Source: Escherichia phage UFV-AREG1
Strand: one strand, 5' to 3'
Sequence record: KX009778
Length of the DNA: 64,000 nt
Part shown: positions 1 through 64,000 of the stretch, piece by piece
Layout of the letters: each line of letters opens with the position of its first letter
Numbering within the stretch: position 1 is the first letter of the stretch
Translations under genes and position numbers: made by a program
The notes under the pieces: generated by a model
Databases searched by the model: none
What the model saw: only the letters and a program-made list of their open reading frames with translations
What the model was told of the DNA's origin: nothing

Positions 1-588
1 GATAATACTATCTTTTTTAACATCAAGCACTTGGTTTTGTGAATTTAATTCACGTATTAGTGCTTTATTAAGCTTATCCATTTCAGCTAATGTTCCTACC
101 TCAAGCAGGTCTTCCACAAGCTTTCTTCGCGCAGGGGTCGACAAACCCATGAAAGGGGTATACCCTGCTGTACCAAGGACAACAATCTGCTTGAAACTGG
201 CATATGACATTCCGATAAGCTGTTCAAATTCTGCTTGGAAATCTTTACTGCTGGCAGATTCATTAAGACGTGTACCGTTAACGGTGATTTCAAAAACGTT
301 CGGTTTTTGTCCTCTTTTGATATAGTACTTTTTCTCATCATATTCCATCCACAGTTCAACTAAAAGTTCTTTCTTATTTGTGCTGTTTATTAATTGACCT
401 TTCTTTACATCACGAAATGGCTTGCCAAAAAGCCCAAATGTGATGGCTTCTAACATAGTAGACTTACCACCGCCATTTCGTCCAGTAATAAGAGTTTTTT
501 GAACCTTATCTAGTTGAATGTCAATAGGATTTCCACCTACTGACATTATATTTTGATACCTAACTCGGTTTAGTTTAAAATTCTTCAC
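1..588 (-). CDS. 46: Recombination endonuclease subunit gp46 (SbcC/Rad50-like ATPase), N-terminal ~196 codons; gene continues past window start
   Basis: Minus frame reads VKNFKLNRVRYQNIMSVGGNPIDIQLDKVQKTLITGRNGGGKSTMLEAI with Walker A; probable GTG start at 588 with AAGGAA SD; matches recalled T4 gp46 N-terminus. Confidence 0.85.
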   Translation of the reverse strand, partial: MKNFKLNRVRYQNIMSVGGNPIDIQLDKVQKTLITGRNGGGKSTMLEAITFGLFGKPFRDVKKGQLINSTNKKELLVELWMEYDEKKYYIKRGQKPNVFEITVNGTRLNESASSKDFQAEFEQLIGMSYASFKQIVVLGTAGYTPFMGLSTPARRKLVEDLLEVGTLAEMDKLNKALIRELNSQNQVLDVKKDSII

Positions 589-848
589 AAAAGATTCCTT
601 TTAATGTATCTTTTAGACCATTCTATCATATCATCATAATCTAAAAAGTATTCATCAAATTCAGCCATGCAAACAACACCTTGTGCTGCTTTTGATGTGA
701 TATAAATTATTCCAACATATCTAGAATCTTCTTCGGTGTAATCAATATTTGCTATGAATTCATCATTAATGTCAAATGTCGAAAACTTCACAGTATGCAT
801 CCTTAATACAAGATACAGCCATATCTTGTAATGATTTAGGTGTGTCAT
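585..848 (-). CDS. hypothetical small protein (87 aa)
   Basis: ORF track; stop overlaps gene 46 start; start uncertain because it overlaps next ORF. Confidence 0.45.
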   Translation of the reverse strand: MTHLNHYKIWLYLVLRMHTVKFSTFDINDEFIANIDYTEEDSRYVGIIYITSKAAQGVVCMAEFDEYFLDYDDMIEWSKRYIKRNLL

Positions 849-1035
849 TATCTAAAATGTTGAAGTTAAAAGATACAGCCCAGTCAGTGCAGACCGTGAC
901 CTTTTTAATACAATTATCTTCAACCTCTAATGGTTCAAACCAATATTCAATAATTTCTTTATGCCCAATATCATCTTTTACTTCGCATTCAAAATGCTGA
1001 CTCATCATAACATTTTTAAATTCATCAAAAGTCAT
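772..1035 (-). CDS. hypothetical small protein (87 aa)
   Basis: ORF track; ATGA overlap with gene 47 stop codon. Confidence 0.5.
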   Translation of the reverse strand: MTFDEFKNVMMSQHFECEVKDDIGHKEIIEYWFEPLEVEDNCIKKVTVCTDWAVSFNFNILDNDTPKSLQDMAVSCIKDAYCEVFDI

Positions 1036-2051
1036 TGTGTTGCCTCTACATATAGCTGGTTTGCATATTGAATAAGTGCTTCACGGTCAGAATCAGTGAT
1101 GTCTGGAATTGCATTAATGTATTCTTCCATCAACGTCTGAAGAGATTGAACTTCAACTTCTTCACTGTCATCTGACTCGACAGAGTTATCAATTTTTGAC
1201 ACAACTCGTAATGAATGCACAACTTTTTCTAGTTCAGATTCGAACTTCGTTAGATTTTTGTCTACTTCAGTTACTATAACACGTACTGATAGATTTGTAA
1301 AATCTTTATAGTCAATTTTTCCTTTAAATGGATAATGAATTCTACGATGCCAGGTAGTATTGTTTGGAATAAATTCCATTCGTTCTGTTTCTGTATCAAA
1401 CATCCAGAACCCACGAGGGTCATTCTCGTCACCTGCAGTTAGTGTCCATGGTGTCCCAATATATCTGACGTTAGCAGCCTCAGAGATAGTATGGAAGTGA
1501 CCAGACCACACTTCTTTATAAGTCTTAAGGAAATCAGGTTCAAGACCGTGAGATTTCATTCCTTTATAAAAATAAAATCCGTTCAGTTCCCAGTGACCAA
1601 CACAAAAAGAAGCAGATGAAGTTTTGATATGCTCAAGAATTTCACCAGTATTTTCTTCACACATCCAAGGAATTAAATCAATCAAACATCCGTCAAAATC
1701 TACTGTAGTAGGCTTATCATACACTTTAACATTAGGATATTTAGCCAAAAGCTCAGTAGAGGCATTTGGAGTTAAAGTATTTTTAAAGTGCATATCATGG
1801 TTTCCTACAACAGTATGTAGGGTAATACCAGCATCATCAAGCATTTGAACTATTTCACGAGCAAACTCCATAGTTTTATGCGTGATTGCTTTTCGCACAT
1901 CAAAAATATCGCCGTATTGAATCCAGGTAGTAATTCCATTTTTCTTAGAATATTCTATTGCTTGTTTAATTCCATCCAACTGAATAGATTGAACCCACTC
2001 ATCATCGGCTTTAACGCCTAAATGCCAATCACCTAAATTTAAAATTTTCAT
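1032..2051 (-). CDS. 47: Recombination endonuclease subunit gp47 (Mre11-like metallophosphoesterase)
   Basis: 339-aa ORF with phosphoesterase motifs GDWH, GDIFD, GNHD, GHWE, GHFH; matches recalled T4 gp47. Confidence 0.9.
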   Translation of the reverse strand: MKILNLGDWHLGVKADDEWVQSIQLDGIKQAIEYSKKNGITTWIQYGDIFDVRKAITHKTMEFAREIVQMLDDAGITLHTVVGNHDMHFKNTLTPNASTELLAKYPNVKVYDKPTTVDFDGCLIDLIPWMCEENTGEILEHIKTSSASFCVGHWELNGFYFYKGMKSHGLEPDFLKTYKEVWSGHFHTISEAANVRYIGTPWTLTAGDENDPRGFWMFDTETERMEFIPNNTTWHRRIHYPFKGKIDYKDFTNLSVRVIVTEVDKNLTKFESELEKVVHSLRVVSKIDNSVESDDSEEVEVQSLQTLMEEYINAIPDITDSDREALIQYANQLYVEATQ

Positions 2052-2211
2052 ATATCAAGAACCGTCATTGAAATGCAAAATAAAATTATTGAAATAAACC
2101 CATCTGGTGTGCTAAAGAACCCAATCCAACATGCTCTAGTGAATAGATAAAATGCAAGAAAAAGTATCACATATCCAAGAAATATCATTATATCAAACTC
2201 CGTATAAAGCT

Positions 2212-2229
2212 AAAGGGCCGAAGCCCTTT
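2212..2229 (-). terminator. Hairpin terminator after a-gt
   Basis: AAGGGC-cgaa-GCCCTT stem-loop overlapping stop codon, T-rich flank. Confidence 0.55.
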
Positions 2230-3430
2230 ATTTTGTAATAATGTCAAACTGTTCTTTAAAGCAGAAGCTTGAATCTTGATGCTGATACAAAAATTCATAT
2301 GCTTTTTCTCGCTCATGATCATAAAGAGCTCGGTCAGATGACAGTTCTTTAATACGTTCAAATGTTGATTCCATATCATTTTCATCAAACCAAATGATAC
2401 CGCTATCATGCGAGGTCAAAGGAGTATTATCAACACGGAATTTTAAATTTTCGCCAGTAGATTTCCAAAATACTGGAATTGTTCCACACGCGCCAAGCTC
2501 GAGATGAGTATATTCTAAAGAACGTTGTAGATATTTTTTGTCCAACTTACTCAGCTGATAACCAAATCCGGATTTACTCATGCGTTCAAGCATTTCGCTA
2601 TTTACATAACGGTCAAGAATTTGCGTTGGCAAATTAGGAGCAATTTTAATTTGGTCTACTTGATGAAGACGATAATACTCGTATGGAATTCCTTTTTCTT
2701 TAATAGGAATGAACGCTGGAGAACGTTCCAGACCTTCCATAATAGTACTTAGTCCTGCAGGTTTAAGATGTTTTTCGTGAAAATCAAACATCTGATAAAA
2801 ACCTTTCCATGTAGTCGTACGACCAATCCAACGGTTGATATTCATGTTAATTTCAGAAACATCTTTCCAGTAGGTTGACCGAACCTTCGCAATATCCATA
2901 GGAGGCTGAAAGTTATATACTGTCGGTGCTTCTTCAATATCATCAAACAGAGAAACAGTTTCTGGATACCACTCTTTCATCAGAACTTTATTAAAATCAC
3001 CATTATCAGAATGGCTAAAAATAACATCAGCTCGACGAACAGTTTCTTCTAATCCCAAATTTCGACGCAAAGAAAGAGAAGAATGGTCATGTTGATAAAC
3101 TACAACACGAACAGAAGGTTTAATGTTATCAATAATTTTTTTATAGTTATTAATAGTGTCTTCTTCAACCGAAGTAGCAGGAACTGAATTGATAATTAGA
3201 ATATCACAATCATTTACCAGCTTAAGTGTTTTATCATATTCTTTTGCCAATAAAACCGGAATTGAAAATGATTTATAATCATGCGCGCAGTTACGAGTAA
3301 ATGATTTATCTTTAGCATAAACCAAAGTTACTTCATGACCATTTTTAATAAACCAATCACGCTGCTCAAGAGAAAATTTAGTTACACCGCAACCTTCAAG
3401 ACCTCGAGCCATAAAAATACATACTTTCAT
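2228..3430 (-). CDS. a-gt: DNA alpha-glucosyltransferase
   Basis: 400-aa ORF MKVCIFMARGLEGCGVTKFSLEQRDWFIKNGHEVTLVYAKDK; near-identical to recalled T4 alpha-gt N-terminus and same length. Confidence 0.9.
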   Translation of the reverse strand: MKVCIFMARGLEGCGVTKFSLEQRDWFIKNGHEVTLVYAKDKSFTRNCAHDYKSFSIPVLLAKEYDKTLKLVNDCDILIINSVPATSVEEDTINNYKKIIDNIKPSVRVVVYQHDHSSLSLRRNLGLEETVRRADVIFSHSDNGDFNKVLMKEWYPETVSLFDDIEEAPTVYNFQPPMDIAKVRSTYWKDVSEINMNINRWIGRTTTWKGFYQMFDFHEKHLKPAGLSTIMEGLERSPAFIPIKEKGIPYEYYRLHQVDQIKIAPNLPTQILDRYVNSEMLERMSKSGFGYQLSKLDKKYLQRSLEYTHLELGACGTIPVFWKSTGENLKFRVDNTPLTSHDSGIIWFDENDMESTFERIKELSSDRALYDHEREKAYEFLYQHQDSSFCFKEQFDIITK

Positions 3431-3455
3431 TTAATATCCTCATTGTTTTTGGTTT

Positions 3456-3480
3456 ATTTTACCAAAAATTTATAAAGCAA
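3456..3480 (-). promoter_or_regulatory. Candidate middle (MotA-dependent) promoter upstream of a-gt
   Basis: Minus strand ATTGCTTTA (MotA-box-like) followed 11 nt later by TAAAAT; spacing slightly short. Confidence 0.3.
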
Positions 3481-3482
3481 TA

Positions 3483-3500
3483 TAGGAGCCGAAGCTCCTA
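3483..3500 (-). terminator. Hairpin (terminator-like) upstream of a-gt
   Basis: Perfect 7-bp stem TAGGAGC-cgaa-GCTCCTA. Confidence 0.45.
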
Positions 3501-3674
3501 TCCACATAATACGCCATACAGAGGCTCGTTAGAACTTTTAAATTTTATGCGCTTATATGTTATAGTTCCTTCTGCTTTAGCTTTATCATGAGACTCTTTA
3601 AAGCGTCTCATCATTTCCTCTTTAGAGGAACGAATTTTATTATAATCTATTTCAGAAGTCTGGATGTTCATCTT

Positions 3675-3881
3675 TCACAGTTGCCACCATTTTTTGACTT
3701 GATAAGAATCAACCCACACTTTCATATTAGGGTCTGCTCTTACAATAGGAGGATTAACTTCTTTAATTGAACTATCATGGTATTCTTTTTCAGAAATTTT
3801 CACACAAAGATGACCATTCAAAGATTCAGTAAATCCTGCATTAATTTTAAGACGCTTGAATTTTACGTGTGTAAGCATCAA
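3675..3881 (-). CDS. hypothetical small protein
   Basis: ORF track, 68 aa; position between a-gt and 55. Confidence 0.4.
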   Translation of the reverse strand: MMLTHVKFKRLKINAGFTESLNGHLCVKISEKEYHDSSIKEVNPPIVRADPNMKVWVDSYQVKKWWQL

Positions 3882-4164
3882 TCATATCCTCAATCTGTGA
3901 TCTAGTAGTCTTCCAAAGAATACTAATGAGTTCATCGTTATATGGCTGTTTTAGAATATCCCGACTTTTCTTGATAGCATATTCGTATTGAGCAAAATTA
4001 TTGTTTTCAGCTGCAATCTGAGCGTGCTTATAAAGACGATTCAGTTCGCGTTTGTTTTTAGACAATAACTTATTTGCTTTTCTTTCTGCTTCAAGACGGT
4101 TCTTTTCTTCAATAGAAGAAATAAGCTTTTCCACTTCATCATTAATTTCGGGTTTATCAGTCAT
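3847..4164 (-). CDS. hypothetical protein (105 aa)
   Basis: ORF track; compact operon arrangement. Confidence 0.5.
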   Translation of the reverse strand: MTDKPEINDEVEKLISSIEEKNRLEAERKANKLLSKNKRELNRLYKHAQIAAENNNFAQYEYAIKKSRDILKQPYNDELISILWKTTRSQIEDMIDAYTRKIQAS

Positions 4165-4165
4165 A

Positions 4166-4384
4166 TTATTTCTCTAATATAAAATAAAAATCATCATCTG
4201 TTAAATGATACCGATAGTTTAATTCTACACCATTAGATTTAAAAGCGGTATCATACGGATTTTCTGGATCAATATCAATGTCAAGAGCTAAAACTTCCCT
4301 GAGATACATTTTAAGTAAATAGGGAATAGCTTCAACTTCAGGTATTTCTTCCAAGAATCCGGAGAGGTTAATCGTTAGCCTCAT
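4166..4384 (-). CDS. hypothetical small protein
   Basis: ORF track 4166..4411 trimmed to internal Met to avoid overlap with gene 55. Confidence 0.4.
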
Positions 4385-4925
4385 ATAAAAAATCCAAACT
4401 AGGAGAATCATCTACAACACTTTTCTTTTCAGCCCCCGGTGTTCTATAGGTTGATTCTTCGTAATGCGTCATTTTATCATAGATGTCTTGAATAAAAGTT
4501 TCATCTACTAACGCAACCATATCGTCGTCACGACTGTCATAGACATTGTGAACGAAGTAACTATATTTCTTTGCAACTTCCTTACGTTCTTTTTTAATAC
4601 GTTGGACGAATGCATTAAAACAAGCTTGAGTTATATATGCATGTGGGTTTTTATATTTCGTTTCATCAAAATTATGAAGCCCCTTAATAGAAGCTTCTAT
4701 ACCATCTGCAATCATTTCTTGTTTCCAAGACTGGGTGTATCCTGAAAAGTTGAAACGTTTAGATAAGCCTTCTGCAATAAGCATAATGGCTAATCCGATA
4801 GTATCATTCTGACGAACTACTTTATTTGGGTCTTTATTATTTGCTAATTCTGTTTTCCAATCAATAATAGCTTGTAAAAGCTCTTTATTGTTTACGTAAT
4901 TATATTTAGGCTTAGTTTCTGACAT
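4368..4925 (-). CDS. 55: Late-transcription sigma factor gp55
   Basis: [33 protein letters not shown]; 185 aa from ATG at 4925 with AGAGGTG SD; matches recalled T4 gp55. Confidence 0.9.
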
Positions 4926-5003
4926 TTTCACCTCTTAGCTCAATTCATAGATCTATTATATCATAATATTTGAAGATCTATCTTAAAGCACAGAGGATAT
5001 CAG

Positions 5004-5273
5004 TTATCTAAGTAAGCAGTATGCTTGGAACACTTTCTCCATCATCTTTTTAAATTCATGAATATCTATATAATGACTAGTTAAATCAGCATGATATAAA
5101 AAGTCTAAAAACTTTTCATGTGTGCTAACATATTCACTTTCATTTAATTCAGAAACATGACTTTCCCAATATCCAACACCAGTCTTATTTGGGAAAAATG
5201 AAATTTTCATGCATTGATCAACATAGAAAATGCCATAATTTTCAATAGTAATAGAAATATTAATAAATTTCAT
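5004..5273 (-). CDS. hypothetical protein (89 aa)
   Basis: ORF track. Confidence 0.45.
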   Translation of the reverse strand: MKFINISITIENYGIFYVDQCMKISFFPNKTGVGYWESHVSELNESEYVSTHEKFLDFLYHADLTSHYIDIHEFKKMMEKVFQAYCLLR

Positions 5274-5485
5274 GCATTCATCAACTTAGCCGCTCCAAGA
5301 GCTGCATCTAGTGAATCAAATTGGTCAACGTATTCAATCAATTCGCCGTAATTGGCATATAACCACCATTGGCTAAATTCATACTCAAGGATGAATCCAT
5401 TTCCTTCAATTTGAGTTAAACCATTGCCGTTTGTATTTACTTCATACCCAGCGAGACGCAAATCGTTAATAAGAGCTTCGTTCAT
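5270..5485 (-). CDS. hypothetical protein (71 aa)
   Basis: ORF track; stop/start overlap with neighbours. Confidence 0.5.
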   Translation of the reverse strand: MNEALINDLRLAGYEVNTNGNGLTQIEGNGFILEYEFSQWWLYANYGELIEYVDQFDSLDAALGAAKLMNA

Positions 5486-5487
5486 AA

Positions 5488-5814
5488 TTATACCTTAGTA
5501 ATTTTCAGGTCTGCAAATTTTTTCTTGCGTTGATTTTTCATGCGACGAATAGTTTTATCGGAAATTTCATGCTTTTGATAAGCTTTAGATTCTACACCAA
5601 AAGCTTTAACATCAAATTCTGACAAGATATATTGAACCAACAATTCACGGATAGTATTACGTCCAATCTTCTGATCATTCTGTTTCATCGTCTGATGAAG
5701 CTCTTTTTCCCATTTATCCAAAATTTGAGGAGTTACAATATCGCCTTTTTCTAGCAAAGAAACTACTTTATCATATGCGTAAGAATTGATGGCGTTTTTA
5801 ATTTGAATAGTCAT
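5488..5814 (-). CDS. hypothetical protein (108 aa)
   Basis: ORF track. Confidence 0.55.
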   Translation of the reverse strand: MTIQIKNAINSYAYDKVVSLLEKGDIVTPQILDKWEKELHQTMKQNDQKIGRNTIRELLVQYILSEFDVKAFGVESKAYQKHEISDKTIRRMKNQRKKKFADLKITKV

Positions 5815-5854
5815 ACATTATTCTCAATTACGTTAAAATTTTATTATCCAAAAA

Positions 5855-5866
5855 GGGCCGAAGCCC
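5855..5866 (-). terminator. Hairpin terminator
   Basis: GGGC-cgaa-GCCC followed by TTTTTGG on minus strand. Confidence 0.5.
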
Positions 5867-6067
5867 TTAGCTAAACTTTTTGGCACCCTTCCAGCCTTCA
5901 TACATCATTGCGGCTGATATTAATATTGCTCCTGAGCAACTTGAATATTTGTGATTCCAAAACCAGTTTAGAAAAACTTCGTCATCAATACCTTGGGCTA
6001 TCATATTTTCAAAGAACTGACGACGAGCTTCGGCAATTCGCTGCGATAATTTAGATTCAGGATTCAT
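5867..6067 (-). CDS. hypothetical protein (66 aa)
   Basis: ORF track; followed by terminator hairpin. Confidence 0.5.
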   Translation of the reverse strand: MNPESKLSQRIAEARRQFFENMIAQGIDDEVFLNWFWNHKYSSCSGAILISAAMMYEGWKGAKKFS

Positions 6068-6199
6068 TTAAATTTTCCAGTTACCATTTTCATCAATAAA
6101 TTTAATCCAGTCATTTACTGACCACTTAGTTGTATCACCTTTTGGAGTAACATTTAAAGTGTATAACCCCTGCTTAAAAAGCATTCGTTTGATATTCAT
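6068..6199 (-). CDS. hypothetical small protein
   Basis: ORF 6068..6283 trimmed to internal Met (MNIKRMLFKQ) to avoid overlap. Confidence 0.35.
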   Translation of the reverse strand: MNIKRMLFKQGLYTLNVTPKGDTTKWSVNDWIKFIDENGNWKI

Positions 6200-6206
6200 A
6201 TTTTCC

Positions 6207-6500
6207 TCAGCTGTAACGATAACACTCGTTTGATTTACGTTTAGCAACTCGTTGAGAAGTATTATAATCAAAATCATCGTCAATGTAAACTGATTTTTTC
6301 AACTTTCTTACTTCACCGCGTAATTGACGATTTAGCTCATCTTTAACTTCTGAATCAATACCTTTCATTCTACGCCATTTATCTGAGCGAAAAATGTTTT
6401 CAACCATATCTTTATGACTTACACCATCAGGAGCTTTACGCTTTCCGAAATAGTCATAATCACGTACTTTTAAATCTTTACGACGATACGTTTTACCCAT
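6207..6500 (-). CDS. hypothetical basic protein (97 aa)
   Basis: ORF 6207..6545 trimmed to ATG at 6500 (MGKTYRRKDLK). Confidence 0.5.
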   Translation of the reverse strand: MGKTYRRKDLKVRDYDYFGKRKAPDGVSHKDMVENIFRSDKWRRMKGIDSEVKDELNRQLRGEVRKLKKSVYIDDDFDYNTSQRVAKRKSNECYRYS

Positions 6501-6672
6501 GGAGTTTAATTTCCTTAGCAACTGAACTAAATACAGCACGATCACAAACCATGCGTTTGTTCCATTTAATCACAGTATAATTAACATCTAGATCATCGAC
6601 TGCTGTAACAATAACGATATGTCCGTTAACACGATAGTACTGGTCAATTTTAATCTCTTTATCAACCATATC
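6493..6672 (-). CDS. hypothetical small protein (~59 aa)
   Basis: Manually read ORF MVDKEIKIDQYYRVNGHIVIV; below ORF-track size cutoff; stop overlaps next start. Confidence 0.35.
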   Translation of the reverse strand, partial: DMVDKEIKIDQYYRVNGHIVIVTAVDDLDVNYTVIKWNKRMVCDRAVFSSVAKEIKLHG

Positions 6673-6810
6673 AATTCCTCAAAGGTAATTCATGTGTTAA
6701 TAATACCACGGTTTGAACTTGTTGTAAACAACTTTGTGAAAAATATTTTAGGGAATGATAAGAAAGGAACGATAGCTTAGAATGGTAATATACAGAATGT
6801 AAGAAAGAAA

Positions 6811-6823
6811 GGCCCAGAGGGCC
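6811..6823 (-). terminator. Hairpin terminator after nrdH-like gene
   Basis: GGCCC-aga-GGGCC followed by TTTCTTTCTT on minus strand. Confidence 0.55.
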
Positions 6824-6827
6824 CGTC

Positions 6828-7153
6828 TTAATCTTCTATGATATCTCTATCATATCCAAGTGAAATGAGAGTTTCTTTGAAGTGTTTAATGTTCTTTTGT
6901 CTAGAATCATTAATGAAAATGACTGGATAACGAATGTTAAGAGATGTGAATCCAGCGCGTTTAGCAAGAGATACAATCAGTGGACGATCATACTCAATCT
7001 TACCATTATTTGTAAGAACTTTATAGAAAGTAAAAGGAGCATTGAGCTCCTTTAGAAGTTTTGTAACTGATTGACATCCAGGACAACGACCTACTTCATC
7101 TGGAATTCCATAGACTTCAATCTTATTCTTTAAGTTCGAGTTTTGTTCCACGA
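6828..7153 (-). CDS. nrdH: NrdH-like glutaredoxin
   Basis: CPGC redox motif (GRCPGCQ) in small protein adjacent to nrdG; start uncertain, probably non-ATG. Confidence 0.55.
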
Positions 7154-7434
7154 GAAATAATTCCTTGGTAAGCCCAATAAGGAGGATTAACAGAATCCTC
7201 ACCAGAGTTTTCTTCAGGAAAATAAACCTGGATAACAAATCCAGACGCATCAAAGGTAAAATAAACCGTAGGTAGTTCACCTAACAATTCGGCACGAGTA
7301 TTAATTTCTTCGAGATCTCGTTCACGTCCAGCCCAAAAACTAGGATTTAGACTACATTCGTAAAAATAATAGTCATTACCGAACATATCAAAACCCTTCC
7401 AACTCTCTACCACATACCGCTCAAAACTAATCAT
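7123..7434 (-). CDS. hypothetical protein (103 aa)
   Basis: ORF track. Confidence 0.5.
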   Translation of the reverse strand: MISFERYVVESWKGFDMFGNDYYFYECSLNPSFWAGRERDLEEINTRAELLGELPTVYFTFDASGFVIQVYFPEENSGEDSVNPPYWAYQGIISRGTKLELKE

Positions 7435-7436
7435 AA

Positions 7437-7652
7437 TTAAGCCTTTTTATCAAGAACAGAATTCAGCTTGTTAGTAATTTTATCCAGACGCTCATTAAAC
7501 TCACTAGAAGATAAGCCCTTTTCTGGAGAAATTAAACTAATAACGAAAAATATAGCAATAAAAGGAATAAGGAAAATAGCTCCAACTGCCATAAACAGAA
7601 AGAATGTTACAGTTGTAAGAAAATCAGCTAAACCTTTACGAAATTTATACAT
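7437..7652 (-). CDS. small membrane protein
   Basis: 71-aa ORF with long hydrophobic stretch FLTTVTFFLFMAVGAIFLIPFIAIFFVISLI. Confidence 0.5.
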   Translation of the reverse strand: MYKFRKGLADFLTTVTFFLFMAVGAIFLIPFIAIFFVISLISPEKGLSSSEFNERLDKITNKLNSVLDKKA

Positions 7653-7767
7653 ATTTTACCCTTAATTAATTAACAAAGCATTGATAAGTACTAAACTATA
7701 TTGGGAATAAAATTCTGGACCAAAATGAAAAATCATATCATTTATAGTATCCATAATGCAATTCAAT

Positions 7768-8238
7768 TTAATCATGTTTCCACACCCCATCGGTATTTGA
7801 CCAAAGTCGCTGATTATCTGATCCTCGCCACAGCTTTTTAGTCGGAAGATTTTTCTCATACTTCCCATCAATAATAACATCAACATATTTAAGCATTTCT
7901 AGTTGTTTAATATCTTCAAACTTATATCCTGTCCACAACCAAATGCTTTTATTGGGATAAAGATTTTTTACTGTTTGAACCACAGAGTGAATCACGTCTC
8001 TGTTATCAGGATAAAGAGGGTCACCTCCGGTTATAGTTAATCCTTCTATATAATCATTATTCAAACATTCAATCAATTGTTCTAGTGTTTCACCAGTAAA
8101 TGGAATACCATTTCTAGCATTCCATGTTGATTTATTATAACACCCTTCGCATTTATGCAAACATCCAGTAACGAAAAGAACTGTCCTGCATCCAGGACCA
8201 TTAACAAAGCAGCACGGGTATATTCTGTCATAATTCAT
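7768..8238 (-). CDS. nrdG: Anaerobic ribonucleotide reductase activating protein (radical SAM)
   Basis: 156-aa ORF with CxxxCxxC motif GCLHKCEGC; matches recalled T4 NrdG. Confidence 0.9.
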   Translation of the reverse strand: MNYDRIYPCCFVNGPGCRTVLFVTGCLHKCEGCYNKSTWNARNGIPFTGETLEQLIECLNNDYIEGLTITGGDPLYPDNRDVIHSVVQTVKNLYPNKSIWLWTGYKFEDIKQLEMLKYVDVIIDGKYEKNLPTKKLWRGSDNQRLWSNTDGVWKHD

Positions 8239-9067
8239 TTATATATTTCCAATTATAGCCTTCAACACTTTTACGTTCGCCATTTAAACATTTTAAAATA
8301 TTTCCTTTGCTAGAAATATTAAAATATTTTGCTGCGTCTGGTATATAATTAAATGTTTTTAAAAGAACACCATCTTTATATGCGCCAAATAAATTAAGAG
8401 TATATTTTTCTCGAAGACGCTGATGTTTCCTTTTCATAACCTCAGGATTTGCATACGCCAACTTCAATGAATTTCTGTGTTTTTCTTTTACTTCAGGTTT
8501 TTGCATTGCTAACTTAGTTAGCCTGGAAATTTTATTTCTAACTTCGTCAGTTTTCATTGCATTTGACAAATTTAATAAAGTTTTATTTCTAACTTCAGGT
8601 TTTTGCATTGCTAACTTAGTTAGTTCTCTATGTCTTTTTCTAAAATCGTCATCCTTCCATATATTTTTCGATAATTTTGACATAGAGCGGTGAAATAATT
8701 CCTTTTCACTGGAATACAATTTAAAAATTTCATCCAATTCATCCGCATTAAATCTATCGGTATTCGAGTTTATCATTCTATGAAAGGCATAACACATTTT
8801 ACTATTGCTTGTTTTAGCTAAATAGTAATGAGCTAACGCATGGTCATAATATGACAAATTAACAATATTCCATTTATCTGTTTTATATTCAGGAAATATA
8901 GATTTGGGAAGCACGTGATGTGCTTCCGTTTTTCCTTTTATTTTAGGATTATTATAATTTTTTGTTATCAAATCAACATATGACAATAGTAAATCATTAT
9001 TTTCTTCAAATATTAAAGCTAATTTATCATTCACAAAATCGCAAGGATAAAATCTATCATAATTCAT
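8228..9067 (-). CDS. HNH-family homing endonuclease (Mob-like), freestanding between nrdD and nrdG
   Basis: 279-aa ORF with HNH-like motif EAHHVLPKS...NIVNL...HALAH; three 17-aa tandem repeats; C-terminal GERKSVEGYNWKY motif; first 13 codons duplicate the nrdG N-terminus. Confidence 0.75.
   Translation of the reverse strand: MNYDRFYPCDFVNDKLALIFEENNDLLLSYVDLITKNYNNPKIKGKTEAHHVLPKSIFPEYKTDKWNIVNLSYYDHALAHYYLAKTSNSKMCYAFHRMINSNTDRFNADELDEIFKLYSSEKELFHRSMSKLSKNIWKDDDFRKRHRELTKLAMQKPEVRNKTLLNLSNAMKTDEVRNKISRLTKLAMQKPEVKEKHRNSLKLAYANPEVMKRKHQRLREKYTLNLFGAYKDGVLLKTFNYIPDAAKYFNISSKGNILKCLNGERKSVEGYNWKYINEL
8239..9063 (-). mobile_element. Homing-endonuclease gene insertion at the nrdD/nrdG junction
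   Basis: About 40 bp at 9031..9070 is a diverged copy of the nrdG start region 8201..8240 (both contain TCATAATTCATT); the HEG sits exactly between nrdD stop and nrdG start. Confidence 0.6.
8478..8630 (-). repeat. Three tandem ~51-bp coding repeats inside the HNH endonuclease gene
   Basis: Repeated DNA blocks containing cttcaggtttttgcattgctaacttagttag; encode repeated LTKLAMQKPEV peptide motif. Confidence 0.7.
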
Positions 9068-10881
9068 TGGTGTTTAACCCTATGCATGATTTCTTTATTT
9101 TTACCGAGATTAAATCCGCGTTCATTCGGATTTCCCAAATAACCACATGTTCTTCTTATTGTGTTCATCTTTTTAGGATCAGTTTCTCCACAGATAGAAC
9201 AAACAAATCCGTTTTCAGTAGGAGTCATTTCATGGGTACTTCCGCATGTAAAACACTTATCTACTGGCATATTAACACCAAAATAATCTAAATACTGTGC
9301 AGCATAATCCCACACGGCCTCAAGACCTTTTAAGTTATTTTTCATATCTGGAAGTTCAACATAAGAAATGTGACCGCCGGTCGCAATGAAATGATATGGC
9401 GCTTCACGAGAAATCTTTTCAAACGGAGTAATATTTTCTTCTACTGAAACATGGAAACTGTTAGTGTACCAGCCTTTATCGGTAACATCTTTTACACTTC
9501 CATATTTTTCTGTATCAAGTTTACAGAAGCGATAACAAAGGTTTTCAGCAGGAGTCGAATATAAACTAAAAGCAAATCCAGTTCTTTCAGTCCACTGTTT
9601 AAGATGAGCATTCATTTTAGTTAAAATTTCTTGTCCAATATCACGACCGACAAGAATATTCAATTCGTGAATACCAATGTATCCTAGGGACACTGAACTT
9701 CTACCGTTTTTAAATAACTCAATTATATCGTCATCAGGTTTAAGACGAACCCCGAATGCACCTTCTTGGTAAAGAATAGGAGCAACAGTTGCTTTAACTC
9801 CTTTTAAGGAACTAATTCTACACATCAAAGCTTCAAAACATAAATCCATTCGTTCATTGAACAATTCGATAAATTTCTGTTCATTGAACTGTGTTCCAAT
9901 ATAAGAATCTAATGCGATACGAGGAAGATTCAGTGTTACAACACCAAGATTATTACGTCCATCAAGAATTTCATTACCAGTCGAATCTTTCCATACGCTC
10001 AAGAAACTACGGCAACCCATTGGAGAAACCGGAACTGAAGAACCAGTAATAGCTTTATTATTCTTAACCGAAATAATGTCAGGATACATTCTTTTGCTTG
10101 CGCACTCTAGAGCAAGCTGTTTAATATCATAGTTCGGATCGTTTTTATAAAGATTAACACCTTCTTCAACAAACATAACAAGCTTAGGAAAAATAGGAGT
10201 TATCCCATCACGACCAAGACCTTTAATACGATTTTTCAGAATTGCTTTCTGAATCATTCGTTCAGTCCAGTCAGTTCCCGTACCAAATGTAATTGTTACA
10301 AAAGGCGTTTGCCCGTTTGAACTAAAAAGAGTATTTACTTCATATTCATAAGCTTGGAATGCATCGTATACATCTTTTTCTGTTTTAGATTGAGCATAAT
10401 TCAACGCATCAGCGATTTGCCATTTTTCTGCATCCTCAATATGTTTTGCATAGGTGCGTTTAACATAAGGAGAAAGTACTTTATCTACATTAGCAAAAGT
10501 CGTTCCGCCGTATTGATGGGAAGCAACCTGTGCAGTAATTTGTGCCATAATTGCGGTAGCAACTCCAATTGATTTAGGAGTTTCAATCTGTGCATTACCT
10601 AGCTTAAATCCGTTTTCAAGCATTCCTTTTAAATCTACTAAACAGCAATTAGTAAATGGAAGAGCAGGGGAATAATCAATATCGTGGAAATGGATAATTC
10701 CGCTTTCATGCGCTTTCATAATAAAAGACGGGACCATATTTTTGGCAATGTGTTTAGACACAATACCAGCCATAAGGTCCCGTTGAGTTGGAAAAACACG
10801 AGAATCTTTATTAGCATTCTCGTTTAAAAGGTCTTTATTAGTTTTATGAATCAATCCTTCAATTTCTTTTTCAATTGTCAT
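9064..10881 (-). CDS. nrdD: Anaerobic ribonucleoside-triphosphate reductase NrdD, uninterrupted
   Basis: 605-aa continuous ORF ending with glycyl-radical motif RRTCGYLG and C-terminal Cys cluster; no intron. Confidence 0.92.
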   Translation of the reverse strand: MTIEKEIEGLIHKTNKDLLNENANKDSRVFPTQRDLMAGIVSKHIAKNMVPSFIMKAHESGIIHFHDIDYSPALPFTNCCLVDLKGMLENGFKLGNAQIETPKSIGVATAIMAQITAQVASHQYGGTTFANVDKVLSPYVKRTYAKHIEDAEKWQIADALNYAQSKTEKDVYDAFQAYEYEVNTLFSSNGQTPFVTITFGTGTDWTERMIQKAILKNRIKGLGRDGITPIFPKLVMFVEEGVNLYKNDPNYDIKQLALECASKRMYPDIISVKNNKAITGSSVPVSPMGCRSFLSVWKDSTGNEILDGRNNLGVVTLNLPRIALDSYIGTQFNEQKFIELFNERMDLCFEALMCRISSLKGVKATVAPILYQEGAFGVRLKPDDDIIELFKNGRSSVSLGYIGIHELNILVGRDIGQEILTKMNAHLKQWTERTGFAFSLYSTPAENLCYRFCKLDTEKYGSVKDVTDKGWYTNSFHVSVEENITPFEKISREAPYHFIATGGHISYVELPDMKNNLKGLEAVWDYAAQYLDYFGVNMPVDKCFTCGSTHEMTPTENGFVCSICGETDPKKMNTIRRTCGYLGNPNERGFNLGKNKEIMHRVKHQ

Positions 10882-11351
10882 TTTAAACTCTTTCTAAGCT
10901 GCTTCTTGAATGAAGCTATTAACTGTGTTTTTGTGTCAGATTCATTATATTCAAATCCTCTTTGAAGCATCTCGGCCATCATTTCCTCTTTTCCTAAACG
11001 AGAAAATTCCTTTGATTTATCTCCAACAAAGTTAGGGTGAATATTATTTTGGGTGTAATCGGATTTTAAATAAGTAAGTAAATTTTCTAACCATTCAAGA
11101 TAATCAACACCTTGTCCCTTTAAGCCAGAACGATTAAATTTGTGCTTCATTTGACCTTCTGCGGCATTACAGAGATTACAAAGCAATCCACGTACCTTTC
11201 CTGCTTTTGGTCCATTTAATTCATGGTCATGGTCGAGGTGATTAGCTTGAACATCAGGATTTAGTTCTCGTTGGCAAATTAAGCATTTACCGTTTTGTGC
11301 ATCATAAAATTTCTGTTTTTCTTCTTTATATAATTTGCCAGTCAATAACAT
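10878..11351 (-). CDS. 49: Endonuclease VII (Holliday junction resolvase) gp49
   Basis: 157-aa ORF with CLICQ, HLDHDHELNG, CNLC motifs; matches recalled T4 gp49. Confidence 0.9.
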   Translation of the reverse strand: MLLTGKLYKEEKQKFYDAQNGKCLICQRELNPDVQANHLDHDHELNGPKAGKVRGLLCNLCNAAEGQMKHKFNRSGLKGQGVDYLEWLENLLTYLKSDYTQNNIHPNFVGDKSKEFSRLGKEEMMAEMLQRGFEYNESDTKTQLIASFKKQLRKSLK

Positions 11352-11392
11352 AATAAACCCTTACCTTAAATAGATAAGGGTATTTATTATTT

Positions 11393-11878
11393 TCAAGTAT
11401 TGTAAAACATTTGATTCAATCGCTTATATTGCCGAATCTTTTGGTCAGAAAAAGAAATTTGGGTTTCAAGCCATTCAATATATTCTGCCGCAGCTTGCAT
11501 CAAATTTCCTTCATAGCCATCGTTATTTTCTTGTGCAGCTAATTTAGCTAATGCGTATGGAATACGTTCACCTTGAAAATCGGCTTTAGGCTTCTGAACA
11601 ACTTGATTAGTTCTCTCTACAACTTCTTCAATTTCACCATTTTCTACTGATTCAGTATTCCACAAGCACCAATACGTAGTTGGCTTATCGTAGATGTTAA
11701 TAATCTTTCTATCAGAAAGTTCAATTTCAATAATTCCAGTATCAGGTTCTATATCATCTTCACATTCTTTTGCAAGTTCACGAACTTTAAAGACAGTACC
11801 TGCACTAAGTTCCGGCCAGTAATTACATAGCTCTTTATCAGCACGATTAATTCTAAACCACTTATCTACTGTAATCAT
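11393..11878 (-). CDS. hypothetical protein, 161 aa from internal Met (size and position consistent with T4 Pin protease inhibitor; not verified)
   Basis: ORF track 11393..11896; position between gene 49 and nrdC. Confidence 0.5.
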   Translation of the reverse strand: MITVDKWFRINRADKELCNYWPELSAGTVFKVRELAKECEDDIEPDTGIIEIELSDRKIINIYDKPTTYWCLWNTESVENGEIEEVVERTNQVVQKPKADFQGERIPYALAKLAAQENNDGYEGNLMQAAAEYIEWLETQISFSDQKIRQYKRLNQMFYNT

Positions 11879-12000
11879 GTCCCATCTCCATATCAATTAA
11901 GTCATTTATTGTAGGTTCATTATATACTGTTTCTTCATCAGTGTAAACCGGTTCTTCCGGCTCTGGCTCTACAGTTTCCCATCTAGCCGCCCACCAAGGT

Positions 12001-12171
12001 TTAACCCCGAAGCTTATTAAGTTCTTCATAATCAATCCAGGATTCTAATCCTGATGGCAAATCAGATTCAATTTCCCAAAGAAGTTCTTCAATTTTCTGA
12101 AGACGATCTAGTTCTTCGGCTGGAATAGTAACCATTGACGGAGCTCGTGATACATTAATATCGTAAATCAT
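12001..12171 (-). CDS. hypothetical small protein
   Basis: ORF 12001..12210 trimmed to internal Met. Confidence 0.4.
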   Translation of the reverse strand: MIYDINVSRAPSMVTIPAEELDRLQKIEELLWEIESDLPSGLESWIDYEELNKLRG

Positions 12172-12173
12172 AT

Positions 12174-12389
12174 TTACCCCAGTTTGACCATGCAATCGCC
12201 GTATTTCCACTTAGAAATAGACTTTTCACCGTTAGAATAATAAACTTCGAGTTTAGCACGATTATTTTTAATTTGAATAACCTTTGCTGTCATCAAAGTT
12301 CCATACCCATAGTAAACTGCAACTTCATCACCTACATATACCGCGCTTCCGCGGTAATCGTGAATATAGTCAGTTCCTTCAAGCATCAT
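12174..12389 (-). CDS. hypothetical protein (71 aa)
   Basis: ORF track; overlaps nrdC start by 4 nt. Confidence 0.5.
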   Translation of the reverse strand: MMLEGTDYIHDYRGSAVYVGDEVAVYYGYGTLMTAKVIQIKNNRAKLEVYYSNGEKSISKWKYGDCMVKLG

Positions 12390-12649
12390 TTAAAATATTC
12401 TCGCAGTTGGTCAAATCCACCAATATGACTTCCATCAGGAGCAAATACCTGAGGCATTGTCAAGCCGATTTGAGTATCACGACCTAGTTTCGTTAGAAGC
12501 TCAGCGATTTTCTCATCATCAAAAACACCTTTTTCCGGCATAATGTTGATAAATTCAAATGGCTGTTTCTTCACGGTCAAAAGACGTTTTGCATTATCGC
12601 AATACACACATTTGTGGATGTTGCTATCATAGCCATATACTTTAAACAT
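12386..12649 (-). CDS. nrdC: Thioredoxin/glutaredoxin NrdC
   Basis: 87-aa ORF MFKVYGYDSNIHKCVYCDNAKRLL with CVYC active site; matches recalled T4 NrdC. Confidence 0.92.
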   Translation of the reverse strand: MFKVYGYDSNIHKCVYCDNAKRLLTVKKQPFEFINIMPEKGVFDDEKIAELLTKLGRDTQIGLTMPQVFAPDGSHIGGFDQLREYFK

Positions 12650-12650
12650 A

Positions 12651-12893
12651 TTATTCCTTAATTCCTAGTACTTGTTTAAAAGTCTCGTCGTAATCAAGAC
12701 TTTGGCCCGTTTGTTCTTTATGTTTGTATATAATATCACTTACTTCTGATAGCATATTTTTATATGAACGAGTTAAAGCAGATTTAAGCACGCTGTATCT
12801 ATCAGGAAATTTACCATGTTCATTATAATAAGCTATTGCTAATTCACGGACTGCCTTTTCAGCAGCCTCCATATATTCTTTACGCTTGGTCAT
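12651..12893 (-). CDS. hypothetical protein
   Basis: ORF 12651..13052 trimmed to internal Met ([13 protein letters not shown]). Confidence 0.45.
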
Positions 12894-13197
12894 TTTCTTC
12901 TCGGTCAAATCGGTGTTTACAATGGCGGCATTTATAACGAAGATTACTAGTCTGCCAATGGACCAATTGCACCTGTTCAGTTCCACATTCAGGGCAATTA
13001 GGAACGTTTTTAGAAGCCCTTTCGCGACGTTTAACCATAGCCATAATGGCATCCCATGCTGGAGGTTTAAAATCTAAATCGTCACAACCATGAATCTTTC
13101 CACGCATTTCCATATCATCTTCCTCACCAGCCATAATAATTTTAATTAAACTGGAATTACTTGAAGCTGCAATGTCTTCTAATAGACGCTTTTTCAT
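12880..13197 (-). CDS. hypothetical zinc-ribbon protein
   Basis: 105-aa ORF with CPECG...CRHC four-Cys motif. Confidence 0.55.
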
Positions 13198-14123
13198 TTC
13201 AATACCTCAATAGCATTACGTAAACCATTTGCTTTTGCATTAAGAGCTTTTAACAATTTGGTGTGTTCTGCAATTTGGGCTTCAACTTCAATTAAGCGAG
13301 CATTGAGATATTCACGTTCTTCGCTCAGGTTATCAACCTTTTCTACTTTAGGTTCTTTTACAATTGGCTTGTATGTATTAGGGTTCTTCAGTTTAATTAG
13401 AATGCGTGAGCTGTATAACATTGAACCATTATCTTCGGTTTCGTCATACATTTCCACTACGTCCATCATCTCCACCATCGTGCAGAGTTTATAAGACAAC
13501 GAACGAATAGTTTTGTTGTGCTTATTAATTTCTCTAGCTGTCATGGTGCCGAGATTACGTGAGTAATAATAAGGAACCTGGATATTAATTAATACTGATG
13601 AACCACCTGGCTTGTGTGTTACTTCATCAGCAATAACCCAGTCCTTAACATGAACTGTATTTGTACGGTCATCACCCGCGGTAAACAGTTTGCGAGCATG
13701 CTTAAAAAGCATATTCACTTGGTCATTGAATTGACAGGCGAATTTATCAGCAAATTTAGTTTCAGGAATGGTAGATAACCAATCAGCCAAGTGGGTCTTT
13801 TTAACATCGTTAACAATAGTAAATTCAACCAAATCGGTTATAGATGTCGCAGATTTAATGAAGCTCGGCTTCATAAAGTTTTTAATGTTATCACTAGCTA
13901 CAGTAGAAGATAACAGACGAGAACGTTTAAACCATTGAAGCAAATTGCCTAACGAATGAGAATAAGCGTTTTGAGTATCTTTACAGATATGATTTTCCTG
14001 GCCAACATATTGAAGGAAATCACGAAGAATATTATTGATTACTGCTCTGTGCCCGATCTGATAATTACGATGTTTAGTAATAAGACTGTCAAAATAATCA
14101 ATATAATGTTTACGAGTTTTCAT
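13194..14123 (-). CDS. hypothetical protein, coiled-coil paralogue A (309 aa)
   Basis: Globular N-domain, Pro/Lys-rich linker, about 45-residue C-terminal heptad-like helix; shares FKxSRLLS and MVEMMDVVE-type motifs with the next three ORFs. Confidence 0.7.
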   Translation of the reverse strand: MKTRKHYIDYFDSLITKHRNYQIGHRAVINNILRDFLQYVGQENHICKDTQNAYSHSLGNLLQWFKRSRLLSSTVASDNIKNFMKPSFIKSATSITDLVEFTIVNDVKKTHLADWLSTIPETKFADKFACQFNDQVNMLFKHARKLFTAGDDRTNTVHVKDWVIADEVTHKPGGSSVLINIQVPYYYSRNLGTMTAREINKHNKTIRSLSYKLCTMVEMMDVVEMYDETEDNGSMLYSSRILIKLKNPNTYKPIVKEPKVEKVDNLSEEREYLNARLIEVEAQIAEHTKLLKALNAKANGLRNAIEVLK

Positions 14124-14175
14124 ATTCTTCTCACTTGGTTAATGGTTTATACTCCGAGCCATCCTTGGCTTTAAA

Positions 14176-15177
14176 TTACTTAATTAACTGTAAAGCTTGT
14201 TCCAAACGATCAAGACGATTAACAGATTCTTCCCAAATCCTTTTAGCCTGCTCATATTCTTTCTGCGCTTTATTAGAAATTTCTAGAACTTCTTTATAAG
14301 CTTTTTCTAGTGCAATAACTTCTGGACGAATTTCTACCGGTTCAGGAGAATCATCAAGATTATCCATTAGTTCCTCAAGGGTAGTTTCTTCTTTAGGAGT
14401 ATTCACAATTTCATCACATTTTTGTTGGTAAATTTCTTTATCAGTCGGTGAGTACGCACACTTTACTTCACGAAGACTAACTACAATTTTATATCCTTCC
14501 CAACCGCATATATTCTTAAAAGGATATGTATGAATATTTTCTACTGTTTCCATACAAAGTAATGCGGTTTCTAATTGACGAGTTATAGTGCTAGCAATTG
14601 AGAAAAATTTATTAATGTTCTTTTGGTTAGTTTCTGGTGTAAAAAATCCATAATTCACAAAAATAGATACTTTATTTTTATCAAGTTCATATTCTTTTAT
14701 GATAATCATATCAGAAGCCAAAGGATGAATTTGACGATAATCGCCATAACATAATTTAGAAGCTGATTTTAGAATCTGTCCTTTGAAAAGCCTGAAATTA
14801 CTAATCCAACGACGAGTAAAAATATTCTCAGGGTCTTCTTTATTATTAAGATGATAAGAATTAACATCACCGAACCAATTATATCCTACTACATCTTTGG
14901 TTCGTTTAATTTCTTTCCCAAAATTACCAAGAATATCCCGATTAACCAAATATGAAAGAAGACGAGACTCTTTAAAGGTTTTCTTGATAACATCTTTATC
15001 TACACGACTAGAAATTTTACGAATTTCATGAATAAATTTAGTAGAAGAAACAATACCTGCATCAACACTATTGAGCCATTGATTGATAATAGAAATAACG
15101 CTATTTTGACCAAACATCGGTATAGCTTTATCATCAATAACACTATTGAATGATTTGATATATTCGTTACGAGTCAT
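14176..15177 (-). CDS. hypothetical protein, coiled-coil paralogue B
   Basis: ORF 14176..15228 trimmed to ATG at 15177 (MTRNEYIKSF) downstream of its own early promoter and GAGGAG SD; C-terminal coiled coil. Confidence 0.7.
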   Translation of the reverse strand: MTRNEYIKSFNSVIDDKAIPMFGQNSVISIINQWLNSVDAGIVSSTKFIHEIRKISSRVDKDVIKKTFKESRLLSYLVNRDILGNFGKEIKRTKDVVGYNWFGDVNSYHLNNKEDPENIFTRRWISNFRLFKGQILKSASKLCYGDYRQIHPLASDMIIIKEYELDKNKVSIFVNYGFFTPETNQKNINKFFSIASTITRQLETALLCMETVENIHTYPFKNICGWEGYKIVVSLREVKCAYSPTDKEIYQQKCDEIVNTPKEETTLEELMDNLDDSPEPVEIRPEVIALEKAYKEVLEISNKAQKEYEQAKRIWEESVNRLDRLEQALQLIK

Positions 15178-15205
15178 ATTAATCTCCTCAGTAGAAAGTA
15201 AGAAC

Positions 15206-15235
15206 ATTATACCACATCCTTGTGGCAAAGTAAAC
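15206..15235 (-). promoter_or_regulatory. Early sigma70-type promoter (GTTTAC, 18 nt, TATAAT)
   Basis: Minus strand GTTTAC-18nt-TATAAT then GAGGAG SD and ATG of paralogue B. Confidence 0.6.
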
Positions 15236-16260
15236 TAGTTCAGTGCATTTAGTGCATTGTTCAGTTTAGAACGTTGCTTTGTCAGATTTTGAACCCTTGA
15301 CTGAGCTTGTTCTAACACCTTTTCAGCTTCTAGCACTTCATTTGTCGCTTTAACGAGTTCATCATCTACTGCCTTAAGAGACTTCTCAATCGCGTCAGCG
15401 TGCCATTTTTCTACAGGTTTAAAATTTGAATTTTCAGTAGGAAGAAAACTCACTTTATTAAGTTTACATGCATCTATATTGCTTGAGCTATACATCCAAA
15501 ATTTAGGATCGTTTGATGAGTAATTGGATAAATTTAAATTTAAGTTATCTTGCACTTCCTGCTTTTTCTCTTGCGTGACTTCGTCCTTTCTCAAAAAATC
15601 GTATTTAAATGAAACGATCATATCAAGTTCATACGTTGTTGTGTCTAATTTAAATCGTTCAAAACGAGGTAAAATCTTAGATTGAACAGCAGCAACAACA
15701 TCCATATACTTAAATGCTTCTGTCAACTGCGATTTAAGGCATTCGCAAATTGAAAGAGAATTTTTTGTATTAGGTTTAAAGCTAATTCGTGCAGTTCTAT
15801 TATTTTCTTTAAATGGTCTTACTTCCATCTGAAGAGTATAACCATCAAATTTCAGATTCTTTAAGTTAATATCAGAACCTTTTAATCGACTAGCCGTAGA
15901 CAAAATTTGCTTTAATTGTTTACGGAATAGAGCAATAAATCTCCATTCAAGACGATAATGATTTGGATTAAAAAATCCTGTTGATAAATCAACCTTACTC
16001 TGACCAACGCCTTGAACAAATAGAGGATTTTTATAATCAATAGTTTTACAGAAATCGGTGAGCTGCTCACGAGCAGTCATTTGTGTAATATACCCCGCTT
16101 TACTAAAATGACGTAACCATTCACTGCTATTCATATACTTAAAGTGAATGGAACTATTAACTCTATCAGGGTCTAAATTATTTTGGCACAAAAATGTCAT
16201 AACATTACGGGTATAGCTGGCATTACGAACCATATCTTCAATTTGAGAACGAGTTTTCAT
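15235..16260 (-). CDS. hypothetical protein, coiled-coil paralogue C (341 aa)
   Basis: Same architecture; YMDVVAAV motif; C-terminal coiled coil. Confidence 0.7.
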   Translation of the reverse strand: MKTRSQIEDMVRNASYTRNVMTFLCQNNLDPDRVNSSIHFKYMNSSEWLRHFSKAGYITQMTAREQLTDFCKTIDYKNPLFVQGVGQSKVDLSTGFFNPNHYRLEWRFIALFRKQLKQILSTASRLKGSDINLKNLKFDGYTLQMEVRPFKENNRTARISFKPNTKNSLSICECLKSQLTEAFKYMDVVAAVQSKILPRFERFKLDTTTYELDMIVSFKYDFLRKDEVTQEKKQEVQDNLNLNLSNYSSNDPKFWMYSSSNIDACKLNKVSFLPTENSNFKPVEKWHADAIEKSLKAVDDELVKATNEVLEAEKVLEQAQSRVQNLTKQRSKLNNALNALN

Positions 16261-16268
16261 GGTATTCC

Positions 16269-17159
16269 TTAAGATTTAAGTAAATCAACAATTTTAATTA
16301 ACTTTTCACGCTCAGATTTAGCTTTACTACTCAATCCAGATAGTCTGAAAATTTCATCATCATATTGTTGAATAGAAATATTCAGCTCTTCAATTTGCTT
16401 ATTAAAATAATCAATTTGTTCAGAATGTTTTTCGTTACTACGAACTGGTACAGGTTTTGTAGGCAATTTAGTTGAACTAGATTCATCCGGGCGATAAATT
16501 AAAATACAACTTGAACCAATAGGGCATTTTGCACCAGATGAATATTCTAATGTTCCAGCTTCTTTTAAAACTTCAAAAGCTAAACAGAGATGATGTCCCA
16601 TATTAACATAATCTGTAGAGTGAGCTCTGATGTAATAATCATCTCCACGAATACTAAATTTAAAGCATTTAAGGTCTTCTGTATTATTGGTCTTAAAAAT
16701 CATTTGTTTATCTAGACCTTTAGCTAATCGAGCGCCCAATGCTAATAATCGTCGTTGATTTTCCCACAAATCCGCAATCATTTGGTCGAATGATAATTTC
16801 GGCATTAGTCGACCATAAAGGTCATATCCTTTATTATAATTACGAAGGATTTCACTCGCGTTAATACGAGACAATGCTCCAATTTTATTAAGGGCTTTCA
16901 TAATACGATTAGATAAACTCATTCCAGACCCGTTTGTTCGCTGTAAATGTTTTTCTAATCCAAATCCAATATCAACTTTAAACTTATCTAAAATTTCAGC
17001 ATGAACATCTTTGTCGATAACATTCAAATCCAAAGTTGGGTTAAATCTATGAAAAAATTTATCTGGCTCTCCACGACGAAATACAGTCCATTCATTCATC
17101 ATTTTTTTATTAACTAAAGATTTAATTACTGTATTGACATTATTAATTACTACTGACAT
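16269..17159 (-). CDS. hypothetical protein, coiled-coil paralogue D
   Basis: ORF trimmed to ATG at 17159 (MSVVINNV) with GAGG SD; C-terminal coiled coil. Confidence 0.65.
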   Translation of the reverse strand: MSVVINNVNTVIKSLVNKKMMNEWTVFRRGEPDKFFHRFNPTLDLNVIDKDVHAEILDKFKVDIGFGLEKHLQRTNGSGMSLSNRIMKALNKIGALSRINASEILRNYNKGYDLYGRLMPKLSFDQMIADLWENQRRLLALGARLAKGLDKQMIFKTNNTEDLKCFKFSIRGDDYYIRAHSTDYVNMGHHLCLAFEVLKEAGTLEYSSGAKCPIGSSCILIYRPDESSSTKLPTKPVPVRSNEKHSEQIDYFNKQIEELNISIQQYDDEIFRLSGLSSKAKSEREKLIKIVDLLKS

Positions 17160-17166
17160 ATTTTCC

Positions 17167-17574
17167 TCACTCAATTTCAATTTTACTAAATACACAGAAT
17201 ATGATTGAACAGACTACATAAGCACCACACACAGATTGAACTAATACCATCCCAAAGAACCAAACAATATTATCAAACAGTGTCTGTTTTACGTCGAAAG
17301 GACGTAAACTTACAGTAATATTATCACCTTTTTCTATTGAAGAATACATCTCTGGGGAAATATATTCACTAAATCTATAACCGTCTTTGAGTTCATATAC
17401 AGCAATAAACGATAAACTAGACCCCTTTCCTTGTGTTCCTGTAATGGTATTAACTACAGTAACATCATAATCTTTATAATGCATATAATCATTAATTGCG
17501 TAATAACCGTATGCAACTACTACACATAAACAACATATCAATAAATTCAATCTTTTAATTATCAACTGTTTCAT
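17167..17574 (-). CDS. membrane protein with N- and C-terminal transmembrane helices
   Basis: 135-aa ORF; hydrophobic segments LLICCLCVVVAYGYYAI and IVWFFGMVLVQSVCGAYVVCSIIFCVF. Confidence 0.6.
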   Translation of the reverse strand: MKQLIIKRLNLLICCLCVVVAYGYYAINDYMHYKDYDVTVVNTITGTQGKGSSLSFIAVYELKDGYRFSEYISPEMYSSIEKGDNITVSLRPFDVKQTLFDNIVWFFGMVLVQSVCGAYVVCSIIFCVFSKIEIE

Positions 17575-17629
17575 AATAATCTCAATTAAAAGGGCTTAGA
17601 ACCATTATACCATCCTTGGTATAAAGCGG

Positions 17630-18157
17630 TTATGCGAGTACCGTCTTTAACCGTTCTTCAAACTTCCGAAGAGTATTTTGGCGTTCAGCTCTTTGCTTTT
17701 TGTAAGTTTCAATACGCTCTGAAATGAGAGTGTATCGTTCATTTACTGATTCTTTCATAAAATCAGGAATTTCACGAGAAGCTTTAATCTCATCAAATTT
17801 ATCAATAACAGCTTGCTCTTCAGCAATTAAGTTATCATACATCAAAATATCTTTCTTGATGAACTCAATATCTTCTTGAGTTACACGAGATAATTTAGAT
17901 GCTTTATCCTTTTTGTACTGTTCGTTAGTATCACGAGACCAGTGTAATGTACGATTTTTATTCGTATTTTTGTAAATTTCTACAATACCAATCTCATCAA
18001 TAATAACGATCCAATTCCAACGGGATTTGTAAATTTGTCCTCCATCAACTGTGATTTCACCTCCGATTGAGATGTCATTAAAGAACTTGCTTTGTGCTTC
18101 TGATTTAAATTTACCATCATTGTAATTTACCAGGTTGAAAATATCTTTAGCGTTCAT
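17630..18157 (-). CDS. hypothetical protein (175 aa)
   Basis: ORF track; own early promoter immediately upstream. Confidence 0.65.
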   Translation of the reverse strand: MNAKDIFNLVNYNDGKFKSEAQSKFFNDISIGGEITVDGGQIYKSRWNWIVIIDEIGIVEIYKNTNKNRTLHWSRDTNEQYKKDKASKLSRVTQEDIEFIKKDILMYDNLIAEEQAVIDKFDEIKASREIPDFMKESVNERYTLISERIETYKKQRAERQNTLRKFEERLKTVLA

Positions 18158-18183
18158 TTTCTGTTCCTCCGTAGTTGATAGTT

Positions 18184-18215
18184 GTATAGTACCACAGAGG
18201 AACAGTCTTGTAAAC
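18184..18215 (-). promoter_or_regulatory. Early promoter within conserved promoter-stem-loop unit
   Basis: Minus strand GTTTAC-18nt-TACTATAC followed by conserved leader CAACTATCAACTAC and SD. Confidence 0.6.
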
Positions 18216-18217
18216 CA

Positions 18218-18532
18218 CTAAAAGAAACTTCTTTCACAATTTTTTCCACTAAACCATGCGCTGACCGCTTTCTTAGTCTCAGGAGCAGTGTTATCCATAA
18301 ACCATTCAAAGGCAGCCTTTTTATGATTCTGGAGGGCTTCTCGGGCTTTAATCTGCTCACGGTCTATTAACACTAACATATGAGCCTTTCTTGTCACCAA
18401 GGGCTTCTTATGATTCTTGGAGTATTCCCAGTCATTTGTCCAACGCATTGTCGTTGCGAACTGAAATACTGCTTCTTTAATTTTAGTTTCGTAAATTTCA
18501 CGAGCCTTTGAGTATAACATCATTACCTCCAT
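18218..18532 (-). CDS. hypothetical protein (104 aa)
   Basis: ORF track. Confidence 0.55.
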   Translation of the reverse strand: MEVMMLYSKAREIYETKIKEAVFQFATTMRWTNDWEYSKNHKKPLVTRKAHMLVLIDREQIKAREALQNHKKAAFEWFMDNTAPETKKAVSAWFSGKNCERSFF

Positions 18533-18621
18533 TTATCAGTTTAATTCTAGTCATCTTTTTGATGGCAGTCCATATAATCTATTTCTGAACTGCCTTTTTA
18601 TCTTAGAAGGCCTCTTATGAA

Positions 18622-19602
18622 TTATTTCAGAAGAGTAACCTCAGCGATTTCTTCCCAACCGTTTTTGTCGGTCATAATAAAGTCAGCAAGATAAAGAGCA
18701 GTACGCAGTGAAACATTGCGTAAACGATTAACATTGACTTTCATCCATGATAATGCTTTATAAGTTTCTTCATCAGAAAGACCGCGCTTTTGCATCATGT
18801 CGGTTGAAAGAATAACATCTTCAACCCTGACCATAATTTCTTCATTAGTGTGAACACCCAAATCCAAATAAACTGAGCGGGACACCAATGCTTGTAAATG
18901 TGGAGCAAGTTTAGTACCACGGTCTAATTCGCGGTCAATGTCAACGTTTGTGATAAAAACAATCGTTCCTTTAAATTCAAACTCACGCTCAATGCCTTTT
19001 TCTTCTAAGTAAGAAGACGCAGTACTCCAGCAGACTTTACGGGTCTCTCCAGTGTCCAGAGCGGCTTTTAGAAGATTAAGAATGTCCATATCAGAGAAAA
19101 CATCCACATCATCAATCAAAAGGACAGAATTCTCTTCACGATTATTCCAAAGCTGCTCATAAAGACCAATACCAGAGATTTTACCATTAATGCTTTTATA
19201 TTCAATGTATCCAATATCATTTGCTTTATTTAAAGCTTTATCTAAAGAATACGTTTTACCAATACCTGCTGCGCCAGAGATAATTAATGAACGAATATTT
19301 CCATTAATAATACCATTCGTCATCATTCCCATAACATTAAATCTTTTATTAATGCGGGTTTTCATATCTTCATATGATTCTTTAACTTCTTCAACTTTTA
19401 CACCATCATATGAAATATCTGATTTGTAAACCCAAACACCGCGACGTTTACCGTCAATTTCAACAAAAACTTTACCATCTCCTTGTGCATCTACCGGAGC
19501 ATTATCTGGGAACCATTCGCCTAAGAGCTCAAAAGTTCCAGAGATTTCTTTACCGAAGTAGATACCCTTATTGATAGTTACAGTTTTCATTTTATTCTCC
19601 AA
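18622..19602 (-). CDS. P-loop NTPase (AAA-like ATPase) with ~110-aa N-terminal domain
   Basis: Walker A GAAGIGKT, Walker B VLLIDDVD, downstream TIVFITN; own early promoter. Confidence 0.75.
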   Translation of the reverse strand: MENKMKTVTINKGIYFGKEISGTFELLGEWFPDNAPVDAQGDGKVFVEIDGKRRGVWVYKSDISYDGVKVEEVKESYEDMKTRINKRFNVMGMMTNGIINGNIRSLIISGAAGIGKTYSLDKALNKANDIGYIEYKSINGKISGIGLYEQLWNNREENSVLLIDDVDVFSDMDILNLLKAALDTGETRKVCWSTASSYLEEKGIEREFEFKGTIVFITNVDIDRELDRGTKLAPHLQALVSRSVYLDLGVHTNEEIMVRVEDVILSTDMMQKRGLSDEETYKALSWMKVNVNRLRNVSLRTALYLADFIMTDKNGWEEIAEVTLLK

Positions 19603-19625
19603 ATCCGTATCAGTAGTTGATAGTT

Positions 19626-19657
19626 GTATAGTACCATAAAGCTTTATGCTTGTAAAC
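19626..19657 (-). promoter_or_regulatory. Early promoter within conserved promoter-stem-loop unit
   Basis: Same GTTTAC-18nt-TACTATAC architecture and leader upstream of ATPase gene. Confidence 0.6.
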
Positions 19658-19687
19658 CGTTTTGTGAAAAAATTTTTGAAAATAAAA

Positions 19688-19706
19688 GGGGGACCTCTAG
19701 GGCCCC
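19688..19706 (-). terminator. GC-rich hairpin terminator
   Basis: GGGGACC-tcta-GGGCCCC region with T-rich flank on minus strand. Confidence 0.5.
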
Positions 19707-19717
19707 TTTGTGTTGAT

Positions 19718-20203
19718 TTATTCCATTTCTACTATGTGCATGTTCTTTTTGCTATCAAAATATATGTTTTTAACTATTAACTCAGAATTAATTGGCAGTA
19801 AAAACTCTCTTTCATAATCTACCATGCAAAGATTATCATAAAGCTTGTTAAGCTTATCATCGTCAGTTTGACCAGATTCTTCAATTGCGATTAAATTTTC
19901 TAAAATGTCAATCATAGCAGTCGAATAGTCGAAAACGTTTGCATTTTTTAACACTACTAAAACATTAGTCATATAGCGTTCTGCCGCAAACGTTTCAGCT
20001 ATATGAGACTCACTGCTAAAGGAAGTTATTCTTTTAAATTTGATTCTCCTATTAACTTCAAACTTATAAGATAGCACTTCCTCTATTGTAAGTCCTCTAA
20101 AAAGTGTGTCTTTAATCTCAAGTTTGTCTTTAATGTAATCATTAACACGCTTATGATTAAAATCATTAATTTTGTTGCCAAGGCATTGCATTAAAATATG
20201 CAT
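19718..20203 (-). CDS. hypothetical protein (161 aa)
   Basis: ORF track; terminator hairpin downstream. Confidence 0.6.
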   Translation of the reverse strand: MHILMQCLGNKINDFNHKRVNDYIKDKLEIKDTLFRGLTIEEVLSYKFEVNRRIKFKRITSFSSESHIAETFAAERYMTNVLVVLKNANVFDYSTAMIDILENLIAIEESGQTDDDKLNKLYDNLCMVDYEREFLLPINSELIVKNIYFDSKKNMHIVEME

Positions 20204-20307
20204 TGTATTCTCCTCAATTTTTAAAGAGCAATTAATTAACTACACATATATTATAATATGCTTTGCGGCAGAAGTAAACAACTTTGTGGCGTCATTTTAA
20301 ACAAAAA

Positions 20308-20325
20308 GGGAGCCCGAAGGCTCCC
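20308..20325 (-). terminator. Hairpin terminator after nucleotidyltransferase-fold gene
   Basis: Perfect 7-bp stem GGGAGCC-cgaa-GGCTCCC followed by TTTTT on minus strand. Confidence 0.65.
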
Positions 20326-20327
20326 TA

Positions 20328-21341
20328 TCATTTATAATAACTTCGGTGGTTTTCAAGATAAACCTTCTCAAGGAAATCATCCCAAAAACCCATGTCTACT
20401 TTTTGCTGCATACCGTTCTTAGAAGCTTCAATGGATGCTGCTTCTACTTGATCGACCACATCTTCCAAAAACTCTTGAACAGTTTTAAATGGATGTTTAC
20501 CCAGCTTCACGTCGAGAATAAACGGAGCATCTTGAAGTGGATAGACTAAGTCACCAGTTTTGTAAATTTCCAATAGTTGGAGTCCACCACGACAAGCATG
20601 ACTCAATGCTTTCCAGTCAATACCTTCATTCGCTTCAGCCTTACGAGCACGTTCACCGTATTCGGCATCAAGTTTATTCAAAGACTGCTTAAGCTCAATA
20701 AGAGAAAGTGTTGTCTGATATTTACGACCCAACACAGTGTAGAACGTTTGTGGACCGGTTTTCTCATGATTATGGAATACCCATTCACAGAATTCGTTCT
20801 CTGGAAGACGATGCTTAATATCTTCAACTTTAGTGCGACGTTGCTTAATGGAACCGTCTTCTTGGTAATCAACCCATTGCTCAGGGATTTGATTAACTAC
20901 TTTCAATACATCACGCAATGCGGCCAAACGAGAACCCTTAACACCATATTTAGAAGCTTGCTTGCGGACATATCCTAAATAGGATTTCATGTTAGTCGTA
21001 TAAAAACGAGAACGATTGTCTTGAATAAACTTCCATACATCAGGCAAATCAGATTTAACTACCAGTTCAGGTGGAGTGTGAAGCATATCCAATGCTACAG
21101 TTTCACCATCTGCTGCTAATTTAAAGAAATATTTAAGACTGTATAGTTCATGGTCAATATCATCTTTAGTGTTTTTAGATGATGTGTTGTTCGTGTTTTT
21201 ACTCATATGCTCTTTAACATTTCCGATAAGAATATCACGAGCAGGAGGAACAAAGATTTCTTTAAAATCTACATCAGATTCTGGAGTAGAAGTTCCATAA
21301 AGATGACTACCAAAATAGCTTTTCATTACTGTTTTCATCAT
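20328..21341 (-). CDS. Pol-beta-superfamily nucleotidyltransferase-fold protein (337 aa)
   Basis: Canonical hG[GS]x10DxD motif YFGSHLYGTSTPESDVDF near N-terminus; further acidic residues downstream; terminator after stop. Confidence 0.7.
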   Translation of the reverse strand: MMKTVMKSYFGSHLYGTSTPESDVDFKEIFVPPARDILIGNVKEHMSKNTNNTSSKNTKDDIDHELYSLKYFFKLAADGETVALDMLHTPPELVVKSDLPDVWKFIQDNRSRFYTTNMKSYLGYVRKQASKYGVKGSRLAALRDVLKVVNQIPEQWVDYQEDGSIKQRRTKVEDIKHRLPENEFCEWVFHNHEKTGPQTFYTVLGRKYQTTLSLIELKQSLNKLDAEYGERARKAEANEGIDWKALSHACRGGLQLLEIYKTGDLVYPLQDAPFILDVKLGKHPFKTVQEFLEDVVDQVEAASIEASKNGMQQKVDMGFWDDFLEKVYLENHRSYYK

Positions 21342-21790
21342 TCAGCCTTATATTCAATAACAGGACACACTTTAGCTTTACGGGCTTTTAAAAATTCGAC
21401 GATAATAGATTTCTTAGGTTGAATAGGAGGTAAACCTTTATACGCCCTATCAATATTTTCTACATGTAAAGCATAATCCTTTTTCCATTTATAATCTTTA
21501 TATTTTTCACGCAGTTGTGCAGGAATAACAAATGAACCAATAATAAGTAAAACAAGCAAAATGGCAAGTATAAATGCTGATGGAATAAGAGTCCATAAAC
21601 TACCAAAAATAAGCCAACGTTGTAAACTTTCTGCGCAGATAATAGTTAGACCTGCGAGTATAGTACATCCGAAAAAAAGAAACGAAAAATGTAGGAATAA
21701 CAATAGACCAAAAATACGCGCATAGTGTCTTAGGTCGTTTCCATTCATCATTAAACATTTTGAATAATTTATAGTGCCAAGAGCTTTCAT
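21338..21790 (-). CDS. membrane protein (about 3 TM helices)
   Basis: 150-aa ORF with hydrophobic segments; stop/start overlap with upstream gene. Confidence 0.6.
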   Translation of the reverse strand: MKALGTINYSKCLMMNGNDLRHYARIFGLLLFLHFSFLFFGCTILAGLTIICAESLQRWLIFGSLWTLIPSAFILAILLVLLIIGSFVIPAQLREKYKDYKWKKDYALHVENIDRAYKGLPPIQPKKSIIVEFLKARKAKVCPVIEYKAE

Positions 21791-21802
21791 TAATAATCAT
21801 AA

Positions 21803-22324
21803 TTATCCTTTCATTGAAGGTGTAACGGTTGTTAAATACTTAATCATAGCTTCAGCTTCTGATTTTGATAATGAAATTTCTCCATTGTTTTGACGAATAG
21901 AAATAAAATCCGGATGACGGTCACCGCCCGCTTTCAAAACACACATATAGGTATCAGTTTCATCTTCAATATTTGAAATAATTGAAGCAGTTCCGCATGA
22001 ATGCGGTTTTTGATAAATCAATACGGCTTTTCTTCCACCGTTTGACTGTTCATAAACTTTTAACACATCAAACAAATCACTTCTTTTATCAATAGCTAAG
22101 ATGTTATTTTCATCTTCAATGTTAAATCCTTCGGATACTTCATAAAGCGTCACCCATAAATCACCTATATCGATAGTAGCATTTACTTTTCCATGACTTT
22201 CAAGAGCACGGCAAATTTTCTTGATTTCGTCATAACTCATTTTAATAATATCATCTCCTTGAATAAGGAAGATGTCATTTTTAAATTCAACACGAATTAA
22301 ACCACTTTCACTTGAAATAAACAT
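21803..22324 (-). CDS. hypothetical protein (173 aa), paralogue of next ORF
   Basis: C-terminus SKSEAEAMIKYLTTVTPSM resembles TKDEAIALKTYLDSVIPTM of 22331..22888. Confidence 0.6.
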   Translation of the reverse strand: MFISSESGLIRVEFKNDIFLIQGDDIIKMSYDEIKKICRALESHGKVNATIDIGDLWVTLYEVSEGFNIEDENNILAIDKRSDLFDVLKVYEQSNGGRKAVLIYQKPHSCGTASIISNIEDETDTYMCVLKAGGDRHPDFISIRQNNGEISLSKSEAEAMIKYLTTVTPSMKG

Positions 22325-22330
22325 ATTTCC

Positions 22331-22888
22331 TCACTTTGAAATCATAGTTGGAATGACAGAATCAAGATAAGTCTTTAGCGCAATAGCTTCGTCTTTGGTA
22401 AATGTGACAATATGTGATCGAAAATCGTCAATTTGGCGAATAGTTAAGACATCTCCCTCTTCATAACATTTTGATACATTTAAAAGAGTTTCATCATTCT
22501 GATTGCAAGCGTTAGTAATAATAGCATTGCAATTTTTGAGCCATTTTAAACTATGTTTTCTTTCATTAGAATAATAAAAATATTTAATCTTAGCTATAAA
22601 ATTATCCCAATTATTAATTGATAAGCATATCGACTCGCTTTCAATATTAAATCCTGGGCATAAAGAATAAAAATGAATTTTATGCTCATCATTAATGTTT
22701 ACAATTTTATCAGTATAAGGTTTTTCAATTTGGGTTAAATGAATAATTTCGCTAGGCGTAAAATATAGCATATCGTCTTCTTGCGTCAAACGATACATAT
22801 TATTTACTTTTTCTATAGCCAATTCACCAAAAAGTGAACTAACTTCTAATACTAATCGTTTCATATTGATTCTCTTTGACTCACTCAC
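22331..22888 (-). CDS. hypothetical protein (185 aa), paralogue of previous ORF
   Basis: ORF track; shared C-terminal motif. Confidence 0.6.
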   Translation of the reverse strand: MSESKRINMKRLVLEVSSLFGELAIEKVNNMYRLTQEDDMLYFTPSEIIHLTQIEKPYTDKIVNINDEHKIHFYSLCPGFNIESESICLSINNWDNFIAKIKYFYYSNERKHSLKWLKNCNAIITNACNQNDETLLNVSKCYEEGDVLTIRQIDDFRSHIVTFTKDEAIALKTYLDSVIPTMISK

Positions 22889-23054
22889 AATTACATACTC
22901 CTTTGAATAATATCAATAATATTGTTCACCAAATTATAAGTAAACATTGGGTAATTATATTGAATCATCACATACACAACAAACAAAACTTTCATTCTCT
23001 TCTCCTTGGCAGTTGGCAAAATTACTATACCATAACCTTGCCAACTTGTAAACC

Positions 23055-23228
23055 ATTAAATGACGTTTTCAATAAAATTCTGGAGTTTTGTGTGAGCATC
23101 AACCATGATTTTCATTTCTTCCTTTGCGAAAGCTATACCTCTTTCCCGAGAAGAACGCTCATAGTCAGAAACTGCATTAGCATATTCTTCAATTAGCTTC
23201 ATTAAAAACATCTGCTTTTCAGTTTTCA
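23055..23228 (-). CDS. hypothetical small protein (~58 aa)
   Basis: Manually read ORF MKTEKQMFLMKLIEEYANAV; below ORF-track cutoff. Confidence 0.3.
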
Positions 23229-23413
23229 TTATTCCACCTAATCATTTCAAGATATTGAACTAACTTAGCTTTGGATTTATCCAAATCCTTTTTAGCCGCT
23301 TCTATACCATCGTATGAATATCCTTCACAATGCTCAACTGCCAATTGGTATGAATCTATTTCAATATCACGTGCTAATTTAATGATTTTTTCAAACTGTT
23401 CACGTGTTAGCAT
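23219..23413 (-). CDS. hypothetical small protein (64 aa)
   Basis: ORF track. Confidence 0.45.
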   Translation of the reverse strand: MLTREQFEKIIKLARDIEIDSYQLAVEHCEGYSYDGIEAAKKDLDKSKAKLVQYLEMIRWNNEN

Positions 23414-23415
23414 AC

Positions 23416-23619
23416 TTAAACTCTCGTATTATGATCGATAATTTCATCAAGAAACATATCTAAAGCTTCTACAGCATTATCAACTTTAGCTTCAAGTTCT
23501 TCAGCGCCTTTATTTGCAATGCCTGCCGAAAACCAAGCAAAGTCACTAAGTTCCTCGTCTGCTTTGCGAATTAAAGCTACCAATTCTTTAATTTTATCTG
23601 CTTGTTCGATACTAATCAT
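23416..23619 (-). CDS. hypothetical small protein
   Basis: ORF trimmed to internal Met [12 protein letters not shown]. Confidence 0.45.
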   Translation of the reverse strand: MISIEQADKIKELVALIRKADEELSDFAWFSAGIANKGAEELEAKVDNAVEALDMFLDEIIDHNTRV

Positions 23620-23807
23620 TATTCCACCACATATGAAAGAGAGAATATTGCACACGCCATATGAGTTGCAGCTTCATCACACATATCATAACGTTTCTTA
23701 AGAAGTTCTACAAGCTCTTCACTGGTAACTTCATCCATGTCGACGAAAAAATCACCATTAATGATGACGTAGATATTTCCTTCTTGATTAAGTGCTTCAA
23801 TTTTCAT
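23619..23807 (-). CDS. hypothetical small protein
   Basis: ORF trimmed to Met [10 protein letters not shown], downstream of early promoter with GAGGAG SD. Confidence 0.45.
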
Positions 23808-23833
23808 GATGTTCTCCTCTTTATCTGATGGTT

Positions 23834-23865
23834 GTATAGTATCACAGCTCAAATGGAAAGTAAAC
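23834..23865 (-). promoter_or_regulatory. Early promoter
   Basis: Minus strand GTTTAC-18nt-TACTATAC; preceded by terminator hairpin. Confidence 0.55.
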
Positions 23866-23881
23866 CGGTAAAATGAAAAAA

Positions 23882-23897
23882 GTCTCCCGAAGGAGAC
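23882..23897 (-). terminator. Hairpin terminator
   Basis: GTCTCC-cgaa-GGAGAC followed by TTTTTTCATTT on minus strand. Confidence 0.6.
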
Positions 23898-23902
23898 TAA
23901 TG

Positions 23903-24289
23903 TTATTCGAGGGAAAGAAGATATTTACTTTGATAAAACATTCCAGTAATATCATCTATCGTGCTTTGAATGGCTGGAGGCATTTCTTTGTAAATGCTGT
24001 TAGATTGGTCTAATATGCGATCAATCATTTTAATTGTGTCGGTAGGAAGTTTACTGGCATCCGGAATTGACGGCGTGTATTTTCTACCAGAATACCCCAA
24101 ATATTGCTCACCAAATTTATCAATCAAATCTGGTAACTCAGAGAAAATAAAATCGTATGCTTTGTGTCTAGCATAACTTTTAGTTTCAAAATGCGCAGAA
24201 TGAAAATAAGCTTGTGCGGCCATTAATAAACCTAAGTATTCATCTGCCTTTGAAGGTTTTCCACTTTGTGAAAAGTCGCTGAATTTCAT
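23903..24289 (-). CDS. hypothetical protein (128 aa) adjacent to rI
   Basis: ORF track; overlaps rI by 4 nt. Confidence 0.6.
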
Positions 24290-24579
24290 TCAGTCTCCAA
24301 TTTAATGTTCATAATTCTAGCGTATGATTGTGCCATCTCCGCGCCTCGCTCTATACATTCAAAATCGGAAGAGCACGGGTCATTTTTATAGGTCGTTCTC
24401 ATAAAACTATAGAATTGTTCAGACGATTCTACGCTTTTATTTTCAAAAAGTGTATAAACGTGCCTAATACCAGATTCCATAAATTTATCAAAATGAGGAT
24501 CGACATTCGCTTCAATCGATGGAGATAAAACAAATGACAATCCTAGCATGGCAAAAAGTGCCGTTGCTTTTAAGGCCAT
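24286..24579 (-). CDS. rI: Lysis-inhibition regulator RI (signal-anchored periplasmic protein)
   Basis: 97-aa ORF with N-terminal hydrophobic signal MALKATALFAMLGLSFVLSPSIEA; size and position next to tk match T4 rI. Confidence 0.8.
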   Translation of the reverse strand: MALKATALFAMLGLSFVLSPSIEANVDPHFDKFMESGIRHVYTLFENKSVESSEQFYSFMRTTYKNDPCSSDFECIERGAEMAQSYARIMNIKLETE

Positions 24580-24591
24580 AAAGGCCTCCTA

Positions 24592-24804
24592 TCATTTTTG
24601 TCCTGTATTTACTTTATGCCGGTGCACGGCCTTAACTTTATCAAGGTATTTTTCAAAATTTCGCAATCTAGTATAGTCTGCCGGAGATTGGTTGAGTGAT
24701 ACTTCTCGACGCAAAGCTGAAATGATATTTCCAACTTCCCTACGAATTTCATCTAATTGAAGAACAGTAAGATTGCGAAGTTGCTTTTCAGTTAATTGCA
24801 GCAT
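24592..24804 (-). CDS. hypothetical protein (70 aa)
   Basis: ORF track. Confidence 0.5.
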
Positions 24805-24846
24805 ATATACCCCTTTAGTTAGATAAACCTATTTATAACTTTTACA

Positions 24847-25428
24847 CTAACCGAGCTTTTTAGTTAATTCATTCCAATGTTTTCTGCACAAAGAAACATA
24901 AATTTCATCACCAATACAGATTTGATTACCTTCTTTAACTGGTGTTCCATCTTCCATTAATCGAGCCGTCATAATAGCTTTTTTACCGCAATGACAAACT
25001 GCCGTTAGTTCAATAAGTTTATCTGCAATCGCCAAAAGTTCTTTAGAACCTTCAAATAATTTTCCAGCGAAATCAGTCCTTAGTCCATAAGCCATAACAG
25101 GAACATTATATGTATCAACAATTCGGCTTAATTGATGCACCTGTTCAGTTTTTAAAAACTGAGCTTCATCTACAAATACGCAATGAATATCTTTTTGTGC
25201 TTCAGCCCATTTATAGAACTCGAAAATATCCATATCATCTGTAATAATATTCGCTTCCTGTTTAATTCCAATGCGAGAAACGACTTCACAGACAGAATCG
25301 CGAGTATCAATAGCAGGTTTAAGAACTAATACACTCATTCCGCGTTCTTTATAATTATGCGCAGCAGTCAAAAGAGAAGCAGATTTTCCAGCATTCATTG
25401 CTGCATAAGTAAAAATTAAACTCGCCAT
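24847..25428 (-). CDS. tk: Thymidine kinase
   Basis: 193-aa ORF with P-loop AAMNAGKS and C-terminal Zn-ribbon cysteines; matches recalled T4 Tk. Confidence 0.92.
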   Translation of the reverse strand: MASLIFTYAAMNAGKSASLLTAAHNYKERGMSVLVLKPAIDTRDSVCEVVSRIGIKQEANIITDDMDIFEFYKWAEAQKDIHCVFVDEAQFLKTEQVHQLSRIVDTYNVPVMAYGLRTDFAGKLFEGSKELLAIADKLIELTAVCHCGKKAIMTARLMEDGTPVKEGNQICIGDEIYVSLCRKHWNELTKKLG

Positions 25429-25429
25429 C

Positions 25430-25618
25430 TTAGTCCTTAGTTAAATTTTCTAAATATGTTTCTAAATCATTTTCAGCTTTATCGATAGATTTTACTAATT
25501 CGTAGTATGTTTCAGCATCTCCATAATCCGAAGCCAATTCAAAAGATAAATCTCGTTCTAAACTAATAATTTCGCTGATTAAAAATCGTATTTCATTCTT
25601 TTGTTCGCGAGTAATCAT
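25430..25618 (-). CDS. hypothetical small acidic protein
   Basis: ORF track. Confidence 0.5.
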   Translation of the reverse strand: MITREQKNEIRFLISEIISLERDLSFELASDYGDAETYYELVKSIDKAENDLETYLENLTKD

Positions 25619-25821
25619 AAGGAATCTATATAATCAATAAGTTCTTGTTCTTTATCGTCTAAATCTTTACACAGTTCTTCATATTCATCGGTATTAAAAG
25701 GACCGCATTCATCACAAACTTTTTCCAATTCATTGTTTTTATCCATAACTTCATGAATAAGAGAAAACAGTCGGTCTTTTTGTTCTTTACTTAAACTCAT
25801 AACCATGTCACCTTTAAGCAA
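25615..25821 (-). CDS. hypothetical small acidic protein
   Basis: ORF track. Confidence 0.5.
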   Translation of the reverse strand: MLKGDMVMSLSKEQKDRLFSLIHEVMDKNNELEKVCDECGPFNTDEYEELCKDLDDKEQELIDYIDSL

Positions 25822-26009
25822 TATTCTTCTACGTGTTGTTTACGTTTATTTTTATCTATAAAAGTATATTCAACATATTCGCCGATATACCATTTATCGG
25901 TGTTGTGTTGACTTTTTATAGGGCATTTAGTTACTCGTGTTTCGGTCCAGTGTCGAATAATTTCCGCTTTATTTTTAGGATCAAACGGATGCGGGTAATG
26001 TACTTTCAT
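25797..26009 (-). CDS. hypothetical protein (70 aa)
   Basis: ORF track; overlaps both neighbours. Confidence 0.45.
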   Translation of the reverse strand: MKVHYPHPFDPKNKAEIIRHWTETRVTKCPIKSQHNTDKWYIGEYVEYTFIDKNKRKQHVEEYCLKVTWL

Positions 26010-26460
26010 AATCCACCACTATTAAATCAATATCAGGAGTAAACATGTCGATTAATTTAGAAACCTTATCCCAATCACCGCCAGCAATACCACAACCTAT
26101 GCGTGGAATGTAAATTACTGGTTTAAACAAAAGGGTTTCTGCCTGTAGATTTAATTCTATCATGCAGTTTACTAAAGCACCATAATCAAGATTAGGACCC
26201 GGTTCGTATTGTGTATACAGGTTATAGCATATACCAAATCCTGTAGGATTATGTTTAAAAACAATAGACATATCGCCTAATTTATCACGAGAACCGTACT
26301 CAGTAGTGGTTTTATCTATTTCTAAAATTTTAGGATAGGCTCTTGCTAATTGACCCGCTACACCTGAACCCATAGTATGAAAACAGTTGCACCCGTGCGC
26401 AATAATATTACCTTGAAGAAATAGGGCGACAATATCGCCCTTGATATATTTTACAATCAT
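25981..26460 (-). CDS. Macro-domain protein (putative ADP-ribose binding or hydrolase)
   Basis: 159-aa ORF; KGDIVALFLQGNIIAHGCNCFHTMGSGVAGQLARAYP resembles macro-domain GDI...NAAN...GGGV signature. Confidence 0.6.
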   Translation of the reverse strand: MIVKYIKGDIVALFLQGNIIAHGCNCFHTMGSGVAGQLARAYPKILEIDKTTTEYGSRDKLGDMSIVFKHNPTGFGICYNLYTQYEPGPNLDYGALVNCMIELNLQAETLLFKPVIYIPRIGCGIAGGDWDKVSKLIDMFTPDIDLIVVDYESTLPASV

Positions 26461-26798
26461 CTAGTACTCAATCCTCGATTATAAGAATCTACCAAACGGT
26501 CAACCATTGAATGACAAGCGGCTTTATCTTTCTCCTCCGCAACTGAACATTCTAAGGTATTCCACTTTTTAGCATATCGTTTTAATAAAGTATCGTTCTT
26601 GTATCTACTTGTTTTATCTCTTTCTCCGTCTTTATATGCATATATTAATTTCTGCGCAAATTCAGCTTGGCATGCTTTATTTTTCCCACAATAATCCGCG
26701 GCAGTACGGTTTACATACTCTCTAACTTCAGAATATGATATATCTGCTAACGCAGAAAATGAAATTAATCCTACACATAAAACCAAAATTTTAGTCAT
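26457..26798 (-). CDS. secreted Cys-containing small protein
   Basis: 113-aa ORF with signal peptide MTKILVLCVGLISFSALA and four Cys. Confidence 0.6.
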   Translation of the reverse strand: MTKILVLCVGLISFSALADISYSEVREYVNRTAADYCGKNKACQAEFAQKLIYAYKDGERDKTSRYKNDTLLKRYAKKWNTLECSVAEEKDKAACHSMVDRLVDSYNRGLSTR

Positions 26799-27336
26799 TT
26801 ACTATTTCCAAAAGTTTATTATTTTTAAGGTAGTTAGCCTTTTCTAGGACTTCAGAAGCATATTTAGAACCAGCTTTAACATTCCATCCCGAGTTATAAG
26901 AGGATATAGCTTTTCTTATATCACCCTTATGTATATTTAACCAATAAGAAAGTTCAATGTACGCCCAGGAAGCTGAATTGGACCGTTTATTCAACATTCT
27001 TTTTATTTCGGCATCGGTCATATTATAACCAAGTTCCTTAACTCTTGCTCGCATGGTCGGCAAATAATTTTGGAACATTCCGTAGGCATGATGCTTTGGT
27101 TTAGATTTTAAATTAACTCCGGCAGAGCTTTCTTGCCATAAAATAGCAGCCATTATATGACCTAATCCGCTTTTATGGATATTTTTGTGTGTTTTATATT
27201 TTCCATCCTTAGAAAATTGTTCCCCGAATTGATACGCGTAACGCATGTTATCGAGTTGGACATTACTGAAAGTATGCTCGGAGCTATGCGCCATCATTGA
27301 AATGGCCAATAGACCAGCGAGTAGTGCTTTTCTCAT
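26791..27336 (-). CDS. secreted lytic transglycosylase-like protein (SLT domain)
   Basis: 181-aa ORF with signal peptide and SLT-like motifs WQESS and AYGMFQ. Confidence 0.6.
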   Translation of the reverse strand: MRKALLAGLLAISMMAHSSEHTFSNVQLDNMRYAYQFGEQFSKDGKYKTHKNIHKSGLGHIMAAILWQESSAGVNLKSKPKHHAYGMFQNYLPTMRARVKELGYNMTDAEIKRMLNKRSNSASWAYIELSYWLNIHKGDIRKAISSYNSGWNVKAGSKYASEVLEKANYLKNNKLLEIVND

Positions 27337-27343
27337 GCTTACC

Positions 27344-27805
27344 TCATTGAGTTTTAATTACTGCTTTAGAAGCCTTTCCTGGTAAACGACGACTGTTGAT
27401 AATGGCCATCCTACATTGAAGTGACGGGTCTTTGAACTTCGCATTGGGTTTACAAACTGTAAATCCAAGCCAAAGATTTCCATCTGTGATTTCTAAACGC
27501 CCAGGACGATATTCAACCCCATCAATAAAATCCTCGTCAATGTCAGGACGCGGAGGCATACTCAGGAATTCATTAACTTCTAAAACATGGTCTTTTATTT
27601 TATGGAATAATTCAAAAACATATGTCTCATCAATCTCCCGTTGAATTGCACGATCAAGAAGATGCTGAGAATATTTTAGATGAAACGATGAGACCCCTGC
27701 TGCTTTTGATGCCTCACGAATCTCATTGTTAATTTGACGAAACTCCGACTCAAAGTGACGACGGAGCTTATTTCGACGGATAAAAACTTCTGTGTTGATA
27801 GTCAT
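27344..27805 (-). CDS. regB: Endoribonuclease RegB
   Basis: 153-aa ORF MTINTEVFIRRNKLRRHFESEFRQ; matches recalled T4 RegB; early promoter upstream. Confidence 0.9.
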   Translation of the reverse strand: MTINTEVFIRRNKLRRHFESEFRQINNEIREASKAAGVSSFHLKYSQHLLDRAIQREIDETYVFELFHKIKDHVLEVNEFLSMPPRPDIDEDFIDGVEYRPGRLEITDGNLWLGFTVCKPNAKFKDPSLQCRMAIINSRRLPGKASKAVIKTQ

Positions 27806-27832
27806 GTTATTCTCCTCTTAACTGATAGAAAA

Positions 27833-27862
27833 ATTATACCACAGTCAAGAGGAAAAGTAAAC
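27833..27862 (-). promoter_or_regulatory. Early promoter upstream of regB
   Basis: Minus strand GTTTAC-18nt-TATAAT, then GAGGAG SD and regB ATG. Confidence 0.65.
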
Positions 27863-27864
27863 AG

Positions 27865-28143
27865 TTATTCTTTAAATCTAATCAATTTATTCATAGACTT
27901 TGTAACTTCTGCACGAACCTCATGCAGGTTTTTAAGCTGTTCAAGACGCTGCTCATAGTAAGCAATTTCATCTTCTTCGAGACAGTCCTGTGAATCTTCT
28001 TTAAGATAACGTGCATAGTCCTGGAAAGCTTTACGGACTACTTCTTGGAAGTCATCAAGACTTTGAATTTTCTTAGGAGCAACAGATACACGACGAGGGG
28101 CAGTATAATACTCATAACCAAACCCTGCGCTTAATTGAGCCAT
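27865..28143 (-). CDS. hypothetical protein
   Basis: ORF trimmed to ATG at 28143 (TAATG overlap with upstream stop). Confidence 0.5.
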
Positions 28144-28409
28144 TAATATTTTTCCTCTGGTTGGAACACAGCACGACAAGCCCACATACTGGCTTCTTTG
28201 AGTTTCGTTTTAGCAATAGTTAACTGATCGAGGCTTTCAGCATAATTCTTTGCGAATTCACAGTCTTCACAATTATCCAGTGCTTCCCAGAATTCATCAT
28301 ATAAAGCATCAAAGATAAGTCCTAAACGAACTTCAGCGTCTTTGATAGCATTCACCTTACCGATTTTCTCTTCAGTGTGCGGCTTATAACCTTTAATGTC
28401 TTCAATCAT
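28143..28409 (-). CDS. hypothetical protein (88 aa)
   Basis: ORF track. Confidence 0.5.
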
Positions 28410-28623
28410 ATTCTACTTCCTCACCAGTACCCAAATCATATTCAACTAAACGAATAGGTTCATGAATGCCATATCCTTGAACAGAAATTTCTGTCGTAGG
28501 ATAAATTCCATCAATATCACCCATATTCCACGCTTCGTTAAATTGCTGTTCGCCTGAATTACTAAACCACTCGGCGAAAGCATTTAGCACATCTTTAGAA
28601 CCTTCAATAATTATCTTTGCCAT
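28402..28623 (-). CDS. hypothetical protein (73 aa)
   Basis: ORF track. Confidence 0.5.
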   Translation of the reverse strand: MAKIIIEGSKDVLNAFAEWFSNSGEQQFNEAWNMGDIDGIYPTTEISVQGYGIHEPIRLVEYDLGTGEEVEYD

Positions 28624-28985
28624 TACAAACTCTTGGTGAATGTACGAGCGATAACGTCGCGCTGCTGTTCCGGAGTCAGAGAGTTAAAGCGAACTGCATA
28701 ACCGGATACACGGATGGTCAGCTGCGGATATTTTTCCGGATGCTTAACTGCATCTTCCAGAGTTTCACGACGCAGAACGTTAACGTTCAGATGTTGACCA
28801 CCTTCAACTTTAACTGTAGGCTGTTGCTCAATTTCAATTTCACGGGCATGCAAACCGTAGAAAATTTCTGGGTCTACAAAAGAGTCCTCTTTAAAGGTTT
28901 TAGAGACAATAATTCGTGCTTGAATACCATCTTCAAAATAAATAGTACCTTTATGTGTGCCTTCAAGAATTTGATATGCTTTCAT
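28623..28985 (-). CDS. Autonomous glycyl-radical cofactor, GrcA/YfiD-like
   Basis: 120-aa ORF; C-terminal half [57 protein letters not shown] contains glycyl-radical motif RVSGY and matches recalled E. coli GrcA almost exactly. Confidence 0.85.
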
Positions 28986-28992
28986 ATAAACC

Positions 28993-29322
28993 TCAATTAG
29001 AAAATAAATTTATCCAAGATTGTTCTTTAATTAAAAATGGCTCAGAATCATATGCCATTAAACTCTGCGTGATTAGTCCTTTAAAAGGTCCATCAATAAA
29101 TTCCATGGTAAAATATGGAATTTTATTCATTAGCCGTGCATTAGGAGCAGTACATAAAACTCTGCATCCTTTGAATACACCCTTTTGTAATTTGTATTGC
29201 TTGGGATAAAATTCGCTCAAAATGTTATTATTTGCTAAAATTTCAAAATGATTCACCAATTTATTTTTAATAGTTTTTGGCGAAAAATAAAGATATTCGA
29301 AAAGCTGTGTGTCTGTCATCAT
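28993..29322 (-). CDS. hypothetical protein
   Basis: ORF 28993..29373 trimmed to internal Met. Confidence 0.45.
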
Positions 29323-29858
29323 TGCATTCCGATTACGAAAAACTGTGGACGAGTAATACCACCAATACAACATTTAATATTACAGCAGCAGTGTACAGTG
29401 TCAATATGGACACTATAAATCTTATCCATATCAGGAGATTTGACAGGCTCGTCAATTATATACAAAATTCGCGAAAGCGATAAACCTCTGAACTTGCTTC
29501 CTTTATTACCTATAAAACTACGCACAGAATCAGTAAATAAACGAAAACGTATATCATCATTAGAATAACGCGAAAATTCCTTTTTAATGTTATTTGCAGA
29601 AATTTTAGCGTAAGCTGAAGTATTAGAAAGAACAATAACTGTTCCACCGTCATACAACCAATTAGCGGCAAAATTAGTTACTGCAGTTGATTTACCAGAT
29701 TGACGTCCACCATCTAGTCGAAGTGTGCAATACTGCTTAAGTAAGTCTTCAAATGGCGGGATATATTCGTTTTTACAAATTTCTTCTACTCTAGCGTCAG
29801 AATGGTGTGTAAAAGCATTCATCAGGGATAGATAAGGACCAGTTAAAAATGTTCTCAT
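29319..29858 (-). CDS. small P-loop NTPase (179 aa)
   Basis: Walker A DGGRQSGKST and Walker B-like ILYIIDEP. Confidence 0.6.
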   Translation of the reverse strand: MRTFLTGPYLSLMNAFTHHSDARVEEICKNEYIPPFEDLLKQYCTLRLDGGRQSGKSTAVTNFAANWLYDGGTVIVLSNTSAYAKISANNIKKEFSRYSNDDIRFRLFTDSVRSFIGNKGSKFRGLSLSRILYIIDEPVKSPDMDKIYSVHIDTVHCCCNIKCCIGGITRPQFFVIGMQ

Positions 29859-30010
29859 TTCTTCTCTCTAAATTTGGGCCATTCCATGGCGCATGAATTG
29901 TCCATTTCTGTATTTACCCATTACCGCACTTGGGCTCGACCTTATTACAGGTTGGCGGGAATCCCTCACAGAATCATGAGGTCCAGCTTGTTCCCATATT
30001 TCTTATTTGC

Positions 30011-30484
30011 TTATTTGAATGATTTAACGTACTGAATAGAACCTTTACTATTCACAAAGGCAATTTTACCATTTTTGTTATACATGGTAGCAGTACGCTG
30101 ATAGCCATAAGTTTGTTTACCAGATTGATAACCAACTAATGCGAAATTATCTTCACCCATTTTATTCTGTTTAGCGCGAATACGTTCATGGCCATGTGCC
30201 ATAAGAACCTTAGCATCACCAGTTGCAATGGATCGACGAGTTTTTTCATCTTCAACTGTATTAACAAAATCGTCAAATGAATCAAATTTAGCATGAGATT
30301 TATTATACAGTTTTCCATCTACTGCATAATTATATCCTTGTACATCCATCTCAACTTCTGTACCATCATCCAATACAGCAGTGATTTTCTGACCTTTTTT
30401 AAATTTCAAAAGATCAGTAAAAGATTCAGCAATAATTTGAGAATTAATAGCTGCTTCAGTGATAAATTCTTGATATGTTTTCAT
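30011..30484 (-). CDS. Head internal protein candidate with capsid-targeting sequence (ipIII position)
   Basis: N-terminus MKTYQEFITEA matches T4 internal-protein CTS cleaved by prohead protease; located just downstream of e on the minus strand as in T4; body unlike recalled T4 IPIII. Confidence 0.7.
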   Translation of the reverse strand: MKTYQEFITEAAINSQIIAESFTDLLKFKKGQKITAVLDDGTEVEMDVQGYNYAVDGKLYNKSHAKFDSFDDFVNTVEDEKTRRSIATGDAKVLMAHGHERIRAKQNKMGEDNFALVGYQSGKQTYGYQRTATMYNKNGKIAFVNSKGSIQYVKSFK

Positions 30485-30538
30485 ATGTTTCCTTTAAATA
30501 TTTTAATTAGTAATTTGTCTCTTCAAGCAACTGTGAAT

Positions 30539-30568
30539 ATACTATCACAATTCTAGGAGAAAGTAAAC
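30539..30568 (-). promoter_or_regulatory. Early promoter upstream of ipIII-position gene
   Basis: Minus strand GTTTAC-18nt-TAGTAT. Confidence 0.55.
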
Positions 30569-30572
30569 AACT

Positions 30573-31541
<969 letters not shown>

Positions 31542-31560
<19 letters not shown>

Positions 31561-31904
31561 TCACTCACAAACTCTTTCATTGATTCATTTTCAATATAAG
31601 ACATGTAGCTATTATATTCTTTTAATTGTATTTTGTAATCCTTTTTTCTTTGCCAATTTATTTTAAAATTATCATAATGAAAATATAACATGGTACCAAA
31701 GAATGAAAATAATGAAATAATTTTAGTATAGTGAAGTTCACTCCAAACTTCTGTTATATTTACTGTGCCGTCGATGTTTAAAATAAGACAGTCAATTAAC
31801 AATCCAAAAAGACTACCCGCAAGAGCTGCAGCCAACGCCACAGCAAAAATTAAAAATGACTCAGGAAGCGAATATTTGACTTTATTTAGTTTTGGCTTTT
31901 GCAT
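31542..31904 (-). CDS. membrane protein (120 aa)
   Basis: ORF track; hydrophobic segments. Confidence 0.5.
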
Positions 31905-32278
31905 CGTGATTCCTTAACAAATTTCATAATTTCATCAAATTCATATGCAGCAAGTTTAAGCTGGTGTTCCTTTTTAATCTTTTTACACTGCGCTTTCCAA
32001 TCACGTACGCGTTTACGATAATGTCTTCCTTGATACCAGTATCCTACCCAATTTACCGGTACTAATAAAAGTGGAACTACCAATGGAAGAATTAGCATTA
32101 ACATAAGTATTTCGCCAGAATCAATATCAGTCATAACATCTAAAACACCTCCAATAATCAATAGAATTACAAATGATATGAGTATAACAGGACCTATTAA
32201 CACATCAGTAGAAATTATCTGACGCTTTGATTCATACTTCAACGGTTTACTTGGAAGGTATAGTGATGGTTTTGACAT
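31886..32278 (-). CDS. membrane protein
   Basis: ORF 31886..32299 trimmed to internal Met; two hydrophobic helices. Confidence 0.5.
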   Translation of the reverse strand: MSKPSLYLPSKPLKYESKRQIISTDVLIGPVILISFVILLIIGGVLDVMTDIDSGEILMLMLILPLVVPLLLVPVNWVGYWYQGRHYRKRVRDWKAQCKKIKKEHQLKLAAYEFDEIMKFVKESRCKSQN

Positions 32279-32855
32279 ATTCTCTACATTCCTTAACAAA
32301 TTTTTCTAATAATAAATCGCTTTCAAAATTTGGATTTTCCACGAATTTATCAAAAAGATCATCAACAATAGTTAAGATATTCTTTTTACTAAGAATACGT
32401 TTATTTTCATGCTTCGTTTCAGAATCAACTATAAGAGTAAAGAAATATTTCTTGCCCTGAAATTTTACCGTAGTATCAATATAGAATAAATTTGACTTTT
32501 GTAAATTACGTTTAAACCATGCGTCACTTAAACTATAAACGCCAAGATAGTCATAATCGTCGTTTAAATAACAAACTGTCCATTCAGGAGAAATGAAATC
32601 AGTAAATTCAACATCAAAATCACACGTCAATGAATGAATTGATTCAATACTGTTAATAAGTATTCCAGGACGTATTAAAGACTTTTTACCTCTGGAAAAT
32701 CTTCCAGAAAGACTTTCATCAGTTTCATACGAAGAACCCCAATAATAATTACGTCCTTCTGCCATACGTTTAAGAGCATTTAGTAATTGGTCTGGAACAT
32801 CAACCTGTCTTTGGAACTCTTCAAACATTGAATTGAAATCACTTTGCATTTTCAT
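32247..32855 (-). CDS. hypothetical protein (202 aa)
   Basis: ORF track. Confidence 0.6.
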   Translation of the reverse strand: MKMQSDFNSMFEEFQRQVDVPDQLLNALKRMAEGRNYYWGSSYETDESLSGRFSRGKKSLIRPGILINSIESIHSLTCDFDVEFTDFISPEWTVCYLNDDYDYLGVYSLSDAWFKRNLQKSNLFYIDTTVKFQGKKYFFTLIVDSETKHENKRILSKKNILTIVDDLFDKFVENPNFESDLLLEKFVKECREYVKTITIPSK

Positions 32856-32896
32856 TCCTATTTACTCCAAGTAATAGGAGCCGAAGCCCCTTATCA

Positions 32897-33490
32897 TTAT
32901 TTCAGAGAATTAATATATTCCTGGACATCGGCAGAGGTGGTTTCAACCCCAGAAATATTGCCGTTAAAAGTTTCAACTCGAGCAAGGGTATCTTCAATAT
33001 CAACCTTAGTCAGTGCTGCAATTTCAACTACATCATCGGCAGTACTAATTCCAAGGGCATTTGCTGCACGAGTTTCACGGATATATTCCAATTTAACTGC
33101 AAGTTCTTGACGAGCATCATCTAACTCAACTACTTTCTTGGCGATTTCAATTCGCATTTCAGCATAACCGTCAGCTTTAGTAGTCAACTGCTCAGCTGTT
33201 CGACGATATAGTAAACCAAGTTTAGCATGCATTGTTACATCTTGACCTTCAGAAAGAAGTTTACGAATTTCACGCTCTTTTGATTCGGCCTGTCGATTCT
33301 TTTCGATAACAAGTTCACGAATACGTTTTTCTTCATTAATAGATTTAATAGAAGCAGTTTTTAGATCTTTAATTTTATCAAGTAGTTTTGCCGCTGCGGC
33401 AGTATACTGCTCTTCAACAGATAGATTTTTAGCCATAGCAGAACCAAGTTTAGTGCGAATAAACTCAACAATTTTCTTCAGCATGTTCAT
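32897..33490 (-). CDS. coiled-coil protein, possibly PspA/IM30-like
   Basis: 197-aa ORF predicted almost entirely helical with heptad pattern; family assignment tentative. Confidence 0.5.
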
Positions 33491-33535
33491 AGCATTTCCT
33501 TTAGTTAATTAAGGGTTTTATAATCCGTAGGAGTA

Positions 33536-33712
33536 TTATACTCCGGATAGTTTGTAAACTATTTCAACATCGCCTTTTGCTGCTTTATAACCTTCAGCCC
33601 AAGATATAACCGAGTTTTTATCTGAAGATTCAAATTCTGGCATTGGGCTTTCGCCAATGTTCACGCAGTATGTTTCTTCATTTTCGTCGAACCAAATAAT
33701 TAAAGTAGTCAT
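33536..33712 (-). CDS. hypothetical small protein (~58 aa)
   Basis: Manually read ORF MTTLIIWFDENEETYCVNIGESPMPEFE; below ORF-track cutoff. Confidence 0.35.
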   Translation of the reverse strand: MTTLIIWFDENEETYCVNIGESPMPEFESSDKNSVISWAEGYKAAKGDVEIVYKLSGV

Positions 33713-33780
33713 TTATTTCTCCGTTTCTGTATTTGTTTTGATAAGTCTATAATAACACCGTCCTTGGTGTTTGTACACAA

Positions 33781-34044
33781 TTATTTCATATTATTGAAAT
33801 ATTCTTCTGCGATTTCGTCGTTATCATGGTAAACTTTAGAAGACAGTTTAACATAACCTTCTGCCGTGAACATATTAATCACAACCTTTACAGTATACCA
33901 CTGACCATCTTCATTACCCATTACTGCGTAAGTTTCAAACATCGGATGATCAGGACCGATAACTTTAATATCATTCACTGTACGACCAAAATCTTCTGAA
34001 ACACATTTCATAAAGAAGTTGAACAGTTCTCCGTAATTATCCAT
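33781..34044 (-). CDS. hypothetical protein (88 aa)
   Basis: ORF 33781..34176 trimmed to Met MDNYGELFNFF downstream of early promoter and GGAGAA SD. Confidence 0.55.
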   Translation of the reverse strand: MDNYGELFNFFMKCVSEDFGRTVNDIKVIGPDHPMFETYAVMGNEDGQWYTVKVVINMFTAEGYVKLSSKVYHDNDEIAEEYFNNMK

Positions 34045-34086
34045 TTCATTCTCCAAGTTGTTTTTCTGTATCAGTAGTTGATAGTT

Positions 34087-34118
34087 GTATAGTACCATGG
34101 AAGAATAGGGATGTAAAC
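34087..34118 (-). promoter_or_regulatory. Early promoter within conserved promoter-stem-loop unit
   Basis: Minus strand GTTTAC-18nt-TACTATAC and conserved leader. Confidence 0.6.
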
Positions 34119-34256
34119 AGTTTTGTGAAAAATTTTTTAAAAAGTTTTGGGGGAATTCTAGGGCAGGGAGGGGCAATTAAAGGATAGGATAATATATTAT
34201 AAAGGATAGAAACTAAATGATGCCTAGAGAGGCCCGGAAAGGCCTAGATACCAAAA

Positions 34257-34280
34257 AGCCCCAACCTTTTGGTCGGGGCT
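34257..34280 (-). terminator. Hairpin terminator downstream of CTS gene; copy 1 of flanking repeat
   Basis: 10-bp stem AGCCCCAACC/GGTCGGGGCT with 4-nt loop and T-run; near-identical copy at 34812..34835. Confidence 0.6.
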
Positions 34281-34287
34281 AAGAATG

Positions 34288-34761
34288 TTATTTGATTTGT
34301 TTAGCAGACCAAATGCGGTCTTTAATAATTTTTTGGATGTCTTCAATATACTCAAGAGAGTGAGCATGTGGGTTATCTTTGAAACTATAAGCACGAGCTA
34401 GCTTTTGGCCTTCAGTTTTGATTACTAAAAGCTCTTTAAGGATAGCTTCATATTTGGAGATAATTCCTTTAACGATATTTTTCTCTTGTGTGACTTTAGG
34501 ATCTGCTTTAGGAGCAGGTTTACCTGAAGCCTTTGCAAAAGCAGCGCCAGTAGCAACTAAACTTTTCCAGGCCATACTAACAGCATTCCCCGTAAATCCT
34601 TCTGCTTTCATGTCGCGAGCAAATTGGAATCGTGATTCATCAGAAGCATCTTTATAAGAATATTTACCCGCGGCAATGGCAGCTTTTGCAACAGCTTGAA
34701 TTTCAGTGCTAGATGCTTCATTTAACACCGCTTCATTTAAAAATTGAGCATATGATTTCAT
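34288..34761 (-). CDS. Head internal protein candidate with CTS-like N-terminus
   Basis: N-terminus MKSYAQFLNEA resembles internal-protein CTS; perfect late promoter TATAAATA 37 nt upstream; Ala/Lys-rich body. Confidence 0.65.
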   Translation of the reverse strand: MKSYAQFLNEAVLNEASSTEIQAVAKAAIAAGKYSYKDASDESRFQFARDMKAEGFTGNAVSMAWKSLVATGAAFAKASGKPAPKADPKVTQEKNIVKGIISKYEAILKELLVIKTEGQKLARAYSFKDNPHAHSLEYIEDIQKIIKDRIWSAKQIK

Positions 34762-34797
34762 CTTATTTCCTGTTTTAATTCGTGGTTTTAATATACT

Positions 34798-34805
34798 TAT
34801 TTATA
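34798..34805 (-). promoter_or_regulatory. Late promoter (TATAAATA) for CTS gene 34288..34761
   Basis: Exact TATAAATA on minus strand 37 nt upstream of ATG, immediately after terminator hairpin. Confidence 0.65.
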
Positions 34806-34811
34806 CTAAAA

Positions 34812-34835
34812 AGCCCCAACCTTTCGGTCGGGGCT
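34812..34835 (-). terminator. Hairpin terminator upstream of CTS gene; copy 2 of flanking repeat
   Basis: Same 10-bp stem sequence with loop TTTC and T-run, followed by late promoter. Confidence 0.6.
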
Positions 34836-34887
34836 AAGCCTTGCGGCAACCTTGTCGGGGTTCCACCTGCTAAGGCAAGTGTTTGTA

Positions 34888-35043
34888 CGAAACGCCGGGA
34901 TTCGAACCCGGTTATTAAGCAGTTGACGCTACTCAATATTTTTAAAAGGCCATATCTCGACCATATCCGAACGTTCCGTCAAAAACGCTACTCGGCTTAT
35001 GGCAAAGATATTTCCTCGAATCGATAATTCGGTGCGCCGTTTC
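34888..35043 (-). ncRNA. tRNA-like structured stable RNA (possible homologue of T4 species 1/2 RNA)
   Basis: Minus strand has tRNA-like T-arm CCGGGTTCGAATCCCGG followed by CGTTTCG that can pair with GAAACG about 150 nt upstream; no anticodon arm recognised; boundaries approximate. Confidence 0.35.
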
Positions 35044-35122
35044 TGCTGTGATGTAAGAGGGCATCAATAAACGCAAAGATTATTAACGCAATTCCTTACT
35101 CAGGGAACATCAGTCCGACGAC

Positions 35123-35677
35123 TTACCGGTAGCGACCCGGTTTCTCATTTGGTATTTCAAATTGTGTAGATTTAGTATCTAATTTTTTAACTATGGAACT
35201 TATGTCATGAAAGAAAAACCATTCGCCATTTATATGGTCCTGATTATAAATGCTGTGCATATATTTTTCAAGTTCTACTGCATCCTGGGAATATCTAAAT
35301 GATACTATTTTAAAACTTTTAAACGGTGAAAATGTATTTGCTGTTATAACTCTAACATCAGGTTCTATACTTCTTCCTATTTTATAATAATTAGGATTTG
35401 TAGTATCTACCATTATGTATACGAAAGCCTGTCGATAGCTTTTTTCTATATCAAATTCATCTTTAAATTTCAAAAGATTTAGGGCGGCAGTCCTACAAAA
35501 TACTTTCCATTTTGACAAGCGTTTAGCTTTAGTCATAGAAAAGAATTTTTTCTTATCTGTTATTTTAAGAAAAGCAACATTTTCAATTAGTTCTTGTGTT
35601 ATTTCAAAATTACCATGGTATATTAATCCAGCTTTTATAGCCAAATTAATTTGGTCCCAGTCTACATCACTTCTCAT
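35123..35677 (-). CDS. T5orf172/GIY-YIG-like domain protein inside the RNA gene cluster
   Basis: 184-aa ORF; VYIMVDTTNPNYYKIGRSIEPDVR resembles GIY-YIG-related T5orf172 signature. Confidence 0.55.
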   Translation of the reverse strand: MRSDVDWDQINLAIKAGLIYHGNFEITQELIENVAFLKITDKKKFFSMTKAKRLSKWKVFCRTAALNLLKFKDEFDIEKSYRQAFVYIMVDTTNPNYYKIGRSIEPDVRVITANTFSPFKSFKIVSFRYSQDAVELEKYMHSIYNQDHINGEWFFFHDISSIVKKLDTKSTQFEIPNEKPGRYR

Positions 35678-35698
35678 AATATTATTCTCTCAATAATT

Positions 35699-35775
35699 TG
35701 GCCAGGGTGAAAGGATTCTAACCTTTAACCTGCGGTTTAGAGGACCGCTACTCTATACAATTGAGTTACACCCCG
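35699..35775 (-). tRNA. tRNA-Arg (anticodon UCU), CCA encoded
   Basis: Hand-folded cloverleaf: acceptor CGGGGTG/CACCCTG, D-stem ACTC/GAGT, anticodon stem GCGGT/ACCGC with loop CCUCUAA, T-arm AAAGG-TTAGAAT-CCTTT; position 33 is C, which is atypical. Confidence 0.6.
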
Positions 35776-35901
35776 TAATTAGTTCACAGCAATACCTACT
35801 CCAACAATCAAGATGTCTTCACACGAAATTAAGAGAAAAGTGATCAGTTCAACCCTTATAATCGCGTCAAGTAGATATTAATGTGACAACTGTCACAAGT
35901 T

Positions 35902-35976
35902 TGGCGGACATGCATGGATTCGAACCATGGACCAATTGATTAACAGTCAACTGCTCTACCACTGAGCTACACATCC
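35902..35976 (-). tRNA. tRNA-Asn (anticodon GUU), CCA encoded
   Basis: Hand-folded: GGATGTG acceptor, TAGCTCAGTGGTAGAGC D-arm, anticodon loop CUGUUAA, T-loop GGTTCGAATCC. Confidence 0.7.
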
Positions 35977-35980
35977 AAAT

Positions 35981-36067
35981 TGGTGGGGAGTGATGGAGTC
36001 GAACCACCCGAGTCGCAATGACAATGGATTTACAGTCCACACCGCTACCTCTACGGGATAACTCCCC
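35981..36067 (-). tRNA. tRNA-Tyr (anticodon GUA), long variable arm, CCA encoded
   Basis: Hand-folded: anticodon arm GTGGA-CUGUAAA-TCCAT, 87 nt with long variable arm typical of bacterial tRNA-Tyr. Confidence 0.65.
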
Positions 36068-36076
36068 AAATTAATT

Positions 36077-36153
36077 TGGTGACCCAGACCAGATTTGAAC
36101 TGGTAACCTTTCCCTTATGAGGGGACTGCTGCTAACCATTGAGCTACAGGGCC
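36077..36153 (-). tRNA. tRNA with CAU anticodon (Ile2 or Met), CCA encoded
   Basis: Hand-folded: acceptor GGCCCTG, anticodon loop CUCAUAA, T-arm ACCAG-TTCAAAT-CTGGT. Confidence 0.65.
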
Positions 36154-36154
36154 T

Positions 36155-36230
36155 TGGTGCTGATTGACGGAATCGAACCGCCGACATCCTCATTACAAGT
36201 GAGGTGCTCTACCTACTGAGCTAAATCAGC
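36155..36230 (-). tRNA. tRNA-Thr (anticodon UGU), CCA encoded
   Basis: Minus strand GCTGATTTAGCTCAGTAGGTAGAGCACCTCACTTGTAATGAGG...GGTTCGATTCC...CACCA; matches recalled T4 tRNA-Thr. Confidence 0.85.
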
Positions 36231-36232
36231 AA

Positions 36233-36319
36233 CGGAGGCGATAGGATTTGAACCTATGAGTCGCCGGAGCGACTGCCGGTTTTCAAGACCGGTGCATTAA
36301 ACCACTCTGCCACGCCTCC
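36233..36319 (-). tRNA. tRNA-Ser (anticodon UGA), type II, CCA not encoded
   Basis: Hand-folded: acceptor GGAGGCG, anticodon arm CCGGT-CUUGAAA-ACCGG, long variable arm, T-loop GGTTCAAATCC. Confidence 0.8.
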
Positions 36320-36321
36320 AG

Positions 36322-36395
36322 TCTCCATACAAGGATTTGAACCTTGGACCTCCTGATCCCAAATCAGGCGCTCTACCAAACTGAGCTACACGGAG
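36322..36395 (-). tRNA. tRNA-Pro (anticodon UGG), CCA not encoded
   Basis: Hand-folded: CTCCGTG acceptor, D-arm TAGCTCAGTTTGGTAGAGC, anticodon loop UUUGGGA, T-loop GGTTCAAATCC. Confidence 0.8.
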
Positions 36396-36405
36396 TAAAT
36401 TAAAT

Positions 36406-36479
<74 letters not shown>

Positions 36480-36485
36480 AAACTT

Positions 36486-36572
36486 TGGTACGAGAAGTGG
36501 GACTCGAACCCACAAGGAAATCATTCCGCAGCATTTTAAGTGCTGTGCCTTTACCAATTTGACCATTCTCGC
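36486..36572 (-). tRNA. tRNA-Leu (anticodon UAA), type II, CCA encoded
   Basis: Hand-folded: GCGAGAA acceptor, anticodon arm CAGCA-CUUAAAA-TGCTG, long variable arm, T-loop GGGTTCGAGTCCC. Confidence 0.8.
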
Positions 36573-36573
36573 G

Positions 36574-36646
36574 CTGGGAATAAAGGACTCGAACCTTTGC
36601 ATCTAGCAGTCAAAGTGCTATGCCTTACCAACTTGGCTAATTCCCA
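36574..36646 (-). tRNA. tRNA-Gln (anticodon UUG), CCA not encoded
   Basis: Hand-folded: TGGGAAT/ATTCCCA acceptor, anticodon arm TAGCA-CUUUGAC-TGCTA, T-loop AAAGGTTCGAGTCCTTT; abuts tRNA-Leu with 1-nt spacer. Confidence 0.8.
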
Positions 36647-36743
36647 ATTATTAACAAAGGCTCTCAGGAAAGAACCCTTGATGATAGAGGGTATTAATCA
36701 GTGCGGTATGAGTTAATAATAACAAATAATTCTTAAAGCATAT

Positions 36744-37031
36744 TTACCATTTATGATAATACATATTTACAATGCATTCAAGACCTAAAGGATTCTTGAA
36801 AATATCATATTCAAGAGGACCTTTTTCTGTTTCAATAAAGAAATCAAAATTTACTGTATTAAATTTACGGTCTTCCTTCACTAATTTAACTTGAGAAGAT
36901 GAACGGTCAACATAAACCTTTTCAACTTCAAAACATGTTAAAATGCCATAATCATCGATCAAGGCTTTAGCTGCTTCTTGATCATATTTATATCCATTTT
37001 CAATTGACGATACTTTAGCATAAAGAATCAT
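36744..37031 (-). CDS. hypothetical protein (95 aa)
   Basis: ORF track. Confidence 0.55.
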   Translation of the reverse strand: MILYAKVSSIENGYKYDQEAAKALIDDYGILTCFEVEKVYVDRSSSQVKLVKEDRKFNTVNFDFFIETEKGPLEYDIFKNPLGLECIVNMYYHKW

Positions 37032-37033
37032 TA

Positions 37034-37423
37034 TCAGCCTTCATCAACAATAGTATGAGTGTGGGCATTTACAATTTGCCACCAATCAAAGCGATTATAA
37101 CCATACATCGGTTTGTTTTCATTTTCTTTGATAATATCACGGAGTTCATCTTCGGTAGCGGCTTTCGCGATTAAATCAGCATATCCACCACGAGGATAAT
37201 AATTATCACCTGCAAAAAGTAAAAAGTTCGGTTTAATATTATTGAACTCTTCAAGAGTAATAACTTTTCCTGTCGGTTGAACAATCTCTACATATTTATA
37301 TCCTAATTTTTGAGCAGCATCTACTGCTTCAAGCAAAGTATCATGAGCCCATCCAATTTGACAACCTGGCTTTTCAGATGGATTAGCCTGATAATCCGCG
37401 TACACTTTATACATTCTATTCAC
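37034..37423 (-). CDS. hypothetical protein (129 aa)
   Basis: ORF track. Confidence 0.6.
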   Translation of the reverse strand: MNRMYKVYADYQANPSEKPGCQIGWAHDTLLEAVDAAQKLGYKYVEIVQPTGKVITLEEFNNIKPNFLLFAGDNYYPRGGYADLIAKAATEDELRDIIKENENKPMYGYNRFDWWQIVNAHTHTIVDEG

Positions 37424-37601
37424 CTTTAGAAATTTTATCCATAACGATAGCGATTAAACCAATTAAAAATGCTACTACAAGTGAAAACACATTTTCTGCT
37501 GTAGTTAATAATCCGCATATAAATCCAGCAAACATTGAAAAACTAAAAGCAGAAGCAGAAATTGCAATAGCAACATTTCGAATTAATTCACAACGTTTCA
37601 T
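37416..37601 (-). CDS. small membrane protein
   Basis: ORF 37416..37670 trimmed to Met MKRCELIRN downstream of early promoter; hydrophobic helices. Confidence 0.5.
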   Translation of the reverse strand: MKRCELIRNVAIAISASAFSFSMFAGFICGLLTTAENVFSLVVAFLIGLIAIVMDKISKGE

Positions 37602-37629
37602 TTTATTCTCCTCAGTAGTTGATAGGGTA

Positions 37630-37659
37630 ATAGTATCACTACTAAAACCCAATGTAAAC
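37630..37659 (-). promoter_or_regulatory. Early promoter-stem-loop unit (IP locus)
   Basis: GTTTAC-18nt-TACTAT; -10 lies in loop of inverted repeat GTAGT/ACTAC. Confidence 0.6.
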
Positions 37660-37662
37660 AAT

Positions 37663-37887
37663 TTATTCAACGCCAGCGGCTTTCAAAAGTTTTTTAAGAT
37701 TGGCAACACCTTGAGCAGAAAATGTGACCTTGCCACCTTTTTCACTGATAGAACCAACCAATTTAGCAAGTTTATCATTAGGAATTTTTTTAAAATCAGC
37801 CAATGTTCCATCAAAGGTTTTTGAAACAAAAGGCAGTTCGTCTTCGCGTCTTTTAGCTTCTACAATAAATTCTTGATATGTTTTCAT
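37663..37887 (-). CDS. Head internal protein candidate with CTS (74 aa)
   Basis: N-terminus MKTYQEFIVEA; own early promoter-stem-loop upstream. Confidence 0.65.
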   Translation of the reverse strand: MKTYQEFIVEAKRREDELPFVSKTFDGTLADFKKIPNDKLAKLVGSISEKGGKVTFSAQGVANLKKLLKAAGVE

Positions 37888-37915
37888 TTTATTCTCCTCA
37901 GTAGTTGATAGGGTA

Positions 37916-37945
37916 ATAGTATCACTACCCCATCTAAAAGTAAAC
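37916..37945 (-). promoter_or_regulatory. Early promoter-stem-loop unit (IP locus)
   Basis: GTTTAC-18nt-TACTAT with flanking inverted repeat. Confidence 0.6.
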
Positions 37946-37955
37946 GGTTTATAAA

Positions 37956-38264
37956 CTATTTTATTCCGCGTGATGCAATTGTGTTCTGCCGTTTAACGCC
38001 AGTTTGTTTAAAGTCATGATTGTCGATTTGATCGGTACGAGCAACTCCGAATGATGATTTGATCTTAGCTTTAGATCCTTTAGTTATAGAAATAAACATC
38101 TCGGAAGCCCCTTTCTTAAAGTCCGAAGCGATTACTTCAACGCCGTTCTTAGCAAGTGACTTCAGAATTGCCTCTGCATACTCATCGTCAAGACTCGTCT
38201 GAGTATTAATAACGAATGTCTTTGGCGCAGCCGCTTCATTGATAAATTCTTTGAAAGTTTTCAT
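37956..38264 (-). CDS. Head internal protein candidate with CTS (102 aa)
   Basis: N-terminus MKTFKEFINEA; own early promoter-stem-loop upstream. Confidence 0.65.
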   Translation of the reverse strand: MKTFKEFINEAAAPKTFVINTQTSLDDEYAEAILKSLAKNGVEVIASDFKKGASEMFISITKGSKAKIKSSFGVARTDQIDNHDFKQTGVKRQNTIASRGIK

Positions 38265-38294
38265 TTTATTTTCCTAATTAAGTTTGATGAGATA

Positions 38295-38324
38295 ATAGTA
38301 TCACAACCCTATTTAAAAGTAAAC
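38295..38324 (-). promoter_or_regulatory. Early promoter-stem-loop unit (IP locus)
   Basis: GTTTAC-18nt-TACTAT. Confidence 0.6.
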
Positions 38325-38597
38325 TCATTTTAAATAAATTGCGTATTTTTTATAACCCGCTGACTCATGACGAAGACCCTTATCATTAGCAAAACGCTCA
38401 ATGTTGTTAATTTGATTCTGGTCAAGTTCAGAGATGTCAAACACGAAAAAGTTACGTTTGTTACCAACTGTTACATAGTCAGTTAAATCAATATCATATA
38501 GGTAATTGATGTCAGCAATCAAAGTCTTGACAGCTTTGCTAATTTTTACTTTTTCGTTAAAAGTAGCTTCATTGATAAATTCTTGATATGTTTTCAT
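38325..38597 (-). CDS. Head internal protein candidate with CTS (90 aa)
   Basis: N-terminus MKTYQEFINEA; own early promoter-stem-loop upstream. Confidence 0.65.
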   Translation of the reverse strand: MKTYQEFINEATFNEKVKISKAVKTLIADINYLYDIDLTDYVTVGNKRNFFVFDISELDQNQINNIERFANDKGLRHESAGYKKYAIYLK

Positions 38598-38624
38598 TTT
38601 ATTCTCCTCAGTAGTTGATAGGGT

Positions 38625-38655
38625 AATAATATCACAACTAAAACCCTATGTAAAT
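38625..38655 (-). promoter_or_regulatory. Early promoter-stem-loop unit (IP locus), variant
   Basis: ATTTAC then TATTAT-like -10; same leader as neighbours. Confidence 0.5.
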
Positions 38656-38673
38656 AACTTTGTGAAAAATTTA

Positions 38674-38961
38674 TTACAAAAGATTTTTAGCAATAATCTT
38701 GAGATGTGCCGCAGAAATGTGTTTAGCTTTAAACAACGCAGTTTCTTCAGCAGGAGAGATAACGATTGTAGCACCATCCTTTTTAGCAGACCACCCATCG
38801 CCTAGGTAAACAGTACCTTTGATTTCTTCGCCATCAACCAGACTAATCATTGGTTTACCTTCTCGTCCTTTATTTGCTTTAATAACTTCAGAAGTAAGAG
38901 TAGCTTCGGTAATAGTAGAAACCGGGGTAGTTGTAGAAGTAAATTCTTTGAAAGTTTTCAT
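38674..38961 (-). CDS. Head internal protein candidate with CTS (95 aa), at the position of T4 ipI
   Basis: N-terminus MKTFKEFTS...ITEA; immediately upstream of 57B as ipI is in T4; same length as pre-IPI but body not recognised as T4 IPI. Confidence 0.6.
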   Translation of the reverse strand: MKTFKEFTSTTTPVSTITEATLTSEVIKANKGREGKPMISLVDGEEIKGTVYLGDGWSAKKDGATIVISPAEETALFKAKHISAAHLKIIAKNLL

Positions 38962-38991
38962 TTTATTTTCCTAATTAATTTTGATGAGGTA

Positions 38992-39021
38992 ATAGTATCA
39001 CTACCTCATCAGTATGTAAAC
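38992..39021 (-). promoter_or_regulatory. Early promoter-stem-loop unit (IP locus)
   Basis: GTTTAC-18nt-TACTAT; -10 lies between 10-bp inverted repeat TGATGAGGTA/TACCTCATCA. Confidence 0.6.
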
Positions 39022-39033
39022 AACTTTGTGAAA

Positions 39034-39730
<697 letters not shown>

Positions 39731-39731
<1 letters not shown>

Positions 39732-40444
39732 TATAGTACCTTTAGTGTATTTTTAATTTTAGAAAAAAGTTCTTCAAGAGAACCATCGTTTGTAATTACT
39801 AAATCGCCACCACGAATTGGCAATCCAGCTTCTGTAATGTGTGTATCATTGGATTTTTGACCAGGACGAACTACATGAATTACTGTAGCACCCATCGCCC
39901 TAGCCGCATCCATTTCATGATCTTGACGAGTATCAGGAACGATATAATAATCATAACCTGAGTTAAATTTATCAAGATAATCTAAAGCAAATAATTTTAC
40001 CCAGTACATGCGGTCGAAGTTATTAACAATCAAATCCGTACCTAGGGCTTGCATCAGACGACGGACTGACCATTGATCTTCAATATTATTTATAACATCA
40101 GTAATTTTGTTAAATGTTACGAAATTAACTGCGTCATCAAAAACAAACACACCTTTAATTGGGCTTTTACTATTAAGATAGCAAAATGCTTGTTCCATAA
40201 TCGTAATTACTTCTAATTTAGTCAGATTTAAATTAGTTTCACGATCATAGTCAATTCCTTCAAACTCTTTACGAGTTAAACAAGGATAGTCAGTGTTTGC
40301 TGCAAATACACCCCATGCATAAGCCAATGCATCCTTAATAGGACCAGCAAGTTGATATTTAACTGCAGAATAATTGCTCATGATAAAATCAGCAGTAGTA
40401 TCTTTTCCACTACGCTTTACACCGCTTAAAAAGATTAGTTTCAT
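39731..40444 (-). CDS. 1: Deoxynucleoside monophosphate kinase gp1
   Basis: ORF trimmed to MKLIFLSGVKRSGKDTTADF with P-loop; 237 aa from this start; matches recalled T4 gp1. Confidence 0.88.
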
Positions 40445-40493
40445 GTGTTTCTCCTCAAATTTAATTAAGATTATAACACACAAAACTGAAGCA

Positions 40494-41024
40494 TTAAACT
40501 TCTGCTATAATTTTTCCATCTTTTTCTACTTGAAAATAGGTGTAAGGAATCGTTGCAGTACATACTAAAGCCGGGTCTGAATCTTCCGTATAGCTAAATT
40601 CTACTTCAGACAGGTCAGAAACCCAAGGCTTATAAAAATTTATTGACATCACGATTTCAGTTTTGCTATTATCTAAGATGTAAAGCGTAATGTACTCAGG
40701 ACCTGTTTTTTGGGCAGTATTTTCACCTGTAAGATAGTTGCTAGTTCCTAGCATCCATTCATACATTCCTATCCACGACTTAAGTTCTTCATCGACTATA
40801 AATCTCACAATGAGTGGATCATACTCAAATGTAACTCCTGGACGCTGTGCTCGGCCTAGTCCAAACGGCCCAGTCACGGTATCAGTAACAGGTATCCTAA
40901 TTCCTGGAATAGGAACTGACTGAGCATTTAAAGTAAAAGCAGATGTAGTATTACTATGCGGTATTGATACTACAAAGTTAGTTGTATTTGCTTGATTAAA
41001 AATTTGTTGCAATGCTTGCGACAT
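40494..41024 (-). CDS. 3: Tail completion and sheath stabiliser protein gp3
   Basis: 176 aa from ATG at 41024 (GAGGAA SD); order 1-3-2-4-53 and size match T4. Confidence 0.8.
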   Translation of the reverse strand: MSQALQQIFNQANTTNFVVSIPHSNTTSAFTLNAQSVPIPGIRIPVTDTVTGPFGLGRAQRPGVTFEYDPLIVRFIVDEELKSWIGMYEWMLGTSNYLTGENTAQKTGPEYITLYILDNSKTEIVMSINFYKPWVSDLSEVEFSYTEDSDPALVCTATIPYTYFQVEKDGKIIAEV

Positions 41025-41130
41025 ATATTCCTCATAATGCTTTATAAGTGTTGGTGGTATAATGGGTCTAAGTCCCTTCCATTCAATTCCAATTAGAACA
41101 AACAATAGAAAAGAATGGAAGATAATAGAA

Positions 41131-41955
41131 TTAAATATTTGACCAGACTTTGTTTGCAGAGAAACGTTTTCCTTTTGAAACGAACTGCTGAAGTGGCATC
41201 AACACAACGTTCGCCCAGTCTTTCGGGGCGATTTCAACAAGGCTACCCATAATATTACCGGGTATATATGCCTTAATCATTTGGTCTGCACCCCTAAATC
41301 CTTTCACTTGACTCCAATCAATTTTTAATTTCGTTTTATTAGTAATAGTAGGTGTATTTGAGTATTGCTTTAAAAGCTCTTCTAGAAATTGCTGACGAGC
41401 TTTAGGTGGAATATAGTGCAAGTTCAATCCGTACATTAAATTATGCTTACCTAAACCAAGGTAAATTATCAAAGGAAATTTATCCCAGTAAGGAAGAGTT
41501 TCCTTGTGTTTAGCATCATAAGCAAAAGCATATATTCGCCCCGGCTGCGGGCGAACAACTTTATGTCCTTTTACTTGCTTAATAGTTTCAGCAAACCACT
41601 TTCTGGTTTTATTATTAATTGCTGCGCCTTCATTACGAATTTTATCACGCAATGTTTGCCTGAATGAATTTATCATAAGCAGTTGTCTTTCTTGCTTATT
41701 GAGTTTATTCATTGGTTTTGATTCAAGCTTTTGAATCTTTTCAGCCGTTTTAATTCCTGAAGCATATTTTGACATTGCCGAAGTAAACGTAGAGTATTTG
41801 ATTCCTCTTTCTTCAGCAAATTGCTTTCCTGTCATTCCTTTTGCTTTGGCCTTTTTATATTCAAGACCTATCTGAATCCATTTCTTTTCGTTTAATGATT
41901 GCTTAACCTTTGGAACTTGGGGAGTGCTTTCATTAATTATTTGAAAAATAGCCAT
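41131..41955 (-). CDS. 2: DNA end protector protein gp2
   Basis: 274-aa ORF; size and order match T4 gp2. Confidence 0.8.
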
Positions 41956-42407
41956 TATGCCCCCTTAAAGCCAAGAGCTCGTAATCCATCTTCTGTCAGA
42001 ATTCTAAATTTTATTCCACGCTTTTCAGCTAAAGCTTGCGCTGCTTTCCATTTGTCGGTATTAACGGAATATGTATAAATTTCATTCATAAATCTTTTCT
42101 TCGCTGCAGTTGTTAGATGTGCTGGTTTAACTGGTGGTTGTGTTTCTTTTTTAGGTTTTATTTCAATAAAAAATTCTTGTCCAGAAGAATCTTTCATCCA
42201 AATATCCATGAAGTATCTACGTTTTTTCCCTTCTGCATTACAAAAATAAGGAATTACTGCTGTTTCACTACCCCATGCAATAATTTCTGGATTTTTATCT
42301 AACCATTCAAAAAAGAATTTTTCCCAATTTGATCTATACGTAATTTTTTTAGGGTCACCTCTATATTTTGATATATTTTTAGGAACCCATTTTCCAGAAT
42401 ATGCCAT
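41955..42407 (-). CDS. 4: Head completion protein gp4
   Basis: 150-aa ORF; late promoter on minus strand 27 nt upstream; size and order match T4 gp4. Confidence 0.8.
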
Positions 42408-42418
42408 TGGATTCTCCT

Positions 42419-42426
42419 TATAAATA
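42419..42426 (+). promoter_or_regulatory. Late promoter (TATAAATA) for gene 53 operon
   Basis: Exact TATAAATA 29 nt upstream of gene 53 ATG. Confidence 0.7.
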
Positions 42427-42433
42427 GATAATA

Positions 42434-42441
42434 TATTTATA
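42434..42441 (-). promoter_or_regulatory. Late promoter (TATAAATA) for gene 4/2 operon, divergent from gene 53 promoter
   Basis: Exact TATAAATA on minus strand 27 nt upstream of gene 4 ATG. Confidence 0.7.
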
Positions 42442-42454
42442 AACAGGAGGGCCC

Positions 42455-43045
42455 ATGCTCTTTACATTTTTTGATCCGATTGAATATGCGGCCAAAACGG
42501 TGAATAAAAACGCGCCGACTATTCCTATGACAGATATTTTTAGAAACTATAAAGACTATTTTAAACGCGCTCTTGCGGGATACCGCTTACGTACTTATTA
42601 TATCAAAGGTTCACCACGCCCGGAAGAATTAGCAAATACTATATATGGAAATCCACAGTTGTATTGGGTTTTATTGATGTGTAATGATAATTATGACCCG
42701 TATTATGGATGGATTACTTCACAAGAAGCTGCTTATCAAGCATCTATACAAAAATACAAAAATGTAGGTGGAGACCAAATAGTATATCATGTGAATGAGA
42801 ATGGTGAAAAATTTTATAATTTAGTATCATACGATGATAATCCATATGTTTGGTATGACAAAGGCGATAAAGCTAGAAAATATCCTCAATATGAAGGAGC
42901 ACTTGCTGCTGTTAATACGTATGAAGATGCTGTTCTTGAAAATGAAAAACTTCGTCAAATAAAAATAATAGCAAAATCAGACATCAATTCATTTATGAAC
43001 GACCTTATACGTATAATGGAGAAATCTTATGGAAATGATAAGTAA
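42455..43045 (+). CDS. 53: Baseplate wedge protein gp53
   Basis: 196-aa ORF; late promoter TATAAATA upstream; size and order match T4 gp53. Confidence 0.88.
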   Translation: MLFTFFDPIEYAAKTVNKNAPTIPMTDIFRNYKDYFKRALAGYRLRTYYIKGSPRPEELANTIYGNPQLYWVLLMCNDNYDPYYGWITSQEAAYQASIQKYKNVGGDQIVYHVNENGEKFYNLVSYDDNPYVWYDKGDKARKYPQYEGALAAVNTYEDAVLENEKLRQIKIIAKSDINSFMNDLIRIMEKSYGNDK

Positions 43046-44756
43046 TAACCTTAATTGGTTTGTTGGTGTTGTTGAAGATAGAATGGACCCATTAAAATTA
43101 GGTCGTGTTCGTGTTCGTGTGGTTGGTCTGCATCCACCACAAAGAGCACAAGGTGATGTAATGGGTATTCCAACTGAAAAATTGCCATGGATGTCAGTTA
43201 TTCAGCCTATAACTTCGGCAGCTATGTCTGGAATTGGAGGTTCTGTTACTGGACCGGTAGAAGGAACTAGAGTTTATGGTCATTTTTTAGACAAATGGAA
43301 AACTAACGGAATTGTCCTTGGAACGTATGGTGGAATAGTTCGCGAAAAACCGAATAGACTTGAAGGATTTTCTGACCCAACTGGGCAGTATCCTAGACGT
43401 TTAGGAAATGATACTAACGTACTAAACCAAGGCGGAGAAGTAGGATATGATTCGTCTTCTAACATTATCCAAGATAGTAACTTAGACACTGCAATAAATC
43501 CTGATGATAGACCACTATCAGAGATTCCAACTGATGATAATCCAAATATGTCAATGGCTGAAATGCTTCGCCGTGATGAAGGATTAAGACTAAAAGTTTA
43601 TTGGGATACCGAAGGATATCCGACAATTGGTATTGGTCATCTTATCATGAAGCAGCCAGTTCGTGATATGGCTCAAATTAATAAAGTTTTATCGAAACAA
43701 GTTGGTCGTGAAATTACTGGAAACCCAGGTTCTATTACAATGGAAGAAGCGGTAACTTTATTTGAACGTGATTTAGCTGATATGCAACGTGACATTAAAT
43801 CACATTCTAAAGTTGGCCCAGTTTGGAAAGCAGTTAATCGTTCTCGTCAAATGGCGTTAGAAAATATGGCATTTCAGATGGGTGTTGGTGGTGTAGCTAA
43901 ATTTAACACAATGTTAACTGCTATGTTAGCAGGAGATTGGGAAAAAGCATATAAAGCCGGTCGTGATTCATTGTGGTATCAACAAACAAAAGGCCGTGCA
44001 TCCCGTGTTACCATGATTATTCTTACGGGAAATTTGGAATCATACGGTGTTGAAGTGAAAACCCCAGCTAGGTCTCTATCAGCAATGGCTGCTACTGTAG
44101 CTAAATCTTCTGACCCTGCTGACCCTCCTATTCCAAATGACTCGAGAATTTTATTCAAAGAACCAGTTTCTTCATATAAAGGCGAATATCCTTATGTGCA
44201 TACAATGGAAACTGAAAGTGGACATATTCAGGAATTTGATGATACCCCTGGGCAAGAACGATACAGATTAGTTCATCCAACTGGAACTTATGAAGAAGTA
44301 TCACCGTCAGGGAGAAGAACAAGAAAAACTGTTGATAATTTGTATGATATAACCAACGCTGATGGTAATTTTTTGGTAGCCGGTGATAAAAAGACTAACG
44401 TCGGTGGATCAGAAATTTATTACAACATGGATAATCGTCTTCACCAAATAGATGGAAGCAATACAATATTTGTTCGAGGCGATGAAACTAAGACGGTTGA
44501 AGGTAATGGAACTATCCTAGTCAAAGGTAATGTTACTATTGTAGTTGAAGGTAATGCTGACATTACAGTTAAAGGAGATGCTACCACTTTAGTTGAAGGA
44601 AATCAAACTAATACAGTAAATGGAAATCTTTCTTGGAAAGTTGCTGGGACAGTTGATTGGGACGTTGGTGGTGATTGGACAGAAAAAATGGCATCTATGA
44701 GTTCTATTTCATCTGGTCAATACACAATTGATGGATCGAGGATTGACATTGGCTAA
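43029..44756 (+). CDS. 5: Baseplate hub and tail lysozyme gp5
   Basis: 575-aa ORF MEMISNNLNWFVGVVED; internal lysozyme domain MAEMLRRDEGLRLKVYWDTEGYPTIGIGHL; C-terminal VxGxxT beta-helix repeats. Confidence 0.93.
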   Translation: MEMISNNLNWFVGVVEDRMDPLKLGRVRVRVVGLHPPQRAQGDVMGIPTEKLPWMSVIQPITSAAMSGIGGSVTGPVEGTRVYGHFLDKWKTNGIVLGTYGGIVREKPNRLEGFSDPTGQYPRRLGNDTNVLNQGGEVGYDSSSNIIQDSNLDTAINPDDRPLSEIPTDDNPNMSMAEMLRRDEGLRLKVYWDTEGYPTIGIGHLIMKQPVRDMAQINKVLSKQVGREITGNPGSITMEEAVTLFERDLADMQRDIKSHSKVGPVWKAVNRSRQMALENMAFQMGVGGVAKFNTMLTAMLAGDWEKAYKAGRDSLWYQQTKGRASRVTMIILTGNLESYGVEVKTPARSLSAMAATVAKSSDPADPPIPNDSRILFKEPVSSYKGEYPYVHTMETESGHIQEFDDTPGQERYRLVHPTGTYEEVSPSGRRTRKTVDNLYDITNADGNFLVAGDKKTNVGGSEIYYNMDNRLHQIDGSNTIFVRGDETKTVEGNGTILVKGNVTIVVEGNADITVKGDATTLVEGNQTNTVNGNLSWKVAGTVDWDVGGDWTEKMASMSSISSGQYTIDGSRIDIG

Positions 44757-45285
44757 TATACTTCCAATGAGCGCTGATTTAGGAGAATCCATGGAAGGTT
44801 CTTCTATCGACGTCACCTTTACCGCTCAATTAGAAACAGGTGAAACGTTAGTATCTATAAATATAACTAGTTACGAAGAAACTCCTGGGGTTTTAGTAGA
44901 AGAAAATCGTTTATATGGAACGTATGAATCTGTATTTGGATTTGGAAATGACGCGTTGAAATATCGTTTAGGTGATGAATTTAAAACTGCTGCTTCATGG
45001 GAAGAACTTCCTACTGATTCTGACACTCAGTTGTATTTGTGGAAAGCTCCTCAAAATCTCCAGAAGACATTCACTTACGAAGTAACATTAATATATGACT
45101 ACCAAGAACAAAGTGAATCTGGAGGTTCTGGCAGTAATTCTAGGTCATCTTCTGATACTACTGAACCAACAGATCCTCCTGCTCCAGTAAGAAAAACTCT
45201 CGTTAAAAATTATACTAAAACTATAGTTGGAAATTGGAGTCGTTGGGCTAATAAATTAAGAAGCTATGTGTATGAGAGGTCATAG
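44731..45285 (+). CDS. 5.1: gp5.1-like protein
   Basis: ORF between gene 5 and 5.4; start uncertain (ATG 44731 or 44767). Confidence 0.6.
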
Positions 45286-45579
45286 ATGTCAGGATTAAGT
45301 TATGATAAATGTGTTACTGCTGGTCATGAAGCATGGCCTCCAACAGTTGTGAATGCTACACAAAGTAAAGTATTCACTGGAGGAATTGCTGTTCTCGTAG
45401 CAGGTGATCCAATTACAGAACATACAGAAATTAAAAAGCCATATGAAACACATGGCGGAGTGACACAACCTAGAACTTCTAAGGTATATGTCACTGGAAA
45501 GAAAGCTGTTCAAATGGCTGATCCAATATCATGCGGTGATACTGTGGCTCAGGCATCATCTAAAGTATTCATTAAATAG
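45286..45579 (+). CDS. 5.4: Baseplate spike tip protein gp5.4 (PAAR-repeat)
   Basis: 97-aa [22 protein letters not shown]; size and position match T4 gp5.4. Confidence 0.85.
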
Positions 45580-45587
45580 GATTTAAA

Positions 45588-47570
45588 ATGGCAAATACCC
45601 CTGTAAATTATCAATTAACAAGAACAGCAAATGCTATTCCCGAGATATTCGTCGGGGGTACGTTTGCTGAAATAAAACAAAACCTCATTGAATGGCTTAA
45701 TGGCCAAAATGAATTTTTGGATTATGATTTTGAAGGCTCAAGATTAAACGTTCTGTGTGACCTTTTGGCTTATAATACATTGTACATTCAACAATTTGGT
45801 AATGCTGCTGTGTATGAAAGCTTTATGCGTACTGCTAACTTACGAAGTTCAGTTGTTCAAGCTGCACAAGATAACGGATATTTACCTACTTCAAAATCCG
45901 CTGCGCAGACCGAAATTATGTTAACATGCACCGACGCATTGAATAGGAATTACATTACAATTCCTCGTGGAACTCGCTTTTTAGCATATGCAAAAGATAC
46001 TTCTGTTAATCCATATAACTTCGTTTCTACCGAAGACGTTATTGCTATTCGTGATAAAAATAACCAATATTTTCCACGTTTAAAATTGGCTCAGGGACGT
46101 ATAGTAAGAACTGAAATCATTTATGATAAATTAACACCTATTATCATTTATGATAAAAATATTGATAGAAACCAGGTTAAATTATATGTTGATGGAGCGG
46201 AATGGATTAACTGGACAAGAAAGTCAATGGTTCATGCTGGTTCAACATCAACGATTTACTATATGCGTGAAACTATTGATGGAAACACTGAATTCTATTT
46301 TGGCGAAGGTGAAATTTCTGTTAATGCTTCTGAAGGAGCTTTGACCGCTAATTATATCGGAGGTCTTAAACCTACTCAGAACTCTACGATTGTTATTGAG
46401 TACATCAGTACTAATGGTGCTGACGCGAACGGAGCAGTCGGATTTTCATACGCAGATACATTAACAAATATAACTGTCATCAATATTAATGAAAATCCAA
46501 ACGATGACCCAGATTTTGTTGGGGCAGATGGTGGTGGTGATCCAGAAGATATTGAGCGTATCCGCGAATTGGGTACTATTAAACGCGAAACCCAGCAACG
46601 ATGCGTAACTGCGACTGACTATGATACATTCGTTTCAGAGAGATTTGGTTCTATTATTCAAGCCGTTCAGACTTTCACTGATTCTACTAAACCTGGATAT
46701 GCATTTATTGCTGCTAAACCTAAATCAGGATTGTATTTAACTACTGTGCAGCGTGAAGATATTAAAAATTATCTCAAAGACTATAATTTAGCTCCTATTA
46801 CGCCATCAATTATTTCTCCTAATTATCTTTTTATTAAGACTAATTTAAAAGTCACATATGCTTTAAATAAGCTGCAAGAATCTGAACAGTGGCTTGAAGG
46901 TCAAATAATTGATAAAATTGACCGCTATTATACTGAAGATGTAGAAATTTTTAACTCGTCTTTTGCCAAGTCTAAGATGTTAACTTATGTAGATGATGCA
47001 GATCATTCTATCATTGGTTCATCAGCGACTATTCAAATGGTTCGTGAAGTACAAAATTTCTATAAAACTCCTGAAGCGGGTATTAAATACAATAATCAAA
47101 TAAAAGACCGTTCTATGGAATCTAATACGTTTTCATTTAATTCTGGACGAAAAGTTGTAAATCCTGATACTGGTTTAGAAGAAGATGTATTATATGACGT
47201 TCGCATAGTATCAACAGACCGAGATTCTAAAGGAATTGGTAAAGTTATTATTGGTCCATTTGCTTCTGGCGATGTTACAGAAAATGAAAACATTCAGCCA
47301 TATACAGGCAATGATTTTAATAAATTAGCAAATTCTGATGGACGCGACAAATACTATGTTATCGGTGAAATAAATTATCCAGCTGATGTGATTTATTGGA
47401 ATATCGCTAAAATTAATTTAACATCTGAAAAATTTGAAGTTCAGACTATTGAATTATATTCTGACCCAACCGATGATGTTATCTTTACTCGCGATGGTTC
47501 ACTGATTGTATTTGAAAATGACTTACGTCCACAATACTTAACTATCGATTTGGAGCCTATATCACAATGA
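45588..47570 (+). CDS. 6: Baseplate wedge protein gp6
   Basis: 660-aa ORF; size and order match T4 gp6. Confidence 0.9.
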   Translation: MANTPVNYQLTRTANAIPEIFVGGTFAEIKQNLIEWLNGQNEFLDYDFEGSRLNVLCDLLAYNTLYIQQFGNAAVYESFMRTANLRSSVVQAAQDNGYLPTSKSAAQTEIMLTCTDALNRNYITIPRGTRFLAYAKDTSVNPYNFVSTEDVIAIRDKNNQYFPRLKLAQGRIVRTEIIYDKLTPIIIYDKNIDRNQVKLYVDGAEWINWTRKSMVHAGSTSTIYYMRETIDGNTEFYFGEGEISVNASEGALTANYIGGLKPTQNSTIVIEYISTNGADANGAVGFSYADTLTNITVININENPNDDPDFVGADGGGDPEDIERIRELGTIKRETQQRCVTATDYDTFVSERFGSIIQAVQTFTDSTKPGYAFIAAKPKSGLYLTTVQREDIKNYLKDYNLAPITPSIISPNYLFIKTNLKVTYALNKLQESEQWLEGQIIDKIDRYYTEDVEIFNSSFAKSKMLTYVDDADHSIIGSSATIQMVREVQNFYKTPEAGIKYNNQIKDRSMESNTFSFNSGRKVVNPDTGLEEDVLYDVRIVSTDRDSKGIGKVIIGPFASGDVTENENIQPYTGNDFNKLANSDGRDKYYVIGEINYPADVIYWNIAKINLTSEKFEVQTIELYSDPTDDVIFTRDGSLIVFENDLRPQYLTIDLEPISQ

Positions 47571-50500
47571 CAGTAAAAGCACCTTCAGTCACTAGTCTCA
47601 GAATTTCCAAGTTATCCGCAAATCAGGTGCAAGTACGCTGGGATGACGTTGGTGCTAATTTCTACTATTTTGTAGAAATCGCTGAGACAAAAACAGACTC
47701 GGGGGAAAATCTCCCGAGTAATCAATATCGTTGGATTAATTTAGGATATACAGCAAATAATAGTTTCTTTTTTGATGACGCTGATCCGCTGACATCGTAT
47801 GTTATTAGAGTAGCTACGGCGGCGCAAGATTTTGAGCAGTCTGATTGGATTTATACCGAAGAGTTTGAAACTTTTGCTACGAATGCTTATACATTTCAAA
47901 ACATGATTGAAATGCAATTAGCTAATAAATTCATTCAAGAAAAGTTCACTCTTAATAATTCTGATTATGTTAATTTTAATAATGACACTATAATGGCTGC
48001 ATTGATGAATGAATCATTTCAATTCAGCCCATCGTATGTTGATGTTTCATCAATAAGTAATTTTATTATTGGTGAAAATGAGTATCATGAAATACAAGGT
48101 TCTATTCAGCAAGTATGTAAGGATATTAACCGAGTTTATTTGATGGAATCAGAAGGAATTCTATATCTTTTTGAGCGCTATCAACCTGTAGTTAAAGTAT
48201 CTAATGATAAAGGACAAACCTGGAAAGCTGTAAAGCTCTTCAATGACCGCGTAGGATATCCTTTATCTAAGACAGTATATTACCAATCTGCAAACACAAC
48301 ATACGTTCTAGGATACGACAAGATTTTCTATGGCCGTAAATCGACTGACGTTAGATGGTCAGCAGATGATGTCAGATTCAGTTCACAGGATATAACATTT
48401 GCTAAACTTGGTGACCAACTTCATTTAGGATTCGATGTTGAAATCTTCGCTACTTACGCGACTTTACCGGCGAATGTATACCGCATTGCAGAAGCTATTA
48501 CTTGCACCGATGATTACATTTACGTTGTCGCCAGAGACAAAGTTAGATACATAAAAACGAGTAATGCACCTATAGATTCTGATCCATTATCTCCAACATA
48601 TTCGGAAAGACTTTTTGAACCTGATACTATGACTATAACCGGAAATCCTAAAGCAGTATGTTATAAAATGGATTCTATTGGTGATAAAGTTTTTGCTCTT
48701 ATTATTGGTGAAGTTGAAACATTAAATGCTAATCCTAGAACATCAAAAATAATTGATTCTACTGATAAAGGAATATATGTTTTAAATCATGACGAAAAGA
48801 CATGGAAAAGAGTTTTCGGTAATACTGAAGAAGAAAGAAGACGTATTCAACCTGGATATGCGAATATGTCAACTGACGGTAAATTAGTTTCTCTGTCTTC
48901 GAGTAATTTTAAATTTTTAAGTGATAATGTTGTTAATGACCCTGAAACTGCAGCAAAATATCAGTTAATTGGTGCCGTCAAATATGAATTTCCTCGTGAA
49001 TGGTTAGCTGATAAGCATTATCATATGATGGCATTTATAGCGGATGAAAAATCTGACTGGGAGACTTTTACTCCTCAACCAATGAAATACTACGCAGAAC
49101 CGTTCTTTAACTGGTCTAAAAAATCTAACACGCGTTGTTGGATAAACAACTCTGATAGAGCTGTAGTAGTTTATGCTGATTTAAAATACACCAAAGTTAT
49201 AGAAAATATTCCGGAAACATCACCAGATAGATTAGTTCATGAATACTGGGATGATGGTGATTGCACTATAGTAATGCCAAATGTTAAATTCACTGGATTT
49301 AAAAAATACGCATCAGGAATGCTTTTCTACAAAGCCTCCGGTGAAATAATTTCTTACTATGATTTTAACTATCGTGTGAGAGATACAGTAGAAATTATTT
49401 GGAAGCCAACTGAAGTATTTTTAAAAGCATTTTTACAAAACCAAGAGCATGAGACTCCTTGGTCACCAGAAGAAGAGCGTGGACTAGCTGACCCCGATTT
49501 AAGACCATTAATTGGCACAATGATGCCTGATTCTTATTTGTTACAGGATTCGAATTTTGAGGCATTTTGCGAAGCATATATTCAGTATCTTTCTGATGGA
49601 TATGGAACTCAGTATAACAATTTACGAAATTTAATTCGTAACAAATATCCACGAGAAGAGCATGCATGGGAATATTTGTGGTCAGAGATATATAAAAGAA
49701 ACATTTATTTAAATGCTGACAAACGTGATGCTGTTGCAAGATTTTTCGAATCACGTAGCTATGATTTTTATTCTACTAAAGGAATTGAAGCATCATACAA
49801 ATTTCTTTTTAAAGTTCTTTATAATGAAGAAGTTGAAATTGAAATTGAATCTGGGGCTGGTACTGAATATGATATAATCGTTCAATCTGATTCTTTGACT
49901 GAAGACTTAGTAGGACAAACGATTTATACGGCAACAGGAAGATGTAATGTTACTTATATAGAAAGAAGCTATTCTAATGGTAAATTGCAATGGACCGTAA
50001 CTATTCATAATCTTTTAGGACGATTAATTGCTGGTCAAGAAGTTAAAGCAGAAAGACTCCCTAGTTTTGAAGGCGAAATTATTCGTGGGGTTAAAGGAAA
50101 GGATTTGCTTCAAAATAATATAGACTATATTAATAGAAGTCGATCATATTATGTAATGAAAATTAAATCCAATTTACCTTCTTCTCGTTGGAAATCTGAC
50201 GTTATTCGTTTTGTTCATCCAGTAGGATTTGGATTTATAGCAATTACCCTTTTAACGATGTTTATTAATGTTGGTTTAACTCTTAAACACACAGAGACTA
50301 TAATTAATAAATACAAAAACTATAAATGGGATTCTGGATTGCCTACTGAATATGCTGATAGAGTAGCTAAATTGACTCCAACCGGTGAAATTGAGCATGA
50401 TTCAGTAACAGGCGAAGCAATTTATGAGCCTGGCCCAATGGCTGGTGTAAAATATCCTCTTCCTGATGACTATAATGCTGAAAATAATAATTCAATATTT

Positions 50501-50665
50501 CAAGGTCAATTGCCGTCTGAACGACGTAAATTAATGAGTCCTTTATTTGATGCATCTGGAACAACATTTGCGCAATTTAGAGATTTAGTTAATAAACGTC
50601 TAAAAGACAATATAGGAAATCCAAGAGACCCTGAAACTCCAACACAGGTTAAAATATATGAATGA
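47567..50665 (+). CDS. 7: Baseplate wedge initiator gp7
   Basis: 1032-aa ORF; size and order match T4 gp7. Confidence 0.9.
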   Translation: MTVKAPSVTSLRISKLSANQVQVRWDDVGANFYYFVEIAETKTDSGENLPSNQYRWINLGYTANNSFFFDDADPLTSYVIRVATAAQDFEQSDWIYTEEFETFATNAYTFQNMIEMQLANKFIQEKFTLNNSDYVNFNNDTIMAALMNESFQFSPSYVDVSSISNFIIGENEYHEIQGSIQQVCKDINRVYLMESEGILYLFERYQPVVKVSNDKGQTWKAVKLFNDRVGYPLSKTVYYQSANTTYVLGYDKIFYGRKSTDVRWSADDVRFSSQDITFAKLGDQLHLGFDVEIFATYATLPANVYRIAEAITCTDDYIYVVARDKVRYIKTSNAPIDSDPLSPTYSERLFEPDTMTITGNPKAVCYKMDSIGDKVFALIIGEVETLNANPRTSKIIDSTDKGIYVLNHDEKTWKRVFGNTEEERRRIQPGYANMSTDGKLVSLSSSNFKFLSDNVVNDPETAAKYQLIGAVKYEFPREWLADKHYHMMAFIADEKSDWETFTPQPMKYYAEPFFNWSKKSNTRCWINNSDRAVVVYADLKYTKVIENIPETSPDRLVHEYWDDGDCTIVMPNVKFTGFKKYASGMLFYKASGEIISYYDFNYRVRDTVEIIWKPTEVFLKAFLQNQEHETPWSPEEERGLADPDLRPLIGTMMPDSYLLQDSNFEAFCEAYIQYLSDGYGTQYNNLRNLIRNKYPREEHAWEYLWSEIYKRNIYLNADKRDAVARFFESRSYDFYSTKGIEASYKFLFKVLYNEEVEIEIESGAGTEYDIIVQSDSLTEDLVGQTIYTATGRCNVTYIERSYSNGKLQWTVTIHNLLGRLIAGQEVKAERLPSFEGEIIRGVKGKDLLQNNIDYINRSRSYYVMKIKSNLPSSRWKSDVIRFVHPVGFGFIAITLLTMFINVGLTLKHTETIINKYKNYKWDSGLPTEYADRVAKLTPTGEIEHDSVTGEAIYEPGPMAGVKYPLPDDYNAENNNSIFQGQLPSERRKLMSPLFDASGTTFAQFRDLVNKRLKDNIGNPRDPETPTQVKIYE

Positions 50666-51662
50666 TTCAAGTGTTATCTATCGTGCGATAGTTACTTCAA
50701 AATTTAGAACAGAAAAAATGTTGAATTTTTATAATTCAATTGGAAGTGGTCCGGATAAAAACACTATCTTTATCACATTTGGAAGATCAGAACCATGGTC
50801 ATCAAATGAAAATGAGGCGGGCTTTGCCCCGCCTTATCCAACCGATTCTGTATTAGGTGTAACTGACATGTGGACTCATATGATGGGAACAGTAAAAGTT
50901 CTTCCATCAATGCTTGATGCTGTTATTCCTCGCAGAGATTGGGGAGATACTAGATATCCGGATCCATACACATTTAGAATTAACGATATTGTAGTGTGTA
51001 ACTCAGCTCCTTACAATGCTACTGAATCAGGCGCAGGCTGGCTAGTATATCGTTGTTTAGATGTTCCTGATACTGGAATGTGTTCAATAACATCTTTAAC
51101 TGATAAGGATGAATGCCTCAAATTAGGTGGAAAATGGACTCCTTCTGCTAGGTCAATGACTCCTCCTGAAGGTCGAGGAGATGCTGAAGGAACAATTGAA
51201 CCTGGAGACGGATATGTTTGGGAATATCTATTTGAGATTCCACCTGATGTATCTATAAATAGATGCACAAATGAATATATCGTGGTTCCTTGGCCTGAGG
51301 AATTAAAAGAAGACCCGACTAGATGGGGATATGAAGATAATCTCACTTGGCAACAAGATGATTTTGGATTAATTTACCGTGTTAAGGCAAATACTATCCG
51401 TTTTAAAGCATATTTAGATTCAGTTTATTTTCCTGAAGCTGCATTGCCGGGAAATAAAGGATTTAGACAAATATCAATAATCACGAATCCTCTTGAAGCT
51501 AAAGCTCATCCAAATGACCCAAACGTTAAAGCTGAAAAGGATTATTATGATCCAGAAGATTTAATGAGGCATTCGGGCGAAATGATTTATATGGAAAATA
51601 GGCCACCTATTATTATGGCAATGGATCAAACAGAAGAAATCAATATTCTGTTTACATTTTAA
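50658..51662 (+). CDS. 8: Baseplate wedge protein gp8
   Basis: 334-aa ORF; size and order match T4 gp8; terminator hairpin after stop. Confidence 0.9.
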   Translation: MNDSSVIYRAIVTSKFRTEKMLNFYNSIGSGPDKNTIFITFGRSEPWSSNENEAGFAPPYPTDSVLGVTDMWTHMMGTVKVLPSMLDAVIPRRDWGDTRYPDPYTFRINDIVVCNSAPYNATESGAGWLVYRCLDVPDTGMCSITSLTDKDECLKLGGKWTPSARSMTPPEGRGDAEGTIEPGDGYVWEYLFEIPPDVSINRCTNEYIVVPWPEELKEDPTRWGYEDNLTWQQDDFGLIYRVKANTIRFKAYLDSVYFPEAALPGNKGFRQISIITNPLEAKAHPNDPNVKAEKDYYDPEDLMRHSGEMIYMENRPPIIMAMDQTEEINILFTF

Positions 51663-51667
51663 ATTAA

Positions 51668-51686
51668 GGGAGCCCATGGGCTCCCT
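51668..51686 (+). terminator. Rho-independent terminator after gene 8
   Basis: Perfect 8-bp stem GGGAGCCC-atg-GGGCTCCC followed by TTTTTCTTT. Confidence 0.7.
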
Positions 51687-51693
51687 TTTTCTT

Positions 51694-51701
51694 TATAAAT
51701 A
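51694..51701 (+). promoter_or_regulatory. Late promoter (TATAAATA) for gene 9
   Basis: Exact TATAAATA 25 nt upstream of gene 9 ATG, right after terminator hairpin. Confidence 0.7.
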
Positions 51702-51725
51702 CTATAAACTCATAAGGAAACCGCT

Positions 51726-52592
51726 ATGTTCATTCAAGAACCAAAGAAATTGATTGATACCGGCGAAATTGGTAACGCTTCTACTGGTGATATCTTATTC
51801 GACGGTGGTAATAAAATTAATAGTGATTTTAACGCAATTTATAATGCGTTTGGCGATCAACGTAAAATGGCAGTAGCAAATGGAACCGGAACAGATGGTC
51901 AAATTATCCATGCTACTGGATATTATCAAAAACACTCTATTGCAGAGTACGCAACTCCAGTGAAAGTTGGCACTAGGCATGATATTGATACCTCTACTGT
52001 AGGTGTTAAAGTTATCATTGAAAGAGGCGAACTCGGCGATTGTGTTGAATTCATTAACTCAAATGGATCAATATCAGTTACTAATCCTTTAACAATTCAA
52101 GCTATTGATTCAATTAAAGGTGTTTCGGGTAATTTAGTAGTAACTAGTCCATATAGTAAAGTAACTTTACGCTGTATTTCATCTGATAATTCTACATCGG
52201 TTTGGAACTATTCTATTGAAAGTATGTTTGGGCAAAAGGAATCACCAGCTGAAGGTACATGGAATATTTCTACATCCGGATCAGTTGATATTCCACTATT
52301 TCATCGCACTGAATACAATATGGCTAAATTGCTAGTTACGTGCCAATCGGTAGATGGAAGAAAAATTAAAACAGCAGAAATAAATATTCTTGTGGATACT
52401 GTTAATTCAGAGGTAATTTCTTCTGAATATGCTGTCATGCGAGTTGGGAATGAAACCGAAGAAGACGAAATCGCTAATATTGCATTTAGTATTAAAGAAA
52501 ATTATGTAACGGCGACTATAAGTTCTTCAACTGTCGGTATGAGAGCAGCAGTTAAAGTTATCGCTACGCAGAAAATCGGGGTGGCTCAATAA
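51726..52592 (+). CDS. 9: Baseplate wedge tail-fibre connector gp9
   Basis: 288-aa ORF; late promoter upstream; size and order match T4 gp9. Confidence 0.9.
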   Translation: MFIQEPKKLIDTGEIGNASTGDILFDGGNKINSDFNAIYNAFGDQRKMAVANGTGTDGQIIHATGYYQKHSIAEYATPVKVGTRHDIDTSTVGVKVIIERGELGDCVEFINSNGSISVTNPLTIQAIDSIKGVSGNLVVTSPYSKVTLRCISSDNSTSVWNYSIESMFGQKESPAEGTWNISTSGSVDIPLFHRTEYNMAKLLVTCQSVDGRKIKTAEINILVDTVNSEVISSEYAVMRVGNETEEDEIANIAFSIKENYVTATISSSTVGMRAAVKVIATQKIGVAQ

Positions 52593-54397
52593 TGAAACAA
52601 AATATTAATATCGGTAATGTTGTAGATGATGGTACCGGTGACTACCTGCGTAAAGGTGGTATAAAAATAAATGAAAACTTTGATGAGCTTTATTATGAAC
52701 TCGGTGATGGTGATGTTCCATATTCAGCCGGTGCCTGGAAAACTTATGATGCTTCATCTGGACAAACACTAACGGCAGAATGGGGAAAATCATATGCCAT
52801 TAATACTTCGTCTGGAAGAGTAACTCTACAACTTCCTAAAGGAACTGTTAATGATTACAACAAGGTAATTAGAGCTAGAGACGTATTCGCTACATGGAAC
52901 ATCAATCCAGTTACTTTAGTAGCTGCTTCCGGAGATACAATTAAAGGGTCGTCATCGTCAGTTGAAATTAATATTCAATTTAGTGATTTAGAGCTCGTTT
53001 ATTGCGCTCCAGGACGTTGGGAATATGTCAAAAACAAACAAATTGACAAAATTGTTAGTTCAGATATTAGTAATGTAGCTCGCAAAGAATTTTTAGTTGA
53101 AGTTCAAGGACAAACTGACTTTTTAGATGTTTTCAATGGAACTAGTTATAATGTCAATAACATCAGAGTAAAACATCGTGGTAACGAATTGTATTACGGT
53201 GATGTATTTAGCGAAAACAGTGACTTTGGCTCTCCGGGCGAAAATGAAGGCGAATTAGTTCCTCTTGATGGATTTAATATTCGATTAAGACAGCCTTGTA
53301 ATATTGGTGACACTGTTCAAATTGAAACATTTATGGATGGTGTATCACAATGGAGAAGTTCATATACAAGACGCCAAATAAAAGTACTGGATTCAAAACT
53401 AACATCAAAGACTTCTTTAGAAGGAAGCATTTATGTTACTGATTTATCGGCGATGAAATCAATTCCATTTTCCGCTTTTGGATTAATTCCTGGTGAACCC
53501 ATTAATCCTAATTCTCTTGAGGTTCGTTTTAATGGAATTTTACAGCAGCAGGCTGGAACAGCTGGATATCCTCTGTTTTTGTGTGAAGGCGCTAATTCAG
53601 ATACGCAAGAAGGATGTATATCTCTTGGCGGCGAATGGAAAGAATCAAACACCGATTATTCTATAGAATATGAAGACGGAAAACCTATCAGTCTTTTATT
53701 TGATAGAAAATTTGAATCCGGTGACATTATCGTTATAACATGGTTCAATAATGATTTAGGAACTCTTTTAGAAAAAGATGACATCGTTGAATTGACTGAT
53801 GACCGTTATGTTAGTAAAGGATCATCTACTGAAGTTACTGGTGATGTGGCCTTAACAGATTTTGATAAAATCGGTTGGCCAAATGTTGAAAAAGTTGATT
53901 CTTATACTAGAACGTATAATTCAATATCATCTATTTTCGACAGCATTTATCCTGTTGGTTCAATTTATGAAAATGCTATAAACCCAAATAATCCGGTGAC
54001 TTATATGGGATTTGGTTCATGGAAATTATTTGGTAAAGGACAAGTTTTAGTAGGATGGAATGATGATGTTACGGATCCAAACTTTGCTTTAAACAATAAT
54101 GATTTAGATTCTAGCGGAAATCCTTCACATACTGCCGGTGGAACGGTTGGAACAACATCAGTAACGCTTGAAAACGCAAATCTTCCTGCAACTAAAACTG
54201 ACGAAAGAGTTTTAATTGAAGACGAAAACGGATCGGTTATTATTGGAGGTTGCCAATATGACCCAGATGAAACTGGTCCTATATATACAAAATATCGTGA
54301 AGACTACGCAACAACAAACTCTTCACATACTCCTCCTGCTAATATTAGTAATATTCAACCGTCTATTACTGTATACCGTTGGATAAGGATTGCATAA
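52592..54397 (+). CDS. 10: Baseplate wedge protein gp10
   Basis: 601-aa ORF; TAATG overlap with gene 11 start. Confidence 0.9.
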
Positions 54398-55056
54398 TGA
54401 GTTTACTTAATAATAAAGCGGGGGTTATTTCCCGCTTAGCAGATTTTCTTGGTTTTAGAACTAAGAAAAATGATATTTCGGTTATGAATAATCAGCCAGT
54501 AGGCGCTGTGACAATTTCACAAATAGCAAAAGGTTTTTATGACTCAAATGTAGAATCTGCTATTAATGATGTTAGAAATATGGCAGAGCAACAGGTTGGA
54601 GCTGTATTAGTTAATATAAGTGGCGTATCTCCTACTGGCGTGCAGCAAACAGACTATTGGTCATTTGAAGGAACTGTCAATGATACTTCAGCCAAACCAG
54701 GTGACCCAGTTATTGTTAACATGTTTGGCATTCCTGTTAAAGCTACTAATGGAATGACTTCAGTCGAATTTACCAGTGCCGTTAGAACAGCTCTGCAGGA
54801 AATGGTTGCAAAATTTATTGCAATTGATTCATTTGAAGACCATCCTACCATAGGAAATAAAATACAAGTTAAGTATTTAGATAACCAAGAACATATCTTA
54901 GAACAATACTCTGATAAAGGAATTACTTTCAAACAAGAAATAATTTCTCCTTCTAAACCTGGATACGGAACTTGGCAATTATTAGGTGCGCAAACTGTCA
55001 CGCTAGATAGTCACACACAACCTACGGTATTTTATTATTTTGAGAGAATAGCATGA
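54397..55056 (+). CDS. 11: Baseplate wedge / short tail fibre attachment protein gp11
   Basis: 219 aa from ATG at 54397 ([10 protein letters not shown]); matches T4 gp11 size. Confidence 0.88.
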
Positions 55057-56603
55057 GTAACAATACATATCAGCACGTATCAAATGAATCAAAATATGTT
55101 AAATTCGATCCTACTGGATCGAATTTTCCTGACACTGTCACGACAGTGCAGTCTGCATTATCAAAAATAAGTAATATCGGCGTAAATGGTATTCCTGATG
55201 CAACTATGGAAGTTAAAGGAATAGCAATGATTGCGTCAGAGCAAGAGGTTTTAGATGGAACTAATAATTCTAAAATCGTTACACCAGCTACATTAGCAAC
55301 AAGATTATTATATCCAAATGCTACTGAAACTAAGTATGGTTTAACGCGCTATTCAACAAATGAAGAAACATTAGAAGGCTCAGATAATAATTCATCAATA
55401 ACGCCGCAAAAACTGAAATACCATACTGACGATGTGTTCCAAAATAGATATTCGTCTGAGTCATCAAACGGGGTTATTAAAATATCATCTACACCTGCAG
55501 CTTTAGCTGGAGTTGATGATACTACGGCAATGACTCCATTAAAAACGCAAAAACTTGCAATAAAATTAATTTCACAAATAGCTCCTTCCGAAGATACTGC
55601 ATCAGAATCTGTGAGAGGTGTAGTTCAATTATCTACTGTTGCGCAAACTCGTCAAGGAACTCTCCGCGAAGGATATGCAATTTCTCCGTATACCTTTATG
55701 AATTCTGTTGCAACACAAGAATATAAGGGTGTTATACGTTTAGGAACACAATCGGAAATTAACAGTAATTTGGGAGATGTTGCAGTAACGGGTGAAACAC
55801 TAAATGGTCGAGGAGCTACTGGTTCTATGCGTGGAGTAGTTAAATTAACGACGCAAGCCGGTATTGCCCCTGAAGGTGATAGCTCTGGTGCATTAGCATG
55901 GAACGCAGATGTAATTAATACTCGTGGTGGACAAACTATTAATGGTTCTTTAAATTTAGACCATCTTACAGCAAACGGAATTTGGTCGCGCGGCGGAATG
56001 TGGAAAAATGGCGATCAACCTGTTGCCACTGAAAGATATGCGTCCGAAAGGGTTCCAGTCGGAACTATTATGATGTTTGCGGGTGATTCAGCACCTCCGG
56101 GTTGGATTATGTGCCACGGTGGAACAGTGTCAGGAGATCAATATCCTGATTATAGAAACACAGTTGGAACAAGATTTGGTGGTGATTGGAATAACCCTGG
56201 CATTCCTGATATGCGAGGTCTTTTCGTCAGAGGAGCTGGCACGGGAGGTCATATTTTAAATCAACGAGGACAAGATGGCTATGGGAAGGATAGACTTGGT
56301 GTAGGATGTGACGGAATGCATGTTGGTGGTGTTCAGGCACAACAAATGTCATACCATAAACATGCTGGTGGTTGGGGAGAATACCAAAGACATGAAGCTC
56401 CATTTGGCGCGTCCGTTTATCAAGGATATCTTGGAACTAGAAAATATGCCGACTGGGATAATGCTTCATACTTCACTAATGATGGATTTGAATTGGGTGG
56501 ACCGAGAGATGCCCTTGGTACACTTAATCGTGAAGGATTAATTGGTTATGAAACTAGACCATGGAATATATCATTAAACTATATTATTAAAATTCATTAC
56601 TAA
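55053..56603 (+). CDS. 12: Short tail fibre protein gp12
   Basis: 516-aa [23 protein letters not shown]; position after gene 11. Confidence 0.88.
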
Positions 56604-56612
56604 GGATTACAA

Positions 56613-58070
56613 ATGATTGAATTAAAAGAGTTACCTTTTGTTGATAGCGTTCCTGGCGAAGGTCAGGAACGTATTTCATGGATTAAAAATGGTGAAGAAA
56701 TATTAGGAGCTAGTACTAAGTATGGAAACGATGGGTCAATGAATAGACCAACTGTTTCCGTGTTTAAAAATGTCGAGGTTCTCGACGAAAATGTAGGAAT
56801 TCTTAAAACTGCCATTGAAACATCTCAGGAAGATATTAAAACCATTCAAGGCATTTTAGATGTATCAGGAGATATAGAAGCGCTATCACAGATCAGCATT
56901 AATAAAAATGATATATCAAATTTAAAGACACTCACGAATGAACACACTGATATATTAAATGGTACAAATACCACGGTTGACAATATTCTTTCTGATATTG
57001 GTCCATTTAATTCGCAAGCAAATTCAGTTTATAGAACGATTAGAAATGATTTGTTATGGATTAAAAGAGAATTAGGACAATATGCTGGGCAAGACATTAA
57101 TGGTCTTCCTGTTGTAGGAAATAGCAGCACGGGTATGAAGCACCGCATCATTAATAATACAGATGCTATAACTTCCCAAGGAATACGTCTAAGTGATTTG
57201 GAAGAAAAATTTATTGAATCTGATGTAGGTTCACTGACAATTGAAGTCGGAAATCTTAGACAAGAGCTTGGACAAAGACCATCTTCATTCAGTGAAAGCA
57301 TATATTCACGTGTTCATAATTTAGATCAATCGCAGATTAATCTTAGTTCCGAAATTAAATCTATCAAAACTTCTATTGGATATCCAGGAAATACTTCAAT
57401 AATCACAGATGTTAACACTAATACACGAGAAGTTTCAGCTTTAAATGATGAACTAAATAAAAGCGGAGGTATTAAACAGCGATTGACTGTCATTGAAACA
57501 TCAATTGGCTCAGATGATATTCCTTCTAGTATTAAAGGTCGAATTAAAGATAATACAACATCTATTGAGTTTTTAAATGGAATTGTTGGTGAAAACACTT
57601 CATCTGGACTACGAGCAAACGTTTCATGGCTAAACCAAATCGTTGGAACTGATTCTAGTGGAGGTCAGCCTTCTCCTCCTGGGTCTCTTTTAAATAGGGT
57701 TTCAACTATTGAAACTTCAGTTAATAGACTGAACAATGATGTTCAAAACTTACAAGTTGAAATTGGTAATAACACTACTGGAATTAAAGGCCAAGTTGTT
57801 GCACTAAATAAACTAGTAAGCGGCACAAATCCAAATGGTTCAACAGTAGAAGAGCGCGGATTAACTAATTCAATAAAAGCTAATGAAACTAACATTTCTT
57901 CTATTAATCAAGAAATGCGTAGTATTAAAAGTAATGTATCTTCATTACAGGGGGATGTTCAGACTTTACAGGAAGCAGGTTATATCCCTGAAGCTCCAAA
58001 AGATGGCCAAGCTTACGTTCGTAAAGACGGCGAATGGGTATTACTTTCTACCTTTTTATCACCAGCATAA
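56613..58070 (+). CDS. wac: Fibritin (whisker, neck) Wac
   Basis: 485-aa coiled-coil ORF ending with foldon [27 protein letters not shown]. Confidence 0.93.
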
Positions 58071-58073
58071 CAT

Positions 58074-58089
58074 GGGGCCGCAAGGCCCC
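58074..58089 (+). terminator. Hairpin (terminator-like) after wac
   Basis: GGGGCC-gcaa-GGCCCC; T-run separated by AAAGGA, so efficiency uncertain. Confidence 0.45.
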
Positions 58090-58102
58090 AAAGGATTTTT
58101 AA

Positions 58103-59804
<1,702 letters not shown>

Positions 59805-59845
59805 TAAATATTATAAACTAATTAAAGCCCAGATTAGGAGAAATC

Positions 59846-62986
<3,141 letters not shown>

Positions 62987-63014
62987 TATTAAAGCATATT
63001 AAAGAGGATTAAAA

Positions 63015-64000
63015 ATGACTTTATTATCTCCGGGCATTGAGCTCAAAGAAACTACGGTTCAAAGCACCGTGGTTAATAACTCTACTGGTACAGCAGCTTT
63101 GGCCGGTAAATTCCAGTGGGGTCCTGCTTTTCAGATCAAACAGGTTACAAACGAAGTAGATTTAGTTAATACTTTTGGTCAACCTACAGCTGAAACTGCT
63201 GACTATTTTATGTCTGCAATGAATTTCTTACAATATGGAAATGATTTGCGAGTTGTGCGCGCTGTCGACAGAGATACCGCTAAAAACTCATCTCCGATTG
63301 CCGGTAATATTGAATACACTATTTCTACCCCAGGTAGTAACTACGCGGTTGGAGATAAAATCACAGTTAAGTATGTTTCAGAAGACATTGAAACAGAAGG
63401 TAAAATTACCGAAGTAGATGCTGATGGAAAAATTAAGAAAATTAATATTCCTACTGCAAAAATTATCGCTAAAGCGAAAGAAGTAGGCGAATATCCAACA
63501 CTAGGTTCTAACTGGACTGCGGAAATTTCTTCATCTTCCTCTGGTTTAGCTGCAGTAATAACTCTTGGAAAAATTATTACTGATTCTGGTATTTTATTAG
63601 CTGAAATTGAAAATGCTGAAGCTGCTATAACAGCTGTTGATTTTCAGGAAAATCTTAAAAAATATGGAATTCCAGGAGTAGTAGCTCTTTATCCAGGCGA
63701 ATTAGGCGATAAAATCGAAATCGAAATCGTATCTAAAGCTGACTATGCAAAAGGAGCTTCTGCATTACTCCCAATTTATCCGGGCGGTGGTACTCGTGCA
63801 TCTACTGCTAAAGCAGTGTTTGGATATGGACCACAAACTGATTCACAGTACGCTATTATAGTTCGTCGCAATGATGCTATTGTTCAAAGCGTTGTTCTTT
63901 CAACGAAGCGTGGTGAAAAAGATATTTACGATAGTAACATTTATATTGATGACTTTTTCGCAAAAGGTGGTTCAGAATATATTTTCGCAACTGCACAAAA
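63015..64000 (+). CDS. 18: Tail sheath protein gp18, N-terminal part; continues past window end
   Basis: Frame from ATG 63015 reads MTLLSPGIELKETTVQSTVVNNSTGTAALAGKFQWGPAFQIKQVT; late promoter upstream. Confidence 0.9.
   Translation, partial: MTLLSPGIELKETTVQSTVVNNSTGTAALAGKFQWGPAFQIKQVTNEVDLVNTFGQPTAETADYFMSAMNFLQYGNDLRVVRAVDRDTAKNSSPIAGNIEYTISTPGSNYAVGDKITVKYVSEDIETEGKITEVDADGKIKKINIPTAKIIAKAKEVGEYPTLGSNWTAEISSSSSGLAAVITLGKIITDSGILLAEIENAEAAITAVDFQENLKKYGIPGVVALYPGELGDKIEIEIVSKADYAKGASALLPIYPGGGTRASTAKAVFGYGPQTDSQYAIIVRRNDAIVQSVVLSTKRGEKDIYDSNIYIDDFFAKGGSEYIFATAQ

What the first reader, a model, noticed from the sequence alone, without database searches (positions are those of the whole stretch)
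30011..30568. ipIII-position gene carries a CTS but an unrecognised body; denV and ipII not found in the regB-to-e interval
The gene immediately downstream of e starts MKTYQEFITEA, but its 157-aa body does not match what I recall of T4 IPIII. None of the ORFs between regB and e resembles T4 endonuclease V (denV) or IPII; instead the interval holds a GrcA-like protein, a small P-loop NTPase and a 150-bp GC-richer spacer. This suggests module replacement at a known variable locus.
Basis: partly seen in the sequence, partly recalled or inferred. Interest (0 to 1): 0.4.

Follow-up and report, generated by a model that had tools for sequence, protein, structure and literature searches.

The report
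Known Ip4 cassette plus conserved RNA
The odd gene after the lysozyme gene is Ip4, a packaged "internal protein" already named in phage T2 and its relatives, so the missing denV/ipII/ipIII genes are an ordinary, known cassette swap. The "GC-rich spacer" beside it, however, is a conserved, unannotated RNA-like element found in many unrelated phages.

Summary
The window is a T2-like Tequatrovirus, 96-98% identical to T2, RB32, AR1 and NBG2.

**The gene.** The 157-aa gene at 30011-30484 (minus strand) is real and starts MKTYQEFITEA. It is Ip4/IpIV (Pfam DUF7412, E 6e-96; PHROG "internal virion protein"). It is named as such in the T2, RB32 and AR1 records and occurs in 469 phage records.

**What is missing.** No DenV, IPII body or IPIII body is encoded anywhere in the 64 kb. 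Relative to T4, only denV-ipII-ipIII (1441 bp) is replaced by the Ip4 body (453 bp). One junction lies inside the capsid-targeting-sequence codons. A relative that carries ip4 and ipIII together shows the window lost ipIII by recombination between two 47-bp repeats.

The GrcA-like and P-loop genes are T4's own vs.6 and vs.8 (95-97% identical), not replacements. The finding itself is therefore correct but already known.

**The spacer.** It is not junk. It is a roughly 115-nt element conserved upstream of vs.8 in 39 of 41 T4-like loci, non-coding, with covarying helices. Its three-way-junction core recurs in rV5-like, N4-like, Vibrio and jumbo phages, often beside tRNA genes, and matches no Rfam family. 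Its function is unknown.

The parts
30011..30484 (-). ip4 (IpIV) gene, 157 aa. CTS-bearing internal virion protein of the DUF7412 family.
   Evidence: ORF. Pfam PF24183, 319 bits against a cut-off of 27. PHROG 3155 'internal virion protein', E 6e-102. The homologous CDS is named Ip4/ipIV in AR1, RB32 and T2.
30455..30484 (-). Codons 1-10, MKTYQEFITE: the capsid targeting sequence, ending in the I-x-E motif of the prohead protease gp21.
   Evidence: Read directly from the sequence. 77-91% identical to the first 11-13 residues of T4 IPII/IPIII. The cleavage rule comes from established T4 knowledge.
30425..30454 (-). Codons 11-20, AAINSQIIAE: a low-confidence linker ending in a second [ILMV]-x-E-[SA] motif. 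Probably a second gp21 site, which would make S21 the mature N-terminus.
   Evidence: E20 is invariant in 14 family members. Residues 10-20 have pLDDT below 50. The cleavage itself is inferred.
30453..30499 (-). A 47-bp stretch (32 nt of CTS codons plus 15 nt of RBS region) that is present twice in relatives carrying both ip4 and ipIII. This is the recombination junction of the ipIII deletion.
   Evidence: In the blastn comparison with SA21RB, window 27300-30499 and window 30453-31571 both align, and they overlap by 47 bp. SA21RB annotation.
30000..30452 (-). The segment with no T4 counterpart (the Ip4 body). It replaces 1441 bp of T4 (denV, ipII and the ipIII body).
   Evidence: T4 homology ends at window 29999 (T4 locus position 2943, the denV stop) and resumes at 30453 (T4 4385, inside the ipIII CTS).
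30537..30568 (-). T4 early-promoter-like site: GTTTAC, N14, GTGATAGTATAT. It lies upstream of ip4 and derives from the ipIII-type upstream region.
   Evidence: Read from the sequence. The homologous site upstream of IpIII is annotated as an early promoter in SA21RB. The sigma-70 scan did not call it.
29870..29985 (-). Layout, 5' to 3': a 5' hairpin, a three-way-junction core, then a 3' domain with two A-N-G-G-A motifs.
   Evidence: Covariance model hit of 95.9 bits, E 3e-22, the only copy in the window. nhmmer. Alignments A4 and A6 with pair counts.
29912..29960 (-). Three-way-junction core with short flanks: helix Px, hairpin ACCU-GUAAUA-AGGU, a second short hairpin, then GGUAA. This is the part shared with unrelated phages.
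   Evidence: Pattern hits in IMG/VR and metagenomes. 48-sequence MAFFT alignment A7 and its pair counts.
29855..29905 (-). A 16-codon upstream ORF (MDNSCAMEWPKFREKK) inside the element. Its TGA overlaps the vs.8 ATG (ATGA). It is kept in T4 but not in other genera.
   Evidence: Read from the sequence. The frame is not conserved in Mineola, L029 or L031.
29319..29858 (-). vs.8, a 179-aa P-loop NTPase of unknown function. It is the backbone gene downstream of the element.
   Evidence: 95-98% identical to T4 Vs.8. PHROG 1488 matched full-length, 177 positions. Walker A GGRQSGKS.
28623..28985 (-). vs.6, a GrcA-like glycyl-radical cofactor. Backbone gene.
   Evidence: Pfam Gly_radical, E 2e-18. 97% identical to T4 Vs.6.
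30573..31067 (-). e, the T4 lysozyme gene. It forms the right-hand border of the cassette locus.
   Evidence: 97% identical to T4 gpe. Pfam Phage_lysozyme.

Best explanation
**Identity of the locus.** The window comes from a T2-type T-even phage. The interval between vs.8 and e is a cassette locus for injected head proteins and denV. Here it holds a single cassette, ip4.

**How Ip4 most likely works.**
- Ip4 is made with the 10-residue capsid targeting sequence MKTYQEFITE.
- That sequence carries it into the scaffolding core of the prohead.
- The gp21 prohead protease removes it after Glu10, and probably cuts again after Glu20.
- The basic mature protein (pI about 9.1) is packed with the DNA and injected with it.
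- By analogy with IPI (which inhibits GmrSD) and IPIII (needed on E. coli ECOR17), it most likely disarms a host defence that acts on entering DNA.
- Shown here: gene identity, the CTS, family membership and the anatomy of the locus. Inferred: packaging, cleavage, injection and any anti-defence role.

**How the arrangement arose.** Homologous recombination occurred between the near-identical CTS/RBS sequences that head every ip gene. This deleted ipIII from an ip4-ipIII ancestor. Lineages such as T4 carry denV-ipII-ipIII instead.

**The left border.** The locus is bounded on the vs.8 side by a conserved, structured, non-coding RNA-like element on the mRNA strand, upstream of vs.8. Its three-way-junction core is a module shared with small RNAs in the tRNA clusters of unrelated phages. 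It probably binds a conserved host or phage factor.
For: **Phage identity and synteny.**

**Ip4 family.**
- Pfam DUF7412, 319 bits.
- PHROG 3155.
- 14 clusters, all from T4-like phages.
- Only 8 representatives among 1.84 billion proteins.
- 469 phage records.

**Absent genes.** No DenV, IPII body or IPIII body in the window.

**Breakpoints and architectures.**
- Breakpoints and the 47-bp repeat.
- Alternative architectures in Sf24, CGG4-1, Mineola and L023.

**Ip4 protein properties.**
- CTS plus an invariant E20.
- pI 9.14.
- Literature: IPs are diverse apart from the CTS and are thought to be defence inhibitors (PMC3012670); IPIII is required on ECOR17 and IPI inhibits GmrSD (PMC9391042).

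**RNA element.**
- Blocks are near-identical where the flanking genes are only about 72% (DNA) or 38-45% (Vs.8 protein) identical.
- It is present in 39 of 41 vs.8 loci.
- The window has an in-frame TAG, and indels are not multiples of 3.
- Pair counts: 87-90% of cells paired against 21-44% when partners are slid; 9-12 pairs changed on both sides.
- Core pair 8:41 reads AU 21, UA 15, CG 7, UG 5, with none unpaired.
- The core is found in other phage families.
Against: **Ip4.**
- No experiment or paper on Ip4 itself was found.

**RNA element.**
- RNAalifold finds only 8 consensus pairs at -4.6 kcal/mol.
- MFE z-scores are not significant.
- I derived the structure by eye from the same sequences.
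- In the core alignment a +1 slide reaches the same covariation score, because the register of helix Px differs between classes.
- Transcription or processing of the element was not tested.
Confidence: 0.85

Rival explanations
1. The 157-aa protein is a fast-evolving orthologue of T4 IPIII (or IPII), not a different cassette.
For: It sits next to e, as ipIII does in T4. Its promoter region and first 32 nt are 95% identical to T4 ipIII. IPII gave a tblastn E of 1.7e-4.
Against: With the CTS removed there is no similarity (E 0.69 and E 5.1). SA21RB carries both Ip4 and a true IPIII side by side. L023 has an IPIII homologue in a genus where Ip4 homologues also exist. The two belong to separate Pfam/PHROG families.
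Confidence: 0.03
2. The CTS on this gene is merely a by-product of the recombination that fused the ipIII leader to a foreign ORF, and the product is not a packaged internal protein.
For: The junction with T4-like sequence falls exactly inside the CTS codons. Packaging was not tested.
Against: Every family member in four or more genera starts with the CTS (M1, K2, F7 and E10 are invariant). This includes genomes where ip4 has its own upstream region. The protein is basic, like IPII and IPIII.
Confidence: 0.05
3. The 'spacer' is protein-coding: it is the N-terminal extension of Vs.8, as annotated in T4 (219 aa).
For: T4 has an uninterrupted ORF starting at an ATG inside the element. AR1 annotates a 195-aa version.
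Against: The window has an in-frame TAG (MAQI*). The Sf24 annotators note that the N-terminus is missing. The PHROG profile is 177 positions long and starts at MRTFL. The variable segment is 13, 16 or 18 nt in different genera, so the conserved 3' block falls in different frames. The same core occurs away from any vs.8 gene.
Confidence: 0.04
4. The conserved element acts at the DNA level (recombination hotspot, protein-binding site or promoter), not as a folded RNA.
For: - It marks the cassette boundary: T4 homology ends 14 nt from its 5' end.
- Cassettes insert at its 3' hairpin, which is then duplicated.
- Primary sequence is more conserved than pairing.
- Thermodynamic signals are weak.
- A GTTTAC hexamer occurs in many copies.
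Against: - Compensatory changes keep the pairing: AU/UA/CG at core pair 8:41, CG/UA/GC at 27:34, and AU/GC at the closing pair of hpA.
- About 35 G-U cells would be A-C mismatches on the other strand.
- The element is always on the strand of the neighbouring genes or tRNAs.
- The putative -10 region is not conserved.
Confidence: 0.12

Closest known systems
Ip4 / IpIV of phages T2, RB32, RB14 and AR1 (GenBank annotations; Pfam DUF7412; PHROG 3155)
   Same: 96-99% identical protein of the same length, in the same position between vs.8 and e, with the same CTS.
   Different: Nothing material. The window's copy is driven by an ipIII-type upstream region, as in T2 and RB32. In SA21RB and T4_ev240, by contrast, ip4 follows ipIII.
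T4 internal proteins IPI, IPII and IPIII
   Same: N-terminal capsid targeting sequence and I/L-x-E protease motif, a basic mature protein, and a location in one of the two ip loci. They are expected to be injected with the DNA. IPI and IPIII counter host defences (PMC3012670, PMC9391042).
   Different: The mature bodies show no detectable sequence similarity. The predicted fold has no specific match. No target is known.
Polymorphic ip loci and modular shuffling in T-even phages (Repoila et al. 1994, cited as ref. 23 in PMC3012670; 'mobile regulatory cassettes' of Arbiol et al. 2010, recalled from memory)
   Same: Cassettes with unrelated bodies are exchanged through short conserved flanking sequences. 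Here those are the 47-bp CTS/RBS repeat on one side and the conserved element on the other.
   Different: The left-hand boundary element is not a promoter-plus-stem-loop cassette. It is a longer conserved element with covarying helices.
T4 endonuclease V (DenV) locus
   Same: The same chromosomal slot. In Sf24 and CGG4-1, denV and ip4 sit side by side there.
   Different: denV is absent from this window. The classical UV sensitivity of T2 relative to T4 is attributed to lack of the v/denV function (my own knowledge, not tested here).
Small stable RNAs in phage tRNA clusters (such as T4 RNA C and RNA D) and cis-regulatory leader RNAs or riboswitches
   Same: Outside T4-like phages the core lies within or beside tRNA gene arrays on the same strand. 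In T4-like phages it sits in a 5' leader next to an RBS. Tandem copies occur.
   Different: - No similarity to the tRNA-cluster spacers of this window; there is only one model hit in 64 kb.
- No Rfam family matches.
- No ligand or partner is known.

Membership tests
T-even CTS-targeted internal proteins | N-terminal capsid targeting sequence of the form MKTYQEFIxE | tested here: met
   MKTYQEFITE at residues 1-10. Aligns to T4 IPII/IPIII residues 1-13. The same regular expression finds three more such genes at the ipI locus.
T-even CTS-targeted internal proteins | gp21 prohead-protease site (L/I-x-E, cut after Glu) at the end of the CTS | tested here: met
   I-T-E at residues 8-10, and a second I-A-E at 18-20 with E20 invariant. 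This is motif presence only; cleavage is not testable here.
T-even CTS-targeted internal proteins | Physically present in the head and injected with the DNA | not testable with these tools
   No proteomic data were accessible. A literature search for Ip4 found nothing.
Ip4 / DUF7412 (PF24183) | Full-length match above the Pfam gathering score | tested here: met
   319.4 bits against a cut-off of 27, residues 1-157 matched to profile positions 1-158.
IPIII | Sequence similarity of the mature body to T4 IPIII | tested here: not met
   Only residues 1-13 align. BLASTP of the bodies gives E 5.1.
IPII | Sequence similarity of the mature body to T4 IPII | tested here: not met
   BLASTP of the bodies gives E 0.69.
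DenV (T4 endonuclease V) | Any encoded homologue in the window | tested here: not met
   tblastn of T4 DenV against all 64 kb: best E 0.94. The rest of the genome could not be tested.
Vs.8 N-terminal coding extension (T4 annotation) | Open reading frame continuous with vs.8, and frame-preserving variation | tested here: not met
   In-frame TAG in the window. Variable segment of 13, 16 or 18 nt. The family profile starts at MRTFL.
Any described RNA family (Rfam 15) | Covariance-model match at the element | tested here: not met
   No hit at the element, even at E up to 10, in the window, L032, L016 and 12 non-T4 loci.
Structured non-coding RNA (generic) | Conservation beyond that of flanking genes, plus compensatory base changes | tested here: met
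   Caveats: weak RNAalifold and MFE signals, and a hand-derived structure.
Structured non-coding RNA (generic) | Expressed as a stable or regulatory transcript | not testable with these tools
   No transcriptome data were accessible.
CsrA/RsmA-binding RNA | Two or more A(N)GGA motifs, at least one in a hairpin loop, about 10-60 nt apart | tested here: inconclusive
   Two invariant A-N-G-G-A motifs about 18 nt apart, one in the loop of GCC..GGC, in all 33 T4-like copies. They are absent from the non-T4 versions. Binding was not tested.

The most novel reading that the evidence does not exclude
The 'spacer' belongs to an undescribed family of phage structured RNAs.

**The shared module.** A roughly 45-nt three-way junction: helix Px; hairpin ACCU-GURAHA-AGGU; a variable second hairpin; and a GGUAA junction strand.

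**Where it occurs.** It is kept at 90% identity or more across Tevenvirinae, rV5-like, N4-like, Vibrio, Campylobacter and jumbo phages. It lies either in tRNA operons or, in T4-like phages, in the leader of the vs.8 P-loop NTPase. It is absent from bacterial genomes.

**The reading.** Such a module would be a binding site, decoy or sensor for a conserved cellular factor or small molecule that many unrelated phages need to engage. In T4-like phages it would also control vs.8 expression.
Probability: 0.5. Interest if true: 0.7.

Novelty: already known. Interest (0 to 1): 0.28.

Why it matters
**The finding as written.** It matters little. It rediscovers the T2-type arrangement of a classic polymorphic locus. 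Two points are of modest use:
- The CTS-to-CTS junction is a clean, base-level example of how T-even phages shuffle injected proteins.
- Ip4 (469 records, no known target) is an obvious candidate for anti-defence screening, now that IPI and IPIII have such roles.

**The by-product.** This could matter more.
- A conserved RNA module is currently hidden under a probably wrong N-terminal extension of Vs.8 in the T4 reference annotation.
- The same module is shared by unrelated virulent phages, next to tRNA genes.
- If real, it adds a new phage RNA class and gives a handle on the unknown function of vs.8.

Tried and rejected
**For the RNA element**
- Rfam at permissive thresholds on the window and on 14 other loci found nothing at the element.
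- tRNA/tmRNA search: the element is not tRNA-like for ARAGORN.
- RNAalifold and single-sequence MFE gave weak or non-significant signals, so they are not used as support.
- Promoter idea (GTTTAC plus a -10 element): rejected because the -10 is not conserved.
- Coding ideas (Vs.8 extension, mini-ORF MDxxCAxEWP): rejected because frames and start codons are not conserved.
- Host origin: no BLAST match in 5,426 E. coli genomes. There were only 4 pattern hits in 596 Gb of bacterial genomes, about what I estimate by chance. One of them, on a Pseudomonas plasmid, has no vs.8 context.
- Intrinsic terminator after the core: found in only 2 of 28 lineages.
- Resemblances to 16S rRNA positions 1497-1506 and to the RNase P S-domain, recalled from memory, were judged to be chance.

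**For Ip4**
- Fold and sequence searches against PDB found no informative relative.
- NCBIfam gave nothing above cut-off.
- Literature searches for Ip4, vs.8, CsrA with T4, T4 RIL-seq, and denV with T2 returned nothing relevant.

**Not done**
- I did not check whether denV lies elsewhere in this phage's genome. Only 64 kb is available.
Full report
**What the window is.** A 3.8-kb query spanning regB to e matches 901 phage records. The best are 96-98% identical over the full length: T4_ev240, SA21RB, NBG2, AR1, RB32/RB33, HY03 and T2. All genes in this part run on the minus strand. The order in the window is:
- regB (27344-27805)
- vs.3, vs.4, vs.5
- vs.6 (28623-28985)
- vs.7
- vs.8 (29319-29858)
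- an ORF-free 152 bp
- the 157-aa gene (30011-30484)
- e (30573-31067)
- nudE

T4 itself has vs.8-denV-ipII-ipIII-e.

**Observation check.** I translated T4 DenV, IPII, IPIII, Vs.5-8 and gpe from the T4 record and ran tblastn against the whole 64-kb window.
- DenV gives nothing (best E 0.94).
- IPIII aligns only over residues 1-13.
- IPII gives E 1.7e-4, but that rests on the shared N-terminus. With the first 11 residues removed, BLASTP of the bodies gives E 0.69 for IPII and E 5.1 for IPIII.

The one correction concerns the GrcA-like protein and the P-loop NTPase. They are T4's own Vs.6 (97% identical) and Vs.8 (95% by tblastn; 98% over the common 179 aa). They are backbone genes, not replacements.

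**What the gene is.**
- The protein matches Pfam DUF7412 end to end (319 bits, cut-off 27).
- It matches PHROG 3155, "internal virion protein" (E 6e-102).
- The homologous CDS is called Ip4 in AR1, RB32, RB14 and ime09, and ipIV "internal head protein" in T2.
- The family is narrow. There are 14 clusters at 90% identity in 5.8 billion proteins, all from T4-like phages. A profile search of 1.84 billion representatives finds only 8 proteins.
- The family is also common. The Ip4 body DNA is found in 469 phage records: 309 at 90% identity or more (Escherichia, Shigella, Yersinia) and 160 at 60-80% (Klebsiella, Salmonella, Raoultella, Serratia).

The gene is therefore already known and named, but functionally uncharacterised. 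I found no paper on it.

**Anatomy of the swap.**
- blastn of window 27300-31600 against the T4 region gives two blocks. Window 27300-29999 aligns to T4 up to the denV stop codon at 96% identity. Window 30453-31571 aligns from inside the first 32 nt of ipIII onward at 95.5% identity.
- So 1441 bp of T4 (denV, ipII and the ipIII body) correspond to 453 bp here (the Ip4 body). The right junction falls inside the CTS codons.
- Against SA21RB, whose order is vs.8-ip4-ipIII-e, the two aligned blocks overlap by 47 bp (window 30453-30499). This overlap is 32 nt of CTS codons plus 15 nt of RBS region.
- That 47-bp unit is present twice in SA21RB, about 620 bp apart, and once here. The simplest reading is loss of ipIII by recombination between direct CTS repeats. 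This left ip4 under the ipIII-type early promoter (GTTTAC-N14-GTGATAGTATAT at 30537-30568).

Other relatives show further combinations in the same slot:

| Phage | Order |
|---|---|
| Sf24 | e-denV-ip4-vs.8 |
| CGG4-1 | e-hyp-denV-ip4-ip(88 aa)-vs.8 |
| Mineola | e-ip4-vs.8 |
| L023 | denV-ipIII-[element]-new ip-vs.8 |

This is consistent with the published view that T-even internal proteins are a diverse set sharing only the CTS (PMC3012670).

**How Ip4 most likely works.**
- Shown here: the CTS, with M1, K2, F7 and E10 invariant in the family.
- Shown here: an I-T-E motif at residues 8-10, and a second [ILMV]-x-E-[SA] motif with invariant E20.
- Shown here: a low-confidence linker at residues 10-20 in the AlphaFold model (pLDDT 78.8 overall).
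- Shown here: a basic mature protein (pI 9.14, compared with 9.6 for IPII and IPIII).
- From established T4 biology: the CTS targets the protein to the scaffolding core, gp21 cuts after Glu in L/I-x-E, and the mature protein is injected with the DNA.
- From the literature: IPI inhibits GmrSD. IPIII is required for T4 to grow on ECOR17 and works even without its CTS when supplied in the cell (PMC9391042).
- Inferred, at roughly 50% confidence: Ip4 is another injected inhibitor of a host defence.

**denV.** It is absent from the 64 kb and from the slot where T4, Sf24 and CGG4-1 carry it. Whether it lies elsewhere in this genome cannot be tested. From my own knowledge, the classical extra UV sensitivity of T2 relative to T4 is attributed to the missing v (denV) function. 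That fits a T2-type phage.

**The "spacer".** T4 Vs.8 as annotated (219 aa) aligns through this stretch, but the window has an in-frame TAG (…GMAQI*). PHROG 1488 is 177 positions long and starts at MRTFL. The Sf24 annotators note a missing N-terminus.

Aligning the region from genera in which Vs.8 is only 38-45% identical showed near-identical blocks:
- CCTGTAATAAGGTCGAGCCCAAGTGCGGTAA
- ATGGAC
- GTGCCAAGGAATGGCCC

These blocks are separated by a segment of 13, 16 or 18 nt. The conserved 3' block therefore falls in different frames, and the stretch is not coding.

I collected 41 vs.8 loci from IMG/VR using the protein. Of these, 39 carry the element just upstream of vs.8 on the same strand. Other observations from the same set:
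- Three loci carry two tandem copies.
- In four loci an ip cassette is inserted between the element and vs.8, with the 3' hairpin duplicated.
- A covariance model finds exactly one copy in the window, at 29870-29985 on the minus strand (95.9 bits).
- The T4 homology break at 29999 lies 14 nt from its 5' end. The element is therefore the left border of the cassette locus.

**Is it a folded RNA?** Thermodynamic evidence is weak. RNAalifold gives 8 pairs at -4.6 kcal/mol, and MFE z-scores range from +0.9 to -1.8.

Comparative evidence is better. I derived a structure by eye with these parts:
- a 5' hairpin, CCUCA..UGAG
- helix Px, closing a three-way junction
- hairpin hpA, ACCU-GUAAUA-AGGU
- hairpin hpB
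- helix P4
- hairpin hpC, GCC-AAGGAAU-GGC

| Measure | MAFFT alignment | Model-based alignment | Controls |
|---|---|---|---|
| Cells paired | 87% | 89.5% | 21-44% with partners slid |
| Pairs changed on both sides | 9 | 12 | 5.1 and 6.5 in shuffles |
| Covariation score | 0.152 | 0.175 | 0.08 in shuffles |

About 35 G-U cells would be mismatches on the other strand, which argues for the mRNA strand. Two caveats apply: I drew the structure from these same sequences, and the second alignment is fitted to it.

**The core is not confined to T4-like phages.** I scanned with a degenerate pattern for the core, CCTGTRAHAAGGYCNAG-N6-10-CGRTAA.
- It hits 61 IMG/VR stretches and 54 metagenome stretches.
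- A slightly tighter version hits only 4 stretches in 596 Gb of bacterial genomes. That is about the number I estimate by chance, and no hit has a convincing context.
- No E. coli genome has a BLAST match.
- Of 118 instances, with some contigs counted in two collections, 53 have a vs.8 homologue within 1.5 kb. Another 37 have no vs.8 but a same-strand tRNA gene within 1.5 kb. The remaining 28 have neither, and many of those are short contigs.

Annotated examples lie in unannotated gaps of three phages: the rV5-like phage Alma (upstream of a 7-tRNA array), the N4-like Klebsiella phage KpCHEMY26 (downstream of a tRNA array) and phage Ivi. A Vibrio phage also matches.

On a 48-sequence MAFFT alignment of cores with 9-nt flanks:
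- The pair closing Px next to hpA reads AU 21, UA 15, CG 7, UG 5, with none unpaired.
- The second pair of hpB reads CG 39, UA 6, GC 2.
- The closing pair of hpA reads AU 46, GC 2.
- The overall covariation score is 0.237 against 0.090 in shuffles.
- A +1 slide also reaches 0.236, because the register of Px differs between classes. The exact register of Px is therefore uncertain.

No Rfam 15 family matches any version.

**What the element might do.** None of this is shown.
- Because the same core sits in tRNA operons of unrelated phages, and in two lineages is followed at once by an intrinsic terminator, I think the core is a binding module for a conserved factor or ligand. I do not think it is a vs.8-specific operator.
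- In T4-like phages the added 3' domain carries two invariant A-N-G-G-A motifs about 18 nt apart, one of them in a hairpin loop. This is the pattern of CsrA sites and lies 15-25 nt from the vs.8 RBS.
- In Tequatrovirus a 16-codon uORF ends in an ATGA overlap with the vs.8 start.

These features suggest translational control of vs.8, but neither is conserved outside subgroups.

**Verdict.** Its interpretation is broadly right but imprecise. What it found is the known T2-type Ip4 arrangement, so it is ordinary and already annotated in GenBank.

Noticed in passing
window 29870-29985 (minus strand); core about 29912-29960: The 'GC-richer spacer' is a conserved, non-coding, RNA-like element upstream of vs.8 in 39 of 41 T4-like loci. 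Its three-way-junction core recurs in rV5-like, N4-like, Vibrio and jumbo phage contigs, often beside tRNA genes. It matches no Rfam family and is absent from bacterial genomes.
   Followed up: yes
L004 (T4 NC_000866) 2791-2913, equivalent to window 29859-29969: The T4 reference annotates Vs.8 as 219 aa, starting at an ATG inside the conserved element. The family profile (177 positions), the in-frame stop in this window and frame-breaking indels in other genera all suggest the 41-residue extension is an annotation artefact.
   Followed up: partly
window 29855-29905 (minus strand): A 16-codon upstream ORF (MDNSCAMEWPKFREKK) whose TGA overlaps the vs.8 ATG (ATGA). It is kept in T4 with a 9-nt insertion, but the start codon or frame is lost in other genera.
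   Followed up: partly
window 28143-28409 (minus strand): vs.4 matches the Pfam Acb2/Tad1 hairpin domain (E 7e-20). This is the family of anti-CBASS/anti-Thoeris nucleotide sponges, and it lies in the same early gene block.
   Followed up: no
window 28402-28623 (minus strand): vs.5 is an intact 73-aa ORF here and matches PHROG 1986 end to end. T4's annotated 59-aa Vs.5 aligns in two different frames (residues 1-17 and 17-58), so the T4 reference copy appears frameshifted.
   Followed up: partly
window 37663-37887, 37956-38264 and 38325-38597 (all minus strand): Three more CTS-bearing genes (74, 102 and 90 aa; MKTYQEFIVEA, MKTFKEFINEA and MKTYQEFINEA) at the ipI locus downstream of the tRNA cluster. 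The phage therefore carries at least four candidate injected proteins.
   Followed up: no
L001 (T2 LC348380) 2518-3194: In this T2 record, vs.8 is annotated only as a 110-aa 'hypothetical protein', followed by 340 unannotated bases. This suggests a disrupted vs.8 in that isolate or sequence.
   Followed up: no
L023 955-1500, and likewise L024, L026 and L038: In some Klebsiella-type T4-like phages an extra ip gene (MKTYKEFITEAKAPKVF…) is inserted between the RNA element and vs.8. A second copy of the element's 3' hairpin (GCCAAGGAAYGGCCC) lies at the far end, which suggests the hairpin is a recombination site.
   Followed up: partly
window 35699-36646 (minus strand): A cluster of 10 tRNA genes (Gln, Leu, Gly, Pro, Ser, Thr, Met, Tyr, Asn, Arg). 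A 126-nt spacer between tRNA-Asn and tRNA-Arg shows no similarity to the conserved element.
   Followed up: partly
L018 1226-1475, L028 1233-1481, L044 1255-1500: Two tandem copies of the element's core upstream of vs.8 in some T4-like contigs. The first copy lacks the 3' domain.
   Followed up: partly

Follow-up and report, generated by a model that had tools for sequence, protein, structure and literature searches.

The window analysed here is a 64,000 nt stretch of Escherichia phage UFV-AREG1 (KX009778), a Tequatrovirus, and it contains a 157-aa ORF enclosed by two near-identical hairpins. All features of this cassette, namely the ORF, its promoter and both hairpins, are read on the minus strand (Table 1). 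Along the gene strand the order is a ten-tRNA cluster, a 184-aa ORF, rnaD, rnaC, the first hairpin, the late promoter word TATAAATA, the Shine-Dalgarno sequence AGGAAA, the 157-aa ORF, the second hairpin and e.8. The region is 96-98% identical to other Tequatroviruses, and alignment with T4 shows that the slot corresponds to the rnaC–e.8 interval, which is neither of the two classical internal-protein (IP) loci. Identity with the ipI locus was considered, and was dropped after the T4 alignment had placed the slot between rnaC and e.8. An Rfam scan of 30-40 kb returned tRNAs and nothing else. Two plus-strand ORFs (34285-34401 and 34418-34657) were rejected: both are short and lack conservation, and they run antisense to a gene that is under purifying selection.

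Table 1. Features in and around the rnaC–e.8 slot of the window, in gene-strand order
Feature	Position	Strand	Remarks
Ten-tRNA cluster	36646..35699	-	
184-aa ORF, T5orf172/MUG113-type, GIY-YIG-like (endonuclease-like)	35677..35123	-	About 0.3 kb upstream of the cassette
rnaD (species 2 stable RNA) homolog, in the upstream tRNA transcription unit	35031..35148	-	118/119 nt identical to T4 rnaD
rnaC (species 1 stable RNA) homolog, left border of the slot	34886..35024	-	136/139 nt identical to T4 rnaC; T4 annotation
Upstream 36 nt repeat copy	34803..34838	-	Hairpin 34835..34812, loop GAAA, T5 at 34811..34807
T4-type late promoter box TATAAATA	34798..34805	-	Exact match
Shine-Dalgarno AGGAAA	34766..34771	-	4 nt before the ATG; from sequence, aggaaa conserved in relatives
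157-aa ORF ('family A', phrog_2280), ortholog of RB32ORF133c and fD1 g140	34288..34761	-	
Codons 1-10, MKSYAQFLNE, CTS-like propeptide with L-x-E cleavage motif	34732..34761	-	
Downstream 36 nt repeat copy	34248..34283	-	Hairpin 34280..34257, loop AAAA, T5 at 34256..34252
Early-type promoter of the e.8 homolog	about 34117..34089	-	
e.8 homolog, 87 aa (MDNYGELF...), right border of the slot	33781..34044	-	

The flanking hairpins and the promoter box

The first-pass annotation had described 24-bp hairpins at 34257..34280 and 34812..34835 that differ in the loop only, and this description holds. The hairpins are embedded in a repeat that is longer than first described, extending over 36 nt with 34 of the 36 positions identical between the copies. 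One of the two mismatches lies in the loop and the other beyond the T-run in the 3′ direction of the gene strand, where the upstream copy reads TTTTTAGTAT and the downstream copy TTTTTGGTAT. The upstream hairpin reads AGCCCCGACC-GAAA-GGTTGGGGCT followed by TTTTT (34835..34807), and the downstream hairpin reads AGCCCCGACC-AAAA-GGTTGGGGCT, again followed by TTTTT (34280..34252). Each comprises a 10-bp stem with seven G-C pairs, a 4 nt loop and a T5 tract, and was scored as terminator-like, with predicted folding energies of -20.3 kcal/mol (upstream) and -19.5 kcal/mol (downstream). When a 31 nt pattern of the repeat was searched for with up to three mismatches, two sites were found in the 64 kb, both of them the cassette flanks, and 0 of 100 shuffles matched.

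Both copies show the GC-rich hairpin and the U-run on the transcribed strand by which rho-independent terminators are recognized. The downstream copy is annotated as a terminator in phages KAW1E185 and fPS-90, and the same hairpin is located 3′ of rnaC in T4. The downstream stem of KAW1E185 carries a compensatory substitution that keeps the pairing, which argues for selection on the hairpin structure itself. Judged by sequence, both hairpins are predicted to be primarily transcription terminators, the upstream one putatively ending the tRNA/rnaD/rnaC transcript.

The late promoter sequence that had been claimed for the ORF is present as an exact TATAAATA at 34805..34798 on the minus strand, 36 nt upstream of the ATG. 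T4 late promoters consist of this word at about -10, upstream of a late gene and without a -35 element, and the box at 34805..34798 conforms to that definition as a sequence. Because the word is not enriched across the window (13 found versus 10.35 expected), its weight lies in its position, which is kept at nine of the 11 orthologous loci, the other two reading AATAAATA. The annotation of fPS-90 has a 'predicted late promoter' at this site. A search of the minus strand between 34762 and 34840 gave no match to a sigma-70-type promoter.

The 157-aa product as a probable internal protein

The first-pass annotation had also singled out the ORF for its MKSYAQFLNEA start and its Ala/Lys-rich body. 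The ORF does begin MKSYAQFLNEAVLNEA..., its 157 residues include 16.6% Ala and 13.4% Lys, and its product is identical to YP_009281471. Over 13 distinct alleles dN/dS ranged from 0.04 to 0.29, with 0.29 in the first 16 codons and 0.04 in the C-domain, low values that mark a real gene under purifying selection. By their N-domain the 13 alleles form three classes, all with nearly the same C-terminal domain. In an AF2 model built from an eight-sequence alignment (pLDDT 76), the N-domain is predicted to have three helices and to be followed by a disordered Pro/Lys/Ala linker and, at the C terminus, by a long helical hairpin.

The N terminus, MKSYAQFLNE/A, contains Y4, F7, L8 and E10, which are the published determinants of the capsid targeting sequence (CTS) and of gp21 cleavage. 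Mapping of the IPIII CTS assigned residues 4 and 7 to targeting, and residues 8 and 10 to processing by gp21 after L/I-x-E (PMC9026906). A second LNE/A at residues 13-15 has its source in a 15 nt duplication (34715-34740), and in some family A alleles the stretch FLMTE departs from L-x-E at positions 8-10. A six-frame scan of the 64 kb for the CTS motif found five ORFs, the four besides the 157-aa ORF being located at the classical IP loci of the window, namely an Ip4-like gene (30011-30484) and a tandem of three genes (37663-38597). The mature product has a predicted mass of 15.5-16 kDa and a pI of 9.5, like T4 IPII and IPIII, and the absence of the gene from T4, T2 and PST indicates that it is dispensable. 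The protein is small, basic, non-essential and variable between close relatives and has the CTS residues at positions 4, 7, 8 and 10, as is typical of IPs, and it is encoded outside the ipI and ipII/ipIII loci.

Relatives from Klebsiella, Yersinia and unassigned T4-like phages differ in the C-domain but share the CTS-like beginning, the linker and the N-domain (AGKYSY...AWKS). The 205-aa protein of the Dhakavirus JS98 is a weak full-length relative, with 26% identity and a pairwise E of 8e-9. An exhaustive HMM search of 1.84 billion proteins yielded 13 cluster representatives; those examined are short CTS-type proteins and those that could be placed belong to T4-like phages, so that no cellular homolog hints at the target of the protein. 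The start M-x-x-[FY]-x-x-F-[LV]-x-E occurs in all but one of the distant homologs examined. Two of the placed representatives have tRNA genes upstream and a terminator at their end. In searches for a function by homology, Pfam, NCBIfam and PADLOC gave no match, and PHROGs returned a family of 'unknown function' only. A PDB profile search with the 157-aa protein found nothing at E<=1, and Foldseek comparison of the AF2 model with PDB and BFVD recovered self-family hits or noise only. In all records examined, the ORF and its slot-mates are annotated as 'hypothetical protein'.

Detection of the product in virions was a point on which the first-pass annotation had staked its reading. In phage fD1 (= phiD1) the 157-aa ortholog g140 (67942-68415), labelled 'no similar protein in T4', is listed as phage-particle-associated (PPAP) at a strict LC-MS/MS threshold, and its neighbours g138 and g139 (e.8) are not so marked (PMC8309999 Table S3). 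As 113 of the 277 fD1 proteins were scored as virion-associated, non-structural ones among them (PMC8309999), this detection is supportive rather than decisive. Taken with the CTS-like start, it makes the 157-aa ORF a probable precursor of an internal, head-packaged protein.

It is unlikely that the product, rather than being injected, acts in the cytoplasm late in infection, or as an accessory of the prohead core or scaffold which is then degraded or lost, and that its detection by mass spectrometry reflects carry-over. Such carry-over is conceivable in a virion preparation in which half of the fD1 proteome was detected, yet g140 exceeded the strict threshold that g138 and g139 did not. Scaffold-like proteins are likewise brought to mind by the Ala/Lys richness and the long modelled helical hairpin, but the four mapped CTS determinants are all present, their conservation reaches much further than that of the remaining protein, and the product is basic and dispensable, as known IPs are. 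Also in favour of this alternative, the other four CTS genes of the window each lie behind an early-type promoter motif, whereas the 157-aa gene has a late promoter only.

Slot states and mosaic breakpoints

The survey of relatives rests on the GenBank phage collection, searched by BLAST with the empty T4 slot, and on how far the joined pieces reached in 60 evenly sampled records. Among these, 8 were empty, 18 had the 157-aa gene only (A only) and 4 had a different ORF only (B only), and a further 9 had flanks too far apart to join, three of which were confirmed to carry A and B. The corresponding size classes were empty, an excess of about 555 nt (A), an excess of about 680 nt, and unjoined flanks. 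The whole collection contains family A in about 500 records, family B in 165, a 205-aa family in 139 and the flanks in about 770; IMG/VR contributed 10 related loci only.

The slot is empty in Ec3-ASingh, and also in T4, T2, RB3, Sf24, ACG-C40, SHFML-11 and PST, where a single hairpin joins the loop and 5′ side of the upstream copy in the window to the 3′ side of the downstream copy; PST was annotated by the laboratory that defined IP cassettes. In T4 it measures 266 nt and holds a single hairpin and no gene. The A-only state is seen in the window, KAW1E185, RB32, phiD1 and L005, and the B-only state, with a 187-aa CTS ORF beginning MKTYAEFLTEA, in WL-3. A and B stand in tandem in ZN18/L006, L013, fPS-90, L14 and the Mosigviruses phiE142 and Bas46. 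The Dhakaviruses JS98 and IME281 have a 184-aa membrane ORF together with a 205-aa CTS ORF beginning MKTYNEFLNESVLNEA, and the Dhakaviruses L010 and QL01 combine A with the 184-aa membrane ORF. These states are interleaved among phages with similar flank identity. Invariance of the gene and its flanks across relatives, which the first-pass annotation had named as a refutation, is thus not seen, the slot showing empty, A, B, A+B and Dhakavirus arrangements.

In the Tequatroviruses every junction falls directly after GGGGCTTTTT, continuing as AGTATAAATA where A comes next, as AGTTTGAATCAC where B does and as GGTATCTAGGCC where e.8 does. Cassette B terminates in a different hairpin, so the same repeat is not used at every junction. 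The single hairpin of T4 combines the GAAA loop and 5′ flank of the upstream copy in the window with the 3′ flank (GGTATCTAAGCC..., GGTATCTAAGCCTTTCC...) of the downstream copy, which is exactly what a crossover between the two repeats would yield. An allele mosaic is seen in L004, which is 95-100% identical to the window through rnaC and the upstream hairpin, and 47-87% identical from the promoter through most of the ORF, with the break just after the upstream hairpin. Identity then returns to 100% at the downstream hairpin and is 80-100%, mostly 92-100%, from there through e.8. The hairpin copies within one genome are more alike than the copies of other genera (AGCCCCGACC.. in Tequatrovirus versus GGCCCTTCC.. 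in Dhakavirus), which is consistent with copies that still recombine or convert each other; the Dhakavirus repeat takes in TATAAATA.

Homologs keep one syntenic slot downstream of the tRNA cluster, also in distant genera. The filled slot is thus probably ancestral, and the empty state of T4 is more likely to have arisen by deletion between the repeats than the state of the window by insertion. T4 has been shown experimentally to delete and amplify segments through repeats of 6-10 bp (PMC9391042). Hopping of the cassette between loci was considered and set aside, as the homologs examined were all located downstream of the tRNA cluster. The word 'cassette' here stands for presence or absence and allele exchange at a fixed locus, with no movement between loci, and we infer that the exchange proceeds by homologous recombination and not by transposition. 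The first-pass annotation needed correction with respect to the strand, which is minus, the locus, which is a third one, and the nature of the hairpins, which are best regarded as terminators; deletion is the likelier direction of change and exchange takes place at a fixed locus.

Homing endonucleases of the neighbourhood (SegB in T4-type phages, the ORF at 35123-35677 in the window) might have been the main force spreading the gene, by co-conversion of flanking DNA after cutting a co-infecting genome, with the repeats being incidental, and we regard this as improbable. The endonuclease-like ORF lies 0.3 kb upstream, and in KAW1E185, fPS-90, RB32 and T4 the tRNA cluster includes endonuclease genes. 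SegB is reported to drive the preferential inheritance of this region (PMC2330249, as cited in PMC4122927), but T4 and PST both have segB and an empty slot. Moreover, identity breaks at the hairpin and does not trail off from an endonuclease site, and co-conversion would account for spread but not for precise excision products. Co-conversion by endonucleases is possibly a helper of the exchange rather than an alternative to it.

Very improbable, finally, is a fixed accessory gene between two ordinary terminators whose likeness reflects a single duplication or terminator constraint and has no part in gain or loss: the hairpins are plausible functional terminators, with selection on structure visible in KAW1E185 and a syntenic position shared across genera, yet the T4 hairpin is precisely a hybrid of both copies, all four A/B combinations exist with junctions at the T-run and are interleaved at similar flank identity, the copies co-vary within genomes, and the 64 kb hold no third terminator like these two.

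A putative late cassette and its relation to known systems

We consider it likely that the locus is a self-contained late unit, composed of terminator, TATAAATA, ribosome-binding site, gene and terminator, which encodes a CTS-bearing internal protein and occupies a polymorphic, recombining slot. The upstream hairpin would halt the transcript of the tRNA operon, and a late promoter of the gp55 type would drive a monocistronic mRNA of about 0.5 kb that ends at the second hairpin. The MKSYAQFLNE decapeptide would act as the capsid targeting sequence that brings the 157-aa precursor into the prohead core, where the gp21 protease may cut after Glu10 (L-x-E), and possibly after Glu15, and what stays in the head would be a basic helical protein of about 16 kDa. 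Host defences encounter internal proteins before any other phage molecule. Injected together with the DNA, the mature protein would, by analogy with T4 Ip1-3, most likely disarm one such defence. T4-type homologous recombination between the 34/36 repeats could loop the gene out and leave a single hybrid hairpin, and in mixed infections crossovers in the hairpins or in the conserved flanks could restore the gene, another allele or other cargo.

The closest parallel is provided by the IP cassettes of the T-even phages. In 1994 two polymorphic IP loci with conserved flanking promoter and stem-loop elements were reported (Repoila et al., EMBO J 13:4181, as summarised in PMC2839356), and the same summary mentions more than 30 IP variants. 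In summaries of the work of Repoila, Tetart, Bouet & Krisch (PMC2839356, PMC3012670, PMC12373910), these proteins are, like the one described here, small, basic, dispensable and equipped with a CTS of the form MK(T/S)Y..F(I/L).E. The parallel extends to the variation in content between close relatives, the short conserved repeats with promoter and stem-loop, and the shuffling, which is attributed to homologous recombination. Each of Ip1, Ip2 and Ip3 blocks its own GmrSD type IV restriction enzyme (PMC12373910). Unlike the classical cassettes, the slot described here is a third locus, rnaC–e.8, which is empty in T4 and has no IP label in the records examined. Its repeat consists of a strong GC-rich intrinsic terminator and a late promoter, whereas the repeats at the IP loci of the window carry early-type promoters (GTTTAC..TACTAT) and IP-locus stem-loops are, in the summary given by PMC2839356, weaker and AT-rich.

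PeSL cassettes, in which terminator and promoter repeats serve as recombination joints (Arbiol 2010, PMC2839356; Comeau 2014, PMC4122927), resemble the slot in other ways. In the pairs RB49/phi1, PST/T4 and nt-1/KVP40 a terminator-plus-promoter motif flanks single ORFans, an ORF with two motifs in one phage corresponds to a single motif in its relative, and crossovers lie within or next to the stem-loop. The slot shares with PeSLs a stable terminator-like stem-loop (about -20 kcal/mol, predicted) and motifs that mark the boundaries of indels and replacements. PeSLs differ in having sigma-70-like early promoters and in forming a dispersed multi-copy family of about 100 bp in hyperplastic regions. 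Neither an early promoter in the repeat nor a dispersed multi-copy family is found at the slot, where the promoter is the late TATAAATA, the shared unit is 29-38 nt long and 64 kb contain two copies (<=3 mismatches). Lambdoid 'morons' are likewise autonomous promoter-gene-terminator units between two other units, but are thought to originate by illegitimate recombination without conserved flanking repeats (as outlined in PMC2839356), whereas the flanks supply homology here.

The most direct precedent is the record of RB32ORF133c (NC_008515), an ortholog that fills the same slot and is likewise 474 nt long, which was noted in the 2006 annotation as 'flanked by 34 bp imperfect direct repeat'. 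That record describes a hypothetical protein only, and mentions neither a CTS, nor virion association, nor polymorphism of the slot. A literature search for RB32ORF133c and for the N-terminal peptide, which did not extend to Repoila 1994 and Comeau 2007, found nothing relevant and no paper that names the ORF or its slot-mates, and Petrov 2010 makes no mention of IPs. The first-pass reading of a swappable internal-protein cassette is supported by the slot polymorphism, the L004 mosaic and the CTS start, and its principle was already known. What is new is accordingly modest: an unannotated third IP-type locus and its protein family, added to a cassette principle and a flanking repeat that had been described before.

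Family A, with about 500 coliphage records, and the two further CTS families at the same slot (165 and 139 records) represent candidate injected anti-defence proteins, and phages of the empty, A, B and A+B states offer natural, isogenic-like comparisons for host range. The hybrid hairpin of T4 is a textbook case of duplicated terminators acting as recombination joints for gene gain and loss, and would carry the PeSL idea beyond early transcription units to late ones. More tentatively, and with less confidence than in the late unit itself, rnaC–e.8 might be viewed as a third IP locus of the Tevenvirinae, housing an old two-domain family of injected proteins whose allele classes are directed against different first-line defences, and which T4 lost by recombination between twin terminators. 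Additional GmrSD enzymes, or other variants of type IV restriction, are examples of the defences envisaged there. The two-domain layout would comprise the CTS, a variable helical N-domain with AWKS, a Pro/Lys linker and interchangeable C-terminal coiled-coil domains.

Variation within the rnaC/e.8 slot

Among the relatives compared, the slot between rnaC and e.8, which in the window holds the 157-aa family A gene with its capsid-targeting-sequence (CTS)-like start, varies both in its flanking hairpins and in its cargo. The downstream hairpin of KAW1E185 (L002, 3255-3276) reads GCCCCAACC-TTTC-GGTTGGGGC. The loop is thus GAAA in reverse complement and the stem has A-T in place of the G.T pair, so that the structure is preserved while the sequence drifts or flips. 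In JS98 (loci L009 and L011), as in the loci L010 and L012, the slot is occupied by the gene for a 184-aa predicted membrane protein (MKLLKYLSW...) that lacks a CTS and is preceded by the same unit of hairpin and late promoter box, TATAAATA, as family A; the joint is therefore not specific for internal-protein cargo.

Within the family A gene, the LNEA codons are duplicated by a short direct repeat, and the allele class of the window therefore has two potential cleavage sites (E10 and E15) for the prohead protease gp21. The remaining family A allele classes have a single potential gp21 site, or an atypical FLMTE.

Features of the window discussed in the text, with coordinates and strand
Feature	Position	Strand	Remarks
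Ip4-like gene, 157 aa	30011-30484	-	CTS-type ORF, downstream of e
Two exact TATAAATA boxes, 13 nt apart	31081-31101	-	directly upstream of lysozyme gene e (30573-31067)
Direct repeat GCTTCATTTAA (+ strand), 11 nt exact, spacing 15 nt	34715-34740		within family A gene
T5orf172/MUG113 (GIY-YIG-related) ORF, 184 aa	35123-35677	-	domain hits
trna.3-like protein	37034-37423		N-terminal parent of P0028
Three tandem CTS-type genes (74, 102 and 90 aa)	37663-38597	-	ipI locus
Second terminator-then-late-promoter composite: GGGAGCCCATGGGCTCCC, T-run, TATAAATA	about 51665-51701	+

Apparent deletion and insertion in the tRNA region

A Logan contig of 2.9 kb encodes P0028, a 94-aa chimera in which a trna.3-like N-terminal part is joined to the last 30 residues of the family A gene product (junction ...IIKE|NPHAHSLEY...). 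Such a fusion implies that about 2.7 kb were lost in a natural deletion, and with them the entire tRNA cluster.

The T5orf172/MUG113 ORF lies between the genes for tRNA-Arg and rnaD and extends at its 3′ end into rnaD, of which it covers the first ~26 nt. The T4 genome has rnaD directly adjoining tRNA-Arg, with segB elsewhere within the tRNA cluster; the ORF looks like a homing-endonuclease-like insertion different from that of T4. In the record of ESCO10 (L021, OM386655), the T5orf172 ORF is labelled 'head vertex protein' and the e.8 homologue 'RNA ligase 2', because product names there are out of register; this is an annotation artefact and the names should be disregarded.

Other CTS-type ORFs and late promoters

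Besides the family A gene, the window contains four CTS-type ORFs. At the ipI locus, all three tandem genes have upstream of them an early-type promoter motif of 35-45 nt (GTTTAC..TGATACTATTA..CTATCAACTACTGAGGAGAATAAA), which is nearly identical from gene to gene. In the RB32 annotation, the counterparts are described as flanked by a 43-bp direct repeat. The second terminator-promoter composite is unrelated in sequence to the hairpins flanking the family A gene, and an ATG lies about 24 nt downstream of its promoter box.

Follow-up and report, generated by a model that had tools for sequence, protein, structure and literature searches.

The window (the whole 64,000-nucleotide stretch of Escherichia phage UFV-AREG1, record KX009778, that was analysed) derives from a T4-like coliphage (Tequatrovirus), and its tRNA region is 94–97% identical to those of REP2/REP3, LF82-9, BCH953P2, sutha and teqskov. 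ORF finder identified an open reading frame (ORF) of 184 amino acids with an ATG start at 35123..35677, which we describe, on the strength of Pfam and PHROG matches, homologues and purifying selection, as a putative homing endonuclease gene of the T5 ORF172 type (T5orf172/MUG113, GIY-YIG-like). This and all other features of the locus lie on the minus strand. Ten tRNA genes (35699..36646) were predicted by ARAGORN, in agreement with Rfam; Gln, Leu, Gly, Pro, Ser, Thr, Met/Ile(CAU), Tyr and Asn (35902..36646) lie upstream, and the final gene is tRNA-Arg(UCU) (35699..35775; Rfam, 59 bits), an allele here called Arg*. Beyond its CCA end comes a 21-nt leader, AATTATTGAGAGAATAATATT (35678..35698), which includes a Shine-Dalgarno-like GAGAG and places the ATG of the ORF (35677) 21 nt past the tRNA; comparison across lineages found a leader of the same type in relatives. 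On the other side of the ORF are homologues of the stable RNAs rnaD (species 2, ~35031..35148) and rnaC (species 1, ~34886..35024), mapped by alignment to the annotated rnaC/rnaD region of T4 (97.5% identity) and by the annotation of Aplg8. An intrinsic terminator (34812..34835; terminator scan and Aplg8 annotation) closes the tRNA/stable-RNA transcription unit. An earlier note on this DNA had placed the ORF between the tRNA cluster and a tRNA-like stable RNA, and this location was borne out by ORF finder, ARAGORN and the T4/Aplg8 mapping of rnaD.

The scan detected no terminator from the tRNAs down to 34812..34835, and sigma-70-like sites that might act as the ORF's own promoter were no more numerous than expected from shuffled sequence. 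Together these results suggest that the tRNA precursor transcript most likely serves as the mRNA of the ORF. The GC content of the ORF was 29.7%, compared with 35% for the window. A pairing of the CCA-leader segment with codons 9–12 can be drawn in the window and in the homologue from VR7, but with z of only -1.9 and -1.2, respectively, and is absent in KpV477; in segB of T4, a hairpin covers the ribosome-binding site.

At its 3' end the ORF runs into rnaD, such that its final 8 codons and stop codon sit within the stable RNA gene and the first 26 nt of rnaD form the end of the ORF. The stop codon (35123–35125) is 26 nt into rnaD, and junction and tail alignments showed that the 5' end of rnaD encodes a read-through tail, NEKPGRYR, together with the stop (35123..35149). 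Relatives terminate in ...F-x-[IL]-P plus one or two residues (..IP[LVT]), just short of this tail; the natural stop of the ORF is absent in both the window and VR7. An alignment of the junction that took in T4, REP1, Aplg8, VR7 and ESh27 located the ORF/rnaD joint at ATACCA, which corresponds to the Ile-Pro codons of the family and also to the 3' end of the T4-type tRNA-Arg, the gene that abuts rnaD in T4. Because ATACCA is common to both partners, the alignment suggests that a microhomology-mediated joint may have created the present arrangement.

The ORF had been proposed, from its letters alone, to carry a motif resembling the T5orf172 family (FVYIM...YYKIGRS...R, residues 85–109), and profile searches supported this. 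MUG113 (PF13455) matched residues 85–155 with E = 2.7e-9 and 37.9 bits (gathering cut-off 22.3), T5orf172 (PF10544) matched the same residues with E = 3.4e-6 and 27.9 bits (cut-off 20), and all homologues of the ORF have both precomputed domains. PHROG 5032, a family whose function is not known, matched full-length (residues 1–176, E = 2e-59). The relation to GIY-YIG proteins that the earlier note had drawn held for the predicted fold but not for the canonical profile, since PF01541 stayed below threshold against the ORF (E = 0.12, 13.1 bits; cut-off 22.6). An AlphaFold2 model (15 sequences; pLDDT 92.1, pTM 0.86) consisted of four N-terminal helices (residues 7–73) followed by a beta-beta-alpha-beta-alpha unit (84–170). 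A Foldseek search of the PDB gave no match below E = 0.6, the top match and several others being GIY-YIG proteins; sequence searches of the PDB with two family profiles returned nothing relevant. The protein is predicted to have a GIY-YIG-like alpha/beta fold, and the solved GIY-YIG relatives that fit the model are all DNA nucleases.

The C-terminal T5orf172/MUG113 domain (codons 84–170; 35168..35428) comprises this beta-beta-alpha-beta-alpha core, with Y87, Y98-K99-I-G101, R109, E137, H141 and G-E152-W-F. Of 165 aligned members of the family, 162–163 kept Y87, K99, G101, R109, E137 and E152, 156 kept W153 and 133 kept H141. The ORF has the full motif set (Y, [Y/V]KIG, R, E...H, GEWF, the last as G151-E152-W153-F154), at positions that are 81–99% conserved and co-linear with the GIY, YIG, Arg and Glu elements of GIY-YIG. 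It is almost certainly right to call it a T5orf172-family nuclease-like gene. The N-terminal domain (codons 1–82; 35432..35677) is basic (pI 9.5) and four-helical according to the AlphaFold2 models and conservation among 38 members. Its F-x-I-T and AALNLLK-x-K motifs are conserved across these 38 divergent sequences, including T5.069 of phage T5, and the same alignment covers the C-terminal domain. The ORF aligns with T5.069 over both domains, and its tblastn match to T5 spans residues 14–170. Although neither a Pfam or PDB relative nor a recognisable DNA-binding fold was found for the N-terminal domain, it is presumed to be the nucleic-acid recognition module. Zinc-finger repeats of the kind found beside T5orf172 domains (CapR/DUF723/DUF4397) are absent from the ORF.

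Comparison with homologues in two other genera gave dN/dS values of 0.13 (VR7) and 0.12 (ESh27), indicating that the ORF is under purifying selection. The strength of this selection across genera exceeds what a purely selfish gene would need, and could mean a benefit to the phage. Two further assignments were considered and rejected. PADLOC returned weak, domain-level matches to PD-Lambda-1 and PDC-S57 and nothing more, and the ORF was not regarded as a defence system. Another candidate protein, P0015, was excluded from the two-domain family, as it has the T5orf172 domain alone in common with it, adjoins an HNH gene and has no tRNA nearby.

Among T4-like phages the gene is sporadic. A tblastn search recovered it at ≥90% identity in 14 phage records, while ~900–1000 records have the surrounding locus. 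These carriers represent eight Tequatrovirus-type phages and three Gapriverviruses, some of them in duplicate records; ~8 of ~1000 related Tequatrovirus records (~1%) have the ORF, and three Mosigviruses have a homologue at 78% identity. In every matching record inspected, the only annotation of the gene was 'hypothetical protein'. Relative to Tequatroviruses that lack the ORF, the window differs by a replacement and not by a simple insertion. Homology to these relatives stops at 35145/35153 and restarts at 35785, and BLAST breakpoints, junction sequences and per-segment identities define a replaced block (35146..35784) that contains the ORF and Arg*. At this position REP1 has tRNA-His and tRNA-Arg, Aplg8 has tRNA-His, tRNA-Arg and an unrelated 116-aa ORF, and T4 has segB and tRNA-Arg. 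The slot between tRNA-Arg and rnaD is itself variable, being occupied by a 116-aa ORF in Aplg8 and ESh27 and by a 79-aa ORF in VR20, and empty in T4 and REP1.

The ORF and tRNA-Arg block was 98.9–99.4% identical among five carriers, compared with 58–97% for their flanks. The segment 34808–35776 (Arg*, ORF, rnaD and rnaC) was 93.6% identical to Gaprivervirus VR7, in which the neighbours trna.3/trna.4 are 81% identical to the window and the other flanks cannot be aligned. These identities indicate that the cassette was transferred between the genera Tequatrovirus and Gaprivervirus. Arg* was only ~65% identical to the tRNA-Arg of Tequatroviruses without the ORF, and at ≥97.5% identity it was found solely in the 14 carrier records. 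Gapriverviruses without the ORF, such as VR20 with its unrelated 79-aa ORF in the slot, have a tRNA-Arg that is 83% similar to Arg*, and the Arg* lineage thus looks native to Gapriverviruses. Arg* features C33 and a GGTTAGAATCC T-loop, which departs from the GGTTCRANTCC consensus of SegB. We considered whether this T-loop was a self-immunity change linked to the ORF and rejected the idea, because VR20, which has no ORF, has the same T-loop; C33 is the sole peculiarity of the carrier allele.

A clean and precise pair of filled and empty sites was observed in Klebsiella Jiaodaviruses. In the empty state (Kpn6N), tRNA-Arg is followed by the spacer AATTTAAATT and then by tRNA-Thr, whereas in the filled state (KpV477) a 528-bp insert, made up of the leader and the ORF, lies within this 10-nt tRNA-Arg/tRNA-Thr spacer and is flanked by the 5-nt repeat ATTTA. 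The tRNA-Arg beside the insert is essentially identical in the two phages (96–98%). The filled state was present in only 4 of 191 Jiaodavirus-related records.

Residence in tRNA clusters extends across the family, as all two-domain relatives examined, including T5 ORF172 itself, are located there. Most full-length relatives start 15–23 nt past one tRNA and stop within the next. tRNA-Arg(UCU) lies 15–21 nt upstream in seven lineages, namely the window, VR7, KpV477, X20, PS2 and two metagenomic contigs (L025 and L026); the upstream gene is tRNA-Met in ESh27, tRNA-Tyr in Aeromonas phage AS-gz and tRNA-Cys in T5. Two T5-like phages, My1 and phiR2-01, have an ORF whose 3' end overlaps tRNA-Arg(UCU). 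T5.069 (172 aa) is placed between tRNA-Cys and tRNA-Asn and appears to be the namesake of the T5orf172 family, and the VR7 record labels its homologue of the window ORF 'BF23 ORF172c'. A scan of IMG/VR for further loci returned three, apparently phages VR26, PS2 and Muldoon, that were already in the set. At least two groups, only ~55% identical to each other, can be distinguished among the tRNA-Arg partners, and the partner in Jiaodaviruses is the resident allele, so the association is with tRNA-Arg(UCU) loci generally and not with one co-travelling allele.

The stop codon was located within the next tRNA or rnaD in 8 of 10 tabulated loci, and in phiR2-01 as well, at a depth of 10–33 nt, and it was often the tRNA's own TAG at positions 8–10 or in the D-arm. 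Translation of tRNA sequence in this way makes the C-terminal tails hypervariable, as in My1, where the D-arm of tRNA-Arg (GCTCAATTGGACAGAGCA) encodes the final ...AQLDRAT. Because the stop codon falls within the following RNA gene, maturation of that RNA at its 5' end should limit production of the nuclease, and we infer that expression is controlled by RNA processing. In the literature searched, we found no paper that combined 'T5orf172' with residence in tRNA clusters.

Overall, we favour the interpretation, with a probability of roughly 0.6, that the ORF is a free-standing homing endonuclease gene of the T5orf172 family that belongs to phage tRNA clusters, its activity, target and homing being deduced from the features above. 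It shows the hallmarks of a homing gene: a sporadic distribution among close relatives, a discrete insertion at a conserved site, and an element that is better conserved than the sequence around it and bears evidence of horizontal movement. The product would be a small endonuclease of the T5 ORF172 family that cuts DNA site-specifically and has two domains, of which the basic helical N-terminal one would recognise the target and the C-terminal divergent GIY-YIG (T5orf172) one would cut it. During mixed infection, a co-infecting relative without the gene would have its tRNA region cut by the enzyme, most probably within or next to the gene for tRNA-Arg(UCU), and recombinational repair would then copy the ORF together with its flanks, here Arg* and rnaD/rnaC, by co-conversion. 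The gene would be transcribed as part of the tRNA precursor, and processing of the 5' end of rnaD would cut the stop codon off the mRNA, holding the nuclease at a low level. Most likely, then, the gene carries the adjacent tRNA gene along as it spreads from phage to phage, much like the unrelated SegB of T4.

This interpretation has to be weighed against the view that the gene is retained because it benefits the phage and is not selfish, acting as a nuclease for recombination or amplification of the tRNA locus or against tRNA-targeting defences, or as a domesticated T5orf172 protein limited to DNA binding, as the satellite repressor CapR is. A dN/dS of ~0.12 over a long divergence, the preservation of both domains over their full length in Straboviridae and Demerecviridae and the constant position of the gene in tRNA operons are all in keeping with such an accessory role, and there are precedents in SegB, which amplifies tRNA and anti-defence loci (PMC13096335), and in CapR, cited in PMC10448857 as a domesticated T5orf172 relative. 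However, presence in ~1% of Tequatroviruses and in 4 of 191 Jiaodavirus-related records is unlike the distribution of a generally useful gene, and the intact conserved residues argue against a role in binding only. We consider this view unlikely as an account of the gene, although accessory and homing roles are compatible and SegB has both.

The mobility of the cassette could also have another cause. Since the tRNA-Arg/rnaD slot holds unrelated small ORFs elsewhere, ordinary recombination at conserved RNA genes could move the cassette too, and the ORF might be a passenger of a hypervariable slot, carried along solely by general homologous recombination at the conserved sequences of the tRNA and rnaD/rnaC, with a nuclease-like domain that is irrelevant to its spread. 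The unrelated ORFs of Aplg8, ESh27 and VR20, the empty slot of T4 and REP1 and the highly conserved RNA genes on either side, which are able to support recombination, fit this explanation. It nevertheless accounts neither for the recurrence of the family in tRNA clusters of unrelated phage families beside different tRNAs, nor for the precise insertion into a 10-nt spacer, nor for the upkeep of the conserved nuclease-motif residues, and we regard it as improbable. Even less probable is that the substrate is RNA, such that the protein would process or trim its phage tRNA precursor or cleave host tRNA. The strict position of the gene within tRNA transcription units, 15–23 nt past a tRNA 3' end and overlapping the next tRNA, its strong linkage to tRNA-Arg(UCU) and a basic N-terminal domain of unassigned fold would suit an RNA substrate. 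Against it, every solved GIY-YIG relative that fits the model is a nuclease acting on DNA, the T5orf172 activity published so far also concerns DNA (PMC8263062), the same tRNAs are processed in most close relatives, which lack the gene, and filled/empty polymorphism with transfer across genera is characteristic of a mobile DNA element.

Beyond the homing interpretation of this one gene, we tentatively propose, as a possibility that we rate below even odds, that the T5 ORF172-like clade is a dedicated homing lineage of tRNA loci, convergent with SegB. It would target the neighbourhood of tRNA-Arg(UCU), borrow its stop from the downstream tRNA (often the 'TAG' of U8-A9-G10) so that maturation gates expression, and shuttle tRNA alleles such as Arg* among T4-like genera and across the divide between Straboviridae and Demerecviridae. 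Phage tRNA clusters matter for the evasion of tRNA-cleaving defences, and SegB remodels them; if the proposal is true, the clade would drive turnover in phage tRNA repertoires and might also promote escape from defences that target tRNA. Such a second family of nucleases, linked to tRNA-Arg(UCU), would also offer a route to study the exchange of tRNA gene sets and the coupling of nuclease expression to tRNA processing.

The T5orf172 class itself is known, and what the present analysis adds is the anatomy of a gene wedged between tRNAs, the linkage to tRNA-Arg(UCU) and a cross-genus cassette with an odd tRNA-Arg allele. T5orf172 proteins have been published as nucleases and putative homing endonucleases, are treated as a GIY-YIG subfamily (PMC8263062; PMC10448857), and have been described as putative homing endonucleases for ICP1, T5-like and other phages (PMC10448857). 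In Odn (Gp88) of ICP1, an N-terminal DNA-binding domain precedes a C-terminal T5orf172 domain, and the E180A substitution was aimed at the predicted catalytic glutamate (PMC8263062), which corresponds to the conserved Glu of the ORF family; PMC10448857 cites a T5orf172 case in which activity depends on that glutamate. The window ORF shares with this class the Pfam family (above threshold), the order of an N-terminal recognition module and a C-terminal T5orf172 domain, the conserved Arg and Glu, and a sporadic, recombination-associated distribution. It differs in having an unassigned four-helix domain where the published members mostly have CapR/DUF723/DUF4397 zinc-finger or RepA_N domains, and in lying in a tRNA cluster where theirs lie near structural, terminase, replication or nucleotide-metabolism genes. 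T4 was said to have no T5orf172 genes (PMC10448857), whereas the window carries one, and some Tequatroviruses therefore do; T4-type coliphages are thus able to carry T5orf172-type nuclease genes. The HNH endonucleases F-TflI/II/IV of T5 are interspersed among the tRNA genes of the region that also holds T5.069, but they are larger, non-homologous proteins of another superfamily. According to PMC2330249, processing of the tRNA precursor has been suggested to limit F-Tfl expression.

The closest functional parallel is SegB, for which activity, a 27-bp target in the T-arm/CCA region and homing have been demonstrated (PMC2330249, PMC13096335), whereas for the window ORF we infer them. The presence of segB in the homologous tRNA cluster of T4, to which the earlier note had pointed, was confirmed, with segB one slot upstream (Ile-segB-Arg in T4, Arg-ORF-rnaD in the window). 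Both genes are free-standing members of the same tRNA/stable-RNA transcription unit, both are lacking from many relatives, and SegB co-transfers neighbouring tRNA genes, as we propose for the window ORF. The segB ORF likewise finishes at the 5' edge of the next tRNA, where tRNA maturation is expected to remove the stop codon, as Brok-Volchanskaya et al. proposed for segB/tRNA-Arg (PMC2330249). The architectures are unlike each other, as the note had also anticipated: the GIY-YIG domain of SegB is N-terminal, whereas the nuclease-like domain of the window ORF (84–170) follows the helical domain. SegB has a sub-threshold match to NUMOD3 (E = 0.14), and the window ORF has no NUMOD match. An hhalign comparison of the family alignment with SegB or with a 24-sequence SegB alignment gave probabilities of 0.1–0.6% and E ≥0.1; with trimmed domains and relaxed settings the match to SegB was again insignificant, and a greedy alignment was co-linear at GIY, YIG and Glu but carries no statistical weight. 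Because profile similarity is insignificant, these comparisons indicate that the likeness is one of analogy or very distant superfamily kinship and not of orthology. Nuclease genes of the SegB type and of the T5 ORF172 type, which share no detectable sequence similarity, have thus settled in one and the same phage tRNA operon and adopted a common anatomy there.

Across T4-like phages, the slot between tRNA-Arg and the stable RNA gene rnaD (window 35149-35698; 1951-2314, 3042-3386 and 1595-1834 in the loci L001, L004 and L021 of related phages) is hypervariable. T4 and REP1 have nothing there; Aplg8 has a 116-aa ORF (MKGNVYLVVH...), VR20 an unrelated 79-aa ORF, and the Mosigvirus ESh27 the 116-aa ORF together with the T5orf172 gene. 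Neither of these alternative ORFs (116 aa in Aplg8 and ESh27, 79 aa in VR20) received a Pfam assignment. REP1 is a sister isolate of REP2 and REP3, which carry the 184-aa T5orf172-type ORF of the window; it lacks this ORF. It has a different 160-aa gene (L009 2084-2566; annotation: putative homing endonuclease) between tRNA-Ile(CAU) and tRNA-Ser, the usual place of tRNA-Thr; a Pfam search with the 160-aa protein returned no match. With this separate gene in REP1, there are therefore at least three different nuclease-like insertions in the Tequatrovirus tRNA cluster.

Downstream of rnaC, a 36-nt direct repeat that includes the rnaC terminator hairpin (window 34248-34283 and 34803-34838; copies 94% identical) brackets a 157-aa ORF of PHROG 2280, function unknown (34288-34761, minus strand). 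T4 lacks this ORF at the corresponding position; the ORF has the appearance of a second inserted module with duplicated terminators at its borders.

Gain of the cassette, that is, the ORF with its divergent tRNA-Arg(UCU) allele, seems to have come at the price of one tRNA gene. In ORF-less relatives, the 126-bp Asn-Arg spacer is followed by tRNA-His and then by tRNA-Arg; a tRNA scan found no tRNA-His gene in the window, where the site concerned is 35776-35901, and the gene was neither annotated nor detected in the carrier relatives inspected. The record of one carrier, phage LF82-9 (L016, PV660452.1), bears Mosigvirus in its taxonomy line; its tRNA locus has the complete ten-tRNA cluster and matches the Tequatrovirus window at 95-99%. 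The record could be mislabelled, or the genome could be mosaic.

At the 3' end of the ORF in relatives, the downstream tRNA gene itself provides the stop codon (L006 2525-2534; L013 1827-1836; L008 2969-2992; L014 1996-2022; L012 2014-2046), in many cases either the TAG conserved at positions 8-10 of the tRNA (TAGCTCA) or one in the D-arm, so that the tails of these proteins are translated tRNA sequence. At the 5' end, the tRNA CCA end and leader (CCAAAUUAUU) could pair with ORF codons 9-12 (AAUUAAUUUGG), enclosing the ribosome-binding site (window 35640-35702, minus strand). This pairing was the same in VR7, similar in T5 and absent in KpV477, and its z-scores were only -1.9 to -1.0.

The adjoining tRNA-Arg(UCU) (window 35699-35775, minus strand) is itself unusual. 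In the anticodon loop, CCUCUAA, C33 replaces the near-universal U33; the T-loop, GGTTAGAATCC, has A56 and is paired with a D-loop, AATTGTATA, in which the usual GG is missing, changes that may represent 19-56 covariation. The ORF-less phage VR20 has the same T-loop but retains U33. GTTC[AG]A is present in nine of the ten window tRNAs; because this tRNA-Arg(UCU) alone lacks the motif, it is the sole window tRNA outside the published GGTTCRANTCC consensus of SegB, the GIY-YIG homing endonuclease of the T4 tRNA cluster.

Follow-up and report, generated by a model that had tools for sequence, protein, structure and literature searches.

Four internal-protein genes with capsid-targeting leaders at the variable ipI locus of a T4-like coliphage

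The window, the whole 64-kb stretch of DNA that was analysed, belongs to a T4-like coliphage of the genus Tequatrovirus, whose DNA carries glucosyl-hmC. Tequatrovirus genomes give the best 20-kb match, at 97%. The region described here is the ipI hyperplastic locus of this phage. According to the ORF map, the order on the minus strand is 57B - ipI - ip9 - ip7 - ip8 - trna.4. The features are listed below in the direction of transcription, with the capsid-targeting sequence (CTS) given where it is ten residues long (↓, predicted cleavage site).

39034..39489, minus strand: 57B, Acb1 family (Pfam PF23474 Acb1, 7.3e-60; 98% DNA identity to T4 57B)
38962..39033, minus strand: class-A unit upstream of ipI (-35 TTTACA at 39020-39015; -10 TACTAT at 38997-38992 with TG; SD AGGAAA)
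38674..38961, minus strand: ipI, internal protein I precursor, 95 aa (ORF, identity to T4 IPI)
38598..38673, minus strand: class-B unit upstream of ip9 (-35 TTTACA at 38654-38649; -10 TATTAT to 38626; SD GAGGAG)
38325..38597, minus strand: ip9, 90 aa (CTS MKTYQEFINE↓A; mature protein 80 aa, pI 8.2)
38265..38324, minus strand: hybrid unit upstream of ip7 (-35 TTTACT at 38323-38318; -10 TACTAT at 38300-38295; SD AGGAAA)
37956..38264, minus strand: ip7, 102 aa (CTS MKTFKEFINE↓A; mature protein 92 aa, pI 9.7)
37888..37955, minus strand: class-B unit upstream of ip8 (-35 TTTACT at 37944-37939; -10 TACTAT at 37921-37916; SD GAGGAG)
37663..37887, minus strand: ip8, 74 aa (CTS MKTYQEFIVE↓A; mature protein 64 aa, pI 9.8)
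37602..37662, minus strand: class-B unit upstream of trna.4 (TTTACA-17-TACTAT with TG; reference copy of repeat family D1)
37416..37601, minus strand: trna.4, 61-aa hydrophobic protein without CTS (phrog_1692, 5e-35, full length)

The array is the variable "internal protein" (IP) locus of a T4-like coliphage, real but ordinary. Its upstream boundary is the conserved gene 57B and its downstream boundary the conserved gene trna.4, which shares 97% DNA identity with T4 trna.4. T4-type internal proteins are encoded at two loci, 57B-trna.4 and the denV-e region; the four genes lie at the former, between two flanking genes that are 97-98% identical to those of T4.

As the first-pass annotation had proposed, four consecutive minus-strand ORFs of 74, 102, 90 and 95 aa carry a CTS, at the coordinates given above. 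ipI starts with MKTFKEFTSTTTPVSTITE↓A and the other three with the leaders listed. All four share the T4 capsid-targeting sequence MKT(Y/F)(Q/K)EF..E↓A. The pattern MK[TS][YFW][QKE][EKD]F was searched in six frames over the whole 64 kb. It gave five matches, every one of them at the start of an ORF: ipI, ip9, ip7, ip8 and a fifth at 30011-30484, which corresponds to the second IP locus. Chance is not a credible explanation for the motif. In all four proteins, residues 8-10 or 17-19 form the (L/I)-x-E motif recognized by the gp21 prohead protease, as INE↓A in two of them, IVE↓A in one and ITE↓A in one. Beyond the leader, no two of the mature bodies are related, in agreement with the first-pass annotation: all blastp pairs have E > 0.01 outside the leader, and alignment of the Ip7 and Ip9 profiles is restricted to 19 leader columns. 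That ipI, ip9, ip7 and ip8 of the 57B-ipI-trna.4 locus are internal-protein genes with a CTS is therefore supported.

The 95-aa protein had not been recognized as T4 IPI, which proved wrong. It is identical to T4 IPI over 95/95 residues, and in it a 19-aa CTS/propeptide precedes the 76-aa IPI*. The latter, residues 20-95, has the sequence of chain A of PDB 2JUB (76/76), and the whole protein matches Pfam PF11634 IPI_T4 (7.3e-54) and phrog_4363, internal virion protein. Pfam and pairwise comparison showed no PF11634 or IPI similarity in the 90-, 102- and 74-aa ORFs. In T4, the same protein is encoded at the same site, directly downstream of 57B and behind the same promoter/stem-loop. There, as had been stated, ipI is the sole IP gene of the locus and trna.4 comes next, whereas here three extra IP cassettes lie between the two.

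These three genes, initially left as unrecognized proteins, are the named genes ip9, ip7 and ip8 of phage RB15 (GenBank Z35082; Repoila et al. 1994, EMBO J 13:4181). Identity to the RB15 proteins is 94-99% over the full length: 85/90 residues for Ip9 (CAA84463), 101/102 for Ip7 (CAA84464) and 72/74 for Ip8 (CAA84465). The best PHROG matches are phrog_7673 (internal head protein, 4e-55), phrog_2667 (internal head protein, 5e-41) and phrog_8765 (internal virion protein, 2e-25), respectively. Names such as "Ip7 protein" and "Ip9" are found among the sources in the protein databases, and Ip7 homologues are called Ip7 or internal head protein. Each family comprises 106-289 phage records, with Ip8 occurring in 106, and spans phages of Escherichia, Klebsiella, Salmonella and Citrobacter. 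Family alignments contain 44-46 invariant columns out of 90-102.

Pfam gave no hit above threshold for Ip7, Ip8 or Ip9, a PADLOC scan gave nothing meaningful, and pairwise comparison showed no similarity of the three mature bodies to IPI*, IPII or IPIII. For Ip7 and Ip9, the homologue search, of a depth too shallow for remote homology, returned nothing beyond close relatives in T4-like phages. The AF2 model of Ip9 (pLDDT 78) has no PDB match at E < 1e-3 in Foldseek. That of Ip7 (pLDDT 69) is predicted as a generic ferredoxin-like alpha/beta sandwich; it likewise has no PDB match at E < 1e-3 and shows weak likeness to generic ferredoxin-like ACT/RRM domains. With models of moderate confidence and no informative match, we draw no conclusion on function from the fold.

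Upstream of each of the four genes, the promoter scan identified TTTAC(A/T)-17 nt-TA(C/T)TAT with a TG upstream of the -10 element. In the units, an inverted repeat flanks the -10. The view that each gene has its own promoter and its own stem-loop thus holds in full for the promoter, while the stem-loop is found in three of the four units and is missing for ip7. The ipI unit, of repeat family D2, contains the hairpin GATGAGGTAGTG/ATACTATTACCTCATC at 39011-38982 (-17.4 kcal/mol, z = -4.6). The two class-B units upstream of ip9 and ip8 belong to family D1. The former has an interrupted hairpin at 38649-38618 (-11.4 kcal/mol) and the latter the hairpin GATGGGGTAGTG/ATACTATTACCCTATC at 37934-37907 (-16.1 kcal/mol, z = -4.1). 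The unit upstream of trna.4 is a fifth copy, with a hairpin of -11.7 kcal/mol. In the ip7 unit, the left arm ATAGGGT is of class B and the right arm ATCTCATC of class A, and because of this mismatch no stable hairpin is formed; the fold (-5.1 kcal/mol, z = +0.4) is no better than those of shuffled sequences. Hybrid arms occur at every ip9-ip7 junction examined, in the window, RB15, EP01/KIT06, ECO07P1 and VEc74. In L023, where ip7 directly follows 57B, a complete class-A hairpin is kept. More generally, across 54 unique upstream regions the cassettes carry differing but complementary arms around the -10.

The hairpins were also considered as intrinsic terminators and rejected: no U-runs follow them and the terminator scan is empty at their positions. 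An Rfam search over 33.5-39.6 kb returned ten tRNAs only, with no RNA family for the hairpins.

These units recall the promoter-early stem-loop (PeSL) mobile regulatory cassettes (Arbiol et al. 2010; Comeau et al. 2014) of RB49/phi1-type phages. There, as here, an early promoter and a stem-loop flank small accessory genes, and the elements coincide with indel and replacement joints. PeSLs are homologous copies that combine a sigma-70-like early promoter with a strong G/C-stemmed stem-loop. The units of the array are not members of this family because their promoters are of T4 early type, their stems are AT-rich, their arms are variable and one of the four is degenerate. They agree with the description by Arbiol et al. 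(2010) of the T-even IP-associated elements as analogues, not homologues, of PeSLs, with T4 early promoters and weaker AT-rich stems without polyG/polyC.

The same units mark the joints of the cassettes. T4 DNA aligns to positions 39581-38592 of the window at 98% and picks up again at 37664-37412 at 97%. In T4, 70 nt of the spacer between ipI and trna.4 match both window copies, and therefore ip9-ip7-ip8 is a 996-bp insertion relative to T4 with direct repeats (D1) at its ends. The left boundary repeat is the unit upstream of ip9 and the right one that upstream of trna.4, so that the insertion sits exactly between two copies of the promoter/stem-loop/SD/ATG unit.

RB15 carries ip5-ip9-ip7-ip8. 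Its ip9, ip7 and ip8 genes are in the same order as here, with 95% DNA identity over 1109 bp, and both phages share the junction sequences, the hybrid unit between ip9 and ip7 among them. The first cassette differs, ip5 in RB15 and ipI here, and the swap point is in the promoter/stem-loop unit upstream of ip9. Other arrays read ip5-ip9-ip7-ip8 (VEc74) and ip9-ip7-ip8 (ECO07P1), and in KIT06 (OQ349392) the ip8 position holds just a 129-nt CDS. The idea that the four-gene array is unique to this phage was rejected, as EP01 (OM135583) has the same 57B-ipI-ip9-ip7-ip8-trna.4 array with 95% DNA identity over 2185 bp. Its CDSs of 95, 90, 102, 74 and 60 aa are annotated merely as hypothetical proteins; downstream, EP01 lacks trna.3. 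Later papers trace the description of polymorphic IP loci, of their common leader and of the promoter/stem-loop-like junctions back to Repoila et al. (1994). On that attribution, expanded and diversified arrays of this kind have been known since 1994. The locus, the genes, the leader and the junctions are all published, as is the anti-defense hypothesis, and the same array is in GenBank (EP01); the observation is already known.

The DNA repeat extends into the first ~30 coding nucleotides of the ip genes. Hence the shared N-terminus might be viewed as a by-product of a recombination module, the products being ordinary early proteins that stay in the cytoplasm and are left unpackaged, and the use of the promoter/SD unit by trna.4, which is not an IP gene, would fit such a view. 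However, trna.4 matches the repeat unit up to ATGAAA only and lacks the leader, so the module does not impose it. Moreover, the proteins retain the CTS residues and I-x-E↓A whether their DNA is of the class-A or the class-B variant, and ten CTS residues suffice for packaging of foreign proteins in T4 (review). We regard unpackaged products as very improbable.

Packaging in the head is the reading we favor. Packaging, gp21 cleavage and ejection are established for T4 IPI and IPIII; for the proteins of the array we infer them from identical or near-identical leaders, and for IPI from identity of the whole sequence to T4 IPI. As read from the sequence, an ip cassette opens with a T4-early-type promoter whose -10 lies between the arms of an inverted repeat; an SD, a CTS-coding leader of ~30 nt and an unrelated body follow. 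The CTS would bring the protein into the prohead scaffolding core, where gp21 would cleave behind the Glu residue of I-x-E. Small and basic once mature, the proteins would remain with the packaged DNA and be ejected along with it. T4 IPI* acts as an inhibitor of GmrSD of the CT596 type, a type IV restriction enzyme. The role of an injected type IV inhibitor, which the first-pass annotation had named, is established for T4 IPI*, and the identical protein encoded here would block the same type of enzyme. The window encodes DNA alpha-glucosyltransferase, which makes its DNA a GmrSD substrate. Ip9, Ip7 and Ip8 would most likely be further host-strain-specific injected inhibitors of immediate-early defenses. 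The cassette joints themselves are observed; the repeated 65-100-nt regulatory-plus-leader units would provide the homology for insertion, deletion and swapping of cassettes between co-infecting phages. Taken as a whole, this scheme of packaged and injected CTS cassettes, with IPI* acting against GmrSD and cassettes exchanged by recombination, is in our view very probably correct.

An anti-restriction or anti-defense role, as had been suggested for the array, is the standard view of such proteins in the literature. T4 Ip1, Ip2 and Ip3 inhibit one GmrSD each, a different one in every case; for Ip2 and Ip3 these are GmrSD-ECOR21 and GmrSD-ECOR17 (Silas et al. 2025). Ip2 and Ip3, from the second IP locus of T4, have the 10-aa CTS MKTYQEFI.E and the promoter-plus-hairpin upstream architecture seen here. 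They are small to medium, basic and injected, and their mature parts lack sequence similarity to the array proteins. Their targets are established, in contrast to those of the predicted inhibitors Ip7, Ip8 and Ip9, for which the GmrSD-inhibitor analogy is unproven. Plating against defined restriction systems, proposed as a check of this role, is already published in part: in a 2025 screen of ip4-10 against eight active GmrSD systems, none was reproducibly inhibited, and apparent hits of ip7 with CLS_011 and of ip8 with CLS_018/019 were not reproducible. A literature search for the function of Ip7 found nothing. RB15, which has ip5, ip9, ip7 and ip8 but no IPI, was reported not to be restricted by the CT596 GmrSD (Table 3); this escape could reflect differences in DNA modification instead of an Ip.

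The screen would also agree with injected anti-defense proteins that have targets other than GmrSD, perhaps other nucleases or abortive-infection sensors acting as the DNA enters. None of the three bodies is related to IPI*, IPII or IPIII, and the array adjoins another counter-defense gene, 57B/Acb1. On the other hand, all three T4 Ips with known targets act on GmrSD enzymes, the GmrSD family is so diverse that the tested panel is far from exhaustive, and positive evidence for any other target is lacking. It is possible, although rather unlikely, that Ip7, Ip8 and/or Ip9 have such targets. The corresponding view of the array, as a general "first-minute" anti-defense toolkit co-injected with the DNA and not a set of anti-GmrSD variants, is equally tentative.

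The mature proteins of the array are all small and basic (pI 8.2-9.8), and ~1000 IP molecules are packed with the DNA in T4. Together with the lack of a target for Ip7, Ip8 and Ip9 in the literature, this might suggest interchangeable basic counter-ions or packing proteins of the DNA, whose diversity would be drift in dispensable genes without any arms race. Yet the strong conservation within the families fits selected specific folds and not mere charge, and Ip1-3 turned out to be specific inhibitors. A simple packing role is thus unlikely, and we continue to favor specific injected inhibitors. The Ip7, Ip8 and Ip9 families occur widely among T4-like phages of Escherichia, Klebsiella and Salmonella, with phage-therapy isolates among them, and their targets, once found, could help explain host range.

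The array sequence does not account for the way synthesis is timed to prohead assembly. No copy of the T4 late promoter TATAAATA occurs within the array. The only two matches to TATAAATA lie outside it, at 36985-36992 and 37293-37300, inside trna.2 and trna.3.

The window is part of the genome of a T4-like coliphage of the genus Tequatrovirus. The 20-kb stretch around the internal protein (IP) array is 96-97% identical to many Tequatrovirus genomes and exactly matches none. The four minus-strand ORFs are located precisely where the first-pass annotation had placed them, in the following setting (slashes mark the predicted cut by the prohead protease gp21):

39034-39489, minus strand: 57B, directly upstream of the array (Pfam Acb1 PF23474, 7e-60)
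38674-38961, minus strand: ipI, 95 aa, N-terminus MKTFKEFTSTTTPVSTITE/A
38325-38597, minus strand: ip9, 90 aa, N-terminus MKTYQEFINE/A
37956-38264, minus strand: ip7, 102 aa, N-terminus MKTFKEFINE/A
37663-37887, minus strand: ip8, 74 aa, N-terminus MKTYQEFIVE/A
37416-37601, minus strand: trna.4, downstream flank (phrog_1692), with trna.3, trna.2 and the tRNA cluster beyond it
30011-30484, minus strand: fifth ORF with a capsid-targeting sequence (CTS), 157 aa, MKTYQEFITE/A (Pfam DUF7412, 5.7e-96)

When all six frames of the window were scanned for the CTS leader motif, MK[TS][YFW][QKE][EKD]F, five matches appeared, all at ORF starts: the four array ORFs and the 157-aa ORF. 57B belongs to the Acb1 anti-CBASS family in Pfam, so that two kinds of counter-defence gene are adjacent here. 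The ORF list also holds an 84-aa TTG-started ORF (37416-37670, minus strand) overlapping trna.4. Comparison with its homologues, T4 trna.4 and phrog_1692, puts the true start of trna.4 at the ATG at 37601 (61 aa), which is preceded by the class-B SD.

The 95-aa protein is, by its sequence, T4 IPI. It is identical to the T4 IPI precursor at 95/95 positions, its residues 20-95 are identical to 2JUB, the solved structure of mature IPI (IPI*), and it matches Pfam IPI_T4 (7e-54). The initial reading, which recognised none of the four as T4 IPI, was therefore wrong for this gene. The other three correspond in sequence to Ip9, Ip7 and Ip8 as deposited for phage RB15 (GenBank Z35082), with 85/90, 101/102 and 72/74 identical residues, respectively, and the same gene order. 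In PHROG, all four proteins fall into families annotated as internal head protein or internal virion protein. Their mature bodies are indeed unrelated to each other: pairwise blastp among the four, and against T4 IPII, T4 IPIII and RB15 Ip5, found no similarity outside the leader (all E > 0.01), and the alignment of the Ip7 and Ip9 profiles is confined to 19 leader columns. After cleavage the proteins would be 64-92 aa long and basic (pI 8.2-9.8). Structure prediction added little for Ip7 (a small beta-alpha-beta-beta-alpha sandwich, pLDDT 69) and Ip9 (a small alpha/beta domain, pLDDT 78); a PDB search gave a significant match for neither model.

T4 has, as first noted, a single ipI at this locus, in the order 57B-ipI-trna.4-trna.3-trna.2-tRNAs. 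Homology to T4 runs at 98% as far as the ATGAAA of ip9 and picks up again, at 97%, with the unit that precedes trna.4; the single T4 spacer between ipI and trna.4 matches both copies in the window. Thus, ip9-ip7-ip8 is a 996-bp insertion relative to T4, with direct repeats of the class-B unit at both ends. The repeated units may mediate cassette exchange through homologous recombination.

Such a unit of about 60-75 nt precedes each ip gene and also trna.4. It consists of a promoter (TTTAC(A/T), a 17-nt spacer and TA(C/T)TAT with an upstream TG), an inverted repeat placing the -10 inside its loop or stem, and an SD; the DNA repeat extends into the leader-coding nucleotides. Two classes are observed. 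Class-A units (ipI, ip7) have a right arm ..CTCATC, the SD AGGAAA and the leader MKTFKEF. Class-B units (ip9, ip8, trna.4) have the right arm ACCCTATC and the SD GAGGAG, with the leader MKTYQEF in Ip9 and Ip8.

38598-38673, minus strand: class-B unit, SD GAGGAG
38265-38324, minus strand: ip7 unit, hybrid of class-B left arm and class-A right arm
37888-37955, minus strand: class-B unit, SD GAGGAG
37602-37662, minus strand: class-B unit, SD GAGGAG

The proposal that each gene has its own promoter-stem-loop stands for the promoter in all four ip genes, and for the stem-loop in ipI (-17.4 kcal/mol), ip9 (-11.4) and ip8 (-16.1); the trna.4 hairpin has -11.7. The ip7 unit does not fold (only -5.1 kcal/mol, z = +0.4), because its arms belong to different classes. 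The hybrid arms are of identical type at every ip9-ip7 junction examined, and a full class-A hairpin is present in an IMG/VR locus (L023) where ip7 directly follows 57B. The hybrid is probably the trace of a crossover within the conserved -10 loop. The arms come in several distinct sequences among the 54 unique regions compared upstream of leader-bearing genes, all of them self-complementary around the -10, which suggests that the hairpin itself is maintained. Upstream of an ip7-like gene in another IMG/VR locus (UViG_2706796299, L015 about 6170-6250), GATACTATTACCTCATCAA, corresponding to the -10 plus right arm, is tandemly duplicated, another sign of rearrangement within these units. The class-B SD, GAGGAG, contains GGAG, the site that the T4 endoribonuclease RegB prefers; class A has AGGAAA as its SD instead. 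Decay of the mRNA might thus not be the same for the two classes.

Searches of 50,697 phage records with the mature parts found IPI in 289, Ip7 in 282, Ip9 in 192 and Ip8 in 106, all T4-like phages of Escherichia, Klebsiella, Salmonella, Shigella, Citrobacter or Enterobacter. Of 802 records with matches, just 3 span 80% or more of the 1.7-kb array, which makes the combination uncommon, though not unique. EP01 has the same array (ipI-ip9-ip7-ip8-trna.4). So does KIT06 (OQ349392), but with only a 129-nt annotated CDS at the ip8 position (L002 3714-3842); ip8 is probably disrupted there. KIT06 and the window share 95% DNA identity across the array. RB15 and VEc74 carry ip5-ip9-ip7-ip8, where the window has ipI first, and ECO07P1 carries ip9-ip7-ip8. 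Among 24 IMG/VR loci retrieved by way of 57B, the number of leader-bearing ORFs at the ipI locus ranges from zero to about three, and their families vary.

The ipI-ip9-ip7-ip8 feature is already known, in kind and in exact composition. Arbiol et al., citing Repoila et al. (1994, EMBO J 13:4181), mention more than 30 IP variants. They describe the IP-locus elements as analogues, not homologues, of promoter-early stem-loop cassettes (PeSLs), with T4 early promoters and weaker AT-rich stems. Comeau et al. (2014) bring up an earlier hypothesis, in which reshuffling of the IP palette could alter the host range. Regarding packaging, work on IPIII summarised in a review showed the first 10 residues to be sufficient, residues 4 and 7 mattering for targeting and 8 and 10 for processing. 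The conserved leader of the array proteins carries an I-x-E/A site. By identity with the established case, IPI would be packaged by means of its leader, processed by gp21 and ejected with the DNA, and would block CT596-type GmrSD, a type IV restriction enzyme. Ip9, Ip7 and Ip8 may take the same packaging route and may inhibit early-acting defences in a host-specific way. The window encodes a DNA alpha-glucosyltransferase, so that its DNA should be glucosyl-hmC, the substrate of GmrSD enzymes.

2228-3430, minus strand: DNA alpha-glucosyltransferase, 400 aa (PF11440, 1.8e-237)

The first-pass annotation holds as an observation and only partly as an interpretation. The targets of Ip7, Ip8 and Ip9 are an already recognised question, partly addressed by experiment. 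Ip1, Ip2 and Ip3 are inhibitors, each with its own GmrSD type IV enzyme as target; with ip4-10 and further GmrSD variants, apparent ip7/CLS_011 and ip8/CLS_018/019 interactions (CLS, GmrSD clusters) were not reproducible (Silas et al. 2025). RB15, without IPI* but with ip5/9/7/8, is listed as unrestricted by CT596 GmrSD (He et al. 2015), which is compatible with, though not proof of, an alternative inhibitor.

The second IP locus, which holds ipII and ipIII in T4, here consists of a single gene, the 157-aa CTS-bearing ORF, next to the lysozyme gene e. This ORF has its own promoter plus hairpin, resembling that of T4 ipIII. The tRNA cluster has ten genes, compared with eight in T4. segB is absent between tRNA-Arg and the other tRNAs, where only a 126-nt gap is found (35776-35901), and an ORF with a GIY-YIG-like domain lies downstream of the cluster.

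35699-36646, minus strand: tRNA cluster (Arg, Asn, Tyr, Met, Thr, Ser, Pro, Gly, Leu, Gln)
35123-35677, minus strand: ORF downstream of the tRNA cluster, 184 aa, T5orf172/MUG113 domain
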